Shown here: positions 1-57,852 of the stretch, piece after piece | Layout: each line of letters starts with the position of its first letter | How positions within the stretch are numbered: the first letter of the stretch is position 1 | Assembly: GCA_035438525.1 (NCBI GenBank) | Contig: DAORIL010000001.1 | Span: forward strand, 1-57,852 | Origin: Pyrinomonadaceae bacterium | Lineage (GTDB): Bacteria > Acidobacteriota > Blastocatellia > Pyrinomonadales > Pyrinomonadaceae | Direction: 5' to 3' | DNA: 57,852 nt | Position numbers and translations under genes: made by a program | The notes under the pieces: generated by a model | Database searches by the model: none | What the model was told of the DNA's origin: nothing | What the model saw: the letters and a program-made list of their open reading frames with translations, nothing else

Positions 1-1840
1 CTGGGCTTGTTCATCAGTTTCCGAACCGCTGGTTGATTGTTGCTGATAAAGCGCCTCTGCAATGCGATGCGACACGCGAGTCAGAGCATCCAACTGAGCC
101 TGGAATTGATCCGAACTGTTCGATTCGATAGTTTTCCTGGCTTCGGCAATTGCCGCCTCGGCTTCGGAGATCAATCCAACCGGAATCTTCTCGCGGTTTT
201 CGTTGATGATTTTTTCGGTGTTGAAAATCATTGAATCCAGATGATTCTTGGTTTCAACCGCCTCGCGTTTACGTTTGTCTTCCTCGGCATGCGATTCGGC
301 GTCTTTCATCATCCGGTCAATTTCGTCTTTGGACAAACCCGACGAAGCCGTGATGGTGATTTTTTGTTCGCGTCCGGTGCCTTTATCCTTTGCCGAAACG
401 TTGACTATGCCATTGGCGTCTATGTCGAAAGTTACTTCAACTTGCGGCATGCCTCGCGGCGCAGGCGGAATTCCAACCAGATGGAATTTGCCTAGTGTGC
501 GGTTGTCGCTGGCCATTTGTCGTTCGCCCTGCAGGACGTGAACTTCAACCGAGGTTTGATTGTCAGTCGCCGTTGAGAATGTTTCGGATTTACGAGTTGG
601 AATCGTCGTGTTGCGCTCGATCAACCGGGTGTAAACGCCGCCCAGCGTTTCAATGACCAAGCTTAACGGTGTCACGTCCAGCAGCAGCAGGTCTTTTACT
701 TCGCCGGACAACACACCTGCCTGAACGGCAGCGCCGATGGCCACAACTTCGTCAGGATTGATTTCCGAAGAAGGTTCTTTGCCGAATAATTCCGTAACGG
801 TTCGGGCAATAATCGGAGAACGGGTTTGTCCGCCGACCAAAATAACTTTGTCAATATCGCTGGCTTGCAGCTTGGCATCCCACAGAGCTTTTTGACATGG
901 TTCAACCGAAAGTTCCACTAAATCTTTAACTAAATCTTCAAATTTTGAGCGGGTTAAAACGGTATTGATGTGTTTTGGTCCGGTTGCATCAGCCGCGATA
1001 AATGGAAGATTAATAGTGGTTTCGGTAACAGATGAAAGTTCGCACTTGGCGCGTTCTGCCGCTTCTTTTAAGCGTTGCAGAGCCAGCCGGTCTTCTTTCA
1101 AATCAATGCCGTTTTCGAGTTTAAAATTTTCTACCACCCAATTGATAATTCGCTGGTCAAAATCTTCACCACCCAAAAACGTGTTGCCTGAAGTCGAAAG
1201 AACTTCAAAAACTCCGTCATTGATTTCCAAAATGGTCACGTCAAACGTGCCGCCGCCAAGGTCATAAACAACGATTCTTTCGGAACGATTTTTGCCGAAT
1301 CCGTAAGCCAGAGCGGCTGCCGTCGGCTCGTTGATGATACGTTCAACTTCTAAACCTGCAATTTTTCCGGCATCACGGGTTGCTTGTCGTTGAAAATCAT
1401 CAAAATATGCCGGAACCGTGATAATTGCTTCCGTGACGGTCGTCCCAAGAAATTCTTCGGCTGATTGTTTCAGGCGTTGCAGAACAATTGCCGAGATTTC
1501 CGGTGGACTGTAAGTGCGGTCAAGCACACGGATATGTGCGTCACCATTTGGAGCTTCGACCACCTCGAACGGAGCAGTTTCGCGCATTTTTTCAGACTCA
1601 AGTGAGTTAAACTTTCGTCCAATCAAACGCTTAATTGCAAAAAGAGTATTAGTTGGATTGGTGACGGCTTGGCGTTTAGCGATTTGACCTACTAACCGTT
1701 CGCCTTTTTCGGTAAAACCAACCACAGACGGGGTAGTTCTACCTCCTTCTTTGTTTGGAATAATTTGAATTGTTCCGCCTTCGAGAACCGAAACGCAACA
1801 GTTCGTAGTGCCTAAGTCTATTCCAATTACTTTGCCCATA
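1..1840 (-). CDS. dnaK: Molecular chaperone DnaK (Hsp70); 3' end lies beyond the window start
   Basis: The reverse complement of 1801-1840 reads ATGGGCAAAGTAATTGGAATAGACTTAGGCACTACGAAC = [26 protein letters not shown] is encoded around 1231-1270. The frame is open to position 1. The gene lies downstream of hrcA-grpE on the same strand. Confidence 0.95.
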
Positions 1841-1866
1841 TTTATTGAGTCCTTTTTATTTTTTTA

Positions 1867-2685
1867 TTATTCAATTTCCAAGGTGACATCCGGAGATGCG
1901 GGAGTTGACGCATCTGAAACTTTAACCATTGACGGGCGAATGACTTTATCGTCAATTTGATACCCGCGCAATAATTCTTCGATTACAGTATTATGTGGTA
2001 ATTCATTGTTTTGAGCAGTAGCTACTGCTTCGTGAAAATGAGGATTAAAAGGTTTTCCGACTGAGATTATCGGCTTAATGCCCATTTCTCCTAAGACTTC
2101 GCTTAGTTGATGATTGATTAGATCGATTCCGTGAATAAATTGTTGAAAATCCGGTGATTTTACCTCAACGTGTTTGCTTGCTGAATTTAATGCCCGCTCT
2201 AAATTATCGATCACGGGTAATATTTTGACTGCCAGATTACTTAAAACACTCCGAAATATTTCGGCACGTTCGCGTTCAGTTCGATTTTTGAGGTTTTCAA
2301 AATCAGTGCTGCGGCGACGCATTGTTTCGGCTATCTCTTGTTTTTCAGCCGACATTTTTGACATTTCCGAATTGAGTTTTTCAATTTCTGCTTCGAGATC
2401 AGAAAATGTTTTAGAATTCGGTTTGTAAAAACTATTGGTGATCTGGGGAACGGTATTATCCAGATCTTTATTAGGTGTAAATGTCTCAAGTAACTTTTCG
2501 AGTTCTGCTAATTCATCTTGGGCGAAGTCCGTTTCTTCTATTTCAACTATCATTTGCGAAGAAATATCGAGGTCTCGTTCTTTTGCTTCTAACTCTTTGA
2601 GAAAGGCATCTATCGAACCCGAATCATTTAAGTTCGAGTTATTAGAATATTTGGGTTTATTCATTGAATCGTAATCAGGGTTCAT
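1867..2685 (-). CDS. grpE: Nucleotide exchange factor GrpE
   Basis: 272-aa ORF with a coiled-coil N-terminal half. The GrpE-type C-terminus reads ...PFNPHFHEAVATAQ...LLRGYQIDDKVIRPSMVKV. It sits between hrcA and dnaK. Confidence 0.9.
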   Translation of the reverse strand: MNPDYDSMNKPKYSNNSNLNDSGSIDAFLKELEAKERDLDISSQMIVEIEETDFAQDELAELEKLLETFTPNKDLDNTVPQITNSFYKPNSKTFSDLEAEIEKLNSEMSKMSAEKQEIAETMRRRSTDFENLKNRTERERAEIFRSVLSNLAVKILPVIDNLERALNSASKHVEVKSPDFQQFIHGIDLINHQLSEVLGEMGIKPIISVGKPFNPHFHEAVATAQNNELPHNTVIEELLRGYQIDDKVIRPSMVKVSDASTPASPDVTLEIE

Positions 2686-2701
2686 TTTGATAGTTTAATA
2701 G

Positions 2702-3835
2702 TTAATTTTTCTTTGAGACCGAGTATTCATCAAGCATCATTTTTTCGAGGATTTTGGAAATATAGCTGACGATCGCAATCATTCGCGGATATTCAATCCG
2801 GGTTGGACCTAAGACGCTCAAAGTTCCTAATGTGTCGCCTTTTCCGATGCGGTAAGGAGCCGTTATCAAAGTGCAATTCTGAAGCGAAGAGGTTGAATTT
2901 TCACTTCCGATAACAACCTGAACATTTCCTTTAGCGGATAAATCGCGTCCCAAGCATTCATTCAAGATCTGCATCAGACGTGATTTTTCTTCAATCGTGC
3001 GAAGCAATTCGCGCAACCTTTCAAAATTGGAAAAATCAGGCTTAGTGAGAATGTTCAAAGTTCCGTCAACGTAAATTTCGCCGATAGTATCTTTTTCACT
3101 CTCAATACTTTGTGAACAAAGTATCATTGCCGTTTGCAATAATTTGTCAAAAAGTGCTTTTTCTTCGTGCATTAGTCGAAGAATTTCACTCCGGATCATC
3201 GCCAGACTTTTGCCTGCAAATTCGGCGTTGATATAACGCGAAGTGCGGTCAAGGTCTTCCTGGCTAATAGTTTCTTCGAGCCGAATAATTTTGTTATGCA
3301 CAATATTCGGAGCCGAAACCATCACCACCAAAATTCGTTTGTCCGATAGGTTGGCAAACTGAATATGCTGCAAATAGTCATTGGCTAAATTCGGCGAAAT
3401 GACGATTCCAACATTATCTGAAAGAACTGAAAGTAACTGCGAAGTGCGTTCCATCAAACGATCAGATTTATCGGAAATATCTAATTCGCTTAAACCAAGC
3501 TCTCGATTTATCAAATTCAAATCTTCGGTGGAAAGACTCAAAACCCCAAGGAGATTATCTACATAAAACCGATAACCTTTGTCAGTCGGAACGCGCCCGG
3601 CGGAGGTATGGGGCTGTTCGACAAAACCGCCATCTTCCAGCTCGCTCATTACGTTGCGAATTGTTGCTGAGCTCCAACCCGCTGAATGCGCAAACCTTTC
3701 TGCGACAACTTTTGAGCCGACCGGCTCGCCTGAGATAAGATGTTCGCTGATAATGGCTGAGAGGACTATTTGCCCGCGTGCATCAGGAATCGGGGAATCG
3801 TTTTTGAAACTCAAATTCGAGTCACGAACAGGCAT
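2702..3835 (-). CDS. hrcA: Heat-inducible transcription repressor HrcA
   Basis: 377-aa ORF with an N-terminal winged-helix region (LSAIISEHLISGEPVGSKVVAERF...SSATIRNVMSELEDGGFVEQPHTSAGRVPTDKGYRFYVD). The C-terminus reads ...GTLSVLGPTRIEYPRMIAIV. It is the first gene of the hrcA-grpE-dnaK operon. Confidence 0.9.
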   Translation of the reverse strand: MPVRDSNLSFKNDSPIPDARGQIVLSAIISEHLISGEPVGSKVVAERFAHSAGWSSATIRNVMSELEDGGFVEQPHTSAGRVPTDKGYRFYVDNLLGVLSLSTEDLNLINRELGLSELDISDKSDRLMERTSQLLSVLSDNVGIVISPNLANDYLQHIQFANLSDKRILVVMVSAPNIVHNKIIRLEETISQEDLDRTSRYINAEFAGKSLAMIRSEILRLMHEEKALFDKLLQTAMILCSQSIESEKDTIGEIYVDGTLNILTKPDFSNFERLRELLRTIEEKSRLMQILNECLGRDLSAKGNVQVVIGSENSTSSLQNCTLITAPYRIGKGDTLGTLSVLGPTRIEYPRMIAIVSYISKILEKMMLDEYSVSKKN

Positions 3836-3962
3836 TTCTTTTAATTGATTTGAAGCAATCGCGAAAGGGCGTTATGCTCCTACTAATTGAATATCATTTT
3901 AACTGATGAAATGTCAAGGTTTTATCGTTAAAAAATGATTAACAGTGATAAACTTTTTCTAA

Positions 3963-4733
3963 ATGAGTGTTGAAATAGAAGAACTTCGGCAAATTTACCA
4001 GGAATTAATCATTTCCATCAAAAATCCACGCCCGCTTCCAAATTTGAAGATCGAATTTTATCCGTATGTCGGCATAAACAATCGAATTCGTCTGCGTGAC
4101 GATTTAATTCAGGTTAAACTTTCCGATCTTTTGCAGGATGCGCCGTTGGAATTACATCGGGCATTAGCCGAAATTTTGCTCCGTAAACTTTATCAAAAAA
4201 AAGTCCCCGTGAGTGTTTCACAAATCTTTCAGGATTTTACAAAAAAAGCTGAAATACGCGAAAGATCAATCGAATCCCGAAAGTCGCGCGGACGTAAAGT
4301 TTTGATCGGTTCACAAGGCACACATTATGATTTGGAACAAATTTTTACGCTGCTCAATCAAATTTATTTTCAAAATGCGATTCCGAAACCAACTTTAACC
4401 TGGTCCGGTAAAAATACTTATCGGATTTTAGGGCATCACGATGCGACTCATAATGCCATTACTATCAGCAAATCTTTAGACGATAAACGAGTGCCTCGTT
4501 TTGTGGTTGAATGTGTGATGTATCACGAAATGCTGCATATCAAACATCCGACTAAATACCTTAACGGCAGACGTTACAGCCACACACCGGCTTTTCGCCG
4601 TGATGAAAGGGAATTTGCTTTTTTTGAAGAATCCGAAGCGTGGATCGAAAATCATTGGGCAGCTTTTTCAAAAGGCAAAAAGCAAAAGGTCAAAAGTAAA
4701 AAAGGTTTTTTGCAAAGGTTGTTGGATTTTTAG
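3963..4733 (+). CDS. HExxH metal-dependent hydrolase-like protein (DUF45/SprT-like flavour)
   Basis: 256-aa ORF containing YHEMLHIKHPTKYLNGRRYSHTPAFRRDE, an HExxH zinc motif followed by H. Family assignment is tentative. Confidence 0.55.
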   Translation: MSVEIEELRQIYQELIISIKNPRPLPNLKIEFYPYVGINNRIRLRDDLIQVKLSDLLQDAPLELHRALAEILLRKLYQKKVPVSVSQIFQDFTKKAEIRERSIESRKSRGRKVLIGSQGTHYDLEQIFTLLNQIYFQNAIPKPTLTWSGKNTYRILGHHDATHNAITISKSLDDKRVPRFVVECVMYHEMLHIKHPTKYLNGRRYSHTPAFRRDEREFAFFEESEAWIENHWAAFSKGKKQKVKSKKGFLQRLLDF

Positions 4734-6361
4734 TTTTCTTTCTTAAACTGTTCAATAATCATTCCGATCAATCCAAAATCCGAAACAGTTTTGCGCTCCA
4801 TTCCATTGCTGTCAAAACGGGTTTCGGTCAGGTAAAAACTATCCACACTTTTATTTTCTGCTTTCGGCTCGCCTAAAATTTCAACTAATTTTTCGGCTGA
4901 ATCAGAGTCTTTGGCAAAGGTGATACTGATCGCATTATTTTTGGCAAAACGCTGAAAATATTCGCTTTTGGTAAAATTATTGCCGCTTTCTTTGGTTTGC
5001 AGGCATTTCAAAATACTTTCCGAATTACCCAAGATCAAACGATTTTCGACAAATGCTGCTGACAGGGTTTTATCCTCCGATAGCCAGAGATTTGCTATGC
5101 CTTGTTTAGTCGGTGGCGTTTTGAAATTAATTTCTTTGGTAATTGATTTTTTTAAGATTTCTTCATCTTTAACTTCTGCAATAACTACACTTTTGTCACC
5201 TTCTTCGTCAAAATTTGCGGTGACAATTTCTGTGCCGACTGCGCTCAAAAAAGTTTCGATATTTTCTACACCGTAGGGTTCAAAAAAACTGCCCGAAACC
5301 TGGGTCAGAATTTTTCCGCTTACTGCATCAAGCTGTTTGGAAGTAGTCAGCAAAATACTTTTCCAGGCAAGTTGGGAGTTTTGCAAATTATAGCGGGTAA
5401 AAGAATTAACCTCGTTGGGTAAAAATTGGGCGGATTGAAAAGCTGAATCATTTTTAGCCGCCAAAGTTTCTTTCCAAATACTCGAAATTTCCGTGTCGGT
5501 CTTAATAAAAATCTTGTCCTCGATTCCTTGTTCAGTTTTGCGGGCTGTCCAGCTTGCTTCTTTAGCGGTTTTTTGCAAAATTGTCGGCAAGATTTTAGCA
5601 ATAAATGAGCGCACCAAATCTTCTTCTGAAGCGTTAATTGCAGTTGAAACTCCGGCTAAATTGGCAAGCTGTGCGATTCCATCGGGTGAAATATAGCCGA
5701 TTGCTAAATTATTTTCGCCGACGTTTTCACGGACACGCGATAGGCTTTCGTTTTTCAAAAGATTATCGCCCTCGCCTTTTTTGACTGCCAGACATTTATC
5801 AATGATCGTTTCGTCATTGCCGATATAGATCAAACTTCCAGTAATGCTGGCAAAGATCTTTCGATTATCTTTGCTCGTCCAATGAAAGAATTTAATGCCG
5901 TTTTTCTCGCCTTTATCGAGTTTAACATCATCGCCGTAATTTTCCTTGGCAAAACGTCCGATTTGGTTTTCGACCAATGAAATTGCGGTAGATTCCCAAG
6001 TGTGTGTGTCCGCGATCATTGCGAAACGGGGCTTGAAATTTAAGATTGCCGATTCATCCGTCAATTGTTTTTCCGAAGTTTCAAAACCTGTGACAACTAC
6101 CGCAATTTGTGTATTTTTCAAGGCAGAAAAATTTGGAGTAGTTTTAGTAAGTTGTTGAAAAGATTTGTTGTTCGTCAAAGTCTGCAAAGTTTCACCCAAA
6201 TCATTCGTTTCCAAATAAATAAGTGTTTCGGCTGGTGCAAGTGTGCGCAGATCTGTCTTTTGAACTGTTTGACAAGCAGAAAGTAAAAAGTAAAAAGTAA
6301 AAAGTAAAAAGTAAAAGGTGAGCGTTTTAATTAATTTTGCCTTTTTAAAATACTGGTTCAT
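4730..6361 (-). CDS. Hypothetical lipoprotein (signal peptide plus lipobox LLSAC)
   Basis: 543-aa ORF. The N-terminus MNQYFKKAKLIKTLTFYFLLFTFYFLLSAC is a lipoprotein-type signal peptide. I recognised no catalytic motif. Confidence 0.65.
   Translation of the reverse strand: MNQYFKKAKLIKTLTFYFLLFTFYFLLSACQTVQKTDLRTLAPAETLIYLETNDLGETLQTLTNNKSFQQLTKTTPNFSALKNTQIAVVVTGFETSEKQLTDESAILNFKPRFAMIADTHTWESTAISLVENQIGRFAKENYGDDVKLDKGEKNGIKFFHWTSKDNRKIFASITGSLIYIGNDETIIDKCLAVKKGEGDNLLKNESLSRVRENVGENNLAIGYISPDGIAQLANLAGVSTAINASEEDLVRSFIAKILPTILQKTAKEASWTARKTEQGIEDKIFIKTDTEISSIWKETLAAKNDSAFQSAQFLPNEVNSFTRYNLQNSQLAWKSILLTTSKQLDAVSGKILTQVSGSFFEPYGVENIETFLSAVGTEIVTANFDEEGDKSVVIAEVKDEEILKKSITKEINFKTPPTKQGIANLWLSEDKTLSAAFVENRLILGNSESILKCLQTKESGNNFTKSEYFQRFAKNNAISITFAKDSDSAEKLVEILGEPKAENKSVDSFYLTETRFDSNGMERKTVSDFGLIGMIIEQFKKEN
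6283..6317. repeat. Five tandem heptamers GTAAAAA (TTTTTAC on the coding strand) inside the signal peptide of the 4730-6361 gene
   Basis: Direct reading gives units at 6283-89, 6290-96, 6297-6303 and 6304-10 (GTAAAAA) and 6311-17 (GTAAAAG). Together they translate to the 7-aa periodic FYFLLFT FYFLL. Confidence 0.9.
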
Positions 6362-6558
6362 TTTCTTTTCGATAAATCTTTAAATCTCAAAATCAAATTA
6401 TTTTTCAAAGATAACATTTTACAAGGTAAAGTTGTATTTAAAAGCGAGATTTGAAAGCAAAACGACTCTCCGAAAAAAGTTTGGAACGGCATTTGCTCTA
6501 TCCATAATTAATACATTTGATATGTATCAAAATATTACAGCTAAGGAGAATTTGAGTT

Positions 6559-6678
6559 ATGGGTTTATTAAGAGGTGGATTAGCAGGATTAGGCGCTTGG
6601 AAATTAGGCGGTGGGATCATCAGCACAGTTATTATTTTCATAGTTTTATACTGGTTACTTGGATTCTTTATGAGATAA
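6559..6678 (+). CDS. Small hydrophobic peptide (39 aa), hypothetical
   Basis: The ATG at 6559 is preceded by AAGGAG (6544-6549). The product is MGLLRGGLAGLGAWKLGGGIISTVIIFIVLYWLLGFFMR. A hairpin terminator follows directly. The longer 6432-6704 ORF in the track is in a different frame. Confidence 0.45.
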   Translation: MGLLRGGLAGLGAWKLGGGIISTVIIFIVLYWLLGFFMR

Positions 6679-6704
6679 TATCGAAATCAAGTTATCTTAC
6701 TTAA

Positions 6705-6731
6705 AAGGCACAGTCTTCGTGCCTTTTTTGT
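6705..6731 (+). terminator. Rho-independent terminator
   Basis: Stem GGCAC (6707-6711) pairs with GTGCC (6719-6723) around a 7-nt loop. A T-run follows at 6724-6729. Confidence 0.7.
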
Positions 6732-6782
6732 TTTTACCGAATTTAGAAATTTTGAGGCTTTATGTGTTAATATTTTGCCAAT

Positions 6783-7568
6783 ATGAGTGAAACTATATTC
6801 AAAGACAATATTTTACAAGGCAAAGTCGCGCTTGTAACAGGTGGCGGAACGGGAATCACGGGCGGCGTTGCCCGCGCACTGGCAGAAGCAGGCGCAAAAG
6901 TAGCGATTACTTCGCGCAAAATCGAAAATCTGGAAGCGGCGGCAAAAGTCATCAATGACAACGGCGGCGAGTGTTTTCCGGTCGCTTGTGATGTGCGTGA
7001 TTTTGAAGCGGTTGAAAAAGCAATTGCCGCGACCGTCGAAAAGTTCGGCAAAATTGATATTGTCGTCAATGGTGCAGCAGGTAATTTTCTCTGCTTTGCC
7101 AAAGAACTTTCGCCAAACGGTTTTGGAACGGTGGTTGATATTGATACCAAAGGAACTTTTAATGTCTGCCGTGCCGCTTTTGAAGAACTCAAAAAATCGC
7201 AAGGTCAAATCTTAAATATCAGTGCCACGCTTCATTATCTTGCAACACCGATGCAAATTCACGTTTCGGCAGCAAAAGCAGGCGTGGATGCTATTACGCG
7301 AAACCTTTCGGCAGAATGGGGACGTTACGGAATCCGAGTTAATGGAATCGCGCCGGGTCCGATTGAAGACACCGAAGGAATGCGAAGATTAGCAACACCT
7401 GAAGTTTTGACGCAAATCAAAAAACGAATTCCGCTTGGAAGATTAGGCAGAATTGCCGACATTGAAAATTCGGCATTATTTTTATGCTCAGATGCTGCCA
7501 ATTATATCAACGGTGTGACGCTCGTTGTTGACGGCGGTCAATGGTTGTTGGGAACGAGTTTGGGTTAG
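6783..7568 (+). CDS. SDR family oxidoreductase (2,4-dienoyl-CoA reductase-like)
   Basis: GKVALVTGGGTGITGG is a Rossmann TGxxxGxG motif. Length is 261 aa, and the downstream S...AAKAG region is typical of classical SDRs. Confidence 0.85.
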   Translation: MSETIFKDNILQGKVALVTGGGTGITGGVARALAEAGAKVAITSRKIENLEAAAKVINDNGGECFPVACDVRDFEAVEKAIAATVEKFGKIDIVVNGAAGNFLCFAKELSPNGFGTVVDIDTKGTFNVCRAAFEELKKSQGQILNISATLHYLATPMQIHVSAAKAGVDAITRNLSAEWGRYGIRVNGIAPGPIEDTEGMRRLATPEVLTQIKKRIPLGRLGRIADIENSALFLCSDAANYINGVTLVVDGGQWLLGTSLG

Positions 7569-7570
7569 TG

Positions 7571-7656
7571 AATTGGGGAAGTTGGGAAAGTCCAGGAAGT
7601 TTAGGAAGTTGGGGAGGGAGAACTTACTTCCTTAACTTCCTTGAACTTCCTAAACT
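7571..7656. repeat. Imperfect inverted repeat built from GGAAGTT-type heptamers; bidirectional terminator candidate between convergent genes
   Basis: The left arm ...CCAGGAAGTTTAGGAAGTTGGGG faces the right arm AACTTACTTCCTTAACTTCCTTGAACTTCCTAAAC. It shares the core GTTTAGGAAGT / ACTTCCTAAAC with the elements at 11303 and 44967. Confidence 0.8.
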
Positions 7657-7661
7657 AAAAG

Positions 7662-9680
7662 CTAATAGTTATAGTCACGGTAATTGTTGTGTATTTCTCC
7701 TAATAAACTTTCTAAGATCAACATTTTAGCCGTCATTTTGAATTCGGGTTTTGCAAATTTGTCGGCTAAGCCTTTAGTTCGCTGAAAGTCTGCTTGAGCC
7801 AGATTTTGGATAAACATCGGCAATTCACCTTCTCTGGAAATGGCTTGTGCGGCTCCGAATTCTCCTAAAAAATAGAGTGCACTAACCTCATCATTTTGCA
7901 TGTAAGTTGAATCCATATCAAGAAATACACCGAGTTTGACAGCGTGTTCAATGACTTCATTAATTGAAACCAAAGATTCTATTATGGCGAAAGATTTTTC
8001 GGGCTGATGCGAAGAATAGCCGCCTGCCAACATCAATTTTTTTGCATAATCAAGAGCATTGCTCGTCTCAGGACGCACATAAGTTTCAGCTTCTTTCATC
8101 AATGCATCGGCAATTTCTTTGTCGGCACTAAATAATGAAAATCGAGCCAATTCTGCTACTACCGAAACAAGTCCGTCAGCTCTGGAATATCCCCAAGGAT
8201 TGCTGGCAAACGCATATTCTTTGGCTAGTTTGATAGCTGCTTTTCGTTCTTCGGCGGTAAATTTGCCGATCCTGAGTTTTTGGATTAAAGAGTCTTTGTT
8301 TTCCCATTCGAATTCGTTCGGGGGAATTGACTCAATTATTTGAGGAGTTGGCGTAGTCTTTGGTTGTTTATATGAAGCATTTGCTGCCCTATTAGCTGCA
8401 ATTGCTACTGCATTAGCCACATTTGCCAGTGCATTAACTGGTGGATAATTTGCCGGACGATTTGCCATAGTATTCATCGCATATGGATAATTTGCCGAAT
8501 AATTGGCTGGATAAGCTCTGTTTGTCGCATAATATGGCGTATTTGAAATCCGATTTGAATTGTTATATCGCTTTTGTTTGGATTTTTGCAAAAGTTGTAG
8601 CGACTCGCGGGGCGCATACTCCTTAATTCTTCTGGCATAATACAATGGGTTATTGCTTGCGGGATAATTGGGTTCAGAGCCATCTATTTGAGTTAGGGCA
8701 ATTTGACCTAATAATTTAGCTAATTCATGAAGGGATTTGTCATTGAGGAGCGGTTGAGGTTCGTCTTTGAAAGATTCTGCTGTATTGAAAAAAATGGTAA
8801 GTTGAAAAATTGTGGGAGAGATTCTGAGCTTTTGCAAAGTTTCTTCGGCAAGTGTGCTTCCTTTAACCGCATCCTTTTCATAAATTGAATTTAAGATACT
8901 CAAAAAACCTTCGGAAAAGTCTCTAGCTAAAATATCACGGGCAATTTGCAGAGCTTTATCAACCTCATTTTTTTCAAGCATTTTATAGATGATTCTATTC
9001 TCAAAACCGTAGGTAGAATTAGTATAGCTGTATGGTTCTAATTCTTTGGGCATCATTTTGGAGGTTTCAGTTAAAAATTGATACGCCAAATTCGGGTCTG
9101 ATTCGATTAAATTCTCAATTAAACTTTTTCGTAAATTAGAAAGTTTCCGAAATTCATTGAAAAAGCCTGTAGCATAGAGATTTATTTCCGGTTCGTAATT
9201 TGGTATGGCGTTAGTTGCAGCAGTATTTGCAATTTTATTAGAGGCCCTATTTGCATAGTATGAATTATAAGCGGCATTAGCAGCATTAGTAGGATAACGA
9301 CTGTTTGCGCCATAATTAATGTTGGCATTAACTTGTGCCTGTTTTTTAAATTCCTCGACTGCTTTTTTATATTTTTCTGCTGTTCTTCCAAGTGACTTTT
9401 TAACCTCATACATTACTTGCTCAAGCATTTGACGAGCGGTTTTCTCATCATATTTTCTTAAAAGCCGTGCGGTTTCAATCGTAAAAAACTGCTGATTTTC
9501 TTCGGATTTGAGATTGGGAATTTCTTTGATGGTCTGGCGTAGAAAATCAACCGTATCTTTTTGTAATTGGGCTGAGATTTCAGATTGTTTATTAGTTAAA
9601 TTTGGATTTTGTTGAGCGATGATGTTTTCAAAGAGCAATAAAACGATCAGGATTGCAATTAAGGTCTTGTTTGCGAACAT
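7662..9680 (-). CDS. Secreted hypothetical protein with Asn/Tyr/Ala-rich low-complexity segments
   Basis: I prefer the start at 9680: ATG preceded by GGAGG with a 6-nt spacer, giving MFANKTLIAILIVLLLFENIIAQ (signal peptide). Two N/Y/A-rich tracts are present (NANINYGANSRYPTNAANAAYNSYYANRASN and NRAYPANYSANYPYAMNTMANRPANYPP). Confidence 0.65.
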   Translation of the reverse strand: MFANKTLIAILIVLLLFENIIAQQNPNLTNKQSEISAQLQKDTVDFLRQTIKEIPNLKSEENQQFFTIETARLLRKYDEKTARQMLEQVMYEVKKSLGRTAEKYKKAVEEFKKQAQVNANINYGANSRYPTNAANAAYNSYYANRASNKIANTAATNAIPNYEPEINLYATGFFNEFRKLSNLRKSLIENLIESDPNLAYQFLTETSKMMPKELEPYSYTNSTYGFENRIIYKMLEKNEVDKALQIARDILARDFSEGFLSILNSIYEKDAVKGSTLAEETLQKLRISPTIFQLTIFFNTAESFKDEPQPLLNDKSLHELAKLLGQIALTQIDGSEPNYPASNNPLYYARRIKEYAPRESLQLLQKSKQKRYNNSNRISNTPYYATNRAYPANYSANYPYAMNTMANRPANYPPVNALANVANAVAIAANRAANASYKQPKTTPTPQIIESIPPNEFEWENKDSLIQKLRIGKFTAEERKAAIKLAKEYAFASNPWGYSRADGLVSVVAELARFSLFSADKEIADALMKEAETYVRPETSNALDYAKKLMLAGGYSSHQPEKSFAIIESLVSINEVIEHAVKLGVFLDMDSTYMQNDEVSALYFLGEFGAAQAISREGELPMFIQNLAQADFQRTKGLADKFAKPEFKMTAKMLILESLLGEIHNNYRDYNY

Positions 9681-9748
9681 TTTGAACCTCCGGCGAATTT
9701 GAGTGAATCTTACTCTTTTGTCCAATCTATGACAAGTTTTTTATAAAC

Positions 9749-9783
9749 CGCTTTACCAATTACGAATTACGCTTTACCATTTA
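9749..9783. repeat. Five direct degenerate heptamers (CGCTTTA CCAATTA CGAATTA CGCTTTA CCATTTA) in the trpE upstream region
   Basis: Direct reading. CGCTTTACCA recurs with a 21-bp period, 17 bp upstream of the trpE ATG. Confidence 0.7.
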
Positions 9784-9799
9784 TTCAACAATAATTTTT

Positions 9800-11302
9800 A
9801 TGCTTGAAATCAGCCCCAAAAACTTTGAAGAATTTGTTGCCGAGATGAAAAACGGCAATGTTGTGCCAATCGTGCGAAGCGTTTTGGCGGATTTGCACAC
9901 GCCTGTCAGTGCTTTTATGCGTGTCTGCGGTGATGCTGAACAATCTTTTTTGCTGGAATCAGTCGAAGGCGGTGAACGCTTGGCGCGGTATTCTTTTCTG
10001 GCGGCAAATCCTTTGATGACGGTTCGGGTTCATAACCGCGACCTTTCCATCGAAAAAAACGGTGCCGCTAAAGCCTTAAAAGATGTTAGTTTATTTGAGT
10101 TTTTTCGCGAACATTTTGATCAAAATAAACTGGCGCATCGGGAAGGATTGCCACCGCTCTGCGGCGGCGCGGTGGGTTTTTTGACCTATGACGCAGTGCG
10201 TTGGTTTGAACCGATTTTGGATGACAATAAATATTATGATCGGGATGATGCAGTCTGGATGTTTTTCAAAACGATTTTGGCCTTTGATCGGCTTAAACAG
10301 CGGATCGAAATCGTTTCTGTAGTTTTTACCGACGAAGCTAAGGACGACGAAGCAAAACTCAAAGAACTTTATCATGAAGCAGTTGCAGAAACCGAGCGGA
10401 TCGAACTTTTATTAGCTGAAACAGCCAGATTTCCGGTTAGTAATAAAAATGGGAATGCCGAGAAATCGAAAGGATTTGAATCGAATTGGACGAAAAAAGG
10501 CTTTATGGAAAGCGTCGAAAAGATTCAGGAGCATATCTTGGCAGGCGATGCTTACCAGGTTGTTTTATCGCAACGATTCAGCCGTAAAATTTCGTCGGAA
10601 CCAATCAATATTTATCGCGCTCTGCGGACCACAAATCCTTCGCCGTATATGTTTTATCTAAAATTCGGCAAAGAACTTTTAATCGGCGCATCGCCTGAGA
10701 TGCTTGTTCGCTGTCGTGGAAAAAAACTTGACTATCGTCCGATTGCCGGAACTCGTCCGCGCGGCATCAATGAAACGGAAGATTGGATTTTGGGTGAAGA
10801 TATGCGCTCGGATGAAAAAGAAATTTCCGAACACGTAATGTTGGTTGATTTGGGGCGGAACGATTTGGGGCGGATTGCCGAATATGGTTCGGTTGAGGTC
10901 GAAGATTTGATGACGATTGAGCGTTACAGTCACGTTCAGCATTTGGTGACGAGTTTGTCAGCTACCCTGCGCGAAGGTTTTGACCGATTTGATTCTTTGG
11001 CTTCGTGTTTTCCTGCAGGAACAGTTTCCGGTGCGCCAAAAGTCAGCGCAATGCACATTATCAAGGAACTTGAACCGACTCCGCGCGGCGTCTATGCAGG
11101 TGCAGTCGGCTACATTGATTACGATGATAATTTAGATACCTGCATTGCTATTCGGACGCTTCAAATGAGGGATGGAGTAGCTTATATCCAAGCGGGTGCA
11201 GGCATTGTTGCTGATTCAGTTCCTGAAAAAGAATACGAAGAAACGATCAATAAAGCTCGGGCGCTGGTCAAAGCAATTGAGATTGCGGAAAAAGGTTTGT
11301 AG
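9800..11302 (+). CDS. trpE: Anthranilate synthase component I
   Basis: 500-aa ORF with chorismate-binding family motifs: LSQRFS, PSPYMFYL, GTRPRG, LVDLGRNDLGR, GAPKVSAM, YAGAVGY. Confidence 0.92.
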   Translation: MLEISPKNFEEFVAEMKNGNVVPIVRSVLADLHTPVSAFMRVCGDAEQSFLLESVEGGERLARYSFLAANPLMTVRVHNRDLSIEKNGAAKALKDVSLFEFFREHFDQNKLAHREGLPPLCGGAVGFLTYDAVRWFEPILDDNKYYDRDDAVWMFFKTILAFDRLKQRIEIVSVVFTDEAKDDEAKLKELYHEAVAETERIELLLAETARFPVSNKNGNAEKSKGFESNWTKKGFMESVEKIQEHILAGDAYQVVLSQRFSRKISSEPINIYRALRTTNPSPYMFYLKFGKELLIGASPEMLVRCRGKKLDYRPIAGTRPRGINETEDWILGEDMRSDEKEISEHVMLVDLGRNDLGRIAEYGSVEVEDLMTIERYSHVQHLVTSLSATLREGFDRFDSLASCFPAGTVSGAPKVSAMHIIKELEPTPRGVYAGAVGYIDYDDNLDTCIAIRTLQMRDGVAYIQAGAGIVADSVPEKEYEETINKARALVKAIEIAEKGL

Positions 11303-11386
11303 AGAAGTTTGGAAAGTTGAAGGAGTTTAGAAAGTTTAGGAAGTTTAAGATTTTCTTCCTAAACTTCCGTGACTTACTCAACTTTC
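11303..11386. repeat. Heptamer-built inverted repeat (GTTTAGGAAGT family) after trpE
   Basis: The left arm GAAAGTTGAAGGAGTTTAGAAAGTTTAGGAAG matches the reverse complement of the right arm, GAAAGTTGAGTAAGTCACGGAAGTTTAGGAAG. Confidence 0.8.
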
Positions 11387-11410
11387 ATTCTCGACTTGAA
11401 ACTTCTAATT

Positions 11411-11962
11411 ATGTTCAAAAAAAAATGGAACAAAAAGCCTCGCACTGAATCTGACGAAGAAACTCCACGTGAAATAAATCCCGAAAAGGCTCGGCAAAAA
11501 ACTTTTGACCGGGCCGTTAATCTTCTCACTTATAAAGCACGTTCCATCAAAGAATTGCGCGAAAGATTATTGGAAAAAGACTGGACAAATGAACAAATTG
11601 TTGACGAAGTAATCGAAAAATTAAAATTCTATGGTTATTTGAATGACGAAGTTTTTGCCAAGAGTTTGGCATCCTCGCAACTTCGTCAAAAGCCAATCGG
11701 TAAACGGCTTTTGCAGCAAAAACTTTCACAGAAAAAACTTGATAAGGAAACAGTCGAAAATGCTTTGGAAAAGGCATTTGAAGAAATTCCCGAAGACGAA
11801 TTGATTGACCGCGCCATTGCTAAACGATTGCGTCTGAAAGGGAAACCCGCTACCCGCGAAGATGCCAAGAAATTTTACGATTATTTGTTACGCCAAGGTT
11901 TTTCTTATGATTTAGTGAGCCAAAAGATGCGTGAGATTTCAAAAATGGATGATGAATTTTGA
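11411..11962 (+). CDS. recX: Recombination regulator RecX
   Basis: Three-helix-repeat pattern (KTFDRAVNLLTYKARSIKELRERLLEK...VIEKLKFYGYLNDEVFAKS...DYLLRQGFSYD). I prefer the ATG at 11411 because the track start at 11369 is a GTG inside the hairpin repeat. Confidence 0.8.
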   Translation: MFKKKWNKKPRTESDEETPREINPEKARQKTFDRAVNLLTYKARSIKELRERLLEKDWTNEQIVDEVIEKLKFYGYLNDEVFAKSLASSQLRQKPIGKRLLQQKLSQKKLDKETVENALEKAFEEIPEDELIDRAIAKRLRLKGKPATREDAKKFYDYLLRQGFSYDLVSQKMREISKMDDEF

Positions 11963-12022
11963 TCAGACTTATAGATTTGCAAATCAGCAAGTTTATATTA
12001 TGCTAATCGTGTCTCAATACTT

Positions 12023-12736
12023 ATGAAACAATGTTCGGTTTGTAAAACTACATATTCAGACGATACGCTAAGTTTTTGTTTGGTTGATGGCGCAAATCTG
12101 ATTCCTTTTGACAACGAAGTTCCGACGCTTTCTTTTACGGCTGAAAAGAATCCGATCCGGGTAAATATTGCACAGGATACGGCTCCAACCATTGTTGCTC
12201 CGCCAACTTATCAAAATCAAACGCCACCCAAAAAAGGCGGAAGCGGTTTGATAATTGGACTATTAGTTGCACTTTTACTTTTGGTTTTATTAGGAAGCGG
12301 CGCAGTAATCGCCTGGCTTTTGCTCAAAGACAGCGGTAAACCGGAAATCGTTTCTAATAAGACTCCAAATCAATCTCCAAATATTTCAACAAATTCGACT
12401 CCTGACGAGGCTGGAAAGTTAAAAGACAAAATTGCCAATCTCGAAAAACAAGTCCAGCAGCAAAAAAATGCGAGAGATTCCGTTCCAACCGTTTCAAATA
12501 CAACTCCGCAATCAACTAAAGTAACCGCCCGTGTTAATTCGCCAAATGATGGCTTTTTAGCTTTACGAACCGCTCCGAGTGCCGATGTCGGCGAAAGAAT
12601 TTTGCAAATTCCGCACGGTGCAACAGTGACGGTTCTAGCTTGTCAAAATGCTGCTCCCAGCAAAAAAGGGCGTTGGTGTCGGGTGGATTACAACGGAAAT
12701 TTAGGATGGGCTTTTGATGGATTTTTGATTTACTAA
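12023..12736 (+). CDS. Membrane protein with N-terminal zinc-ribbon (CSVC...C), one TM segment and a C-terminal SH3b-like domain
   Basis: MKQCSVCKTTYSDDTLSFCLVDG at the N-terminus, TM segment GLIIGLLVALLLLVLLGSGAVIAWLLL, and C-terminus GFLALRTAPSADVGERILQIPHGATVTVL...GRWCRVDYNGNLGWAFDGFL. Confidence 0.6.
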   Translation: MKQCSVCKTTYSDDTLSFCLVDGANLIPFDNEVPTLSFTAEKNPIRVNIAQDTAPTIVAPPTYQNQTPPKKGGSGLIIGLLVALLLLVLLGSGAVIAWLLLKDSGKPEIVSNKTPNQSPNISTNSTPDEAGKLKDKIANLEKQVQQQKNARDSVPTVSNTTPQSTKVTARVNSPNDGFLALRTAPSADVGERILQIPHGATVTVLACQNAAPSKKGRWCRVDYNGNLGWAFDGFLIY

Positions 12737-12748
12737 TATTTTCCTTCG

Positions 12749-13690
12749 TTATTGTTCAGTGACATGATTTATTATCGGCACTTTTGCAGCTTCTTGGGTA
12801 ATTTTTACTGCCTTTGGTAATTTCCCTTTTGGCACAGTTCCGCTGATTGTAAGCCTCTGATTTGCTATTTCAATCTGAACATTCTTAAAACCTTTTTGTC
12901 TTAATGCTTTAGTAACTTTGGCTACTAATTTCTCATCAACCATTACAGTTTCGGCGGGAGTGTCATTTATCGAAGGTCGAAGAATCTTTGGTATCGCAAA
13001 GGTTTTGATAGTTTTAATGAAAATAATAATACTTCCGTCCGTGTCTTTTCGATGAACTTTGAGAGCGAAAATTCCATCACCTTGCTCATAACTAATCACC
13101 CGCAAAAGATAAGTTTCTCCAATTTTTACAGGAATGTTTTGGCGAAAAATTATTCCGTTCGCGGAGAATTCATTTTTTATATCGCTTATTTTGCTAGGTG
13201 GCTGATAGTTAGTAAGGGCGATGAACTCCTCATTTTTTTCATTAATTTTTTCAATTGGCAGTTTTCCGATGTCAGTAATTAATCCGTGATTTTCTTTAAC
13301 CGTAAAGTTTCGTTGCATAATAAACGACTTATTTTTGTATTTAAGTAGCGGCGCAAAATAATAATTTGAAATTTCGGTAAAGGGATAAATTGATGCTCCA
13401 AAACTATCTGAGTTATCTAACAACCTATCAATCATTCTATTAGAAAAAAGTCTAACTGCTTTTGCTCCAATTCTTTTGGATTCTGCACTATCTTCAACAC
13501 TTACAAAAATAATTTCTTCCATAAGTTGTTGCCATCGGTCTTGCAGTTTTTGAGACGAATATTTAGATTGTTTGAGTTGATAAGTAACTTTTTCCCATTC
13601 TTTAATTTTCTTTAGTCTGGATGTGTTTTGGCTATGAGCGAAAGTAGTTAAAAGAAGGATTAGCAAAAATATTTTGAGAAGAATTTTCAT
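12749..13690 (-). CDS. Secreted hypothetical protein with C-terminal BON domain
   Basis: Start at 13690 (ATG after GGAGG) gives the signal peptide MKILLKIFLLILLLTTFAHS. The C-terminal 45 aa (FKNVQIEIANQRLTISGTVPKGKLPKAVKITQEAAKVPIINHVTEQ) are paralogous to the end of the 14212-14685 ORF. Confidence 0.6.
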   Translation of the reverse strand: MKILLKIFLLILLLTTFAHSQNTSRLKKIKEWEKVTYQLKQSKYSSQKLQDRWQQLMEEIIFVSVEDSAESKRIGAKAVRLFSNRMIDRLLDNSDSFGASIYPFTEISNYYFAPLLKYKNKSFIMQRNFTVKENHGLITDIGKLPIEKINEKNEEFIALTNYQPPSKISDIKNEFSANGIIFRQNIPVKIGETYLLRVISYEQGDGIFALKVHRKDTDGSIIIFIKTIKTFAIPKILRPSINDTPAETVMVDEKLVAKVTKALRQKGFKNVQIEIANQRLTISGTVPKGKLPKAVKITQEAAKVPIINHVTEQ

Positions 13691-13811
13691 GAAACCTCCG
13701 ATGGAAAAAATATCAGCATAAATGTAACAGATTTCAAATATTTGCAAAACAAAAAAGCCCGTCAGCATTCAACTGACAGACCTTTCTGTTTATTCAATTA
13801 AATCGAAAAAA

Positions 13812-14183
13812 CTACTCAGCAGGAATAGTTAATTCTTGTCCCGGGAAAATTCTGTCGGGATCATCTAATTTGTCGCGGTTTGCTTCAAAAATCGCATTCC
13901 AGCTAACACCGTATTTTTTACCGATTTTGCTCAGATTATCGCCTGATTGAACGGTATAGGTATTTGAAGCGGCTTCCGGGGCTGAAATATTCAGAACTAG
14001 ATCACCTGAACGATAGTCAGGGTCAATTTCATTGTATTTGTCCCACAGCGCTTTTTTAGAATCTGCACTATCTGCTGCACCTTCAATTGTCAAAAAGCCT
14101 TCGCCTTCTGAAACATTGAGTCCTGAAACTCCAAGACTGGTGGCTAAATCTACAAGTGATTGATATTTTTCTACCAATGACAT
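13812..14183 (-). CDS. BON + LysM protein (Kbp/YgaU-like)
   Basis: The C-terminus YTVQSGDNLSKIGKKYGVSWNAIFEANRDKLDDPDRIFPGQELTIP is a LysM domain with the Kbp-type ending. A BON-like N-terminal half precedes it. Confidence 0.75.
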   Translation of the reverse strand: MSLVEKYQSLVDLATSLGVSGLNVSEGEGFLTIEGAADSADSKKALWDKYNEIDPDYRSGDLVLNISAPEAASNTYTVQSGDNLSKIGKKYGVSWNAIFEANRDKLDDPDRIFPGQELTIPAE

Positions 14184-14211
14184 TTTTTTTACTCCTTATA
14201 TTTACCCAAAA

Positions 14212-14685
14212 CTACTTTTCAGTAACTTCGTTTTTAACCGGTTTTCCGGCAGCTTCTTGTGCAACTTTAACCGCTTCGGCTAATTTACCTTTAGGAACTG
14301 TTCCTCGAATGGTAGCCGGAGTGGTGGTTGTGTCAACCGTTACATCTTTAAATCCTTTAGCCTTCAGAGCATCTTCGATTTTTGTTTTATCGGCAGAGCT
14401 AGCAGCAGCAGGTGTTGGGGTTGGGGTAGGTTTAAGTTTAAGGTTATTGGTAACTGATTTGATACCATCAACTTTGGCGGCTGTTTCGGCAGCAGTTTTT
14501 GCAGCAGCATCAGCAACTTCGCCTTCCAGGGTGGCCACACCGTCTTTAACGGTTACGGTTACGCCGGGAGCTTTAGCCTTAACGGCTGTATCAGCGGCTT
14601 TTTGCAAATCTGCATCACTTTTGCCCCAGCAAGCAGACAAGGTTAATGCTGCCGCCAAACATAAAATAGTCAAAATCTTTTTCAT
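14212..14685 (-). CDS. Lipoprotein with two BON domains
   Basis: Signal peptide plus lipobox (LTLSAC). Two BON-like units are present: GVTVTVKDGVATLEGEV...AAKVDGIKSVTNNL and FKDVTVDTTTTPATIRGTVPKGKLAEAVKVAQEAAGKPVKNEV. Confidence 0.75.
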   Translation of the reverse strand: MKKILTILCLAAALTLSACWGKSDADLQKAADTAVKAKAPGVTVTVKDGVATLEGEVADAAAKTAAETAAKVDGIKSVTNNLKLKPTPTPTPAAASSADKTKIEDALKAKGFKDVTVDTTTTPATIRGTVPKGKLAEAVKVAQEAAGKPVKNEVTEK

Positions 14686-14902
14686 TCTATCCTCCAGAAA
14701 AACTATCTATCTAATTAAAGTTGAATTTCAAGCCCCGGACACACTTCACAAAGCAGAAAGCGTTAATACCTCAATGGTTTAACCCGCTTTTTGAAACTTT
14801 CGCCGAGACACTTCATTGAAAATTCTTGATGAAGTTATACGGAATTTTTTTTCTTGTCAATCCCAAAAACTACTTTTTCACCAAAATTTTTATTAAATTT
14901 TA

Positions 14903-15418
14903 TCACAAAATTTCTTCAGCAATAAAACGCGCTAAGTCAAATGACGTAAACTCCGGTTTTACAACAAGATGCCAGTCTGCTAAACAATAAACTTTTTGCC
15001 TCTCATCAAAAAGTTTTTTGACCGTTAATTTGTCTTTTGCCAAGGGGCGCACCGTTTTTGAAAAAGAGATATTTCTCCAACAATGTTCAAAATCGGATTC
15101 AAGCCAAATCGAAGTGCATTTATGATTTTTGATTAGTTCTCGATTGTTTTCGGAAATCCAGGTTCCGCCGCCTAAGGAAACTATTTGTAAATCATCTTTG
15201 GCTAAAATTTCGCGTAAACTTTCGGTTTCGACCACACGAAAATATGTTTCCCCTTTTTGTTCAATCAATTCGGCAATGGTTAATCCTTCTTTTTCCTCGA
15301 CATAATCATCCAGATCAACCTTTTCAGTTCGCAAAATGTGAGACAGACATTTAGCGACAGTTGATTTGCCAACTCCCATAAAACCTGTCAAAACTATGCG
15401 ATTTTTGCCGTTATTCAT
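14903..15418 (-). CDS. aroK: Shikimate kinase
   Basis: The P-loop is GFMGVGKST. Size is about 171 aa from the ATG at 15418. The upstream GTG at 15451 lies in the hairpin repeat. The gene is downstream of aroA. Confidence 0.85.
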   Translation of the reverse strand: MNNGKNRIVLTGFMGVGKSTVAKCLSHILRTEKVDLDDYVEEKEGLTIAELIEQKGETYFRVVETESLREILAKDDLQIVSLGGGTWISENNRELIKNHKCTSIWLESDFEHCWRNISFSKTVRPLAKDKLTVKKLFDERQKVYCLADWHLVVKPEFTSFDLARFIAEEIL

Positions 15419-15428
15419 TTTAAATTTT

Positions 15429-15552
15429 GCCACGGAGAACACAGAGTTCACAGAGAAATTTTGAAAGATAGAAAATTAAGAATTACTATTAAATCAACTA
15501 TTTATAACAACCCAAAGATTTTAAGTTTCTTTCTCTCTGTGTGCTTTGTGGC
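15429..15552. repeat. Inverted repeat with CACAGAG/CTTTGTG-type arms and about 67-nt loop between aroA and aroK
   Basis: The left arm GCCACGGAGAACACAGAGTTCACAGAGAAA (15429-15458) matches the reverse complement of the right arm, GCCACAAAGCACACAGAGAGAAAGAAA (15526-15552). Confidence 0.8.
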
Positions 15553-15559
15553 TAAAAAA

Positions 15560-16888
15560 TCATTTTCTAATCCTTTCCAGCGTCTCAAAAAATGCCGGAA
15601 AAGAAACGCTTGCCCATTCTGCACCGATGATTTCGGTTTCGCCTGTCGCAAAAAGTCCGGCAATTGCAAACGCCATTACAATTCGGTGATCGTGAAAAGC
15701 ATCAATAGTTGCGCCTTTTAACTTCGATTTTTCGACTCGTAAACCATCGGAGAATTCCTCTACGTTCGCGCCCATTCTCCGTAAATTTTCGACTACGGTT
15801 TTGATTCTATCAGATTCTTTGACGCGAAGTTCTTCGGCTTCACGAATTTCCAGACCATTCTCCAATTGTGTTCCAAAAACCGCTAAAATCGGAATCTCGT
15901 CAATGATGTTAGAAATTACATCGCCTTTAATGATATTTGATTCCAATTTCGGAACAAGGGTCTTGCCTCCCACAACGCGCAAATCGCCAACTTTTTCATT
16001 ACACAAAACTTTTTCGTCCAAAATCTCAATTTCTGCGCCGAGACTTTGCAAAACATCAATAATTCCGCGCCGTGACGGATTTAACCCAACATTTTTCAAA
16101 ATAATTTCCGAATTTGGCAAACATGCACCTGCGACCAAGAAAAATGCTGCCGAAGAAATATCCGAAGGCACATTTAAGTCTCTGGCAGTTAGTTCCGAAT
16201 TGCCGTCAATCGTAATTTTGTGAATATAATCGTTTTCATCTTTAATATAACGTTCTTCCAGATCCACACCTAAATATTTGAGCATCAATTCGGTATGGTT
16301 TCTCGAATTCGGCGTAGGCGTTTTTGATCTTGGATTGAGGACAGCGGTTTTTCCGTCAGCAAAAAGTCCGGCTAACAAAACACAAGATTTGACTTGTGCG
16401 CTGGCAACTTTTGAACCGTATTCAATTGCCCGCAAAGGATTTTTACCGTTAATTCGAAGCGGTGCGTGATTTTCATCGGAGATGATCTCTGCATTCATCA
16501 ATTCCAAAGGCAGAATAACTCTCTGCATCGGACGTTTTGAGAGCGATTCATCACCAACCAGAACAGAGGTAAAATTTTGCCCTGCCAAAATACCTGCCAA
16601 CATCCGCATCGTTGTGCCACTATTACCGCAATCCAAATCCTCAGTTGGCGCAGTAAATCCTGTTTTACCAACGCCTTGCACAAACACTGTATTGCCTTCG
16701 CGTCTGATTTTTACGCCAAGCTTTTCCAAACACGAAAGCGTCGAAGCACAATCCGCACTAGTCGCGAAATTTTCGATTTTAGTTTCGCCGTTAGCTAAAG
16801 CCGAAAACATTGCCGCCCGATGTGAAATTGATTTGTCGCCGGGGAGCGTAATTGTTCCGTTCAAGTAATTTGCTGATTTAACTTTCAT
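15560..16888 (-). CDS. aroA: 3-phosphoshikimate 1-carboxyvinyltransferase (EPSP synthase)
   Basis: LPGDKSISHRAAMFSALANG, GNSGTTMRMLAG, RVKESDRI and DHRIVMAFAIAG are all present; 442 aa. Confidence 0.93.
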   Translation of the reverse strand: MKVKSANYLNGTITLPGDKSISHRAAMFSALANGETKIENFATSADCASTLSCLEKLGVKIRREGNTVFVQGVGKTGFTAPTEDLDCGNSGTTMRMLAGILAGQNFTSVLVGDESLSKRPMQRVILPLELMNAEIISDENHAPLRINGKNPLRAIEYGSKVASAQVKSCVLLAGLFADGKTAVLNPRSKTPTPNSRNHTELMLKYLGVDLEERYIKDENDYIHKITIDGNSELTARDLNVPSDISSAAFFLVAGACLPNSEIILKNVGLNPSRRGIIDVLQSLGAEIEILDEKVLCNEKVGDLRVVGGKTLVPKLESNIIKGDVISNIIDEIPILAVFGTQLENGLEIREAEELRVKESDRIKTVVENLRRMGANVEEFSDGLRVEKSKLKGATIDAFHDHRIVMAFAIAGLFATGETEIIGAEWASVSFPAFFETLERIRK

Positions 16889-16979
16889 TGAGGATATTTT
16901 ACGGTAAGTTGGCTAAAGTCCCAAGTCTCAAGTCATTTTGGTTTTGAGTTTATCTTTGTGTTCTTTGTGCCTTCGCGTG

Positions 16980-18359
16980 TTATTGCTTTTCCAAAATTTT
17001 TGCTTTTAATTTTCCGTTAGCGAGCCGGATTTGCACATTTTCATCTATTTTTATTTGTTCAATATCGTGCAAAATTTCACCTTTTTCATTTTCGGTAATT
17101 GAATAACCACGTTTCAAAACCGACAATGGCGAAAGTGCATCCAGCGAAGCCATTTTGATTTTCAGTTTTTCATCACTCGAATCAATAACATCCTTAATGG
17201 CCGAGATTTGACGTTGTCTCAAGATTGCCAGTTTTGTTTGATTTTCCGAAACTTTAGCCGCTAATTTGATTGGCGAAAGACGATTTCGTAATAGTTCCAG
17301 CCGCTTTTCATCTTTTCGTAATTTATCGTCAAAATTTGATTCTAATCGGTCGTTCAAATCTTCGATTTCATAACGCCAATCTTTTATTTTCTGCGGGAAT
17401 TCATGGAAAACCGAAGCAAATGCCAATTCCTGCAATGAGTTCCGTGATTGCAAAATCTTGTAATTGATTGATTGAAAAAGGTCATTGGTGCGCTGAAAAA
17501 TAAATGCTTCAATATTTTCTTCGTTTTCAGCCACAATTTCGGCGGCGGCGGAAGGCGTAGCGGCACGAACATCAGCCACAAAATCGGCAATTGTAAAATC
17601 AATTTCGTGACCAACGGCGGAAATAACAGGAATTTTGGAATTACGAATTGCTCGGGCGACCCTTTCTTCGTTAAATGCCCATAAATCTTCTGATGAACCG
17701 CCGCCGCGCCCGACAATCAGCACATCAATCTTTTCGGATGCAGTTTCGTTAAATTTATTGGCAAGCTTGATGGCTTTTTCGATTTCTTCGCCTGCTGTTT
17801 CGCCTTGGACACGGGTTGGAATAAGCGTGATGTGAACCGTTTTTGTCCGTCGCCCTAAAACATTCAAAATATCGTGAAAAGCCGCTCCATTGGGAGAAGT
17901 TACCACCCCAACCCGTTTAGGAAAATACGGCAAACGGCGTTTTAATTCCTCATCAAATAAGCCTTCTTTGGCAAGTTTGGCCTTGATTTGCTCAAACGCC
18001 ACTTTCAATGCGCCTTCGCCAACCGGTTCGAGCGATTCAACCAAAATCTGATATTCGCCTTTTGGTTGATAAACGGAAAGTTTTCCCCGCACTCGCACCT
18101 GCAAACCATCAAAAGGCTTAAACCGAATCCGCAGATTATTGCGAATATAACAAGCCGCTTTTAATTGTGAAAAACCGTCGTGCAGAGTGAAATACCAATG
18201 CCCCGAATTTGCGGCCATAAAATTGGTGATCTCACCTTCGAGCCAGACCGATGCAAAACGCCTTTCCAGTTCGCCTTTGACCTGTTCGTTTAATTCCGAA
18301 ACAGTTAGTGGACGGCGTTCTTCTTCGTCAAATAGTGAATCTAAAAGCGATGATTTCAT
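16980..18359 (-). CDS. xseA: Exodeoxyribonuclease VII large subunit
   Basis: N-terminal OB-fold region (VWLEGEITNF...SGHWYFTLHD), GVVTSPNGAAFHDILNVLGRR, LIVGRGGGSSEDLWAFNEE, and a coiled-coil C-terminus; 459 aa. Confidence 0.9.
   Translation of the reverse strand: MKSSLLDSLFDEEERRPLTVSELNEQVKGELERRFASVWLEGEITNFMAANSGHWYFTLHDGFSQLKAACYIRNNLRIRFKPFDGLQVRVRGKLSVYQPKGEYQILVESLEPVGEGALKVAFEQIKAKLAKEGLFDEELKRRLPYFPKRVGVVTSPNGAAFHDILNVLGRRTKTVHITLIPTRVQGETAGEEIEKAIKLANKFNETASEKIDVLIVGRGGGSSEDLWAFNEERVARAIRNSKIPVISAVGHEIDFTIADFVADVRAATPSAAAEIVAENEENIEAFIFQRTNDLFQSINYKILQSRNSLQELAFASVFHEFPQKIKDWRYEIEDLNDRLESNFDDKLRKDEKRLELLRNRLSPIKLAAKVSENQTKLAILRQRQISAIKDVIDSSDEKLKIKMASLDALSPLSVLKRGYSITENEKGEILHDIEQIKIDENVQIRLANGKLKAKILEKQ
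18315..18359. repeat. Direct repeat copy A (45 bp) = first 15 codons of xseA
   Basis: GCGTTCTTCTTCGTCAAATAGTGAATCTAAAAGCGATGATTTCAT is identical, letter for letter, to 19069-19113. Confidence 0.95.
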
Positions 18360-18420
18360 TTGGGTTTTGATTATAACATTTGGTTTGAAATATCACGAAA
18401 ATAAGAATCTTTCTTAATTA

Positions 18421-18449
18421 TTGACAAAGATTAAAACTATTATCATAAT
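18421..18449 (+). promoter_or_regulatory. Sigma-70-type promoter of the parDE cassette
   Basis: TTGACA (18421-26), a 17-nt spacer, then CATAAT (18444-49). An AGGAGG RBS and the ATG at 18475 follow. Confidence 0.6.
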
Positions 18450-18474
18450 TTGCTTGGTTAGGAGGTTAAAAATT

Positions 18475-18735
18475 ATGGCAACAATGACAATTTCTTTACC
18501 TGAACCGATGCGCGAATTTGTAGAAGCAGAAGTTTCTAGCGGAAATTATGGCTCGGCAAGCGAACTGTTTCGTGAACTCGTCCGTGAGCGACAAAAACGA
18601 AAAGCCCAAGAGCGTTTGGAAACTCTGCTTTTAGAAGGATTAGAAAGCGGTCAACCAATTGAAGTAACGCAAGATTATTTGGACGCAAGACGGCAAGCAT
18701 TACGCGAAAAACTCGAAAAGGGAAAAGTTGATTGA
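18475..18735 (+). CDS. parD: Type II antitoxin, ParD/CopG-like
   Basis: MATMTISLPEPMREFVEAEVSSGNYGSASELFRELVRERQ... is a ribbon-helix-helix ParD pattern. AGGAGG lies 8 nt upstream of the ATG at 18475. The gene overlaps the toxin start by 4 nt (ATGA). Confidence 0.8.
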   Translation: MATMTISLPEPMREFVEAEVSSGNYGSASELFRELVRERQKRKAQERLETLLLEGLESGQPIEVTQDYLDARRQALREKLEKGKVD

Positions 18736-19061
18736 TGAAACTTGCCTTATTTTTACTGCCTCGTGCCGAAAAAGATATTGATTCTCATTGTGAATTCTGG
18801 GCAGAAAAAAGTGTAAAAAAAGCCTTAGCATTTGATCAGGCGGTTTTTGAAACTTTTGACCGTTTATGCGAGATGCCGCTTATCGGGACAGAACGAAATT
18901 ATTCAAGTCCAAAACTTTTCGGAATTCGGATATGGTTTGTCAAAGGCTTTGAGAAATATCTCATTTTTTACCGGAGCTTTGGTAATTATCTGGAAATTGT
19001 GCGGGTTTTGCATTCCGCCCAAGATACTGATTCTATTTTGGAAGAGGAATCTATCAACTAA
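18732..19061 (+). CDS. parE: Type II toxin, ParE/RelE family
   Basis: ...LPRAEKDIDSHCEFWAEKS...FETFDRLCEMPLIGTER...KYLIFYRSFGNYLEIVRVLHSAQD is the ParE signature; 109 aa. Confidence 0.8.
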   Translation: MMKLALFLLPRAEKDIDSHCEFWAEKSVKKALAFDQAVFETFDRLCEMPLIGTERNYSSPKLFGIRIWFVKGFEKYLIFYRSFGNYLEIVRVLHSAQDTDSILEEESIN

Positions 19062-19068
19062 ATAGATC

Positions 19069-19113
19069 GCGTTCTTCTTCGTCAAATAGTGAATCTAAAA
19101 GCGATGATTTCAT
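19069..19113. repeat. Direct repeat copy B (45 bp); dead duplicate of the xseA 5' end
   Basis: Identical to 18315-18359. On the minus strand it would encode MKSSLLDSLFDEEERDLFS*. Its ATG overlaps the TGA of the methyltransferase gene (ATGA). Confidence 0.95.
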
Positions 19114-19955
19114 AAATTAAAAGGCAAAGTAATTTGAGTTTTTTCATCTTTCATCGGCAAAGAATAGTTTGAAATAAAAAGCTCTTTTCCTATTTGATCT
19201 GAAGATTCGGTCACATTTCTCATTCCATAAGTTAAATTCCAAGCGGTGATTTTGGCAAACGAAAAAAGTTCACGAATATACGGCGAATCATCATAGGTTA
19301 TAAGCCATTTATGCTGACATTTTCGCAGATTTTTAGCAAATCTTTCGTGATCGAATATTTTATGAAACTGTCCGTTTTTTCCGTAAAGTGCAGAATCTGT
19401 AGCGGAAAAATACGGCGGATCAAGAAATAAAAAGACATTTTCTCCACCAGCATTAACAACTTCTTCGTAATCAAGATTAGTAATTTTCACCTCCCGCAAA
19501 ACTTTTGGTAATTCGACTAATCTTTCAATACTAGAGTTCGTAAAACGCTTTTGATAAGCCTGATTTGAAAAGCCCCCTGCTTCGGTCGTGCCTGAAAAAG
19601 TGATGCGATTAAAGATAAAAAAAGTGGCAGCTAATTCTATTTCATTAAAATTTTCTTTGTTATCGCGTAAGAATTTGTGAAGCGATTTCCCATCAGAATA
19701 TTCGTTTTTCCAACTCCAAATTTGTTCGATCAACTTTTCAGAATTTAGCTGATTTTGCTGCCAAAAAACTATTAAATCCCTATAAATATCGTTCATCCAA
19801 AATTTTTTCGCGGGAAATTTTTGTTTGAGAAAAACAGAGATCGAGCCGCCGCCGACAAAAGGTTCTCTAAATTCATCAAACGAAGGAATTAATCCGACAA
19901 TTTTTTCAACTGCCCGACTTTTTCCGCCCGGATAACGTAATGGACTGCGAATCAT
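19110..19955 (-). CDS. Dam-family (D12 class) N6-adenine DNA methyltransferase
   Basis: LRYPGGKSR, FREPFVGGGSI (the FxGxG AdoMet motif) and FLDPPYFSA (DPPY catalytic motif) occur in alpha-group order; 281 aa. Confidence 0.85.
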   Translation of the reverse strand: MIRSPLRYPGGKSRAVEKIVGLIPSFDEFREPFVGGGSISVFLKQKFPAKKFWMNDIYRDLIVFWQQNQLNSEKLIEQIWSWKNEYSDGKSLHKFLRDNKENFNEIELAATFFIFNRITFSGTTEAGGFSNQAYQKRFTNSSIERLVELPKVLREVKITNLDYEEVVNAGGENVFLFLDPPYFSATDSALYGKNGQFHKIFDHERFAKNLRKCQHKWLITYDDSPYIRELFSFAKITAWNLTYGMRNVTESSDQIGKELFISNYSLPMKDEKTQITLPFNL

Positions 19956-20023
19956 TTTTATATTTTACCTGAATTGATTAAAAATTATTTTCAAAGATTT
20001 TTGTGATAACTCTAGATAAAAAT

Positions 20024-23000
20024 TTAATTGGCTGTTTCTCCGTGTTCTAAAATTATCTCAAAATTATTCTCTTTTGCTTCTTGAAATAGTTTTTTGACAA
20101 AGCCTGTTTGATTTTTAGAAAAACTATTGACTTGCAAAAAATCATCCACTTTTTGCGCTTCGGCATTAGAAGAAATTGATCCTTCCAGTTTGTTTGAAGT
20201 CAATTTCAGAGCAACTTTTAATGCGACATTTTCGCTTCCAACTTTAACATTTTTGAGATTGGTGTAAATCATCATTTTGACTAAACCGTCTTTGATATCA
20301 GAGGCAGAGGGTATTTTGGCGCGAATAGTATGTTTAGCTTCCATTAGTGTCAGATTTTTACCTTCAATTTTAGTTTCGTCACAAGTGAAATAATACAATC
20401 CGCCGTCTTTATCACTGATTGTTACACGAGCCTTGGTGTCGCTTGAGAGGGCTTCTTTGGGTTGAATCGTGGCAAATTCGCGTCCCTGGGCTTTTTGCGA
20501 TTTTTGGCGCGAAAGTGTGCGGAAATCTTCTAAACTTTTGCTGATTTTGATGACAAAATTATCAATTCCTTTTTCATCGTGAAGTGTAACACTAGTTCGC
20601 TTGGCAATTTCTGCGTAAGCCGTCTTTGCTTTTTCCGCGATTTGGGCAATTCCCTGCAATTCTTTCAAATTCCATTCAGTTGCAGTTCCTTTGAAATTTT
20701 GCAGCTCGTTTAATTTATTCAAAATGAATGCGTTATCAAATTGCTGGTCGGTCAATTCATTTTTTGAATCTCGTTGAGCCTCATTGTAATAACCAAGAAT
20801 CAGATACACGTCCAACAGGTTCATCAACGAAAAAGTATCAAACTGCAAAAAGTCGCGTTCGCCGTCTTTGCCTTCGTCTTTGATAATTGGAATGATTGTT
20901 GCTTTTCGGGGGGATGTTAAAGTGTTGTAAATGCGTTCGTAGGGGTAAGAGCGAGTGCGTTTTGGCGAAACCCAGCGGCTAACCGCCAGCTCGCCAAACA
21001 AAAAGGCAGGCGGAGATTTATTAACATCAAAACCTTCTGCGCTAATTTTTTTTAAAGTATTGCCAAGTGACGTTTTGTAATGAATATCGGTAATTTCGCC
21101 CGTAATTTCCGGTGGTGGTTGGGGAATGGAATAAGAAATCGGGGCAAATTTGAAATCGTTTGGTTCTTCCTTTTTTAAACTACTGACTACTTTGTTTGAA
21201 ACTTCCGTGACTGCACCGAGATTGACAAAAGTTCCTAAAACATTGACCTTAACTCTTAAACGAGGCGAAGCGGAATCTCCGACATCGGAACTATCTGAGC
21301 GAAACGTCACTGTGTAAGCAGTTCTTAATTGAACTACGATGTCTTCGTAAGCCTTTTGTAAATCGTCGAGACGGCGAATCGGATAATAAACTCCGCCCGA
21401 AACTTTGGCTAATCGTGCGCCTTCTTCTTCGGCTTTGGAAGTCAAACCCATATATCGCGTTCGCAACGGATCGACGGTTTGGCTGGCACTATTGGTTGCC
21501 GATGCCGCCACTAATCCGGAAGGAACATAAAGCGGATAGATGAGTGCGCCGCTTTCCTGAATTGAGCCAAGCAGAGAATCGAACGGCAAAAATGAGCGAT
21601 TATCGTCACCGTCAGATAAAACTACGAGAGCAGTCCGTTCGCCTTTGAAAGGTTTGAGAGTATCAACCAAAGTATAAGCAATTGCATCGTAATAAGCCGT
21701 TGCGCCGCCTGCATCAAAGGTGTCGAGCGATTCGGATAGCTGATTGCGATTGGTCGTAAAAACTGAGATTTGTTTTACGTCTTCGCTAAAAATGACAATC
21801 GAAATTTTGTCATTGGGACGCATTGTATTGAGAAAATTCCGCGCCGCTTTACGAATAAAGTTGACATAATTCTCGACACTGCCTGAAACATCCAACAACA
21901 AGACCAAATTAAAAGGTGCAGTAACTGGTTCAACTGATAAAATCTCGCGTTCCTTGCCGTATTCGGTAACCACAAAATCTTTTTTTTCGAGTCCGCCAAC
22001 CGCCCGGTTATTTGAATCAACCACTCGGGCAATAACTTGTTTGATTTTGGCAACTCCGTTATTTTCAACGCGCGGTTTATCAACTAAATTCGGAGTAATC
22101 CGGCGCGGCGGCAAAGTTTTTAGATAATCGCCGAAATATTTGGGGCTGGCACGGCGAATAGCTTCGGTCAGCATTGAATCACCACTGCGAACTATGGCTT
22201 TAGCGGCTTCGGTCAACGGGCGTTCGCGCAAATCAGAAGAAACTTCGGTCGGGCTGACATTGAGTAAAATGATTCCGCGTGCAGTCGAAAATTTTAATGA
22301 GATTGCGTTTCCATCAATCGTCTTTTTCTTATCTTTTTTGTCGTCCTCTTTGGTCGGAGTCGGTTCAGGAGTTGGAGTTGGTTCGGTAGTTTCGGTTGCG
22401 TTCTCTTTTTCTTTGGCTGCTTTTTCGGCTTTTGCTTTTATGGCTTCTTCGTCCACAAATTTGCCTTTAATTTCAAAACGTCCGGCTGATTTCTCTTTGA
22501 CTTCTTCGATGTCAATATCGCTCAGGTAACGCGGACGAGATTGAGTCCACATAAATTCATATTTGATATTTTCCAGAGGAATATTAGTCGCAATCGTTCC
22601 GGTATCAGTAAAAACTTCTGCCGAAAAAATATTTCCGTCAATTGATACTTCGCCTTCTTCGGTTTCTATTTTAAGCCGAACGCGTTCAGGAACCTGAACA
22701 GTTAGATCAAGTCTGGTTTTAGCATTTTGCGGATTAACGTTGATTTTTATTTTTCCGCCAGCAGAATTTATTTCAAAATCTTTTTCGGTGAGAGTCTTTG
22801 AACTGTTAGCAATTAATAAAACTTTGTCGTCTTCGCCTTCTTTGGTTGCTTTTGCCTCGACTTTAACCCGCCCATAAAAATTAGTAACGTCAATCAAACC
22901 GTCCGCTTTAAACTTAAACTCTTTTTGAAAAGTTTGGGCGTTGACAGTAAGCAATAAGCAGTAAGCAGTTAGCAGTAGAAAACAAAAACTCCGCCATCCC

Positions 23001-23047
23001 AATTTTGAATTTTGAACTTTTAATTTTGAACTTTGAACTATCTTCAT
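20024..23047 (-). CDS. Fusion protein: signal peptide + adhesin-like beta region + VWA domain (Acidobacterial VWFA type) + C-terminal PD-(D/E)xK restriction-endonuclease-like region
   Basis: The VWA MIDAS motif is LLLDVSGSV, with ...VVLSDGDDN downstream. A typical VWFA-family ending ...SPRLRVKVNV lies near aa 610-620. The ORF then continues for about 370 aa with no stop and no in-frame ATG/GTG/TTG. This region contains RWVSPKRTRSYPYERIYNT and TCDETKIEGKNLTLMEAKH (a D...ExK pattern). The start overlaps the kinase stop (ATGA). Confidence 0.7.
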   Translation of the reverse strand: MKIVQSSKLKVQNSKLGWRSFCFLLLTAYCLLLTVNAQTFQKEFKFKADGLIDVTNFYGRVKVEAKATKEGEDDKVLLIANSSKTLTEKDFEINSAGGKIKINVNPQNAKTRLDLTVQVPERVRLKIETEEGEVSIDGNIFSAEVFTDTGTIATNIPLENIKYEFMWTQSRPRYLSDIDIEEVKEKSAGRFEIKGKFVDEEAIKAKAEKAAKEKENATETTEPTPTPEPTPTKEDDKKDKKKTIDGNAISLKFSTARGIILLNVSPTEVSSDLRERPLTEAAKAIVRSGDSMLTEAIRRASPKYFGDYLKTLPPRRITPNLVDKPRVENNGVAKIKQVIARVVDSNNRAVGGLEKKDFVVTEYGKEREILSVEPVTAPFNLVLLLDVSGSVENYVNFIRKAARNFLNTMRPNDKISIVIFSEDVKQISVFTTNRNQLSESLDTFDAGGATAYYDAIAYTLVDTLKPFKGERTALVVLSDGDDNRSFLPFDSLLGSIQESGALIYPLYVPSGLVAASATNSASQTVDPLRTRYMGLTSKAEEEGARLAKVSGGVYYPIRRLDDLQKAYEDIVVQLRTAYTVTFRSDSSDVGDSASPRLRVKVNVLGTFVNLGAVTEVSNKVVSSLKKEEPNDFKFAPISYSIPQPPPEITGEITDIHYKTSLGNTLKKISAEGFDVNKSPPAFLFGELAVSRWVSPKRTRSYPYERIYNTLTSPRKATIIPIIKDEGKDGERDFLQFDTFSLMNLLDVYLILGYYNEAQRDSKNELTDQQFDNAFILNKLNELQNFKGTATEWNLKELQGIAQIAEKAKTAYAEIAKRTSVTLHDEKGIDNFVIKISKSLEDFRTLSRQKSQKAQGREFATIQPKEALSSDTKARVTISDKDGGLYYFTCDETKIEGKNLTLMEAKHTIRAKIPSASDIKDGLVKMMIYTNLKNVKVGSENVALKVALKLTSNKLEGSISSNAEAQKVDDFLQVNSFSKNQTGFVKKLFQEAKENNFEIILEHGETAN
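22946..23040. repeat. Two heptamer tracts (AGTAAGC-type x5 and AATTTTG-type x5-6) that encode the signal peptide of the VWA fusion gene
   Basis: 22946-22980 reads AGTAAGC AATAAGC AGTAAGC AGTTAGC AGTAGAA. 23001-23040 reads AATTTTG AATTTTG AACTTTT AATTTTG AACTTTG AACTA. On the coding strand these give MKIVQSSKLKVQNSKL...LLLTAYCLLLTV. Confidence 0.85.
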
Positions 23048-25293
23048 CTTTTTTCTGTGCTGCTTACTCTACCTGATTGTATCAGACGGTCGCGGATTCG
23101 ATGTTGCCAATTGGTGCGGGGATGTTCGGCATCTTCAAATTTTGTTAATAAATCCTGCATTGATTCGCCACCTGCCTGACGGGTTTTGAAATAAAGTAAC
23201 GCTGTTATTATAGACGTAAAAGAGGAAATAAGAAAAATTATCGGCATCCAGATCAATTCAAAAATCGCGGTTCCGATTCCGACTCTTTTTTCCATTCTTC
23301 TCATTTTTTCTTTATCTGATTCGGTATCTTTATCATCATCAGAGATTTTAACTCCATGAGGTCCGACAGAAATATTTACATTGTCGTCATCTGCCGCCTT
23401 TTGTTCAATTTTTGTGCTTTCTACAGGTTGCGGCGAAAATCCTTTGATAATTCCCTGAATCGCAAAACTTATGATAATTGCTAAAATAGTTGGAATCAGA
23501 TAAACGATCAGCGAAGTCCCTAAAACTGTTAAAAAGGAACGTTTGACAAGTTCGACCGAGCGCCGAAAGGCTACTCTGCCGCTTAATCCTTCCATCATTA
23601 TCGATGGAGTAATCAGCATATATCTCGCCGAAAGATAAAGTCCCGGGAAAAAGCAAAGAACGAATCCGAATAAAGCTAACAAAGTAGAAACCGTGACAGT
23701 TTTCAAAAGCGGTTTCCACTTTTTTCTTAACTCACTAAAGGCATTTCTGATCTGTATCGGACGCAGCGGAACTGCCAAAATTTGCGCAACGATCCAGGTT
23801 GTAGCACCAACCAACATCGTTGAATAAAACATTTTGACAAAGAAATCAGCAAAAGAGAGAACAATCTTGGTAGTTATCCAGACTGCATTAGCAGATACGG
23901 CTTCTGTTGCCACCAGTAGATCAACTACAACCTTGGCAAAATTAGTAATAAAAAAAGGAATTGCCAGGATCAATGAGAGCAATAGAAATTTTGGCAAATG
24001 TTCGCCGTAAATGGCTAAAGCTTTTGTAAATAAAGCTCCGATTCCTTCGGAATGAGCGCGTAAAGTGCTGGCGAAAGCTTCGGCAGTTTGCGGACGCTCA
24101 TCCGTATTTTTTGCCAATGCCGAAAATAATACTTTCTTGACTTTGCGCGGAATCTTTTTTGCTTCCAAAGGTGGCGGTGCAACTTCTTTGTGCGAATCCA
24201 TTACTTCGGTAAAATTACCCGTAAAAGGTGTTTTGCCCGACAGCATTTGATACGCAATAATCGCCAAACTGTAAATATCGGAACGAGGCGTAAGTTTTTC
24301 CCCGCGGCACTGTTCCGGCGACATATAAAGCGGTGTGCCTAAAACCGCTCCGACTCTGGTTAATTCGGCAGTTGCAGGATTTCCCAAAGCTTTATCAGTA
24401 TCTGCATTTGAAATTAACCTGGTGCCTTTTTCATCCTTTTCAATCAGTTGCGTTCCTTTATTTTCGTCTGGAAAAATCGCGGTTCCATCTTCCAAAGAAA
24501 TTTCGGCGGCAGGGAAAATTGCCGTTCCTTTTTCATCACTGACCGAGAGAATTGCCGTTCCTTTTTCATCGTTAGCAGAAAAAATTGCGGTTCCTTTTTC
24601 ATTAACAGGATTTTGAATCAGAGTTCCGCCTTCACCGATCATTGTTGCACTGCGATTTTCGATAATTGTCTGAGCATTGGTCTGATCAGCCAGAGTGTCG
24701 CCGTGCTGCAAGGCTTGAGTCGGCGTAGTTGTGGTCGGATTGAGCAACGCTTTTTCGTTTTCGTCACTGCTCATCGGTTCTTCGAGCTTGGCAATCCCAA
24801 AATCTAAAACTTTTACCGTATAACCGCCGCGCTGATTCGGTTCAAGCCAAATATTATCAGGTTTTAGATCACGGTGAATAATGCCTTGACCATGCGCTTC
24901 GTGAACTGCTGAACAGACTTGTTCCAAAATATCGAGCGTCCATCCCAGAGGCAGTTGTTTTTCTTCTTCTAAAATTTCGCCGAGCGTGCAGCCGTCAAGA
25001 TATTCCATCACCAAATAGGCGACGCGCCCTTGCGAAGTCTCGGCAAAACCAAAATCGGTCACATTAACCACGTTTGGATGTCTTAACCTGCCTGCCGCCC
25101 GTGCTTCACGACGAAACCGTTCGACAAACTCAACACGCTGCATAAATTGCGGAACGATAACTTTTAGTGCCACAGGTCTTTCCGTTCCAATGTGCATTGC
25201 TAGATAAACGGCACCCATTCCGCCGCGCCCAAGCTCTCTTTCGATTGAATATTTACTGTCGAGCGTTTGCCCGATGAGACTTTCTAAATTCAT
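23044..25293 (-). CDS. Ser/Thr protein kinase with repeat-rich linker and multi-pass C-terminal membrane domain
   Basis: GRGGMGAVYLA...ALKV, HRDLKPDNIW, DFGIAK and GTPLYMSPEQ are Hanks kinase motifs. The linker contains EKGTAIF-type repeats. About 6 TM segments lie in the C-terminal half. Confidence 0.9.
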   Translation of the reverse strand: MNLESLIGQTLDSKYSIERELGRGGMGAVYLAMHIGTERPVALKVIVPQFMQRVEFVERFRREARAAGRLRHPNVVNVTDFGFAETSQGRVAYLVMEYLDGCTLGEILEEEKQLPLGWTLDILEQVCSAVHEAHGQGIIHRDLKPDNIWLEPNQRGGYTVKVLDFGIAKLEEPMSSDENEKALLNPTTTTPTQALQHGDTLADQTNAQTIIENRSATMIGEGGTLIQNPVNEKGTAIFSANDEKGTAILSVSDEKGTAIFPAAEISLEDGTAIFPDENKGTQLIEKDEKGTRLISNADTDKALGNPATAELTRVGAVLGTPLYMSPEQCRGEKLTPRSDIYSLAIIAYQMLSGKTPFTGNFTEVMDSHKEVAPPPLEAKKIPRKVKKVLFSALAKNTDERPQTAEAFASTLRAHSEGIGALFTKALAIYGEHLPKFLLLSLILAIPFFITNFAKVVVDLLVATEAVSANAVWITTKIVLSFADFFVKMFYSTMLVGATTWIVAQILAVPLRPIQIRNAFSELRKKWKPLLKTVTVSTLLALFGFVLCFFPGLYLSARYMLITPSIMMEGLSGRVAFRRSVELVKRSFLTVLGTSLIVYLIPTILAIIISFAIQGIIKGFSPQPVESTKIEQKAADDDNVNISVGPHGVKISDDDKDTESDKEKMRRMEKRVGIGTAIFELIWMPIIFLISSFTSIITALLYFKTRQAGGESMQDLLTKFEDAEHPRTNWQHRIRDRLIQSGRVSSTEKR

Positions 25294-25392
25294 AAAACTT
25301 TCAACGAAACTCTACTCGGTTTTTGATACGTTTCGCAAGTTGTTTTGGATTCATTTTTTGGATTTGTAAGACTTTCTAATACAAAATAAAGC

Positions 25393-25785
25393 AAAATATT
25401 CACAGGGAATAAGGGGATGAAGACGGATAAGATATAAAGAATCAAAATTAAAACTACCTTGTGTGCAACTTTAATTGAAAAATAATATTGTTGCTAAGTC
25501 ATTGAAAATACATTAGATTCCTTAAATGTCGCAGAGCGACAAACTGAGTTTAGCCGTGTCTTTTAAGGCACGGGAAGTGAAAAACAGGAATTTTGTCGCG
25601 TCAGCGACAATTGAATAAACGATAAATCAGTTGTCGCTGACGCGACAGGGAATTAATTAAACTCTGTCCGTGCAATAAATTACACGGCTAAATTCAAATA
25701 ATCGCTACGCGATATTTAAGGAAAATTAAGTTGCACACAAGTTAAAACTATTCCTTTTTATCCCCTGTATCCCTGTAAATATTTG
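25393..25785. repeat. About 390-bp nested imperfect palindrome containing a cluster of REP-like hairpins (BIME/MITE-like)
   Basis: Outer arms are 25393-25431 and 25748-25785 (AAATATTCACAGGGAATAAGGGGATGAA versus reverse complement AAATATTTACAGGGATACAGGGGATAAA). Second arms are CTTGTGTGCAACTTTAATT at 25450-25476 and 25724-25749. Inner hairpins are GTCGCAGAGCGAC 25528-40, CCGTG..CACGG 25554-73, GTCGCGTCAGCGAC 25595-608, GTCGCTGACGCGAC 25633-46, CCGTG..CACGG 25668-87 and ATCGCTACGCGAT 25701-13. The whole structure is symmetric about position 25620. Confidence 0.85.
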
Positions 25786-25803
25786 ATTTTTCATCCTAAA
25801 TTG

Positions 25804-25833
25804 ACTGTGACACTTTATTAAACTGTCACAGTG
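25804..25833. promoter_or_regulatory. Quasi-palindromic 28-bp motif ACTGTGACACTTTATTAAACTGTCACAGT (candidate operator), copy 1
   Basis: The arms CTGTGACA and TGTCACAG are reverse complements. A near-identical copy lies in inverted orientation at 28569-28596. This copy is about 150 bp upstream of the 25982 gene. Confidence 0.5.
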
Positions 25834-25981
25834 ACCCACACATCTTTCCAAACAAAATGTTACCGTTAATAAATCGGTCTTTGGCATTCGTTCTTTGGTT
25901 TTTGCAAGGTTAAAAAAGTTGAAATTATTCAGCCACAGACCCAAAGACCAAACCTAAAAACCATTTCAAAAGGAAAAATCT

Positions 25982-26368
25982 ATGTTCAAAAAGTATCTAA
26001 CCATCATTCTAACTTTTCTAATTCTCAATCTTTCGCTCAGTGCAGTTGCCTTTGCCGAAACTAAAGCTGAGAAAGAGGCAAAGTTCGCGGATAAAGTAAA
26101 AGTAAATGTCACCAAACTTGGAACGGGAACGGACGCGAAAATTCAAGTTAAGTTAAAAGACGGAACGAAATTAAAAGGTTATGTCAGCCAAATCAACGAA
26201 AATAGTTTTGTCGTAACTGATGAAAAGACAGACGTTGCAACTGAAATTCCATATCCAAAGGCAAAACAAGTTAAGGGAAATAATTTGAATACGGGTGTGA
26301 AGATTGCGATTATTGCTGGAATCTTTGTTGCCGTTCTTTTAGCTGTTTTACATGCGAGAGGTGAGTAA
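25982..26368 (+). CDS. Small secreted/C-terminally anchored protein, paralog 1
   Basis: Signal peptide MFKKYLTIILTFLILNLSLSAVAFA, a Lys-rich beta-like core and a C-terminal TM segment. It resembles the next ORF closely by eye. Confidence 0.65.
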   Translation: MFKKYLTIILTFLILNLSLSAVAFAETKAEKEAKFADKVKVNVTKLGTGTDAKIQVKLKDGTKLKGYVSQINENSFVVTDEKTDVATEIPYPKAKQVKGNNLNTGVKIAIIAGIFVAVLLAVLHARGE

Positions 26369-26400
26369 ATACTTATCAATCAGCAATTTAGGAAAAATCT

Positions 26401-26790
26401 ATGTTCAAAAAATATCTAACGCTAATCTTAACCGTTTTACTTATCAATTTATCATTAAACGCATCTATTTTTGCCGAAACTAAAGCGGAAAAAGAAGCGA
26501 AATTTGCCCAAAAAGTTAAAACGCAAATTACCAAACTTGGCTCTGGAACTGAGGCAAAAGTTGAAGTTAAACTCAAGGACGGCACAAAGTTAAAAGGCTA
26601 CATCAGCAACATTGGCGAGGAAAGTTTCTCCGTCACGAATGACAAAACAGGCGCGGTTAGTGAAGTTCCTTATCCGAATGCAAAGCAAGTTAAGGGGAAT
26701 AATTTGAATACGGGTGTGAAAATTGCGATTACTGTTGGAGTCATTATCGCAATAGGATTCATATTGTTGGCTACGGGGCATGATAATTAG
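26401..26790 (+). CDS. Small secreted/C-terminally anchored protein, paralog 2
   Basis: MFKKYLTLILTVLLINLSLNASIFAETKAEKEAKFAQKVK... is a tandem duplicate of 25982-26368, including the upstream GGAAAAATCTATG. Confidence 0.65.
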   Translation: MFKKYLTLILTVLLINLSLNASIFAETKAEKEAKFAQKVKTQITKLGSGTEAKVEVKLKDGTKLKGYISNIGEESFSVTNDKTGAVSEVPYPNAKQVKGNNLNTGVKIAITVGVIIAIGFILLATGHDN

Positions 26791-26800
26791 TTATAAAATT

Positions 26801-26845
26801 ATGTCCAAAAAATATTTAACGCTAACCTTAACCGCTCAGAGTTAG
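26801..26845 (+). pseudogene. Truncated third copy of the small-protein paralog (first 14 codons only)
   Basis: ATGTCCAAAAAATATTTAACGCTAACCTTAACCGCTCAGAGTTAG aligns with the first 36 nt of the 26401 gene with about 4 mismatches, then stops. Confidence 0.7.
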
Positions 26846-27152
26846 AAATATGTTGAATTTGTTCAAGTTATGGTGAAATTGCTGACGTTAAACTGGAGAG
26901 AAAACGGAGGTCGGTTTTGCCTTCAACTTTTTGAGCAATCCAAGTTGAGTGTCCTTTTGTGCTTCGCGCCGAAAGGACAGCAGGCAAGTTGCCCGCGTTC
27001 CAGTCAAATTTCCAAAATTTGAAACATTATCTTCATAATTTGGCAACCTCATCTTAAGTTTCGGTTAAAATGTTAAGCAACGGTTAAACTCAACAATTTC
27101 AAAATTTACACTCAATATCTTAGTTGATAATTTGTGATTTTCAGGAGGAAGT

Positions 27153-28388
27153 ATGAAACTAAAAAACACAAAATTACACATTTTGCAAAAAGAAAAAAAC
27201 TTGGAAAAAGTATCAAACGCAGGGATTTCGCTCCACTGTCATACCTTATTTTCCAAAGAAATACTTGATTTTGTGCCGTATTATGCTGAGAGAATTCCGA
27301 TTGTCAAAAATGTTTGGCAAAAGGAACGCGACAAATATTTTGAGAAATACGGTAGAGAAATTGATTTTGAAAAAGGATTTTGGCTCCCGCCAATGTCCGA
27401 AAAAGAGGTTTATTCAGCGGAAAAAGCGCAGATTGAAAGATTAGGCTTGAACGCAATTGTTTCGATCACCGATCACGATGCGATTGAGGGAAATCTGAGA
27501 ATTTGCCAAGAAACACCAAACGAACTTGCGCCGATTTCACTGGAATGGACGATTCCATACCAAAACGGATTTTTCCATATCGGCGTGCATAATTTGCCAA
27601 AAGATCAGGCAGCGGAAATTTCGCAACAGATTCTGGCATATACATTTAGCAAAGATAAAGTGCCGAATAACGAGCGTTTGCACGAGCTTTTTGCGATGCT
27701 CAACGAAATGCCCGAAGTTCTGATTATTTTCAATCATCCGCTGTGGGATATTGAAATGGCTGGCGCGGAAAATCACCTGATTCTGCTGAAAAACTTTTTG
27801 GCGGAACACGGAAAATGGATTCACGCTTTGGAAGTTAATGGTTTCCGTTCGTGGTCGGAAAATAAAGCGGTCATTGAATTGGCAGAATCTTTAGATTTGC
27901 CGATTTGCACCGGCGGAGACCGTCACGGTTGCCAGGCAAATACGGTGCTAAACCTAAGTAAAGCAAAGACTTTTGCCGAATTCGCGGACGAAGTGCGAAA
28001 AGATAAACACAGCGAAATTTTGATTTTGCCGGAATATAAACAACCTTTGCGTTCACGCCAATTGCAGTCTTTTGCCGAGATTTTGGCTTATCACAAAAAT
28101 TTTCCTGAAGGCAGAAAGCGTTGGTTTGACCGGGTTTATTTTGATATAGACGGCAACGGAATGCGTTCACTTTCTGAATACGGCTGGAAATATGGCGGTC
28201 CGTTCTGGGTTCGTTGGATAATTTCTACGCTCAGTTTTTTTGGAAATCCAAGACTTCGCCCGATCTATCAAATGTTTAGCAAATCTGAAGATGCTGTTCC
28301 TGAATCGTTTGGCGATGAACAAAATAATTTGAAAAATCAATTGTGGATTAGTAAAAAAGAAAAATTACTGACTAGACATCTTTCCTAA
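27153..28388 (+). CDS. PHP-domain metal-dependent phosphoesterase
   Basis: The PHP motif series is in order: SLHCHT (HxH), ITDHD, FHIGVH, FNHP, LEVNG, GGDRHG. A strong RBS (CAGGAGGAAGT) precedes the ATG. Confidence 0.75.
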   Translation: MKLKNTKLHILQKEKNLEKVSNAGISLHCHTLFSKEILDFVPYYAERIPIVKNVWQKERDKYFEKYGREIDFEKGFWLPPMSEKEVYSAEKAQIERLGLNAIVSITDHDAIEGNLRICQETPNELAPISLEWTIPYQNGFFHIGVHNLPKDQAAEISQQILAYTFSKDKVPNNERLHELFAMLNEMPEVLIIFNHPLWDIEMAGAENHLILLKNFLAEHGKWIHALEVNGFRSWSENKAVIELAESLDLPICTGGDRHGCQANTVLNLSKAKTFAEFADEVRKDKHSEILILPEYKQPLRSRQLQSFAEILAYHKNFPEGRKRWFDRVYFDIDGNGMRSLSEYGWKYGGPFWVRWIISTLSFFGNPRLRPIYQMFSKSEDAVPESFGDEQNNLKNQLWISKKEKLLTRHLS

Positions 28389-28419
28389 CTCAAAAGAATT
28401 GAGAAACTTAACTAAATTT

Positions 28420-28560
28420 TTAACGCAAAGACGCAAGGAGGCAAAGGCGCAAAGTTTTATTAGGTAAATTTAAATTTTTATTTGTTCTTAAATTTTTAAT
28501 TTTTAATTTTTAATTTTTAACTTTTGCCTTTTCCTTTGCGTCTTTGTGCCTTTGCGTTAA
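28420..28560. repeat. Inverted repeat with GCAAAG-type arms; loop carries (ATTTTTA)4-5
   Basis: The left arm is TTAACGCAAAGACGCAAGGAGGCAAAGGCGCAAAG (28420-54). The reverse complement of the right arm is TTAACGCAAAGGCACAAAGACGCAAAGGAAAAGGCAAAAG (28521-60). An AT heptamer tract lies at 28491-28521. Confidence 0.85.
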
Positions 28561-28568
28561 AAAAATCG

Positions 28569-28606
28569 ATTGTGACAGTTAAAAAAGTGTCACAGTCTGA
28601 GTCACA
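28569..28606. promoter_or_regulatory. Candidate operator, copy 2 (inverted orientation) plus an extra GTCACA half-site
   Basis: The reverse complement of 28569-28596 is ACTGTGACACTTTTTTAACTGTCACAAT. Against copy 1 it shows 26 of 28 identities with a 1-nt indel. It lies about 40 bp upstream of the GT4 gene ATG at 28638. Confidence 0.5.
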
Positions 28607-28637
28607 TTTTAAAAATCTAAAGTTAAACTAAAATTGT

Positions 28638-29843
28638 ATGAAAAACAGTCTTCAAGCTGAAAAAAATCTCAGAGTCGCGTTTTTCCCGGATTCATTTTTA
28701 GAAATCAACGGAGCGGCGATGACGTTTAGAAAGTTTACCGAATTTGCCAAACGGCGCGGACTGCCTTTTTTATGTTTCTACGCAGGCGATAAAACCGAAA
28801 AAACGGTCGAAGGCAATTTTACGATGCAATCTTTGAAACATTCGCCGCTCGCAATTCCGATGGACGAAGGGTTGAAATATGATCCGCTTTTTAATCGTCA
28901 TCTCAAATTGATTCGCCAAAGTCTCGAAGAATTTCAGCCCGATATTATTCATTTAACAGGGGTTAATGATGTCAGCATTACTGCCGCGATTCTCTCGCAC
29001 AAATTAAAAATTCCGCTGATCGGCTCGTGGCATACGAATCTGCACGAATTTGCCGCGCGACGTTTAGATAAAATGTTCCGATTTTTACCCGAAAATTGGT
29101 GTAAATCATTGAGCGGATTAGCCGAAAAATTAATTTTAGCTGGCGAAATTCTCTATTACAAAATTCCGAAAACTGTCCTTGCGCCAAACCAGGAATTGAT
29201 CGACCTGATTAAAAAAGGCTCAGGCAGAGACGCATTTTTGATGACGCGCGGAGTTGATTCAGATTTTTTTTCTCCAGCAAAACGAACGGTCAATGACGGC
29301 ATCTTACGAATTGGCTTTGTCGGCAGATTGCGGGTTGAAAAAAATGTCGGATTATTGCCCAAATTAGAACAGCGTTTGCTTGAATTAGGCAAAACAAATT
29401 TTAAGTTTTTGATAGTTGGTGAAGGGAATGAAAGAGAGTTTTTAGAGCAATCAATGCAAAATGCCGAGTTCACAGGTTTCGTGACGGGTGACAAACTTGC
29501 CCAAATGTATGCTAATATGGATATTTTTGTCTTCCCATCCGAAACCGATGCGTTTGGTAATGTGGTGCAGGAAGCAAATTGTTCGGGAGTTCCGGCGATT
29601 GTCAGCAATTTCGGCGGACCAAAATTTGTCATCAAAGATGGCGTAACAGGTTTTGTCGCCAATAATTTTGAGGATTTTGTCAAATACACCGTTGAGTTGA
29701 TGGACAATTCGGAAAAATTGTCGAAAATGAAACAAGCATCCCGCGATTTTGTCATTGCAAATTCTTGGGATTCGGTTTTTGACGAAGTTTATCAGAACTA
29801 CGAAAAAACCATCAAAATTGCCGCCAAAACTGAAAAGAAGTAA
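28638..29843 (+). CDS. GT4-family glycosyltransferase (lipid glycosyltransferase-like)
   Basis: The N-terminus RVAFFPDSFLEINGAAMT resembles the FxDxxxPxxxG pattern of MGS/SqdX-type enzymes. The C-terminus is FVFPSETDAFGNVVQEANCSGVPAIVSNFGG. Confidence 0.8.
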   Translation: MKNSLQAEKNLRVAFFPDSFLEINGAAMTFRKFTEFAKRRGLPFLCFYAGDKTEKTVEGNFTMQSLKHSPLAIPMDEGLKYDPLFNRHLKLIRQSLEEFQPDIIHLTGVNDVSITAAILSHKLKIPLIGSWHTNLHEFAARRLDKMFRFLPENWCKSLSGLAEKLILAGEILYYKIPKTVLAPNQELIDLIKKGSGRDAFLMTRGVDSDFFSPAKRTVNDGILRIGFVGRLRVEKNVGLLPKLEQRLLELGKTNFKFLIVGEGNEREFLEQSMQNAEFTGFVTGDKLAQMYANMDIFVFPSETDAFGNVVQEANCSGVPAIVSNFGGPKFVIKDGVTGFVANNFEDFVKYTVELMDNSEKLSKMKQASRDFVIANSWDSVFDEVYQNYEKTIKIAAKTEKK

Positions 29844-29974
29844 GTGATTAGAGAAATAAGTGATTAAGTCAAAATTTGTGTCATAAATTAAATAGAAATC
29901 ATAATTATCAAACATTCCGACACAAAAATAACTTCTTAACCGCTCAAACGTCTAACTGCTTGTAAAGAAATAAA

Positions 29975-30760
29975 ATGAGTAATTTAGAAACAGAGCCAAC
30001 ACACGACGAAACTAATATTCGCGGGGTGTTGCAGTATATTGTCAGACATCCGTTTGAAATCCTGATTTTGCGTTGGCATTGGAAATCAGCACTTTTTAGC
30101 GGGTTGATCCGCACATTTATTTTTTTGATCGGCTATCACAATAAAGGCGCAGAAATTGCCCTTGCCGCTGCCGGAATTCAATTTGCTTTCCGCACGATAA
30201 TCGGTGGAATGGGCGGTGCAGTTATTCAAAAAGGCAGTAAAATTGAACCGCCTTGGCACGCAACGATTACCATTCCACTTATCATAACCGTCATCAGCCA
30301 CATTTTTGAATATATCATCCAAGTCAATTTTGATACTTATTACGGAACAAATTTAGCGGGAAAAACCGTTATCGCATCAATTGTTATTTCGATAATGTCC
30401 GCCGTTTTTAATTTATTCTTAATGCGACGCGGCGTGATGTTGGTCAAAGATGAGCAGGAAAAATCAATCTGGAAAGATTTTGCCTACATTCCACGTCTTC
30501 TCTTTGATTTTATAATGATTCCATCACGAAGTATTTACACCAAACTCCGTCAAAAACAATATTTGATGGCAATTTTTATTACACTAATGACAACTATCGG
30601 CACAGGTTTAATCGGAGCAATTCTGCGTTTCAGAGAATCCTGGGGATATTGGACAGGTGGAATTGTGTTTGGTTTGCTGATTATTTCGGTGATAATTATT
30701 GCTCTCGTAGATGCCCGCAAAGAAAAAAAAATTGAAGTTGTTGGTGAATTACAAAATTGA
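29975..30760 (+). CDS. Polytopic membrane protein, unknown function
   Basis: 261-aa ORF with about 6 hydrophobic segments and no recognised motif. Confidence 0.6.
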   Translation: MSNLETEPTHDETNIRGVLQYIVRHPFEILILRWHWKSALFSGLIRTFIFLIGYHNKGAEIALAAAGIQFAFRTIIGGMGGAVIQKGSKIEPPWHATITIPLIITVISHIFEYIIQVNFDTYYGTNLAGKTVIASIVISIMSAVFNLFLMRRGVMLVKDEQEKSIWKDFAYIPRLLFDFIMIPSRSIYTKLRQKQYLMAIFITLMTTIGTGLIGAILRFRESWGYWTGGIVFGLLIISVIIIALVDARKEKKIEVVGELQN

Positions 30761-30763
30761 TTG

Positions 30764-30798
30764 AGGAATTGGGAATCGGGATTTCGGATTTGGGATTG
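30764..30798. repeat. GGGATTT-type heptamer arm (left partner of 31639-31672)
   Basis: GGAATTG GGAATCG GGATTTC GGATTTG GGATTG. It is complementary to the arm 840 bp downstream. Confidence 0.8.
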
Positions 30799-30819
30799 CT
30801 TTTCTGATTGGGAGTTATA

Positions 30820-31629
30820 GTGAATAAATTAAAACTATTTATATTTATTTCGATTGTAACCCTGTATTTTACTATAAATAACATCATTGCTTGTCCAACA
30901 GATGAAAAAAGTCTACAAAAAGCGCAACAAGTTTGGGAAAAGGCAATAACTGCAATTGGTGGACGCGAAAGAGTATTAGACATTAAAAACCTTCTTTATT
31001 TCGATAAAAAGAAAACGGTTGTTTCACTTGATGTTTTTCCTGATAAATTTTGGTATTGGAGGAAAGATAGACAACCAATTGGAACAAGTGTTTTAACATA
31101 TGACTTTTCAAAAAATATTGCCTATGACATAAAAGACGATAAACACCCATTTTCCTATCCACTTACCAATCAAACCAAAGAAAGTATATTAGCTGGAAAA
31201 GTGATGTCTTTACTTGAAACAAAATCGGTTAAGCCAAAACTTCTTGGTTATGAGTCAACTAAAATCAATAATCAGGAATATGATGTCATTTGCACTGAAA
31301 TTACTTATCCAGACAATCAAAAAGATCAGAAGCAAGAGACTATGAGTGTTGATTATATCTTTGACCAAGGAACACACCTTTTATTTAGGAGTGTTTGGAA
31401 TTTTGATAAGTCAATTGGTGGAGGTTATTGGGCTATTGAGTATTCAAACTATACAGAGGTAAAAGGCATTAAGTTTGCTTCAAAGATTAGAAGTAAGCAT
31501 CATTATGAAAGAGATTGGACTGATTTTATCGAGTATACAACTGAAGTTGATGTAGATTATCGGCAAGATTTATTTGATAAACCACCATTAATCAAAGATG
31601 GTCCCGATGGTTGGAAGAAAAAGCCGTGA
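30820..31629 (+). CDS. Hypothetical lipoprotein
   Basis: I prefer the GTG at 30820 (GGGAG lies 5 nt upstream), which gives MNKLKLFIFISIVTLYFTINNIIAC (lipobox). No known domain was recognised. Confidence 0.55.
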   Translation: MNKLKLFIFISIVTLYFTINNIIACPTDEKSLQKAQQVWEKAITAIGGRERVLDIKNLLYFDKKKTVVSLDVFPDKFWYWRKDRQPIGTSVLTYDFSKNIAYDIKDDKHPFSYPLTNQTKESILAGKVMSLLETKSVKPKLLGYESTKINNQEYDVICTEITYPDNQKDQKQETMSVDYIFDQGTHLLFRSVWNFDKSIGGGYWAIEYSNYTEVKGIKFASKIRSKHHYERDWTDFIEYTTEVDVDYRQDLFDKPPLIKDGPDGWKKKP

Positions 31630-31633
31630 TTAA

Positions 31634-32956
31634 ATGACCAATCCGAAATCCCAATTCCGAAATCCAAAATCCGTCCATCTTACCAATTATTATCACAAAA
31701 ACTCCGGCGGAATCAGCACTGCTTATAATGATTTGCTTGCTGCTGCCGAAAGACATCAACGGTTTGTTTCGCTGATTGTGCCGGGTGAAGCGGACGAAGT
31801 TGAGCAAGTCAATCCATTTGCCAAAATCTACTACATCAAAGCTCCGAACTCACCAATTTTCGATAAACGGTATCGAATAATCTTGCCTTGGCAATTTTTA
31901 CCGAACGATTCTAAAATTCGCCAAATTATGCTGGATGAAAAGCCGGATTTGGTCGAAGTCTGCGATAAATATTCATTAAGTTTGGTCGCTGCAATGATTC
32001 GGAGAAATAAATTTTTGCAGCTTGGGAGACCAATGTTGGTCAATTTAGTTTGTGAACGGATGGACGATAACCTTCGGTCTTATTTGACCAAAAGCAAAAT
32101 CGGCAAATGGTTTTCAAACAAATTTATCAGTCATTACAATTTTCCACTTTACGATTTTCACATTGCCAATTCGCATTACACCACTTCGGAATTTAACGAA
32201 TCGCTTGAAGCCAACCGCAAAAGTCTGTTTCTGAATTACTGCTGGAAATTTTTTAAGGCTTCGCAAGTCGCTGAAAATGAACGAATTTTTGTTTGTCCGT
32301 GCGGGGTTAATTTTGAATATTTTGCCAAAAATAGAAAATCTGATGAAGTAAAAAAGGAAATGCGCCAAAAGGTAAATATTCCGCCGGCTTCAATCGTTTT
32401 GCTCTACGCCGGACGGATTTCTCCGGAAAAAAATATCGGTCTTTTGCTTGAATTAATGAAGGTTTTGGCACAAGACACAAAACAGGATTTTAGACTTTTG
32501 GTTGCCGGCGGTGGTCCGAAAGTTGATTGGTTAAAGTCTGAAACAGAGCAACATATTCCCAATAAAATCATTCAGTTAGGGCATTTAGAAAAAGAAATTT
32601 TGGCAAAATATTACGCCAACGCCGATGTTTTTGTGCACCCGAATCCGCACGAACCTTTCGGCATCGGACCACTTGAAGCGATGGCTTCGCGAGTTCCCGT
32701 TGTCGCTCCGAATTCGGGCGGCGTTCTGTCATATGCAACTAATGAAAATGCGTGGTTGGCTGAACCGAATAGCAAAAATTTTGCCGCGGCAATTCGTGAA
32801 ATTATCGAAAATTCAGAATTAAAAGAGCAGAAAATTGCCAAAGCCTTTGAGACTGCCAAAGCTAATTCGCGTGAGCGGTCAACTGACCTTATCTTTGCCA
32901 CTTATGATAAACTGTTTGCAGATTTTCAAAATCGCAAAGAACTTTTTGTAGATTAA
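31634..32956 (+). CDS. GT4-family glycosyltransferase
   Basis: VHLTNYYHKNSGGIST (GT4 N-terminal motif), YAGRISPEKN and FVHPNPHEPFGIGPLEAMASRVPVVAPNSGG (E-x7-E region) are present. Confidence 0.85.
   Translation: MTNPKSQFRNPKSVHLTNYYHKNSGGISTAYNDLLAAAERHQRFVSLIVPGEADEVEQVNPFAKIYYIKAPNSPIFDKRYRIILPWQFLPNDSKIRQIMLDEKPDLVEVCDKYSLSLVAAMIRRNKFLQLGRPMLVNLVCERMDDNLRSYLTKSKIGKWFSNKFISHYNFPLYDFHIANSHYTTSEFNESLEANRKSLFLNYCWKFFKASQVAENERIFVCPCGVNFEYFAKNRKSDEVKKEMRQKVNIPPASIVLLYAGRISPEKNIGLLLELMKVLAQDTKQDFRLLVAGGGPKVDWLKSETEQHIPNKIIQLGHLEKEILAKYYANADVFVHPNPHEPFGIGPLEAMASRVPVVAPNSGGVLSYATNENAWLAEPNSKNFAAAIREIIENSELKEQKIAKAFETAKANSRERSTDLIFATYDKLFADFQNRKELFVD
31639..31672. repeat. AAATCCC-type heptamer arm (right partner of 30764-30798), lying inside the first codons of the GT4 gene
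   Basis: The reverse complement is GGATTTT GGATTTC GGAATTG GGATTTC GGATTG. Translated on the + strand it gives NPKSQFRNPKS. Confidence 0.8.
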
Positions 32957-32983
32957 TTAACAAAAATCTAACATAGACTCATT

Positions 32984-34084
32984 ATGCTTGAATTAGTTTT
33001 AGCAAATTTAAAAACTCGCCCATTTCGCACCTTGATCAGTATTGTCGGAGTTTCTCTGGGCGTGGTGCTGATCGTCCTTTTTACCGGATTGGCGCGTGGA
33101 ATGGCGAACGATATGGTTAAACGTGCCAACAATTGGAAAGCGGAAATTATGTTCACGCGGGCAGGCGCGATGGATCTAACCAGCTCTAACGCTAGTCTTC
33201 CCGTCAAATACACCGAGAAATTATTAGAAATCGAAGGTGTTAAATCAGTCGTTCCGGTGATTCGATATATTACTACTACCCAAAAATCTGCCTTAGGTTT
33301 TCGCCAGCTTGACGGGGTCGAATGGAAACCATGTGCGGAAATGAATGAGATGCAAATTCTTGAAGGTCGTCCGGCAGAAGCGATTGATGAAGTCATTGTG
33401 GATGAACGCCAAATGCGTGATGATAAAATCACTTTAGGCGATACGATAGAACTTTTTGGTAATAAAAAATATAAAGTTGTCGGAGTTTTTAGTCCACCGT
33501 CAGGCGCACGAATCAAAATGTCACTAGCAGCGATGCAAAATGCACTTCAAGCCGAAAATAAATGCACTTTTATTTTAGTTAAAATAAAAGACGGAGCAGA
33601 CGCTGAAACAGTAGCGAAAAGGATTAACGAAGTTCTCCCCGGCAATAAAATCAATTTGACCAGAGATTTAGTAACGGATGCCCAAGACCGTATCCCTGCT
33701 CTAAATTCATTTTTGCGGATCCTAGTTGGACTTGGCGCATTTGTCAGCACAATTTTTGTTTTGCTTTCGATGTATACGACCATTACCGAACGGCGCAAAG
33801 AGATCGGAATTTTAAAATCGCTCGGTGCCTCAAAATCTTTTATCGTCACGGTTATCGAAAGCGAAGCCTTTTTTATTGGGCTTTTAGGCGTTTTGTTTGG
33901 ATTTTTAGTCTCTTTAATAGCTTCGCAATCCATCCAAAAAATTTACGAATTACCATTTGAATTTAGCTTAAATTGGATTTTAACTGCTGTTTTGATTGCC
34001 ATTGGCGGAAGTCTTTTCGGCGCACTGTATCCGGCTTGGAAGGCTTCGGGAATTGATCCGGTTGAGGTGATGGTTAATGAATAA
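32984..34084 (+). CDS. ABC transporter permease, FtsX/MacB-type
   Basis: An N-terminal TM segment, a large periplasmic domain and three C-terminal TM segments with ...ITERRKEIGILKSLGASK... (the FtsX signature). There is no adjacent ATPase gene. Confidence 0.8.
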   Translation: MLELVLANLKTRPFRTLISIVGVSLGVVLIVLFTGLARGMANDMVKRANNWKAEIMFTRAGAMDLTSSNASLPVKYTEKLLEIEGVKSVVPVIRYITTTQKSALGFRQLDGVEWKPCAEMNEMQILEGRPAEAIDEVIVDERQMRDDKITLGDTIELFGNKKYKVVGVFSPPSGARIKMSLAAMQNALQAENKCTFILVKIKDGADAETVAKRINEVLPGNKINLTRDLVTDAQDRIPALNSFLRILVGLGAFVSTIFVLLSMYTTITERRKEIGILKSLGASKSFIVTVIESEAFFIGLLGVLFGFLVSLIASQSIQKIYELPFEFSLNWILTAVLIAIGGSLFGALYPAWKASGIDPVEVMVNE

Positions 34085-34151
34085 TGGTTAATTTAGAGAT
34101 TAAACAATCAATTAATTAACAATTTATAATTAATCATTAACAATTAAATTT

Positions 34152-35357
34152 ATGAGTGCTAACGAAGCCACGCTCCAAAGCGCAGTCCAACACAAAACAA
34201 CCGTCAGCAGACAAGGCGTTTTGCAAAAAATGTTTGCCGTTTGGTTCGATGCCTTTGTTTATAACCAAATCTGGGAAGACCCGCGAGTTGACCTGCAAGC
34301 CTTAAAATTCGATGAAAATTCACGAATAGTTACAATTTCTTCGGGCGGGTGCAATGCGCTCAATTATTTGGTTGAAAAGCCCGAAAAAGTAACCGCAGTT
34401 GACCTCAATCGGCATCATATTTTTTTGCTTCGATTGAAGCTCGCCGCACTTGAGTTTTTGCCAGATTACGAAGATTTTTTTGCATTTTTCGGTTACGGCA
34501 AAGGCGAAAAAAATGTTGAAAATTATCGAAAATTTATTGCCCCGAATTTGGACGAAGCGACTCGTAAATTTTGGGACAAGAAAATCAATATTTTCAATAA
34601 AGACGGACTTTACGAGCATTCGCGTAACGGATATTTTCTGCGGTTCTTTCATCGTTTTGCCAATTTAATCGGGTGTCAGCCGCACAAAATTTTAGAAGCT
34701 AAAACGCTTGACGAACAAGCCGAACTTTACGATAAATACATCAATCCTTTTTTCGATAGTTTTTTTATCAAAACGGTCGGAAAATTGCCGATTACGATGT
34801 TTGGTTTGGGCATTCCTCCGCAGCAATATGAAGAATTGAAAAAGGATTTAGCCGAAGGCGGAAGCGTGATTGATATTTATCGGGAACGCGCCAAACGGCT
34901 CGCAGTTGATTATCCAATTCAGGAAAATTATTTTGCATGGCAGGCGTTTGCCCGTAAATACGACACGGAAAATCGCCAAGCTGTGCCCGAATATTTGAAA
35001 GCGGAAAATTTTGCTAGTTTGAAAGAAAATGTCTCGCGGGTCTGCACGAAAATCGGTTCGGTGACGGACGAAATTAAAAATCAGCCAATTGGAACTTTTA
35101 ACCGTTTTGTTTTTCTCGACGCGCAAGATTGGATGACTCCGCCGATTCTAACCGATTTATGGACAACAATTGCAACGCGCGGCGAAAAGAATTCGCGAAT
35201 AATTTTTAGAACGGCAGGTGCAGATTCTCCGCTTGAAAATGCGTTGCCAAGCGAGCTTTTAGCCAAATTTAAATACGAAAAAGATTGGTCGCAGGAACTT
35301 TTCAAACAAGACCGCGCCTCAATTTACGGCGGTTTTCATCTTTATATTTTGAAATAA
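34152..35357 (+). CDS. btaA: S-adenosylmethionine:diacylglycerol 3-amino-3-carboxypropyl transferase (BtaA, DUF3419 family)
   Basis: VYNQIWEDPRVDLQAL, ISSGGCNALNYL, FGLGIPPQQYEEL, ENYFAWQAFARKY, FLDAQDWM and RASIYGGFHLY match BtaA blocks as I remember them from Rhodobacter. Size is 401 aa. Confidence 0.85.
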   Translation: MSANEATLQSAVQHKTTVSRQGVLQKMFAVWFDAFVYNQIWEDPRVDLQALKFDENSRIVTISSGGCNALNYLVEKPEKVTAVDLNRHHIFLLRLKLAALEFLPDYEDFFAFFGYGKGEKNVENYRKFIAPNLDEATRKFWDKKINIFNKDGLYEHSRNGYFLRFFHRFANLIGCQPHKILEAKTLDEQAELYDKYINPFFDSFFIKTVGKLPITMFGLGIPPQQYEELKKDLAEGGSVIDIYRERAKRLAVDYPIQENYFAWQAFARKYDTENRQAVPEYLKAENFASLKENVSRVCTKIGSVTDEIKNQPIGTFNRFVFLDAQDWMTPPILTDLWTTIATRGEKNSRIIFRTAGADSPLENALPSELLAKFKYEKDWSQELFKQDRASIYGGFHLYILK

Positions 35358-35447
35358 GTTTTCAGAAAGTTGCAGAAAGTTACAGGAAGTAACAGAGTTT
35401 TTTAACTATCTGCAACTCTGAAAACTATCTGCTAACTTTCTGAAAAC
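35358..35447. repeat. Inverted repeat with CAGAAAGTT-type arms between btaA and btaB
   Basis: The left arm is GTTTTCAGAAAGTTGCAGAAAGTTACAGGAAG. The reverse complement of the right arm is GTTTTCAGAAAGTTAGCAGATAGTTTTCAGAG. Confidence 0.85.
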
Positions 35448-35448
35448 T

Positions 35449-36093
35449 ATGACAACAGCTTTTGAAAATATGGATCGAATGTATCGTTATCAGCGATATT
35501 TTTACGATTTAACCCGCAAATATTATCTCCTGGGGCGTGACAAACTCATTTCGCAAATGAATATCCAAAAAGGCGAAAATGTGTTGGAAGCCGGTTGCGG
35601 AACGGGGCGAAATCTGGCAATTTTGGCAAAAAAATATCCAAATGCTAATTTTTTTGGGCTTGATGCGTCGAGCGTGATGATCGAAGAATCACAGAAAAAA
35701 GTTGATAAATATTTGCTCAAAAATGTGCAGTTGCAAATCGCGTTAGCAGATGATTTTACACACCACACAACTTTTAATTTGGATGCACCTTTTGACACTA
35801 TCTATTTTAGCTATTCGATTTCGATGATTCCACCGTGGAAAGAATCTATCGCTAATGCCTTGAACAATTTAAAGTCAGGCGGAAGCTTTTATATCGTGGA
35901 TTTTTACGACCAAAAAGATTTGCCGCTCTGGTTTCAAAAAATGCTCCAAGGTTGGCTTAAACAGTTTCATGTTCAATTTTGGGGCGATTTAATGCCGCAT
36001 CTTGAATCGTTGGAAAAACAAGGTTTGGGGAAATTAACCGTCACTTCGATTGCCCGCCGCTATGCTTTTATTGCAAAATTTGAAAAGAAATGA
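35449..36093 (+). CDS. btaB: Diacylglycerylhomoserine N-methyltransferase (BtaB-like class I SAM methyltransferase)
   Basis: YDLTRKYYLLGRDKLI, VLEAGCGTGRNL, YFSYSISMIPPW and GGSFYIVDF are present. Size is 214 aa and the gene lies directly after btaA. Confidence 0.85.
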   Translation: MTTAFENMDRMYRYQRYFYDLTRKYYLLGRDKLISQMNIQKGENVLEAGCGTGRNLAILAKKYPNANFFGLDASSVMIEESQKKVDKYLLKNVQLQIALADDFTHHTTFNLDAPFDTIYFSYSISMIPPWKESIANALNNLKSGGSFYIVDFYDQKDLPLWFQKMLQGWLKQFHVQFWGDLMPHLESLEKQGLGKLTVTSIARRYAFIAKFEKK

Positions 36094-37073
36094 CCAAGGT
36101 TAAAATTTGCGGCATTACCAATCTCGAAGACGCGCTGCTTTCCGTCAAATTCGGCGCAGATGCTTTGGGTTTTAACTTTTACCCAAAAAGTCCGCGTTAT
36201 ATCGAAGCGGAAAAAGCGCAAGAAATCATCGAACAATTACCAACCGAAGTCCTAAAAGTCGGAGTTTTCGTCAATGAATCTTTAGAAAAAATCGCCGAAA
36301 TTGCCGAAACCGCGAAACTCAATGCACTCCAGCTCCACGGCGAAGAAACGCCCGAATTTGCTCAGGAATTAAAGGAAAAAACAGGCTTAGAAATTATCAA
36401 AGCATTCAGAGTTTCGCCAACTTTCAAATCGGAAGATGTTCTAAAATATGAAGTTGATGCAATTTTGCTTGATGCCTATAACCCGAAAGAACACGGTGGA
36501 ACAGGTGAGACTTTTGATTGGGAAATTGCGAAGAAAGTGCAGGAAATTTTTCCGAAAATGTATCTGGCGGGTGGACTTTCGGGGAATAATTTGATGAAAC
36601 TTTTGAGACATTTTCAGCCATTTGCGGTGGATGCGTGTAGTTTATTGGAAAAGGAAAAAGGAAAAAAAGACGAAACAAAGTTAAGAAGATTCCTTTGGAT
36701 TGCAGAAAAATCACCTCAAGAACTTCGGAGAAAAACTTTTGTAGTCGAACCACCAAATAACATTTATCAAATTCTATATGCAATAAACATGAGACCTCAA
36801 ATGTATTTTGGAAGAAAGTCGTTAATGGATTTATCTCATTTTCTTCTGGGTTTTGAATATGCTTTAGAATTTAGTCAATCAAAATTTAATACTGGAAAAT
36901 TCTTTTCAGAATTTGAATTTTGGTCATTGCAAAAACTAATTGGGAAAGATGAGTCTCCTTATCGTTTAGTAGGAATTCTATTGCAAAAATGTAAAAACGA
37001 TGAAGAAAAAGCCTTTGACCTTTTCTTTGCGCTTTTAGAAGAATTTAAGTTAGAAAAAGAAGATTTAAGCTAG
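36090..37073 (+). CDS. trpF: Phosphoribosylanthranilate isomerase with about 120-aa C-terminal extension of unknown function
   Basis: KICGITNLEDA..., QLHGEE and LAGGL are TrpF blocks within aa 1-205. The frame then continues (no stop) through ...INMRPQMYFGRKSLMDLSHFLLGFEYA...EEFKLEKEDLS. The start overlaps the btaB stop (ATGA). Confidence 0.8.
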   Translation: MTKVKICGITNLEDALLSVKFGADALGFNFYPKSPRYIEAEKAQEIIEQLPTEVLKVGVFVNESLEKIAEIAETAKLNALQLHGEETPEFAQELKEKTGLEIIKAFRVSPTFKSEDVLKYEVDAILLDAYNPKEHGGTGETFDWEIAKKVQEIFPKMYLAGGLSGNNLMKLLRHFQPFAVDACSLLEKEKGKKDETKLRRFLWIAEKSPQELRRKTFVVEPPNNIYQILYAINMRPQMYFGRKSLMDLSHFLLGFEYALEFSQSKFNTGKFFSEFEFWSLQKLIGKDESPYRLVGILLQKCKNDEEKAFDLFFALLEEFKLEKEDLS

Positions 37074-37084
37074 GAATATTTTAA

Positions 37085-38422
37085 TCAAGGGGCAGTTTCC
37101 GCAACCGTAACTGCCCAATATCCTTGCCCGGTTTCCTCGCTAATCGCCGACCAATACCAAGAAGAAACATCTGTCCAGTTTTTACCATTTTCACTATAGA
37201 TTCTTTCACAGACATTCAAACTTTCATTGTCTTTGGTTGCCCTAAAACACGACCATTTTTGTTGATTATCGTCAATTTTTAACGGTAAAGGTTTGATACT
37301 GTAGCCGATTGCCGAAAAGCAATCCGAAGCTGGATGGAGTTTGCGGGTTGCCGTCGCAACATAACGAATTATCAGTTCTCGATTGCCATCCGTAAACCGT
37401 CGAATCTCGCCCGGAAAATCATTTAAGAAAAACTGCTCGCGCTCTGACAATTCAAGTTGTTTTAATAATTTACCGTCAAATTCTTTTGGAAAACTAACAA
37501 CGTATTCATTCGTTTTTACGGTTTCTTTACCAACAAAAATAAATGGCGTGACAAAAGCTGAAAGACAAACAGCAACAAAAATTATTTGTTGGAAATTGCC
37601 AGGTTGAAAAATGCTGTTGGTTTGAGTTTTTGGTGTTCGTTTATCGTGGTTTCTAATTTTTAAAATCGTGAAAACTATCCCGATACAAGTCAAAACAAAG
37701 GCCGAAACACCGATTGCTTGATGAGCAAAATTCGGCATTTTAATGAGTTCGGCTTCCAGATAAAATAAACCTGTTGCCCGAAAAATATTGCCAAGCAGAA
37801 TAATTCCCAGGGCAGAAAAGAACGCTAAAACCGATTTTCTAAAATTGAACTGATAAATTGTAATCAGCAAGCTCGTCAAAAAAAATCCTGCCCAAAGCAT
37901 TTTTACACCGCTGCAAGGCGCATCAATCCAAATCAACTTTTCACCAAAATGAAGACAAACGCCATCACGAAAAACTACTAAACCATTTAATTTCAGCAAA
38001 AAAGCGGTTGCCTCGCCGATAATTATCCGCATCGGAAAGCCGAGATAAAACTGCATCGAAGCAACTATCGGTAAACTGAGCAAAAACAAACTCCAAATAC
38101 CAAAGTGAAATTTTCGTCCAAATCGCCAATCACTAATTGTCAGTGTGAGGCTGGTAACTGCAATGACAGCTCGTAAAAGCGGCGGTAGAAATGGAAAGGA
38201 AATGGCAAAAATTATGATGCTGGCGATTATTAAATAAAAGTTTATATTTTGTGCATTTTTGGTTTGACCTTTAAAACTCAGGAAACAAATTGCAGCTAGT
38301 GCCAAAATGCCCCAGGATTCATCGCCTGAAGTGGAAAGACGCAAAAAATACCAACGCCCAACACTCCAAAAGGCAAATAATTGCAGTAAAATTAAAACAA
38401 TTTTCGAGTTGCGAAAAGCCAT
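37085..38422 (-). CDS. Exosortase-family transpeptidase with C-terminal EpsI-like extension
   Basis: Polytopic protein with IWIDAPCSGVKMLW (catalytic Cys), LGNIFRATGLF (Arg) and FAHQAIGV (His). The soluble C-terminal domain is about 150 aa. Confidence 0.75.
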   Translation of the reverse strand: MAFRNSKIVLILLQLFAFWSVGRWYFLRLSTSGDESWGILALAAICFLSFKGQTKNAQNINFYLIIASIIIFAISFPFLPPLLRAVIAVTSLTLTISDWRFGRKFHFGIWSLFLLSLPIVASMQFYLGFPMRIIIGEATAFLLKLNGLVVFRDGVCLHFGEKLIWIDAPCSGVKMLWAGFFLTSLLITIYQFNFRKSVLAFFSALGIILLGNIFRATGLFYLEAELIKMPNFAHQAIGVSAFVLTCIGIVFTILKIRNHDKRTPKTQTNSIFQPGNFQQIIFVAVCLSAFVTPFIFVGKETVKTNEYVVSFPKEFDGKLLKQLELSEREQFFLNDFPGEIRRFTDGNRELIIRYVATATRKLHPASDCFSAIGYSIKPLPLKIDDNQQKWSCFRATKDNESLNVCERIYSENGKNWTDVSSWYWSAISEETGQGYWAVTVAETAP

Positions 38423-40791
38423 ACTAAAGCACCTAACACTACTGCAATCAACAAATACGTTTCAGGTTCGGGAATCGTTGGAACGCTTGATTTGTCAACC
38501 GGTTTAAGACCGAATTGGTCATATTGCTGTTGAGTTTCAAGCACTACTGCACCCGTTACAGGGGTTACAATTTGATTCTTTACTGCTAATTCTACCGCTT
38601 TTTTCTCGCCCTTTTCCGTTGCTAAAATCCGATTAACCTCATCATTTGCCCAGAGCCGAACAAGATGTTTCGATGTCTCTTTTGATACGGTAAGATCTGC
38701 TTTTGCAGTATTTACCCGACTGTAACCAAAACCTTTTTTCGATTGAGCAAGCAGAGAAATGAGTCTCTCCAAATCACTCTGCATATCGCCGAAACGCGGA
38801 ACATTTTGGATATAGTTCAAATTGTCGAGTTCTTTTTCAACCGTATCAAACCCGCTATCAGTTGAAATATCGTAAATTGCAGTTGCATTCGGGCGGCGAG
38901 TCAAACGCTGGGCTAATTCAAAGGAGGTGCTAAACTTAAACGGTTGCGGAGCATGAACCCAAATCACCACACTATTTGGTTTTTGGGCTGCCAAATCCCA
39001 GCCTTTGGTTAGAGCAGGTAAATTATCCGTCCCGCCATCAAAAGTTGCCTTTTGAATTTTTTCAGCAATTTCGGCAGGTTTGCCGGAGATGGAGTTTGGA
39101 TAGCTTAACTCTCTATTCAAAGAGTTTCCGTTGGTCAAAACCAGCGATGTTTCGGATTCGGGAGGTAAATTATTAATGACTGAGACGAGTTTTTGCTGCT
39201 CATTTTTCATAGAGACAGACGTATCAACCACAAAAATAAACTGTGCAGGTTTTACGCCGACATTTTCTGTTACTTCCTGAGTAATAAAATTATCACCGTC
39301 TTTTGTCCAAACTGATTTGAATTCATCCGATTTGAATGCACGAATTGATGAGTTTGCATCCAAAAGCTCTTTATCTGTAATATTTCCGCGAACGGCAAAA
39401 ATATTATCCGTTGTTTCGAGCTTGAGGTTTTTATTGGCGGATTGCAATTCTCGTTTCGATTCGAGCCAAACAATATGTTTGATTTCGGAAGGAACATTAA
39501 AGTTTTTATCGCGGAAATACGGGAGGCGAATTAAACCGTTTTTCTGATCTTCCAAAATAAGAGGAAAAGTAATCCCAATTCGCATTTTCATCTCGCCGCC
39601 ATTTTGCGGAATTGGAAAACATTTCAAATTAACGCGGTCACGTCCTGCTGTTGTTACCAAAACAGGATCGCGTTTCCTCGCTGTAACCTGTTCATAAGCA
39701 GTAGTTACGCGATTACGCTCGGCAAAAGCAGCTTCGCGTTCTTCGCCGTTTATCCACAGAGTAAGCCGTGAAACAACCGCGTTTGGCGGCAATTGGATTT
39801 GTGTAAACCCTTCCTGGTCACGATATTGATTTTTGTTTTTTAAGACAAAAGTCCATTCGAGATAACCGATTGATGCGTCATTATCAATCGAGCCGTCCAT
39901 CTGTGAAGCAACCAACGAAACATCTTTTTCACGCCAAAATCTTTCATCCTCGTCTCCAAAATCAAACAGCCCGATTCGAGGCGGGAGCGCGACCGAGTCA
40001 TAAGTTTTTCCGGTCAAACGATAATAAACTTCTTTAGCCTTTTCATTTGAGCCGACATCCGAACGACTAAAAAAGCCAATTACCAGATCAGAGATATAAA
40101 CCCTTTGTCGGCGTGAGTTTACAAGTTGTAGAATATAGTCATCACTGCCATATTTTCTCAAAAAATCCAGACCTTGTTCCTGACGTTCCACACTTTCGGC
40201 AGTTGCCATTTCCAGTCCAAATCTGGTTACGACAAATCGCAATTCGCTCAACGTAATTACTGAAACTATAATCAAAAAACCTGTTCCAAGTCCTTTCCAG
40301 GTTAGGGGAAACGGTTTAGTTTGAATATTTTTCAAGAGATATTTTCGTAACAAAAGAATCGCCCACAGCGCAAACATTGGCGAGAGTGGTAATAATCCCA
40401 ATCCATAAAAGACAATTCCGATGATTGAAATCGGTGACATCGGGAGGAAAAAGATTGAATAAAATAAACACGCCCCGGCTGAAAGTGTGCTGATCCAAGC
40501 CAGAAAATTGATGCGCTCAAGATTATTTCGATACAGCGACCACAAAATCTGTGTATTTGCCAATGGAACCAGTCCGACTACCAAAACGTGCCACAAACTC
40601 GGAACCGGATCAAAAAAACTATCCGCACACATTTTGGTCGAAAGTTCAAAAATCAAAGTTATGACCGGCAACAAAATTCCTGCACAAACGATAAAACCGA
40701 GTGAAAACGAGTGATCGGCAAGTGGCGAAGCTACTTTAGTATTGTTTGAATCTTCTGACATTGATTTACTCCTTTCAAAAAATAAATTCAC
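38392..40791 (-). CDS. Membrane-anchored VIT + VWA domain protein with C-terminal PEP-CTERM sorting signal
   Basis: The C-terminus VPTIPEPETYLLIAVVLGALVWLFATRKLF is PEP + TM + basic tail. The VWA MIDAS motif is FVVDTSVSM. A VIT-like region reads ...QLPPNAVVSRLTLWINGEEREAAFAER.... The stop overlaps the exosortase gene start by 31 nt. Confidence 0.8.
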   Translation of the reverse strand: MNLFFERSKSMSEDSNNTKVASPLADHSFSLGFIVCAGILLPVITLIFELSTKMCADSFFDPVPSLWHVLVVGLVPLANTQILWSLYRNNLERINFLAWISTLSAGACLFYSIFFLPMSPISIIGIVFYGLGLLPLSPMFALWAILLLRKYLLKNIQTKPFPLTWKGLGTGFLIIVSVITLSELRFVVTRFGLEMATAESVERQEQGLDFLRKYGSDDYILQLVNSRRQRVYISDLVIGFFSRSDVGSNEKAKEVYYRLTGKTYDSVALPPRIGLFDFGDEDERFWREKDVSLVASQMDGSIDNDASIGYLEWTFVLKNKNQYRDQEGFTQIQLPPNAVVSRLTLWINGEEREAAFAERNRVTTAYEQVTARKRDPVLVTTAGRDRVNLKCFPIPQNGGEMKMRIGITFPLILEDQKNGLIRLPYFRDKNFNVPSEIKHIVWLESKRELQSANKNLKLETTDNIFAVRGNITDKELLDANSSIRAFKSDEFKSVWTKDGDNFITQEVTENVGVKPAQFIFVVDTSVSMKNEQQKLVSVINNLPPESETSLVLTNGNSLNRELSYPNSISGKPAEIAEKIQKATFDGGTDNLPALTKGWDLAAQKPNSVVIWVHAPQPFKFSTSFELAQRLTRRPNATAIYDISTDSGFDTVEKELDNLNYIQNVPRFGDMQSDLERLISLLAQSKKGFGYSRVNTAKADLTVSKETSKHLVRLWANDEVNRILATEKGEKKAVELAVKNQIVTPVTGAVVLETQQQYDQFGLKPVDKSSVPTIPEPETYLLIAVVLGALVWLFATRKLF

Positions 40792-40883
40792 TTTATATCA
40801 TAAAGTTCTTTTTGACAAGTTGTTTATTTATTCAATCTCTATTGTCTTGCATTTTTAAGTAAAAACAAAGGAAAATCAAATCA

Positions 40884-40967
40884 ATGAATAATTTTCAACC
40901 AAACGAAAAAGGTTACTGGGGCGAATTCGGCGGACGATTATCTTTTCAATCAGGTAATTTATGTTAA
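40884..40967 (+). pseudogene. trpB 5' remnant (first 18 codons of trpB, then a 9-codon out-of-context tail)
   Basis: It encodes [27 protein letters not shown]. 40882-40936 matches 41517-41571 with 4 mismatches. It retains the upstream AAGGAAAA RBS-like sequence. Confidence 0.8.
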
Positions 40968-41185
40968 AATTAACCATTATGACCACGACTTTAGAAGTGA
41001 TTTACGAAAACGGTATTTTTAAACCACTTTCGAGCGTTCCGAAAAATTTCAAAGAACACGAAAGGATGAAAATTATTATTGAAACCGAATTTGATGCAGA
41101 TTTAGAAAGCGAAATTGCTCAATGGGAGCAAGCAAGCGATGAGGATTTTTTAAAATTTGAAGAGGCTTTAGGAGAAAAACCTTAA
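40961..41185 (+). CDS. Antitoxin, DUF104/AF2212-like
   Basis: ...TLEVIYENGIFKPLSSVPKNFKEHERMKIIIE matches the DUF104 pattern (IEAxYENGVFKPL...). The true start may be the ATG at 40979. The stop overlaps the toxin ATG (TAATG). Confidence 0.6.
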   Translation: MLKLTIMTTTLEVIYENGIFKPLSSVPKNFKEHERMKIIIETEFDADLESEIAQWEQASDEDFLKFEEALGEKP

Positions 41186-41526
41186 TGGCTCGCGGGGATG
41201 TTTTGTTAGTTAGTTTGCCTGTTAGTGAGACCCGCGAACAATCCGGTCGCCGTCCGGCAATTGCATTGCAAACTGATATTATGGGCGAACCAATGCTGAT
41301 GATTGCCCCAATTACTTCAAATCTAAGTGCCTCAAGATTTGCGTTTTCTGTCCAAATCGAACCTTCTCCAGAAAACGGTTTGACTCAAACTTCTATTGTG
41401 ATGATTTTTCAAATGCGTGCGATTGATAAAACTAGAATTATCAAGAAAATTGGTGAACTTTCCAAATCAGATTTAGAAAAAGTTGATACTCAAATCTGGA
41501 AAATGCTTAAACCTAACAATGAATAA
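41185..41526 (+). CDS. mazF: Type II toxin, MazF/PemK family endoribonuclease
   Basis: [31 protein letters not shown]...IAPITSN...IDKTRI is the MazF signature; 113 aa. Confidence 0.8.
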
Positions 41527-42715
41527 CTTCCAACCAAACGAAAAAGGTTACTGGGGCGAATTCGGTGGGCGTTTTGTTCCCGAAACGCTGATGTCGCCAC
41601 TCGAAGAATTGACTTCGGCTTATTTTACTATCCGTGATGATGCAGATTTTCAAGCCGAATTTCTCAATCTGTTACAAGACTTTTCCGGTCGCCCGACTCC
41701 GCTTTTTTATGCCAAAAGATTATCGGAAACCCTCGGCGGGGCAAAAATTTATCTTAAACGCGAAGATTTAGGACATACCGGCTCGCACAAAATCAACAAC
41801 GCCATCGGACAGGTTTTACTTGCCAGACGAATGGGCAAAAAAAGAATTATTGCCGAAACCGGAGCAGGTCAACACGGTGTAGCTACGGCGACTGTTTGTG
41901 CATTATTTGGTTTAGAATGTGTGGTTTATATGGGAACCGAAGATATGCGACGGCAAGAGTTGAATGTCTTTCGGATGAGACTTTTGGGTGCAGAAGTTCG
42001 CGGTGTTGATTCAGGTTCGCGGACGTTGAAAGACGCAATTAATGAAGCCTTACGCGATTGGGTGACAAATGTTGATTCGACTTATTATTTGCTCGGCTCG
42101 GCTCTCGGACCGCATCCGTATCCGCTGATGGTGCGTGATTTTCAAAGTCACATTGGGCGCGAAGCCCGTCAACAAATTCTCGAAAAAGAAGGTCGTTTAC
42201 CTGATTTGTTAGTGGCGTGCGTGGGTGGCGGTTCAAATTCGATTGGACTTTTTCATCCGTTTTTACAAGACGAATTGGTGCGAATGATTGGTGTTGAAGC
42301 CGGCGGAAAAAGTTCAAAATTAGGCGAACACGCGGCACGTTTTATGGATGGTGGAAAGGTCGGAGTTTTGCAGGGAACAAAAAGTTATTTGTTGCAAGAT
42401 GATCGTGGAAATATTTCGCTAACTCATTCAATATCAGCAGGTTTAGATTACGCTTCGATTGGTCCTGAACACGCATTTTTGCACGATTTGGGCAGAGTAG
42501 AATATGTTTCGGCTTCGGATGAAGAGGCATTAAAGGCTTTTCAAACTTTATCGCAAACTGAAGGAATTATTCCCGCTTTGGAAAGTTCACACGGGATTGC
42601 TCATGCGATAAAAATTGCGCCGGAAATGTCGCCCAACGAAATTATGGTCGTTAATCTTTCGGGTCGTGGCGATAAGGATGTCAATCAAGTGCAGGAAATG
42701 CTCCAAAATAAATAA
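41519..42715 (+). CDS. trpB: Tryptophan synthase beta chain
   Basis: [25 protein letters not shown]..., HTGSHKINN (PLP lysine), [10 protein letters not shown] and GGGSNSIG are present. I prefer the ATG at 41519, which overlaps the mazF stop, because the track start at 41483 adds 12 non-conserved residues. Confidence 0.9.
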
Positions 42716-42750
42716 AACGCACCAAATACTTGTATTGATGCGTTTTATTT
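42715..42750. terminator. Bidirectional hairpin terminator between trpB and the convergent 42766 gene
   Basis: AAACGCACCAAATAC-TT-GTATTGATGCGTTT followed by TTATTT. Confidence 0.65.
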
Positions 42751-42765
42751 AAAAATTTATTAACC

Positions 42766-43374
42766 TTAATTCTGTTTGATAAAAACTAAATTAATCGAAT
42801 CCGAACCCATCGGCAATGAAACGTCACGCGAAATTTTCAGCGTTTTGCCGTCATCGGCGAGTTCCCATTTTTCGTGAGTGGAAATGGTTACTTTTTGCTC
42901 GTTTCTTTGTAGTTCCCGGTTAATCGAAGCATCTAAAACTTTTCCGTCTTTTTTCAACTTTGCCTTGAACTTTGTTTTTCCAACGACGACATCTCCCTGC
43001 TTAATATCACTAATGGCTTCTTTGTCGTCAAGGGTGTAAACAACTACCGTAACGTAACTTCCTAAAGCCATTCTTCCATTAAAAGAAGGTGGACCGCCTT
43101 CACCGCGTCCGCCGCCAGAACCTCCATTATTTCCGCCACCACCTCTTCGCATTTGAAGATCACCTTTGACTTCGGTTTTAATCTCAATTCTTTCGGCGGT
43201 TTCAGCTACTTTTAAGACATATTCTTCAAGCTCTGCCGGTAGATTTTTTGTTTTTGTCTTATCCAAAGTCCATGTTCCGCTAAAATCTGCTTTCGTTAGT
43301 TCTGGGGTTGTCTGTCCAAATGAATAACAGACGAGTATCAGCCCAACCGTAATTATTCCAATAACGTTTCTCAT
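42766..43374 (-). CDS. Secreted hypothetical protein with Gly-rich insert
   Basis: A signal peptide is followed by the RRGGGGNNGGSGGGRGEGGPP tract; 202 aa. Confidence 0.55.
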   Translation of the reverse strand: MRNVIGIITVGLILVCYSFGQTTPELTKADFSGTWTLDKTKTKNLPAELEEYVLKVAETAERIEIKTEVKGDLQMRRGGGGNNGGSGGGRGEGGPPSFNGRMALGSYVTVVVYTLDDKEAISDIKQGDVVVGKTKFKAKLKKDGKVLDASINRELQRNEQKVTISTHEKWELADDGKTLKISRDVSLPMGSDSINLVFIKQN

Positions 43375-43670
43375 TCTACATTCTCCTGTTTTTCTTAATT
43401 GGGATTTTACGTTTAATACAAAAAATCACGTTAAAATCAGAATCGAAAATATTTTGGTTTTGGTTTTTTAGAAATCAGTTTATATGTATGACAAAAGACT
43501 TTTGAAAGCAAATTAATTTGCACTTTCTGAATCCATTTTTACATTTCTTTACATTACAAACCTGACAAATATAAGCGAGGTTGAAAGAAAATAAGTATTA
43601 AAAAATCGCAATCGTGCTGTCAGCACTTTTCTCACATCGTTTTTTGAGGTATAGTCTCGCTTTCAAATTT

Positions 43671-44966
43671 ATGATTGAACGCTATACATTACCCGAAATG
43701 GCGGCTCTTTGGTCGCTTCACAATAAGTTTCAAAAATGGCTGGATGTTGAGATTGCAGTTTGCGAAGTTCATGCCGAAGACGGCACGATTCCAAATGAAG
43801 CCGTGGCGGAAATCAAAGCAAAAGCCAGTTTTACCGTTGAGCGAATTAATGAAATCGAGAAAACTACCGACCACGATGTTATCGCTTTTACGACCAATTT
43901 GGCGGAAAATATCGGTGAATCGGCGCGTTTTGTTCATTACGGATTAACTTCGAGCGATGTTGTCGATACGGCAAATGCTCTTTTGCTTAAAGATTCGTGC
44001 GATATTCTTTTGCAAAAAGTTGATGCACTGCTCGAAGTTCTCAAACGCCGCGCTTTTGAATTCAAAGATACGCCGCAAATCGGACGAACACACGGAATTC
44101 ACGCCGAACCGACGAGTTTTGGATTGTGTTGGGCACTATGGTTTTCCGAATTTCAGCGCAATAAAGAACGGCTCTTGAAAGCGAAAGAAATAATATCTGT
44201 CGGGAAAATTTCGGGTGCGGTAGGAGCTTTTGCTCATCTTGCGCCGGATGTTGAGGAACGAGTTTGCAAGCGTTTAGGCATCAAAGCTGCTGATGTTTCA
44301 ACCCAAGTCATTCAACGTGACCGTTACGCGGAATATCTTTGCACTTTGGCGATTATTGCTTCGAGCCTAGAAAAAATCGCGCTCCAAGTCCGTCATTGGC
44401 AACGCACTGAAGTTCGTGAAGCACAGGAAAAATTTAAAGTAGGGCAAAAAGGCTCATCAGCAATGCCGCATAAACGTAATCCGATTTTGTCAGAGAGGAT
44501 CTGCGGAATGGCGCGCACCGTGAGGGCAAATGCGATTGTCGGTTTAGAAAATGTGGCTCTCTGGCACGAACGCGATATTTCTCATTCATCGGCTGAACGG
44601 ATCGTTTTGCCTGATTCATCTGCTACGCTTGATTACATTTTAACGAAAACTGCGAGCCTTTTGGACGGATTAGTAGTTTATCCCGAAAATATGCTGAAAA
44701 ATTTGAATGCGACACACGGAATAGTATTCAGCGGTCAACTGATGTTGGCTCTAACTCAAAAAGGTGTCAGTCGGGAAGATGCGTATTTGTGGGTGCAGCG
44801 CAATGCGATGACAGTTTGGGATGAAGGCGGTGAATATTTAGAATTAGTCAAAAAAGATGCGGATATTTCTTCAGTTTTGACTCAAGAAGAAATTGCTCGT
44901 GTTTTTGATTTCAAACATTATTTGCGAAATGTTGAAAAAGTCTTTGAGCGAGTCTTTAAAGTTTAA
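43671..44966 (+). CDS. purB: Adenylosuccinate lyase
   Basis: MIERYTLPEMAALW..., HYGLTSSDVVDT and GSSAMPHKRNP (fumarate-lyase signature) are present. I prefer the ATG at 43671. Confidence 0.9.
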   Translation: MIERYTLPEMAALWSLHNKFQKWLDVEIAVCEVHAEDGTIPNEAVAEIKAKASFTVERINEIEKTTDHDVIAFTTNLAENIGESARFVHYGLTSSDVVDTANALLLKDSCDILLQKVDALLEVLKRRAFEFKDTPQIGRTHGIHAEPTSFGLCWALWFSEFQRNKERLLKAKEIISVGKISGAVGAFAHLAPDVEERVCKRLGIKAADVSTQVIQRDRYAEYLCTLAIIASSLEKIALQVRHWQRTEVREAQEKFKVGQKGSSAMPHKRNPILSERICGMARTVRANAIVGLENVALWHERDISHSSAERIVLPDSSATLDYILTKTASLLDGLVVYPENMLKNLNATHGIVFSGQLMLALTQKGVSREDAYLWVQRNAMTVWDEGGEYLELVKKDADISSVLTQEEIARVFDFKHYLRNVEKVFERVFKV

Positions 44967-45032
44967 AAAAGTTTAGGAAGTCTAAAAAGTATATTCTTAC
45001 CTTCCAAAACTTCCGCAACTTCCTAAACTTTT
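44967..45032. terminator. GTTTAGGAAGT-family hairpin; 15-bp perfect stem, bidirectional terminator candidate
   Basis: AAAAGTTTAGGAAGT (44967-81) pairs perfectly with ACTTCCTAAACTTTT (45018-32). It lies between convergent purB and the 45031-45468 gene. Confidence 0.8.
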
Positions 45033-45468
45033 AAACATTTATTCCCAAGATCTTGGCAGCCAATTTGCCGACAATCGGAATTTTGAACCATCTGCTATTG
45101 TAGGCTTGGATTGCACCGTAAATGCTGCCGCCAATAATGGTTAATGGTCCGAGAATAATTACCGCAAACCAAATAATTATTCCGAGAATGCTGAATATCA
45201 ATCCTACAATTGCTCCGGCATTTCCTAAAGCCGCACCAATCACCCCGCCTATTATGTTAAGAGCAAAAAACAAAATAAAAGCAATAATGAAGATGGGAAT
45301 GAACATAACGTGAAAAAGAAATGCCTGGAGTGCGTGGAATTTGGCAAATTTATTTTCCTTCTCAGTAATTAAAACAATTAGTCCAATAATGCCAACTAAA
45401 TAGCTTAACAAAGCAGCTACGTTGCCATCCATTCCAATCGAAGTTTTAGCGTTGGGGTTGTTGTCCAT
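45031..45468 (-). CDS. DUF4870-like small membrane protein, paralog 3
   Basis: GMDGNVAALLSYLVGIIGLIVLITEKENKFAKFHALQAF... with 3-4 TM segments. Confidence 0.7.
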   Translation of the reverse strand: MDNNPNAKTSIGMDGNVAALLSYLVGIIGLIVLITEKENKFAKFHALQAFLFHVMFIPIFIIAFILFFALNIIGGVIGAALGNAGAIVGLIFSILGIIIWFAVIILGPLTIIGGSIYGAIQAYNSRWFKIPIVGKLAAKILGINV

Positions 45469-45545
45469 AATGTTTGAAAAAAATAAAGCAAGAGAAGTAT
45501 CAAAAGTTGAAAACTCTCTTGCTTTATTTGAAATAGCTTAGAAGT

Positions 45546-45938
45546 TTATGCCCATTTTTCAGCAAAACTACCAACTATTGGTAATTTGTTCATATTGTTG
45601 CCAAATGCTTTGATTGCCGAATAAATTATTCCGCCTAAAAATACCAGAATCCAGACGAAATAAAGTAAAAATGTTAATCCGGCTAAAATGCCTCCCAATG
45701 TTTGAGAAGCGGCGCCACCAATTATAGAAATTATGACGCCTACAATAATAATTGCGAATAGTCCGACAATATACAAAACTACCCACAGCATAGATTGTAT
45801 CGCGTGAAATCTGACAAATTTATTATCTTTTTCAATAAAAATCAGAATCAAAGCAACAATTCCGACAATATAGCCAAGCATTGCAGCTATGTTTCCATCT
45901 AATCCAAGTGCGGACTTTCCGCTCGGCGCATTTTGCAT
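45546..45938 (-). CDS. DUF4870-like small membrane protein, paralog 2
   Basis: GLDGNIAAMLGYIVGIVALILIFIEKDNKFVRFHAIQSM... Confidence 0.7.
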   Translation of the reverse strand: MQNAPSGKSALGLDGNIAAMLGYIVGIVALILIFIEKDNKFVRFHAIQSMLWVVLYIVGLFAIIIVGVIISIIGGAASQTLGGILAGLTFLLYFVWILVFLGGIIYSAIKAFGNNMNKLPIVGSFAEKWA

Positions 45939-45970
45939 AAGAACTCCTTAAGTTATGATTATTAAATTAG

Positions 45971-46348
45971 TTACGACCATTTTTCAGCTAAACCGCCAAT
46001 GATTGGAAGTTTATATGAACCGCCGGTAAATCCTTTGATACAACCAACAATCATCAAAATCAAAAATCCGATAATCACAGCAAAATAAAGCAGTGAAACT
46101 AATGCGGCAATTGCTGACGAACCGGTTACACCTGCCAAAATTCCGCCAATAGCTAAAACTCCAATTAACAAGACAATATACAAACCGGTCAAAAGTAATG
46201 ACTGAAAAGCATGAAAACGAACAGCCTTATTATCTTTGTCACTAACAATGACGATAATGCTGTAAACTAAACTAATTAAACAAATTGGAAGGTAGCAAAG
46301 TAGCGACCCTATATTTGTATCTAATCCAAGCGCGGTTTTACCATTCAT
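45971..46348 (-). CDS. DUF4870-like small membrane protein, paralog 1
   Basis: GLDTNIGSLLCYLPICLISLVYSIIVIVSDKDNKAVRFHAFQSL... Confidence 0.7.
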   Translation of the reverse strand: MNGKTALGLDTNIGSLLCYLPICLISLVYSIIVIVSDKDNKAVRFHAFQSLLLTGLYIVLLIGVLAIGGILAGVTGSSAIAALVSLLYFAVIIGFLILMIVGCIKGFTGGSYKLPIIGGLAEKWS

Positions 46349-46480
46349 AGTGTTTTGAATCTCCTTTTTTTCGGGAAAAATTTATAATTATTGACTTACT
46401 TGCCGAAATAATAATATAGAACGTAGCAATTAACAAGATTTTGCGTAATAATTTTATTTTTTTTGGAGAAATTTAAATAT

Positions 46481-46726
46481 ATGAAAGCAAAAGTTTATGT
46501 CACACTCAAACCAAGTGTTTTAGATCCGCAAGGAAAAGCGATTCATCATTCGGCTGAATTACTTGGTTTTGATACAATTTTAGATATTCGTCAAGGCAAA
46601 TATTTTGAAGTCAATCTGGCGGATAATTTGTCCGAAGCCGAAGCCAACGATGTCGCCACCACGATCGCCAAAGACGTTTTGGCAAATCCGGTGATTGAAG
46701 ATTTTAGAGTTGAAATTGAAAAATAG
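46481..46726 (+). CDS. purS: Phosphoribosylformylglycinamidine synthase subunit PurS
   Basis: MKAKVYVTLKPSVLDPQGKAIHHSAELLGF...; 81 aa from the ATG at 46481; immediately upstream of purQ. Confidence 0.85.
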   Translation: MKAKVYVTLKPSVLDPQGKAIHHSAELLGFDTILDIRQGKYFEVNLADNLSEAEANDVATTIAKDVLANPVIEDFRVEIEK

Positions 46727-46799
46727 TGGATAGTGATGAGTGATGAGTGATGAGGTAGCTCTTTTCACTCACCATTCACCATTCACCACTCACCATTAC
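46727..46799. repeat. Inverted repeat of (GTGATGA)3 and (TCACCAT)4 heptamers between purS and purQ
   Basis: TGGATAGTGATGAGTGATGAGTGATGAGG ... CACTCACCATTCACCATTCACCACTCACCATTAC. Confidence 0.85.
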
Positions 46800-46801
46800 T
46801 T

Positions 46802-47497
46802 ATGAAATTTGGAGTTTTAGTTTTTCCTGGTTCAAACTGTGACCACGATGCGTATCACGTTATTTCTAAACAGGTTGGACAACCCGTCGAATTTGTTTGG
46901 CATAAACAAACCGATTTGAGCAGTTACGACGCTGTCATCGTGCCGGGTGGTTTTTCCTATGGTGATTATTTGCGTTGCGGTGCGTTGGCAAAATTTTCGC
47001 CCGTGATGCAATCGGTCAAGGAGTTTGCTGCCCAAGGAAAATTTGTTTTCGGCATCTGCAATGGTTTTCAAATACTTTGCGAAGCCGGATTGCTTCCGGG
47101 CGCATTGATTCGCAATCGAAATCTGCATTTTATTTGTGATTTTGTTAATTTGAAGGTTGAAAACCAGAACACACCATTTACGAGCGAAGTTGAAAGCGGT
47201 AAAGTTCTTTCGATTCCGATTGCCCACGCTGAAGGGAATTATGTTTGTGACGATGCGACTTTTCAGAGTTTAGAGGAAAATAATCAAATTGTTTTCCGAT
47301 ATTGCGACGAAAACGGCGAAATTACGGACGCGGCAAATCCCAACGGAGCGCGTTCAAACATCGCCGGAATCTGCAATTTAGACAGAAATGTTTTAGGAAT
47401 GATGCCCCACCCTGAACGGGCTTGTGAAGAATTATTGGGTTCAAATGATGGAAGGGAAATTTTTAGGTCATTAACTAAAGCGATTTCAGAAGTATGA
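46802..47497 (+). CDS. purQ: Phosphoribosylformylglycinamidine synthase I (glutaminase subunit PurQ)
   Basis: [35 protein letters not shown] (catalytic Cys) and MPHPER are present. Confidence 0.9.
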
Positions 47498-48030
47498 ATG
47501 ATGAAACTTAGATGAAGAGTTTTTAGCAAAATTCTATCCCGGAAATATTTACAGAAAAAGATATAGAAAATACAAGTTTTTGCAGTGAAACCATAGTGGT
47601 GAGTTTTGGGTAAACAAAAGTTAGTGGTGGCAAGAGCTTCAGCCTTATCCGTTTTATTTTATTGCGTTACATTTTTTAATGCTCAATAGATTACCGGAAC
47701 CAGATGATATTGTTGAAGCAAAAGTTGGCAACTGACGAATTACACGCCGAAATTTACAGAAAAAAACAGCCGACAAAAGCAGAAAATGGGCTATCATTCG
47801 AGAATCAAAAAACTTGAACTTTTTCAGTAGGAGAAACTTCGCGGCCGAAATTTATTAAAGGTCTTGCGTTATTTGGCAGATTGTAATTACTGCTTTGAAA
47901 ATCTTCCGCTGCTCTCCTGAGGAATTACTCAAATTATAGCGGAAACTTCAAAGAGCGAAGGGAATTTTTTAGAATTATCAGTTTTTGAGTAATTTTCAAT
48001 AGAACTTTACAACTTGATTATTTTGATACA

Positions 48031-48101
48031 ATTGCCACCAAAAGCACAGAAAACACAAAAAAGAGTAAAACATTTTGGGATTTTGTGCTTGTTGTGGCAA
48101 T
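48031..48101. repeat. Inverted repeat with CACAAAA/GCACAGA-type arms
   Basis: The left arm is ATTGCCACCAAAAGCACAGAAAACACAAAA. The reverse complement of the right arm is ATTGCCACAACAAGCACAAAA. Confidence 0.8.
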
Positions 48102-48123
48102 TGCTTTTTCTGCACATTAAAAT

Positions 48124-48405
48124 TTAAGACTGTTTTTTGTTAAGCCAATAATAAAACGGCAAGCTAAATCCCAATCCGCCGATAAGTGAAAGGACGATAA
48201 ACCAATACCATTTGACCTTGCCGATTGGGTTTACTGCAAACCAATATGCCAGTAGAAACATAGCCAAAACGCAATCAAGAATGAATCCAAAAGCAAGTTT
48301 ATCAGTATAAAACTGCGAAAAACTATGAAATTCAGTCAGCAACCAATAGATAAAAATTCCGTTGGGAACGAGCAATCCGAAAATAGCAATGATAAGCAAA
48401 ATCAT
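48124..48405 (-). CDS. Small 3-TM membrane protein (DUF2834-like, tentative)
   Basis: 93-aa hydrophobic ORF located 8 nt downstream of dapD. Confidence 0.55.
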   Translation of the reverse strand: MILLIIAIFGLLVPNGIFIYWLLTEFHSFSQFYTDKLAFGFILDCVLAMFLLAYWFAVNPIGKVKWYWFIVLSLIGGLGFSLPFYYWLNKKQS

Positions 48406-48412
48406 TGTTCAA

Positions 48413-49243
48413 TTACCTCAAATAATCTTCTAATTGTGTCGAAGCATTGGTTTTTTCATCCCGATATTTAACGATGATCGGCGCGTAAAGTGATAAACCG
48501 TTTTCTTTGCCAAAACCGCTGGTTATTGCCCGCGAGCCTTGAACCACAACCGCTTCGGCTGGAATTTCCAAAGATTTTTCCGCAGTTGATTTAATAATTT
48601 CGCCTTTAACCAAATCAAAAACCGGCGTTGAACGAGTCAGAATCACGCCCGAAGCCAAAACGACTTTTTCACGCACAATCACGCCCTCGTAAACGCCCGT
48701 GTTGCCGCCGATTAAACAATCATCTTCGATAATAACGGGATTAGCGTTGACAGGCTCTAAAACTCCGCCAATTTGTGCCGCCGCCGAAATATGGACACGC
48801 TTACCGATTTGAGCGCAGCTTCCAACGAGCGCGTGTGAATCGATCATCGTGCCTTCGTCAACATATGCACCGACATTGACGTAACACGGCGGCATACAAA
48901 CGACACTCGGCGCAATGTAAGAACCATCACGAATGCTAGAACCACCCGGAACGATCCGAACCTTATCATCCAAAGTCATTGGGCGAAGCGGATAAGTTTC
49001 TTTGTCAAAAAATTGGAGCGTCTCGGTGTCTTTCGACATTTCGACCATTCCGCCCATTTTGAAACCCAAAAGAATTCCGCGTTTGACCCATGCATTTGTT
49101 TGCCAATTTCCGTCCGAATCTTTTTCGGCTGCCCGAATTTCGCCTGTGCGTAAAGCAGTTTTGAATTCCTCGAAAATTGTTCGGTCTTCCGCCGTAAATT
49201 CTGATTTAGTTAATAATTGTTCAATTTGTTGTTGTAAATTCAT
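48413..49243 (-). CDS. dapD: 2,3,4,5-tetrahydropyridine-2,6-dicarboxylate N-succinyltransferase
   Basis: The left-handed beta-helix hexapeptide region reads ...[41 protein letters not shown].... The N-terminal domain is typical of DapD; 276 aa. Confidence 0.88.
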
Positions 49244-49262
49244 TTTATAATAATTTCATCAC

Positions 49263-49348
49263 TAGTCCCTGAAAGGGACGAATTTAATAGCGTCGGGAGA
49301 ATCCCGACGTAAATGTCAATCAACGTTACGTCCCTGAAGGGGACGAAC
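49263..49348. repeat. REP hairpin block, left flank of the Y1 transposase gene
   Basis: The hairpins are GTCCC-TGAAA-GGGAC (49265-79), CGTCGGGA-GAA-TCCCGACG (49291-309) and CGTCCC-TGAA-GGGGACG (49329-45). The block is the inverted counterpart of 49809-49890. Confidence 0.85.
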
Positions 49349-49349
49349 A

Positions 49350-49802
49350 TCAATCCCAAACATAACGCTCATCAAATTCAATTTCGTATTTTCGCAGAAA
49401 TCCACGAAATTCGGTCTTAAAATCTACTTGTTTATATTTTATCTTTTGTTTTACGATGTAATCTTTGACTGTCTTGATTTGAGACTGTCCAATTGAAAAG
49501 GCACCGTAACCGTCCTGCAAATGAAAAGAGCTAAATTGTGCATCTTGCTTCTTTATCCAAACCGAGCTATCACGTTTGATGTCTCCGACTAATTCACTTA
49601 ACCCTAAGTTTTTGCTTAATGAAATCAACAAATGAATGTGGTCACTTGTTCCATTTGCCTCGAGCAGTTTTGATTTATTGTTATTCAAAATTCCGCCAAT
49701 ATATGAAAATAAATCAGGTTCAATTTCCGGCACAATCAAATTACCACGATTTCTTGTCGAAAAAATAATGTGGACATTTAAACTTACTAATGTTTGTGCC
49801 AT
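49350..49802 (-). mobile_element. IS200/IS605-type Y1 (HUH) transposase in REP-associated (RAYT-like) context
   Basis: The HUH motif is SDHIHLLIS and the YIVKQ region holds the catalytic Tyr; 150 aa. No tnpB is present. The gene is flanked by inverted blocks of REP hairpins rather than IS ends. Confidence 0.8.
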
Positions 49803-49808
49803 AAAATT

Positions 49809-49890
49809 AGTTCGTCACTTTCAGCGACGAATTGTGTTGTTCTTTGTTGCCGTCTCCCGACGCTATTGAATTTGTCACTTTCAGCGACTA
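49809..49890. repeat. REP hairpin block, right flank of the Y1 transposase gene
   Basis: TTCGTCAC-TTTCA-GCGACGAA (49811-31), the degenerate middle unit CCGTCTCCCGACGCTATT, and TTGTCAC-TTTCA-GCGAC (49872-88). It aligns with the reverse complement of the left block. Confidence 0.85.
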
Positions 49891-49905
49891 CTGTTTGATA
49901 AACCT

Positions 49906-51069
49906 TTATTTCACAACCCGATAAACGCTTTTAATTGCTTGAACTTCTTTGCTGAAAATTATGGTTGAATTTTGCTCATTGCTTTGCAAATGCTTCTTAG
50001 CCGTTTCGGAAAGTTTAGCATTTATTTTGAATTTGCAAAGGTTTGAGTTTTCCAAAATGCCTTCTTCGATAATTTGCAAACCTTTGTTGGTAATTCCTGT
50101 TTTGGTTAAATCCAAATATTGTAGTGGTTTATTGAGTTTGAGGAAATCACGGCAAGTTTCGGCAAATACATCGCCGAACTCGTTTCTTTCTGCGCCCAAA
50201 ACTCTGGTCGAAATGGCATAGCCTAAATCCAAATATTTCAAAGAATCGTTTTCTGATAGCGTTTCAAACAAATAATTTGCACCTTTCAGAGAAATGCCGT
50301 TGCTGGCTAAACTCAATTCTTGCAATGTTTTATTTTGCTTTAAGCCGTCTGCAATTTTTATTACTCCTTCATCTTTCAAGCAATTTACGCTCAACATCAG
50401 AGTTTCAAGCGAATCATTTTCAATCAACAATTCTTTTAATTTTTCGGCTTGAATTTCGTTAATCTGATTGCCGCTCAGATAAAGTTTTTTCAATGTGCGA
50501 TTTTCTGTCATCAAAACTTCCAAAATTACGTCCACACCTTCTTTTTCGATGGCTGTTGTGACCAAATCCAGCACTTTGAGAGTTGAATTTTTTCGCAGCA
50601 TTTTCGCAATTCTTTTTGCACCTTCAACGCCTAAAGGATTTCGTTTCAGCCATAAACCCTTCACCGATTTGTTTTGCTCCAAAGACTCAGATAATGCTGT
50701 AACTCCTTCTGTCTCAATGTTATTGCATCCAAGATAAATTGTTTCCAAAGTTTCATTTTCGGTAATTAATTCGGCAACTTTTGATGCGCCAATATTTCCG
50801 ATTCCGTCAGTGCCGAACAAAATTGCATTGATAGTTTTATTGTGTTTTAAGGCTTCGGAAATTATCTCGCAACCTTCAATTCCGATACTTTGTTTGCATA
50901 AATCGAGCCGTCCGTCATCTGTCACAGTTCCGCGTGGAAAGGTGATATTTTCATTAGAAGTTTGATTGCTTTCTAAAAATTCAACCAATGTTTTGATTTC
51001 ATCTAAAACCTCATTAGTCGAATGATATGAATGAGTTACAGGACAATAAACATTTTTCATGATTACCAT
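49906..51069 (-). CDS. Leucine-rich repeat protein, ribonuclease-inhibitor (RNI) type
   Basis: About ten 28-aa units of the form L..L.L..N.IG.EGa..la.aL..N.tL are present (for example LETIYLGCNNIETEGVTALSESLEQNKSVKGLWLKRNPLGVEGAKRIAKML). The start overlaps the stop of the upstream SDR gene. Confidence 0.8.
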   Translation of the reverse strand: MVIMKNVYCPVTHSYHSTNEVLDEIKTLVEFLESNQTSNENITFPRGTVTDDGRLDLCKQSIGIEGCEIISEALKHNKTINAILFGTDGIGNIGASKVAELITENETLETIYLGCNNIETEGVTALSESLEQNKSVKGLWLKRNPLGVEGAKRIAKMLRKNSTLKVLDLVTTAIEKEGVDVILEVLMTENRTLKKLYLSGNQINEIQAEKLKELLIENDSLETLMLSVNCLKDEGVIKIADGLKQNKTLQELSLASNGISLKGANYLFETLSENDSLKYLDLGYAISTRVLGAERNEFGDVFAETCRDFLKLNKPLQYLDLTKTGITNKGLQIIEEGILENSNLCKFKINAKLSETAKKHLQSNEQNSTIIFSKEVQAIKSVYRVVK

Positions 51070-52442
51070 TCACTTGGGAAATAATCTTTGAGAAAATGAC
51101 CGAAAAAAGGCTCATCTGCACTATTCAAACCTTGAGCAATCGGATCATAAATCCGCACCATTCCGTCAATTTCGTCCAAAGGCGTAATGAATCCTTTATC
51201 TTGAATTCGAGTCTTTTTCGGATGCGGATTTTCTTCTGTAATCCAACCAGTATCAACGCTGTTCATAAAAATTTTGTCTTTGGCAAAATCCTGCGCCGAA
51301 GTCCGCGTCATCATATTCAAACCCGCTTTTGCCATATTCGTATGCGGATGAAAAGAGGTTTTATTCCTTCGATTAAACTGTCCTTCCATTGCCGAAACAT
51401 TGACGATAAATTTTCTTTCGTGCGGAGATTTTAACAATATTTCCTTTAATTTTCCGTTCAAAATAAATGGTGCAATTGAATTAACTAATTGTGTTTCAAG
51501 CAGTTCCAGCGTCGAAACTTCTTCGAGTTTGGTCGTCCAACTATTTTGTGAACGGTAATCTTTCGGCTGTCCGTGTCCGTCAAAATCTTGTTTGGCAATG
51601 AGCAAATTTTCTTTGACAAAAATGTTCGGATAATTCTCGTTTTTTTCCGCCAGTTGAAAATTTTGTGATTTTACGATATTTGCTAAATCTTGTGGTAATT
51701 GATTTTGTGCGTTATTTTCAAGCGTCAAAAGATGCTGATAAAAACCAATCGGACGTTTAATTGTCTGCGCCGCGTTATGAATAATGATGTCCAAAAAAGG
51801 CTCGGTTTGTAAAAGATTTTCGGCAAATTGTTCAACCGCAATAATATTTCGCAAATCCAATCCGAAAATTTTCAGCCGATTTTGCCAGTCGGAAAAGTCT
51901 TTTTCTTCGGCAAATTTATTGACAGCGTTGCGCGGAAACCTTGTGGTGACAATAACTTCCGCACCATCACGCAACATTCGCAAAGCAGTTTGATAACCGA
52001 TTTTTAACCGTCCGCCTGTAATCAAGGCTTTTCTGCCTGATAAATCTGCGGTTTGAAATCTTTTGTCATAATTGAACTCGGCGCATTTTGGACAAAGCGA
52101 ATGATAAAAGAAATGAACCGCTGTATAAAATCCTTTGCAAATATAACATTTGATTGGTTTTGGCGATGTTTGGTAATCATCCGAATTCAGCGATGGCAAC
52201 AAATTTTTCGCAGATTCGAGAGCTTTATTTTTTTGATACAAAAAGGCTGATGCTTTAATTTGCTGAACTTCTTGAGATTTTTCTAATTTAGTTTGATAAC
52301 GCCTTTCTTTACGGGATTTGGTGTAGATTTTGGTGACAAGCGTTTTAAGCTCGGTTAAATCGTTGGCAATGCTCGGATTACGCGAAATAGTTTGTAAAAC
52401 TTTCAAACAAGCTTCCAATTCTTTTTCAGTAAAATCCGGCAT
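51063..52442 (-). CDS. SDR-family oxidoreductase with N-terminal coiled region and CxxC...CxxC zinc-ribbon
   Basis: CYICKGFYTAVHFFYHSLCPKC is followed by GRKALITGGRLKIGYQTA (Rossmann motif) and IIHNAAQ; 459 aa. There is no purine-rich RBS in the 9 nt separating it from the tRNA-like gene. Confidence 0.75.
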   Translation of the reverse strand: MPDFTEKELEACLKVLQTISRNPSIANDLTELKTLVTKIYTKSRKERRYQTKLEKSQEVQQIKASAFLYQKNKALESAKNLLPSLNSDDYQTSPKPIKCYICKGFYTAVHFFYHSLCPKCAEFNYDKRFQTADLSGRKALITGGRLKIGYQTALRMLRDGAEVIVTTRFPRNAVNKFAEEKDFSDWQNRLKIFGLDLRNIIAVEQFAENLLQTEPFLDIIIHNAAQTIKRPIGFYQHLLTLENNAQNQLPQDLANIVKSQNFQLAEKNENYPNIFVKENLLIAKQDFDGHGQPKDYRSQNSWTTKLEEVSTLELLETQLVNSIAPFILNGKLKEILLKSPHERKFIVNVSAMEGQFNRRNKTSFHPHTNMAKAGLNMMTRTSAQDFAKDKIFMNSVDTGWITEENPHPKKTRIQDKGFITPLDEIDGMVRIYDPIAQGLNSADEPFFGHFLKDYFPSEW

Positions 52443-52451
52443 AAAATCAGG

Positions 52452-52524
52452 TGGAGGAGAAAAGGAGTCGAACCTCTAACTTCGCTTTTGGAGAGCGATA
52501 TTTTTCCGTTAAACTATCTCCTCC
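52452..52524 (-). tRNA. tRNA-like gene 3 of 3; anticodon loop CUCCAAA (CCA, Trp-type); 8-bp acceptor stem
   Basis: Minus strand, folded by eye: GGAGGAGA-TA-GTTT-AACGGAA-AAAT-A-TCGCT-CTCCAAA-AGCGA-AGTT-AGAGG-TTCGACT-CCTTT-TCTCCTCC-A. Confidence 0.6.
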
Positions 52525-52531
52525 GAACTTA

Positions 52532-52603
52532 CGGAAAGGAACAGGACTCGAACCTATAATCAAGATTGGCAATCAAGCGTTTTCCCCTTAAACTATCCTT
52601 TCC
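52532..52603 (-). tRNA. tRNA-like gene 2 of 3; anticodon loop UUGCCAA (GCC, Gly-type); weak anticodon stem; 8-bp acceptor stem
   Basis: GGAAAGGA-TA-GTTT-AAGGGGA-AAAC-G-CTTGA-TTGCCAA-TCTTG-ATT-ATAGG-TTCGAGT-CCTGT-TCCTTTCC-G. The anticodon stem has two U-U mismatches and the variable loop is 3 nt. Confidence 0.45.
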
Positions 52604-52610
52604 AAATTGA

Positions 52611-52684
52611 CGGAAAAGAGCAGGACTCGAACCCAACAAATCTAGCTTGCGGAGCTAGTGTTTTTCCTTTAAACTATCTTTTCC
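52611..52684 (-). tRNA. tRNA-like gene 1 of 3; anticodon loop UCCGCAA (CGC, Ala-type by position, C at position 33); 8-bp acceptor stem
   Basis: GGAAAAGA-TA-GTTT-AAAGGAA-AAAC-A-CTAGC-TCCGCAA-GCTAG-ATTTG-TTGGG-TTCGAGT-CCTGC-TCTTTTCC-G. Confidence 0.5.
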
Positions 52685-52690
52685 AAAGAG

Positions 52691-52719
52691 ATTATAGGAT
52701 TTAGAAGGCTTTTAGTAAA
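52691..52719 (-). promoter_or_regulatory. Sigma-70-type promoter of the tRNA-like array
   Basis: On the minus strand: TTTACT (52719-52714), a 17-nt spacer, then TATAAT (52696-52691). The -10 element ends 6 nt before the first tRNA-like 5' end. Confidence 0.55.
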
Positions 52720-52743
52720 ATATAATTTAGCGATTTTAAATAA

Positions 52744-53133
52744 CTAAACTATCCTATTCCTTTCCATTGCAACTTCAGAAAAACTAAAACCCATCTTCTT
52801 CCAAAATCCATCGCTTCCGCGACCTGAGTGTAAAACCCAAGTGATATTTTTATCATCACCCATCAATCGTTCTACCAACTCGCGTCCGATTCCTTGTTGA
52901 CGAAAATCTTCGGCAACCGCCACTGTTCCAATATAACCGTTGGAAACATCATCGCACAAAGCACGCGCAAAACCGACAATTTTTTCTCCTTCAAAAGCAA
53001 CAATTGTCCGACTCGCGTTTCCCATCATTTTGCGAAATTTTTCGGCATCAGCAACCCGTTTTTTCCAGCCATTTTCGGCTAAAAATTGTCGGATTACTTC
53101 GTAATCATTTGGCTTGGCTGGTCTGAACTCCAT
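52744..53133 (-). CDS. GNAT-family N-acetyltransferase
   Basis: The acetyl-CoA motif A is VAVAEDFRQQGIGRELVERL. Size is about 129 aa from the ATG at 53133. Confidence 0.75.
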   Translation of the reverse strand: MEFRPAKPNDYEVIRQFLAENGWKKRVADAEKFRKMMGNASRTIVAFEGEKIVGFARALCDDVSNGYIGTVAVAEDFRQQGIGRELVERLMGDDKNITWVLHSGRGSDGFWKKMGFSFSEVAMERNRIV

Positions 53134-53170
53134 TTTGTTAAATCTTCCAAGACTGCTAGGATTATTTTCT

Positions 53171-54472
53171 ATGAAACGTCTTTTTATTCTACTTATTTTT
53201 GCCTTATCTTTCACTTTGGTAGAGGCACAAACTTTAACTTTTGATGTTTTGCAATACGATGCTCAAGTCGAACCCGATATTTCAAACAAATCTGTCAAAG
53301 GAAAAGTTACCGTAATTTTCAAATCTATGACCAATAATTTAGCGGAAATAAAGCTGAATGCAGGAAGTTTGGAAATTGACAAGGTTAGCGAAAATGACGT
53401 TGCGATAAAATTTGAAAAACAACCGAATTTACTGATAATTACGCTCACAAAACCCGCTAAATTAAACGAAAAACGCACTATCGAAATTGAATATCACGGC
53501 ATTCCAAAATTCGGCGTTCGCTTCTTTCCCGAACAAAATCAAGTCTATACAATTTTTTCCACCAGCCAATGGATGCCGTGTGTCGATGCACCCGAAGACC
53601 GCGCTAAATTTCGTCTGGAATTAGTCTTGCCGAAAGATTTACAGGTTGTCGGTAACGGCGAATTCATTAAACAAACTAAACTTTCAAACGGAAAAACATC
53701 TTCTGTTTGGGAACAGAAAAACGAAAACCCGACGTATCTTTATGGTTTTGCGGCTGGAAAATTTCGTGAAGTGATTGAGAATTATAAAGGAGTTAAACTT
53801 CGTTATCTTGCGCCGGCTTCCTTTTCCGAAACAGAAGTTAAACAAATTTTTCGGGAAACTAAAAATATAATAGATTTTTTTGAAAGCAAAGCAGGCGTCA
53901 AATATGCTAATAAAACATACACGCAGGTTTTGCCGATAAAAAATGCCGAACAGGAAATGTCAAGTTTTACGGTTCTAAGAGAAGATTATGGAAATAGAGT
54001 TTTGAAAGACGAAAAGGATATTTGGCTTGGGATTCACGAATTCTCCCATCAATGGTGGGGCAATATGGTCACCAATAAAGACTGGACACATTTTTGGTTA
54101 AATGAAGGAATTACGAATTTTATGACCGCTGCTTATATCGAAAATCGTTTCGGGCGCGACGCGTATCTGAAAGAAATCAGCGACTATAAAATCTCATATG
54201 AAAAAGTCCGTGATGCGGGAAAAGATAAACCGCTTGTTTTTCCTGATTGGAATAAACCGACCAGAGAAGATCGAACTTTAGTTTATGACAAAGGTGCTTA
54301 TGTTACGCACCTGTTGCGCGAGGATTTGGGCGAAGAAAAGTTTTGGCAGTCGTTGAAAGATTACACCCAAAAATATTGGGGAAAATCTGTCACGACCAAA
54401 GATTTTCAGTCGTCATTTGAAAAATCAAGTGGAAGAGATTTGTCAGAATTTTTCAAAAAGTGGATTTATTAA
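53171..54472 (+). CDS. M1-family (gluzincin) aminopeptidase, secreted
   Basis: HEFSHQWWGN...WLNEG is the HExxH-x18-E motif. The signal peptide MKRLFILLIFALSFTLVEA starts at the ATG at 53171. Confidence 0.85.
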   Translation: MKRLFILLIFALSFTLVEAQTLTFDVLQYDAQVEPDISNKSVKGKVTVIFKSMTNNLAEIKLNAGSLEIDKVSENDVAIKFEKQPNLLIITLTKPAKLNEKRTIEIEYHGIPKFGVRFFPEQNQVYTIFSTSQWMPCVDAPEDRAKFRLELVLPKDLQVVGNGEFIKQTKLSNGKTSSVWEQKNENPTYLYGFAAGKFREVIENYKGVKLRYLAPASFSETEVKQIFRETKNIIDFFESKAGVKYANKTYTQVLPIKNAEQEMSSFTVLREDYGNRVLKDEKDIWLGIHEFSHQWWGNMVTNKDWTHFWLNEGITNFMTAAYIENRFGRDAYLKEISDYKISYEKVRDAGKDKPLVFPDWNKPTREDRTLVYDKGAYVTHLLREDLGEEKFWQSLKDYTQKYWGKSVTTKDFQSSFEKSSGRDLSEFFKKWIY

Positions 54473-54478
54473 AGGTAA

Positions 54479-54519
54479 GGCAGAAGGAATTCAAAAAATC
54501 CGTGCTTCTGCCTTTTTTT
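54479..54519. terminator. Hairpin terminator between the M1 peptidase gene and convergent dapA
   Basis: GGCAGAAG (54479-86) pairs with CTTCTGCC (54505-12). TTTTTTT follows. Confidence 0.7.
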
Positions 54520-54522
54520 GAT

Positions 54523-55419
54523 TTATTTTAATTCTTTCAAAATTTCTTTCAACTTCATTTGCGTTGGTTCAGTAATCGGAACTAAAGGCAAGCGTAGATT
54601 TTCTTCCAATAACCCCATTTCTTTCATCACAAATTTACACGGTGCAGGCGAGGCTTCGATAAAGTTTGCTTCCATCAGCGGCAAAATTTTGTAGTGAATT
54701 TTTCTTGCGGCAGTCCACGCTCCGTCTAAGGCTTTTTCGACCATTTTTGAGGTTAGATCAGGAATTTCGTTTGAACAAACCGAAACCAGTCCATCTGCAC
54801 CAACGGAGATCAGAGGTAAAGTTGTCGCATCATCGCCGGAAAAAACGGCAAAATGTTTTGGGCGATTTGCCAAAATTTCCATAATTTGCGAAAAATTGCC
54901 CGAGGCTTCTTTGATGGCGACAATATTTTCGTGAGTTTCGGCTAATCTTAAAGTTGTTGCTGCCGAAAGGTTTGACGAAGTTCTGCCCGGCACATTGTAG
55001 AGCATAATCGGGAATTTTTTGACAGATTTAGCGATTTCGGAAAAATGGGCAAACATTCCTTCCTGTGTTGGTTTGTTGTAATACGGAGCAACAACCAATG
55101 CGCCGTCTGCGCCTAATTCACGGGCTTTTCGGGTGTATTCAATAGCTGAAGCGGTATTGTTACTGCCTGTTCCGGCAATTACTTTTCCCTTATTTTTTTT
55201 GGCAACCTCAATTGCCATCGAAATAACGTGAATATCTTCGTCATGTGACATCGTCGCGCTTTCGCCGGTTGTTCCGCACGGAATCACGATCTTGACACCG
55301 TTTTTTATTTGCCGTTCGACCAGTTTTTTGAAGCATTCATCATCAATCGAACCGTCTTTTCTAAAAGGTGTCACCAGCGCAGTCGCGCAACCGCGCATCC
55401 AATCTAATTTAATCGTCAT
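54523..55419 (-). CDS. dapA: 4-hydroxy-tetrahydrodipicolinate synthase
   Basis: ALVTPF, GTTGES, YNKP and YNVPGRT are present, and the Schiff-base lysine context reads VAIKEASG; 298 aa. Confidence 0.9.
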   Translation of the reverse strand: MTIKLDWMRGCATALVTPFRKDGSIDDECFKKLVERQIKNGVKIVIPCGTTGESATMSHDEDIHVISMAIEVAKKNKGKVIAGTGSNNTASAIEYTRKARELGADGALVVAPYYNKPTQEGMFAHFSEIAKSVKKFPIMLYNVPGRTSSNLSAATTLRLAETHENIVAIKEASGNFSQIMEILANRPKHFAVFSGDDATTLPLISVGADGLVSVCSNEIPDLTSKMVEKALDGAWTAARKIHYKILPLMEANFIEASPAPCKFVMKEMGLLEENLRLPLVPITEPTQMKLKEILKELK

Positions 55420-55610
55420 AACTAATACTTTTTACTCCAACAAGAAACGCTTATTGTAACGCAAATTTCAGAGTTGGCGAAATGTGGCTGAAAAGTTTTT
55501 TAAAAAAGCGAAAAGTTGCAAGTTTTGTTCGAAAAATCATTCAATAAATTTGGAACAAAGTTTGTTCCGGTTTATGGTAAATTTATCTAAATTTATCAAG
55601 GAGTAATTTA

Positions 55611-56345
55611 GTGAAAACCAAATTTATTTTATTAACCGCATTTATTTTTATATTTACAGTTTTTGCCAATGCTCAATCTTCGCTGGTGGGGGAGTGGCAA
55701 CTCGTTTCGATTACTGATGCAAAGATGGGCGATGTCGCGCTTGATAGTGCAAGCACTATAACTTTTGAAAAAAACAGATTTTACGGAACAGTCTGCAACA
55801 ATTTTGGCGGAAACTATTCGATAGTCAAAAATAAACTGAAAACATCGCAGGTTCGCACAACTCTGATGGCTTGCCAAGATATGGAAACCGAAAGATTGGT
55901 AACTTCAGTTTTTGATAAAACAACATATTTTTCTGTAAAAAATAATATTTTGACGCTAACCGACGCAAAAAAGAAAATAACTTTGCAGTTGGAAAGAGTT
56001 AAAAAAGAAAAGGCAAGTTTAATCGGCAGGTGGCAACTGAATTCTTTTGAATCGGATAAGAAAGTTTTCAGTTGGACAAATGAAGTTTCCTTAAACATCG
56101 AAAAAGACAAAATCGGCGGCAACGGTGATTGTAATTCATATGGCGGAAATATTGCAATGAAAGGGAATACGGTTAAGTTTTCCAACATCTTTTCAACCAA
56201 AATGTTTTGCGAAGGCTCAATCGAAAATCAATATTTTGCGGCGTTGGAAAAAGTTGTGAATTTTGCACTCAAAAATGATCAATTGATTTTGACCGATAAA
56301 ACAAAACAAACCGTTTTGATATTCGACAAAGTGATTAATGGTTAA
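55611..56345 (+). CDS. Secreted protein with two META (HslJ-like) domains
   Basis: The unit L.G.W.L.S... NxxGGNY/ CNSYGGN ... M.C is duplicated. The GTG start at 55611 follows AAGGAG. Confidence 0.65.
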   Translation: MKTKFILLTAFIFIFTVFANAQSSLVGEWQLVSITDAKMGDVALDSASTITFEKNRFYGTVCNNFGGNYSIVKNKLKTSQVRTTLMACQDMETERLVTSVFDKTTYFSVKNNILTLTDAKKKITLQLERVKKEKASLIGRWQLNSFESDKKVFSWTNEVSLNIEKDKIGGNGDCNSYGGNIAMKGNTVKFSNIFSTKMFCEGSIENQYFAALEKVVNFALKNDQLILTDKTKQTVLIFDKVING

Positions 56346-56351
56346 AGTAAA

Positions 56352-56975
56352 ATGGTTAAAGTAAAAGGTAAAAAGGAATGGGGAAAGCTCTGGTTACTAG
56401 TTTTATCGGCTTTACTTTTTTCTTGCACGCCTCAAAATCAACCCAATCAAAACTCAACTAATTCGGACAATAAATCCATCATTATCGCCGATAAATTTGC
56501 GTATCCAATTAGCAAAAATGAATATGTGACCGAAGCCAAAGATGCAAAAGATGAGTGGTATAATGCGACAAATTTTGGTGAGACAAATCATCTTGGCGAA
56601 GACTGGAACAAAAATTCGGGCGGAAATACCGATTGCGGTGAGCCTGTTTATGCGATTGGAAACGGAACAATTGTTTATGCCGAATATGCGGGAGTTGGTT
56701 GGGGAAATGTCGTGATTATTGAACATACTTTGCCCGATGGTAAAAAAGTCGAATCACTTTACGGACATTTATTGGAAATTTTGAAGAAGTCAGGCGAAGT
56801 TAAAAAGCGTGAGCAAATCGCCAAAGTCGGCAATGCAGACGGTAAATATTTATGTCATTTGCATTTAGAAATCCGAGACGAAACTTGCCCAATGTGGCAC
56901 GCAGTCGGCGGCGGTTATTCGGGCGAGCGAAATGGCTGGCTTGATCCGTCGGAATTTATTGATAAGCATCGTTAG
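56352..56975 (+). CDS. M23-family peptidoglycan endopeptidase (lipoprotein)
   Basis: HLGEDW, YGHL and CHLHLEIR are M23 zinc ligands. The lipobox is LLFSC. Confidence 0.85.
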   Translation: MVKVKGKKEWGKLWLLVLSALLFSCTPQNQPNQNSTNSDNKSIIIADKFAYPISKNEYVTEAKDAKDEWYNATNFGETNHLGEDWNKNSGGNTDCGEPVYAIGNGTIVYAEYAGVGWGNVVIIEHTLPDGKKVESLYGHLLEILKKSGEVKKREQIAKVGNADGKYLCHLHLEIRDETCPMWHAVGGGYSGERNGWLDPSEFIDKHR

Positions 56976-57019
56976 AAATAGAGGGAATCATTAGTTTTGC
57001 TCATTACTAAAAATTTCGT

Positions 57020-57430
57020 CTAAATTTCTCGTGCGCCTTGTAAAACGAGGACAATTGTTGCGATAGCAACCTCTTCACGATAGAAAACCAAATAATTGTC
57101 TTCGGGAAAATTACGTGAATTTTCTTTTAACTTTGGTCGTTCGTCTCTTATTTTCGGGTTACCTACCGATATCTCAAAACGGTTTGATAAGGGCTCGCTA
57201 AAAAGCGTTGGAGACTTCTAAATTGTTAACAGTGATAAATTGCAGAATTTCATTAAAATCTTTTCTGCTGAGGCGGAATGAGGTAATTAACCATTTTGCT
57301 TCTTCATTTTGAGCAAAATCCTTATTCTCCGCCATTACTTCGCGTCTGTCTCTAAATCGTCTGCTTCAGGGTTAGCTATACTTTTTTGAATTTCCTTGCG
57401 TAATATTTCTAATTTTAATTCAAGGTATTT
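57020..57430 (-). pseudogene. Decayed ParD/ParE-like toxin-antitoxin locus
   Basis: By-eye translation of the minus strand gives an N-terminally truncated antitoxin fragment ...LELKLEILRKEIQKSIANPEAGRF...QNG* (57430-57287). The ParE-like toxin is split over two frames: ..LITSFRLSRKDFNEILQFITVNNLEVSNAF* and then ..LFSEPLSNRFEISVGNP...EDNYLVFYREEVAIATIVLVLQGAREI*. The track has no ORF of 60 aa or longer here. Confidence 0.45.
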
Positions 57431-57460
57431 TTATAAACATTGTTGGACCATTGTGAATGG

Positions 57461-57852
57461 TTATTTTCTTACCATACCCGATCCATCGACCGACACAAAG
57501 CGTCCATTACTGTCAACATTAACCGTCATTGTGTCGCGCGCGCTCCAGTAAGATAAGTTAGCGAACTGAAATACATGGGGACGCACAGTGAGCTTCCCGT
57601 TCTTAACAACAGTCTTAGTGTTGGAAAAACCTGAAATGATGCCTTCTTCAAAACGCCCGACAGGAACGAAGTTGCCAAGGTTAAAGCCGGACATTCCCAT
57701 CCCGCCTCGTGATTCGAACATGGCCCCATCGTAAACATAACCGTCAATGTGATATTTTTTTTCTCCGACACTACCTTCACCTCTTTCCTTTTTCCATTCA
57801 ATATAGGGATCAATACCCCACTCGGGCACGGAAAAGCCAAGATGGAGAGTTT
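57461..57852 (-). CDS. C-terminal part of a larger hypothetical protein (frame open to the window end)
   Basis: The frame is open from 57852 (..TLHLGFSVPEWGIDPYIEW...SVDGSGMVRK*). The region looks more GC-rich than its neighbours by eye. No motif was recognised. Confidence 0.45.
   Translation of the reverse strand, partial: TLHLGFSVPEWGIDPYIEWKKERGEGSVGEKKYHIDGYVYDGAMFESRGGMGMSGFNLGNFVPVGRFEEGIISGFSNTKTVVKNGKLTVRPHVFQFANLSYWSARDTMTVNVDSNGRFVSVDGSGMVRK

Follow-up and report, generated by a model that had tools for sequence, protein, structure and literature searches.

Conserved tRNA-shaped RNA genes with eight-base-pair acceptor stems adjoin an SDR-LRR gene pair in at least eight bacterial phyla

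The 57,852-nucleotide stretch of Pyrinomonadaceae DNA analyzed here (hereafter, the window) is a metagenome contig and carries three tRNA-like genes, head to tail and directly ahead of a gene for an SDR-type protein, and each of the three has an 8-bp acceptor stem together with an anticodon that would nominally assign it to alanine, glycine, or tryptophan. What are these genes, and why do they stand at the head of this particular gene pair? On balance we favor, with modest conviction and from comparative sequence evidence, a scenario in which the units are conserved non-decoding tRNA-shaped RNAs that form the RNA part of a three-part cassette and act in trans with the products of the adjoining SDR-LRR pair.

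ARAGORN calls exactly three tRNA genes across the 57.8-kb window, all of them within the 52452-52684 region on the minus strand (Table 1), in agreement with an initial annotation that had been made from the letters alone. All three units score above the Rfam RF00005 gathering threshold of 29 bits and none is rejected by that covariance model; with a cloverleaf and the D/T-loop core, they are members of the tRNA structural class RF00005.

Table 1. Features of the tRNA-like array and the adjoining gene pair (positions are those of the window)
Feature	Coordinates	Strand	Evidence and remarks
Sigma-70-type promoter TTTACT-17-TATAAT	52691..52719	-	10/12 matches
Unit 1, 'Ala(CGC)'	52611..52684	-	ARAGORN; RF00005 48.6 bits; family model R1 63.7 bits
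Unit 2, 'Gly(GCC)'	52532..52603	-	ARAGORN; RF00005 49.7 bits; family model R1 59.3 bits
Unit 3, 'Trp(CCA)'	52450..52524	-	ARAGORN; RF00005 63.1 bits; family model R1 77.5 bits
SDR-type protein, 459 aa	51063..52442	-	Homologues define the cassette
RNI/RanGAP-type LRR horseshoe, 387 aa	49906..51069	-	RNH1 match E = 4.5e-54; model pLDDT 93.8

The 8-bp acceptor stem is drawn by ARAGORN in 3/3 window units, together with a D stem of 4 bp and a variable loop of 3-5 nt. Unit 1 pairs GGAAAAGA with UCUUUUCC over 8 bp and continues with G; it has C33 instead of U33 and a T-stem mismatch or bulge, and it is without G3:U70. The 8-bp stem of unit 2 (GGAAAGGA/UCCUUUCC) is likewise followed by G, its variable loop is 3 nt long, and two U-U mismatches interrupt its anticodon stem. 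Unit 3 (GGAGGAGA/UCUCCUCC, 8 bp, then A and an encoded CC) is otherwise a clean cloverleaf with a perfect anticodon arm. The initial annotation had read the C33 and the two U-U mismatches correctly, and its remark that CCA is not encoded also stands, the only tail being the ACC that follows the stem of unit 3, while units 1 and 2 encode none. Its description of the layout proved equally exact: the units share one scaffold (66-77% mutual identity, read by TRF as a 79-nt repeat), they are AT-rich (43-45% G+C), the gap between them is exactly 7 nt when the discriminator is counted in the unit, and the ATG of the SDR gene (52442) lies 9 nt past the end of the last one. The LRR gene then overlaps the SDR stop by 7 nt. 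Directly downstream of the LRR gene, the window carries an IS200-type transposase gene.

MFE folds of the individual window units keep the 8-bp stem (z of -2 to -3) and do not recover the full cloverleaf, and the MFE of the whole array gives z = -0.27; MFE folding is a poor guide for AT-rich, unmodified tRNA-like sequences, and we treat it as uninformative. The promoter is where it had been placed. Its -10 hexamer ends 6 nt ahead of the first G of unit 1, a spacing that probably puts the transcription start on the first nucleotide of the 8-bp stem or beside it. A promoter-like match by itself is not significant (10 in a 3-kb region versus 6.8 expected), but its position recurs in relatives, where 33 of 71 units that are isolated or first in their array have a TATAAT-like hexamer ending 6 to 9 nt ahead of them, 23 of those 33 at exactly 7 nt. 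No separate promoter fits between the window array and the SDR ATG.

The decisive result came from a check that the initial annotation had proposed, namely whether the same array stands upstream of orthologous SDR/LRR genes in relatives: such units were found at nearly all loci that have both genes. Approximately 76 loci, from at least eight phyla, encode an SDR homologue and an RNI-type LRR partner, and nearly all have 1-7 tRNA-like units adjoining. Among the 81 genome loci with an SDR homologue, the LRR gene is also present in 41, and 1-6 units lie within ~2 kb in 39 of these 41. No tRNA-like unit was found at the SDR-only genome loci (0/40), whose proteins form a separate clade in the SDR tree. 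An independent metagenome sample, seeded on the LRR protein, gave the same picture, with units in 37/37 loci having the SDR gene, the LRR gene, and enough flank; the distant LRR paralogues without an SDR gene in that sample (~17) had no units. Within 4-10 kb, units were absent from three loci with both genes (L045, L081, and L141) and from the fused-gene loci L165, L166, and L167. Taxa carrying the cassette include Cyanobacteria, Bacteroidota, Armatimonadota, Planctomycetota, Burkholderiales, Deinococcota, Chloroflexota, and Acidobacteriota, and the arrangement is alike in Nostocales and Deinococcus. Complete genomes with the cassette include OZ244065.1, NZ_CP165719.1, and GCA_000760695.4, and culturable candidate hosts include Chitinophaga filiformis, Undibacterium pigrum, Deinococcus cellulosilyticus, and Gloeothece verrucosa. 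No other conserved gene family was found near the cassette by Pfam (130 flanking open reading frames from 33 loci), and clustering of the reading frames around the loci returned only the SDR gene, the LRR gene, and antisense shadow frames. A full-text literature search found no description of an association between tRNA-like, SDR, and LRR genes; a three-part cassette made of a tRNA-like array, a zinc-ribbon SDR-type gene, and an RNI-type LRR gene is apparently previously undescribed. The initial annotation had missed that the array is one part of such a cassette.

Conservation of the RNA units themselves extends to their secondary structure. The eighth acceptor pair is complementary in 92 of 109 family members versus ~37.5% expected (binomial p ~1e-23, the units not being independent of one another), and it covaries (GC 67, UA 18, AU 5, CG 3, UG 1). 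Over the whole structure, pairing holds in 94% of cells versus 63% in shuffles, and double changes occur in 21 of 22 pairs. By stem, pairing reaches 96% in the acceptor (8 pairs), 99% in the D stem, and 97% in the T stem, whose five pairs are all maintained and four of them covary; the anticodon stem is paired in only 84%. In a host of 61% G+C, the units still have 39-49% G+C and are 75-85% identical to those of the window. As read from these alignments, purifying selection on the RNA structure is strong, and compensatory changes are seen across phyla.

Eight acceptor pairs, usually closed by G:C and including a genomically encoded extra 5' G, are a likeness to tRNA-His, and the initial annotation, which named an 8/5 fold as an equivalent reading, had likened the extra pair to the G-1:C73 of tRNA-His. 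The relatives contradict that assignment. Among them, a paired eighth pair is followed six times by one more, unpaired nucleotide and then CCA (encoded ACCA tails are found at loci L068, L070, and L076), and once by CCA directly; the 3' end of unit 3, the one window unit with an encoded tail, follows the majority. The N + CC(A) tails, together with the five T-stem pairs that are kept, establish the architecture as 8/5 with a separate discriminator, whereas the discriminator of tRNA-His is itself part of the eighth pair and CCA comes directly after that pair. The family also has no GUG anticodon, those of the window being CGC, GCC, and CCA, and its closing pair is G:C in only ~60% of units. On these grounds a tRNA-His identity is not supported.

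The same architecture, a 13-bp helix made of an 8-bp acceptor and a 5-bp T stem, then a separate discriminator and CCA, is that of tRNA-Sec, in which the extra pair is an antideterminant for EF-Tu and gives dedicated proteins a handle (PMC7609411, PMC8450103). With an acceptor stem of 8 bp, affinity for EF-Tu falls ~100-fold, and it is this stem that serves SelB as its determinant (PMC7609411). In other respects the present units are unlike tRNA-Sec. Their variable loop is short, at 3-6 nt across the family, instead of a long arm; the D stem has 4 bp instead of 6; the anticodons vary freely, where tRNA-Sec has UCA; and A is the commonest discriminator (A 47, C 28, U 27, G 7), where tRNA-Sec has G. 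Furthermore, the units are arrayed beside an SDR-LRR pair in a context that contains no selA, selB, or selD.

Could these RNAs nevertheless be genuine, if unusual, decoding tRNAs, used in translation as extra isoacceptors or suppressors, for example under particular conditions? We consider this very unlikely. The tRNA core is intact, the scores exceed the Rfam tRNA threshold, A37 is conserved in 87% of units, most anticodon loops have 7 nt, and the anticodon arm of the Trp-like unit is perfect, all in keeping with a decoder; but the 8/5 helix is an EF-Tu antideterminant (PMC7609411), and the anticodon arm is relaxed across the family, with U33 in only 55 of 83 units that have 7-nt loops (66%), loops of 6 or 8 nt in 10 of 93 units (~11%), and palindromic loops in Burkholderiales. 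Units with class II 'isotypes' ('Ser', 'Leu', and 'SeC') are without a long variable arm. Anticodons switch between orthologous units: unit 2 is 80% identical to a 'Ser(GCU)' unit and unit 3 is 85% identical to a 'Met(CAU)' unit, both at locus L003. No aminoacyl-tRNA synthetase identity element (G3:U70 for Ala; G73 for Trp; U73, C2:G71, and G3:C70 for Gly) was found in the corresponding window units in either register, and across the family the discriminator does not follow the anticodon and G3:U70 is essentially absent. Set against the identity rules, which come from established knowledge and PMC9976931, the discriminator and the 3:70 pair disobey, and charging by anticodon identity was rejected. 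A decoding role also leaves the SDR-LRR linkage unexplained. Taken together, the window units depart from a canonical decoding tRNA in the acceptor (8 bp instead of 7 in all three), in the anticodon arm (C33 in unit 1, mismatches in unit 2), and in the absence of matching identity elements; the early suspicion that they are not ordinary Trp, Gly, or Ala tRNAs was well founded, and they probably do not decode.

The nearest published precedent is the set of allo-tRNAs and irregular tRNA polycistrons described by Mukai et al. in 2017 (PMC5389517), with which the present family may overlap. The bacterial tRNA-like genes reported there are non-canonical, with acceptor stems that are lengthened and anticodons that are highly diverse. 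Some form polycistrons of about three units, from probable Acidobacteria; G-1, or an additional nucleotide ahead of the D stem, is present in some, and some were charged in vitro by HisRS yet went unused in translation. By description only, its tRNA0/1/2 polycistrons are similar to our arrays in their polycistronic organization, in G-1, in GCU units that have one more nucleotide ahead of the D stem, and in acidobacterial origin. The allo-tRNAs themselves are of a different build, with an 8/4 or 9/3 domain of 12 bp and a long variable arm, whereas the present family is 8/5 with a short loop, and the genes reported in association with them are toxin-antitoxin or transposon genes rather than an SDR-LRR pair.

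Other tRNA-shaped RNAs are diverted off the ribosome to one particular enzyme or role and have altered EF-Tu-binding features, among them the Staphylococcus tRNA-Gly for FemXAB and the Bacillus cereus tRNA-Other (cited in PMC5389517). Unlike the present units, these have a 7-bp stem and a defined amino-acid identity, and no SDR/LRR pair stands beside them. Large bacterial or phage tRNA arrays, which comprise many canonical genes of different isotypes and often sit on mobile elements, were also considered and set aside: the present arrays contain only 1-7 units on one scaffold and have, beyond weak phage-tRNA similarity, no plasmid or phage matches.

The SDR protein begins with a basic helical region, followed by an invariant zinc-ribbon-like CxxC...H...H..C..C motif (C99, C102, H110, H114, C117, and C120) and a classical SDR Rossmann domain with TGGRxKIG and the NADP-type Arg168; the tyrosine of YxxxK is replaced, inside an invariant HPHTNMAK. 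In the two window proteins Pfam finds only SDR and LRR domains, and nothing significant in the isolated SDR N-terminal domain, the insertion, or the LRR N-terminus. Reading a function from structure failed: the AF2 model of the SDR protein (pLDDT 84) matches only generic classical SDRs in the PDB, and the LRR model is a plain horseshoe. Natural LRR-SDR fusion proteins occur in other organisms, which suggests from the sequences that the two proteins work together. We rejected the notion that the RNA replaces this covalent link, with units only where the genes are separate; the fused genes at loci L143, L149, and L159 have units immediately upstream. The SDR family has more than 8000 members, is widespread as a solo gene, and reaches choanoflagellates and oomycetes, and both the SDR-only clade and the eukaryotic homologues, none of which has a name, retain every invariant residue, including the zinc motif. 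The core activity of the protein thus needs no neighboring tRNA-like gene. A precedent for an SDR-fold protein in a tRNA-holding complex exists in the human mitochondrial TRMT10C-SDR5C1 (MRPP1/2) platform of RNase P/ELAC2, which includes a classical SDR-fold protein and holds structurally degenerate, AT-rich tRNAs (PMC11996679, PMC10941002). SDR5C1 is without a zinc ribbon, keeps the catalytic Tyr, and has a methyltransferase as its partner, not an LRR protein; the similarity of the window SDR to it is generic SDR only.

Under the reading that we favor, the window array would be transcribed from its own strong promoter, with a start that, judged from the promoter spacing, falls on or beside the first G of the 8-bp stem, and the transcript would continue into the SDR-LRR genes. 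Host RNase P, RNase Z or exonucleases, and the CCA-adding enzyme would separate the units and finish their ends. Each unit folds into the tRNA L-shape, with G18G19, a TΨC-type loop, the 13-bp (8/5) acceptor/T helix, a discriminator, and CCA, as the covariation and the encoded tails of relatives show. By analogy with tRNA-Sec, SelA, and SelB, the extra pair, the absent identity elements, and the relaxed anticodon arm would bar the RNAs from EF-Tu and ribosome traffic and mark them for dedicated partners. Genetic linkage points to the adjoining proteins as those partners: the acceptor/T/D 'top half' is probably bound by the basic-helix and zinc-ribbon region of the SDR protein, by the LRR horseshoe, or by both, and an NADP(H)-dependent activity would use the RNAs as substrate or cofactor or be regulated by them. 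Quite possibly, though we would stop short of expecting it, the cassette encodes a new ribonucleoprotein or enzyme system, a tRNA-dependent non-ribosomal pathway in which private tRNA-shaped RNAs with a 13-bp helix, kept out of translation, serve a zinc-ribbon SDR that is NADP(H)-dependent and works alongside an RNI-type LRR protein, be it as substrate, as carrier, or as allosteric ligand. Chemistry at the 3'-terminal ribose or an attached group and redox sensing coupled to RNA are examples that would come under such a pathway.

A role in trans has to be weighed against one in cis. The initial annotation had listed processing or punctuation signals among its readings, and this survives as the weaker rival, since some arrays lie on the opposite strand or follow the genes. 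In its full form, it holds that the units are expression or processing modules ('tRNA punctuation') whose strong promoter and RNase P/Z sites fix the ratio of RNA to protein or provide the SDR-LRR mRNA with ends that are defined and stable, the released RNAs being functionless. The window locus suits such a model, with the last unit so close to the ATG that no separate promoter has room, and in most loci the array is likewise upstream on the same strand; at L048, L052, L154, and L157, the units follow the genes on the same strand and close the operon at its 3' end. Precedents are established as well (co-transcription of tRNA and protein genes, mitochondrial punctuation, and mascRNA; PMC8457004). 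The variable position of the arrays nevertheless counts in favor of a role in trans. In 9 genome loci and L123 the array is on the opposite strand and convergent (just past the LRR stop in Chitinophagaceae, Saprospiraceae, and L123) and cannot belong to the SDR-LRR mRNA there, and the Burkholderiales units, separated by spacers of 80-110 nt, are each preceded by a -10 element of their own. A pure cleavage signal would need neither a fully conserved D/T-loop core nor 2-7 copies, nor conservation at the nucleotide level across a shift from 39% to 61% G+C. Punctuation also leaves the tie to one gene pair in at least eight phyla unexplained, and SDR-only genes do without an array. We therefore regard a purely cis-acting array as unlikely, while noting that at the window locus, where the array runs in the same direction as the genes and reaches right up to the start codon, the units may have a cis role.

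It is less likely still that the cassette is a conflict system akin to type III toxin-antitoxin pairs, in which the tandem RNA units would be cut and would keep one or both proteins inactive, to be released on a trigger, for instance stress or infection by a phage. ToxIN has this order of promoter, tandem structured RNA repeats, and protein gene, with cut repeat units that bind the protein. The window array has the same order, yet ToxI repeats are ~36 nt long and bear no likeness to tRNA, and the toxin, an endoRNase, does the cutting itself, whereas no ToxN/AbiEii-type endoRNase lies downstream of the window array (Pfam returned only SDR and LRR, and PADLOC had no match). Patchy spread across phyla among homologues that are ~50% identical, an RNI/NLR-type LRR protein that is plausible as a sensor, two identical cassette copies in one Chitinophaga genome (L009 and L010), and the report of allo-tRNAs and irregular tRNA polycistrons near toxin-antitoxin genes (PMC5389517) would all suit a conflict system. 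They are opposed by an SDR family that is widespread solo and also eukaryotic, by an SDR tree that largely tracks taxonomy within families, by neighboring genes without a defense-island or mobile-element signature, and by the lack of a nuclease or other obvious toxin domain; a known defense system was rejected, as PADLOC returned no match. The cassette is also absent from plasmid and phage collections. In blastn the array had weak similarity over 52-106 nt to phage tRNAs (crAss001 tRNA-Trp and Bacillus phage tRNAs) and to nothing in plasmids, a scaffold pattern search of viral contigs gave no match, and tblastn of the LRR protein against phages and plasmids gave none; a phage or plasmid origin was rejected on this evidence. 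The same absence counts against the decaying mobile tRNA array of the initial annotation. Its fuller version, a pseudo-tRNA array or integration scar hitch-hiking with a mobile SDR-LRR pair, could appeal to the AT-rich sequences, the mismatches in units 1 and 2, and the transposase gene just past the LRR gene, but it is largely refuted by the covariation, with 96-99% pairing in three of four stems across phyla, and has against it the conserved promoters at a fixed distance from the units, the sequence kept despite host G+C drift, and surroundings with no integrase and no conserved mobile-element genes. We consider decay scarcely credible.

Programs that detect tRNAs accept these units, which presumably figure as tRNA-Trp, -Gly, -Ala, -Cys, and the like, or as 'undetermined', in the annotation of hundreds of genomes, so inferences about tRNA sets and codon usage would be distorted. 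To our knowledge, an 8/5 acceptor domain in class I tRNA-shaped RNAs is essentially without example outside tRNA-Sec. A family under selection in at least eight phyla, beside one gene pair, points to a new non-translational use of the tRNA fold. The candidate RNA partner would provide a first functional handle for an uncharacterized SDR family of this size and eukaryotic reach, and it would be equally informative for bacterial LRR proteins of the ribonuclease-inhibitor type. Culturable hosts for the hypothesis exist among the carriers of the cassette: Chitinophaga, Niastella, Hymenobacter, Undibacterium, Deinococcus cellulosilyticus, Gloeothece, and Nostocales.

Across the 57.8 kb of the window, an activated-sludge metagenome contig of ~39% G+C, ARAGORN calls three tRNA genes, and all three lie on the minus strand in an array that TRF reports as a 79-nt repeat. 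The same three units, 66 to 77% identical to one another, are the only Rfam matches in the window, and all score above the 29-bit threshold of RF00005. The initial annotation had described three tRNA-like genes with 8-bp acceptor stems, and these calls bear it out down to its details: the 7-nt spacing of the units, the 9 nt between unit 3 and the ATG of the SDR gene, the TTTACT-17-TATAAT match ending 6 nt 5' of the first G of unit 1, the C33 of unit 1, and the two U-U mismatches and short (3-nt) variable loop of unit 2. The 8-bp stems are retained in minimum free energy (MFE) folds of the window units (z = -2 to -3). MFE folding did not recover their cloverleaf, a frequent outcome with tRNA sequences that are AT-rich and unmodified.

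Features of the window and of related loci (window positions unless a locus is named)
Feature	Positions	Strand	Remarks
Unit 1, Ala(cgc)	52611-52684	-	ARAGORN; RF00005 48.6 bits; 8-bp acceptor stem GGAAAAGA/UCUUUUCC, then G
Unit 2, Gly(gcc)	52532-52603	-	ARAGORN; RF00005 49.7 bits; 8-bp acceptor stem GGAAAGGA/UCCUUUCC, then G
Unit 3, Trp(cca)	52450-52524	-	ARAGORN; RF00005 63.1 bits; 8-bp acceptor stem GGAGGAGA/UCUCCUCC, then ACC
SDR-domain protein, 459 aa	51063-52442	-	Downstream of array
LRR_6 (ribonuclease-inhibitor type) protein, 387 aa	49906-51069	-	After SDR gene
IS200/IS605-type Y1 transposase, 150 aa	49350-49802	-	Directly downstream of LRR gene
GNAT gene	52744-53214	-	Upstream of array; longest ORF, 156 aa
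M1 peptidase gene	53114-54472	+	Longest ORF, 452 aa
Three tandem paralogous small genes	45031-46348	-	145, 130, 125 aa; MamF/MmsF-family matches
PemK-type toxin gene and overlapping AF2212-like (antitoxin-like) gene	~41063-41526	+	Locus L001, 16327-16790
33-nt tandem repeat	24515-24602		2.7 copies, 83% matches
749-aa ORF	23044-25293	-	Contains the 33-nt repeat
Xanthocytophaga flavus, two arrays	L004 6689-6942 and 9422-9966		Nine units
Region beside a fused LRR-SDR gene (divergent EF-Tu paralogue, class-V aminotransferase)	L165 6526-8915		

A search for the array near orthologous SDR/LRR genes of relatives, as had been proposed, does find it. The SDR protein, searched against one genome per species, recovered homologues (~50% identity) at 80 loci in widely separated phyla, and ARAGORN placed tRNA-like genes directly adjoining many of these loci. 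With the window counted and partners assigned by ORF clustering, units accompany 39 of the 41 genome loci that encode both the SDR protein and its LRR partner versus 0 of the 40 that encode the SDR protein alone, and the SDR-only proteins form one clade in a neighbor-joining tree. A covariance model built from 58 units (R1) upheld this split and detected units missed by ARAGORN, such as Burkholderiales arrays of four. A second, independent sample was drawn from metagenome contigs with the LRR protein as seed: each of the 37 loci that had both genes and sufficient flanking sequence carries units, and none of ~17 distant LRR paralogues lacking an SDR gene does. The same cassette occurs in Tolypothrix/Scytonema (Nostocales) and in Deinococcus cellulosilyticus. 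Most loci are arranged array-SDR-LRR; a convergent opposite-strand array follows SDR-LRR in Chitinophagaceae, Saprospiraceae, and L123, and same-strand units lie 3' of the LRR gene at L048, L052, L154, and L157. No units were detected at L045, L081, or L141. These data show that the units are tightly and specifically linked to the SDR-LRR pair in at least eight phyla, regardless of orientation. No other conserved gene family was found among the flanking genes, and the transposase beside the window's cassette is not conserved at other loci. Some genomes hold two whole-cassette copies (Chitinophaga filiformis L009/L010, identical; Hymenobacter aranciens L008/L013), and metagenome locus L091 has six consecutive units.

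In a model-based alignment of the units, 94% of stem cells are paired; shuffled alignments reach 63% and slid controls no more than 53%. Compensatory changes occur in 21 of 22 pairs. Pairing reaches 96% in the acceptor stem (8 pairs), 99% in the D stem (4 pairs), 97% in the T stem (5 pairs), and 84% in the anticodon stem (5 pairs). At the eighth acceptor position, 92 of 109 units have a complementary pair, and this pair covaries (GC 67, UA 18, AU 5, CG 3, UG 1); since all five T-stem pairs are kept, the fold is 8/5 (13 bp) rather than 8/4. The tRNA elbow is intact, as the near-invariance of U8, A14, G18G19, and the T-loop positions indicates. The anticodon arm, in contrast to the rest of the RNA, is relaxed: of 83 units with 7-nt loops only 55 have U33, the loop is 6 or 8 nt long in 10 of 93 cases, and the palindromic Burkholderiales loops (AUUGCAU, AUGGCAU) lengthen the stem into a long hairpin. 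The anticodons themselves are free to vary. Units Trp(CCA) and Gly(GCC) of the window are 85% and 80% identical, respectively, to the Met(CAU) and Ser(GCU) units of L003, the closest relative. Units at L003 have stayed at 39 to 49% G+C while the protein genes drifted to the host's 61%, which places the selection on the RNA sequence itself.

The extra acceptor pair had been read either as part of an 8/5 fold or as the G-1:C73 pair typical of tRNA-His. The pair is real, but the second reading is not supported. Encoded 3' tails consist of the paired eighth position, one unpaired nucleotide, and CC(A): ACCA at L068, L070, and L076, CCCA at L017, UCCA at L009 and L010, and ACC in window unit 3, among others; CCA directly follows the eighth pair in one unit only. 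The geometry is therefore 8-bp stem, discriminator, CCA, unlike that of tRNA-His, where G-1 is paired to the discriminator itself. Bacterial tRNA-Sec shares this 8-bp stem, separate discriminator, and CCA (PMC8450103, PMC7609411), but its UCA anticodon, long variable arm, 6-bp D stem, and G73 are all missing here.

Sequences upstream of the units bear on their 5' end. Among 71 units heading an array or standing alone, 33 have a TATAAT-like hexamer that ends 6 to 9 nt before the 8-bp stem, at a distance of exactly 7 nt in 23 cases; close relatives are among the units counted, which are not independent. Burkholderiales units (Undibacterium L068, L070, L071, L076, and L078; Massilia L072 and L077; Variovorax L073), separated by spacers of 80 to 110 nt, each have their own TATAAT (-10) element exactly 7 nt upstream, and a Bacteroidota motif, TAnnTTTG, precedes Chitinophagaceae arrays. 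The likely transcription start is thus the first nucleotide of the 8-bp stem or one adjacent to it, and a start there independently favors a native 5' end that includes the eighth pair.

The SDR protein combines a basic helical N terminus, an invariant zinc-ribbon-like motif (CxxC...H...H..C..C), and a classical SDR core with an NADP-type arginine, its catalytic Tyr being substituted inside an invariant HPHTNMAK motif; a structure search returned generic SDRs only. The LRR protein is a clean RNI-type horseshoe. Natural single-chain fusions in which a complete LRR partner precedes a complete zinc-ribbon SDR (726 to 940 aa; proteins P0313, P0315, P0362, and P0376; loci L143, L149, L159, and L165-L167) argue that the two act together. 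Arrays lie immediately ahead of the fusion gene at three of these six loci (L143, L149, L159), and no units were detected within 4 kb at the other three. Beside the fused gene of L165 lie a class-V aminotransferase and a divergent EF-Tu paralogue (281 bits versus NCBIfam EF-Tu cutoffs of ~450 to 520), a single case suggestive of aminoacyl-tRNA-type chemistry. Unnamed eukaryotic homologues of the zinc-ribbon SDR, with additional N-terminal regions and bigger insertions, occur in choanoflagellates, oomycetes, and a euglenid (P0318, P0357, P0407, P0405, and P0424, from Entosiphon, Mylnosiga, Salpingoeca rosetta, Pythium, and Achlya).

We infer that host tRNA enzymes process these RNAs and that they work in trans, serving the SDR and LRR proteins as ligand or substrate. 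The 8-bp stem may hold them away from EF-Tu, by analogy with tRNA-Sec, whose stem lowers EF-Tu affinity ~100-fold and is the SelB determinant (PMC7609411). Caution is counseled by the few cassettes without detectable units and by the SDR-only clade and eukaryotic homologues, which keep all invariant residues. The units could instead be a cis-acting processing or promoter module, as an array just ahead of the SDR gene might suggest, or decaying relics; opposite-strand arrays and nucleotide-level conservation argue most strongly against both.

A reading as true decoders has to be set beside a conserved tRNA-shaped family with an 8/5 helix and no aminoacyl-tRNA synthetase identity elements: a long variable arm is lacking in Ser, Leu, and SeC units, the discriminator does not track the anticodon, and G3:U70 is essentially missing in Ala units. 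An RNA-antitoxin-type conflict system is a further rival; PADLOC returned no match for the cassette, which was not found on plasmids or phages. We place the finding with a known kind, the non-canonical, non-decoding tRNA-like RNAs, and see a substantial chance that the whole cassette represents a tRNA-dependent, non-ribosomal system of a new type.

The nearest precedent comes from Mukai et al. 2017, who described allo-tRNAs of 8/4 or 9/3 fold with a long variable arm and mentioned in passing, from organisms that are probably Acidobacteria, "polycistrons of irregular tRNAs"; some of these have a G-1 and were aminoacylated in vitro by HisRS from E. coli, yet were not used in translation (PMC5389517). 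Because the MAG with the cassette closest to the window's carries an acidobacterial annotation, these polycistrons, compared by description only, may overlap with our family; unlike it, they were reported with no SDR/LRR link (PMC5389517). A full-text literature search found no description of the tRNA-like/SDR/LRR association. The finding is genuine and amounts to far more than a quirk of one locus: the array exposes an apparently undescribed RNA-protein cassette.

Elsewhere in the window, the MamF/MmsF-family trio sits between the purS/purQ and purB genes, and the PemK/AF2212-like toxin-antitoxin pair lies ~10 kb from the cassette. The longest GNAT and M1 peptidase ORFs overlap head to head; public gene calls with shorter starts (129 and 433 aa) remove the overlap.
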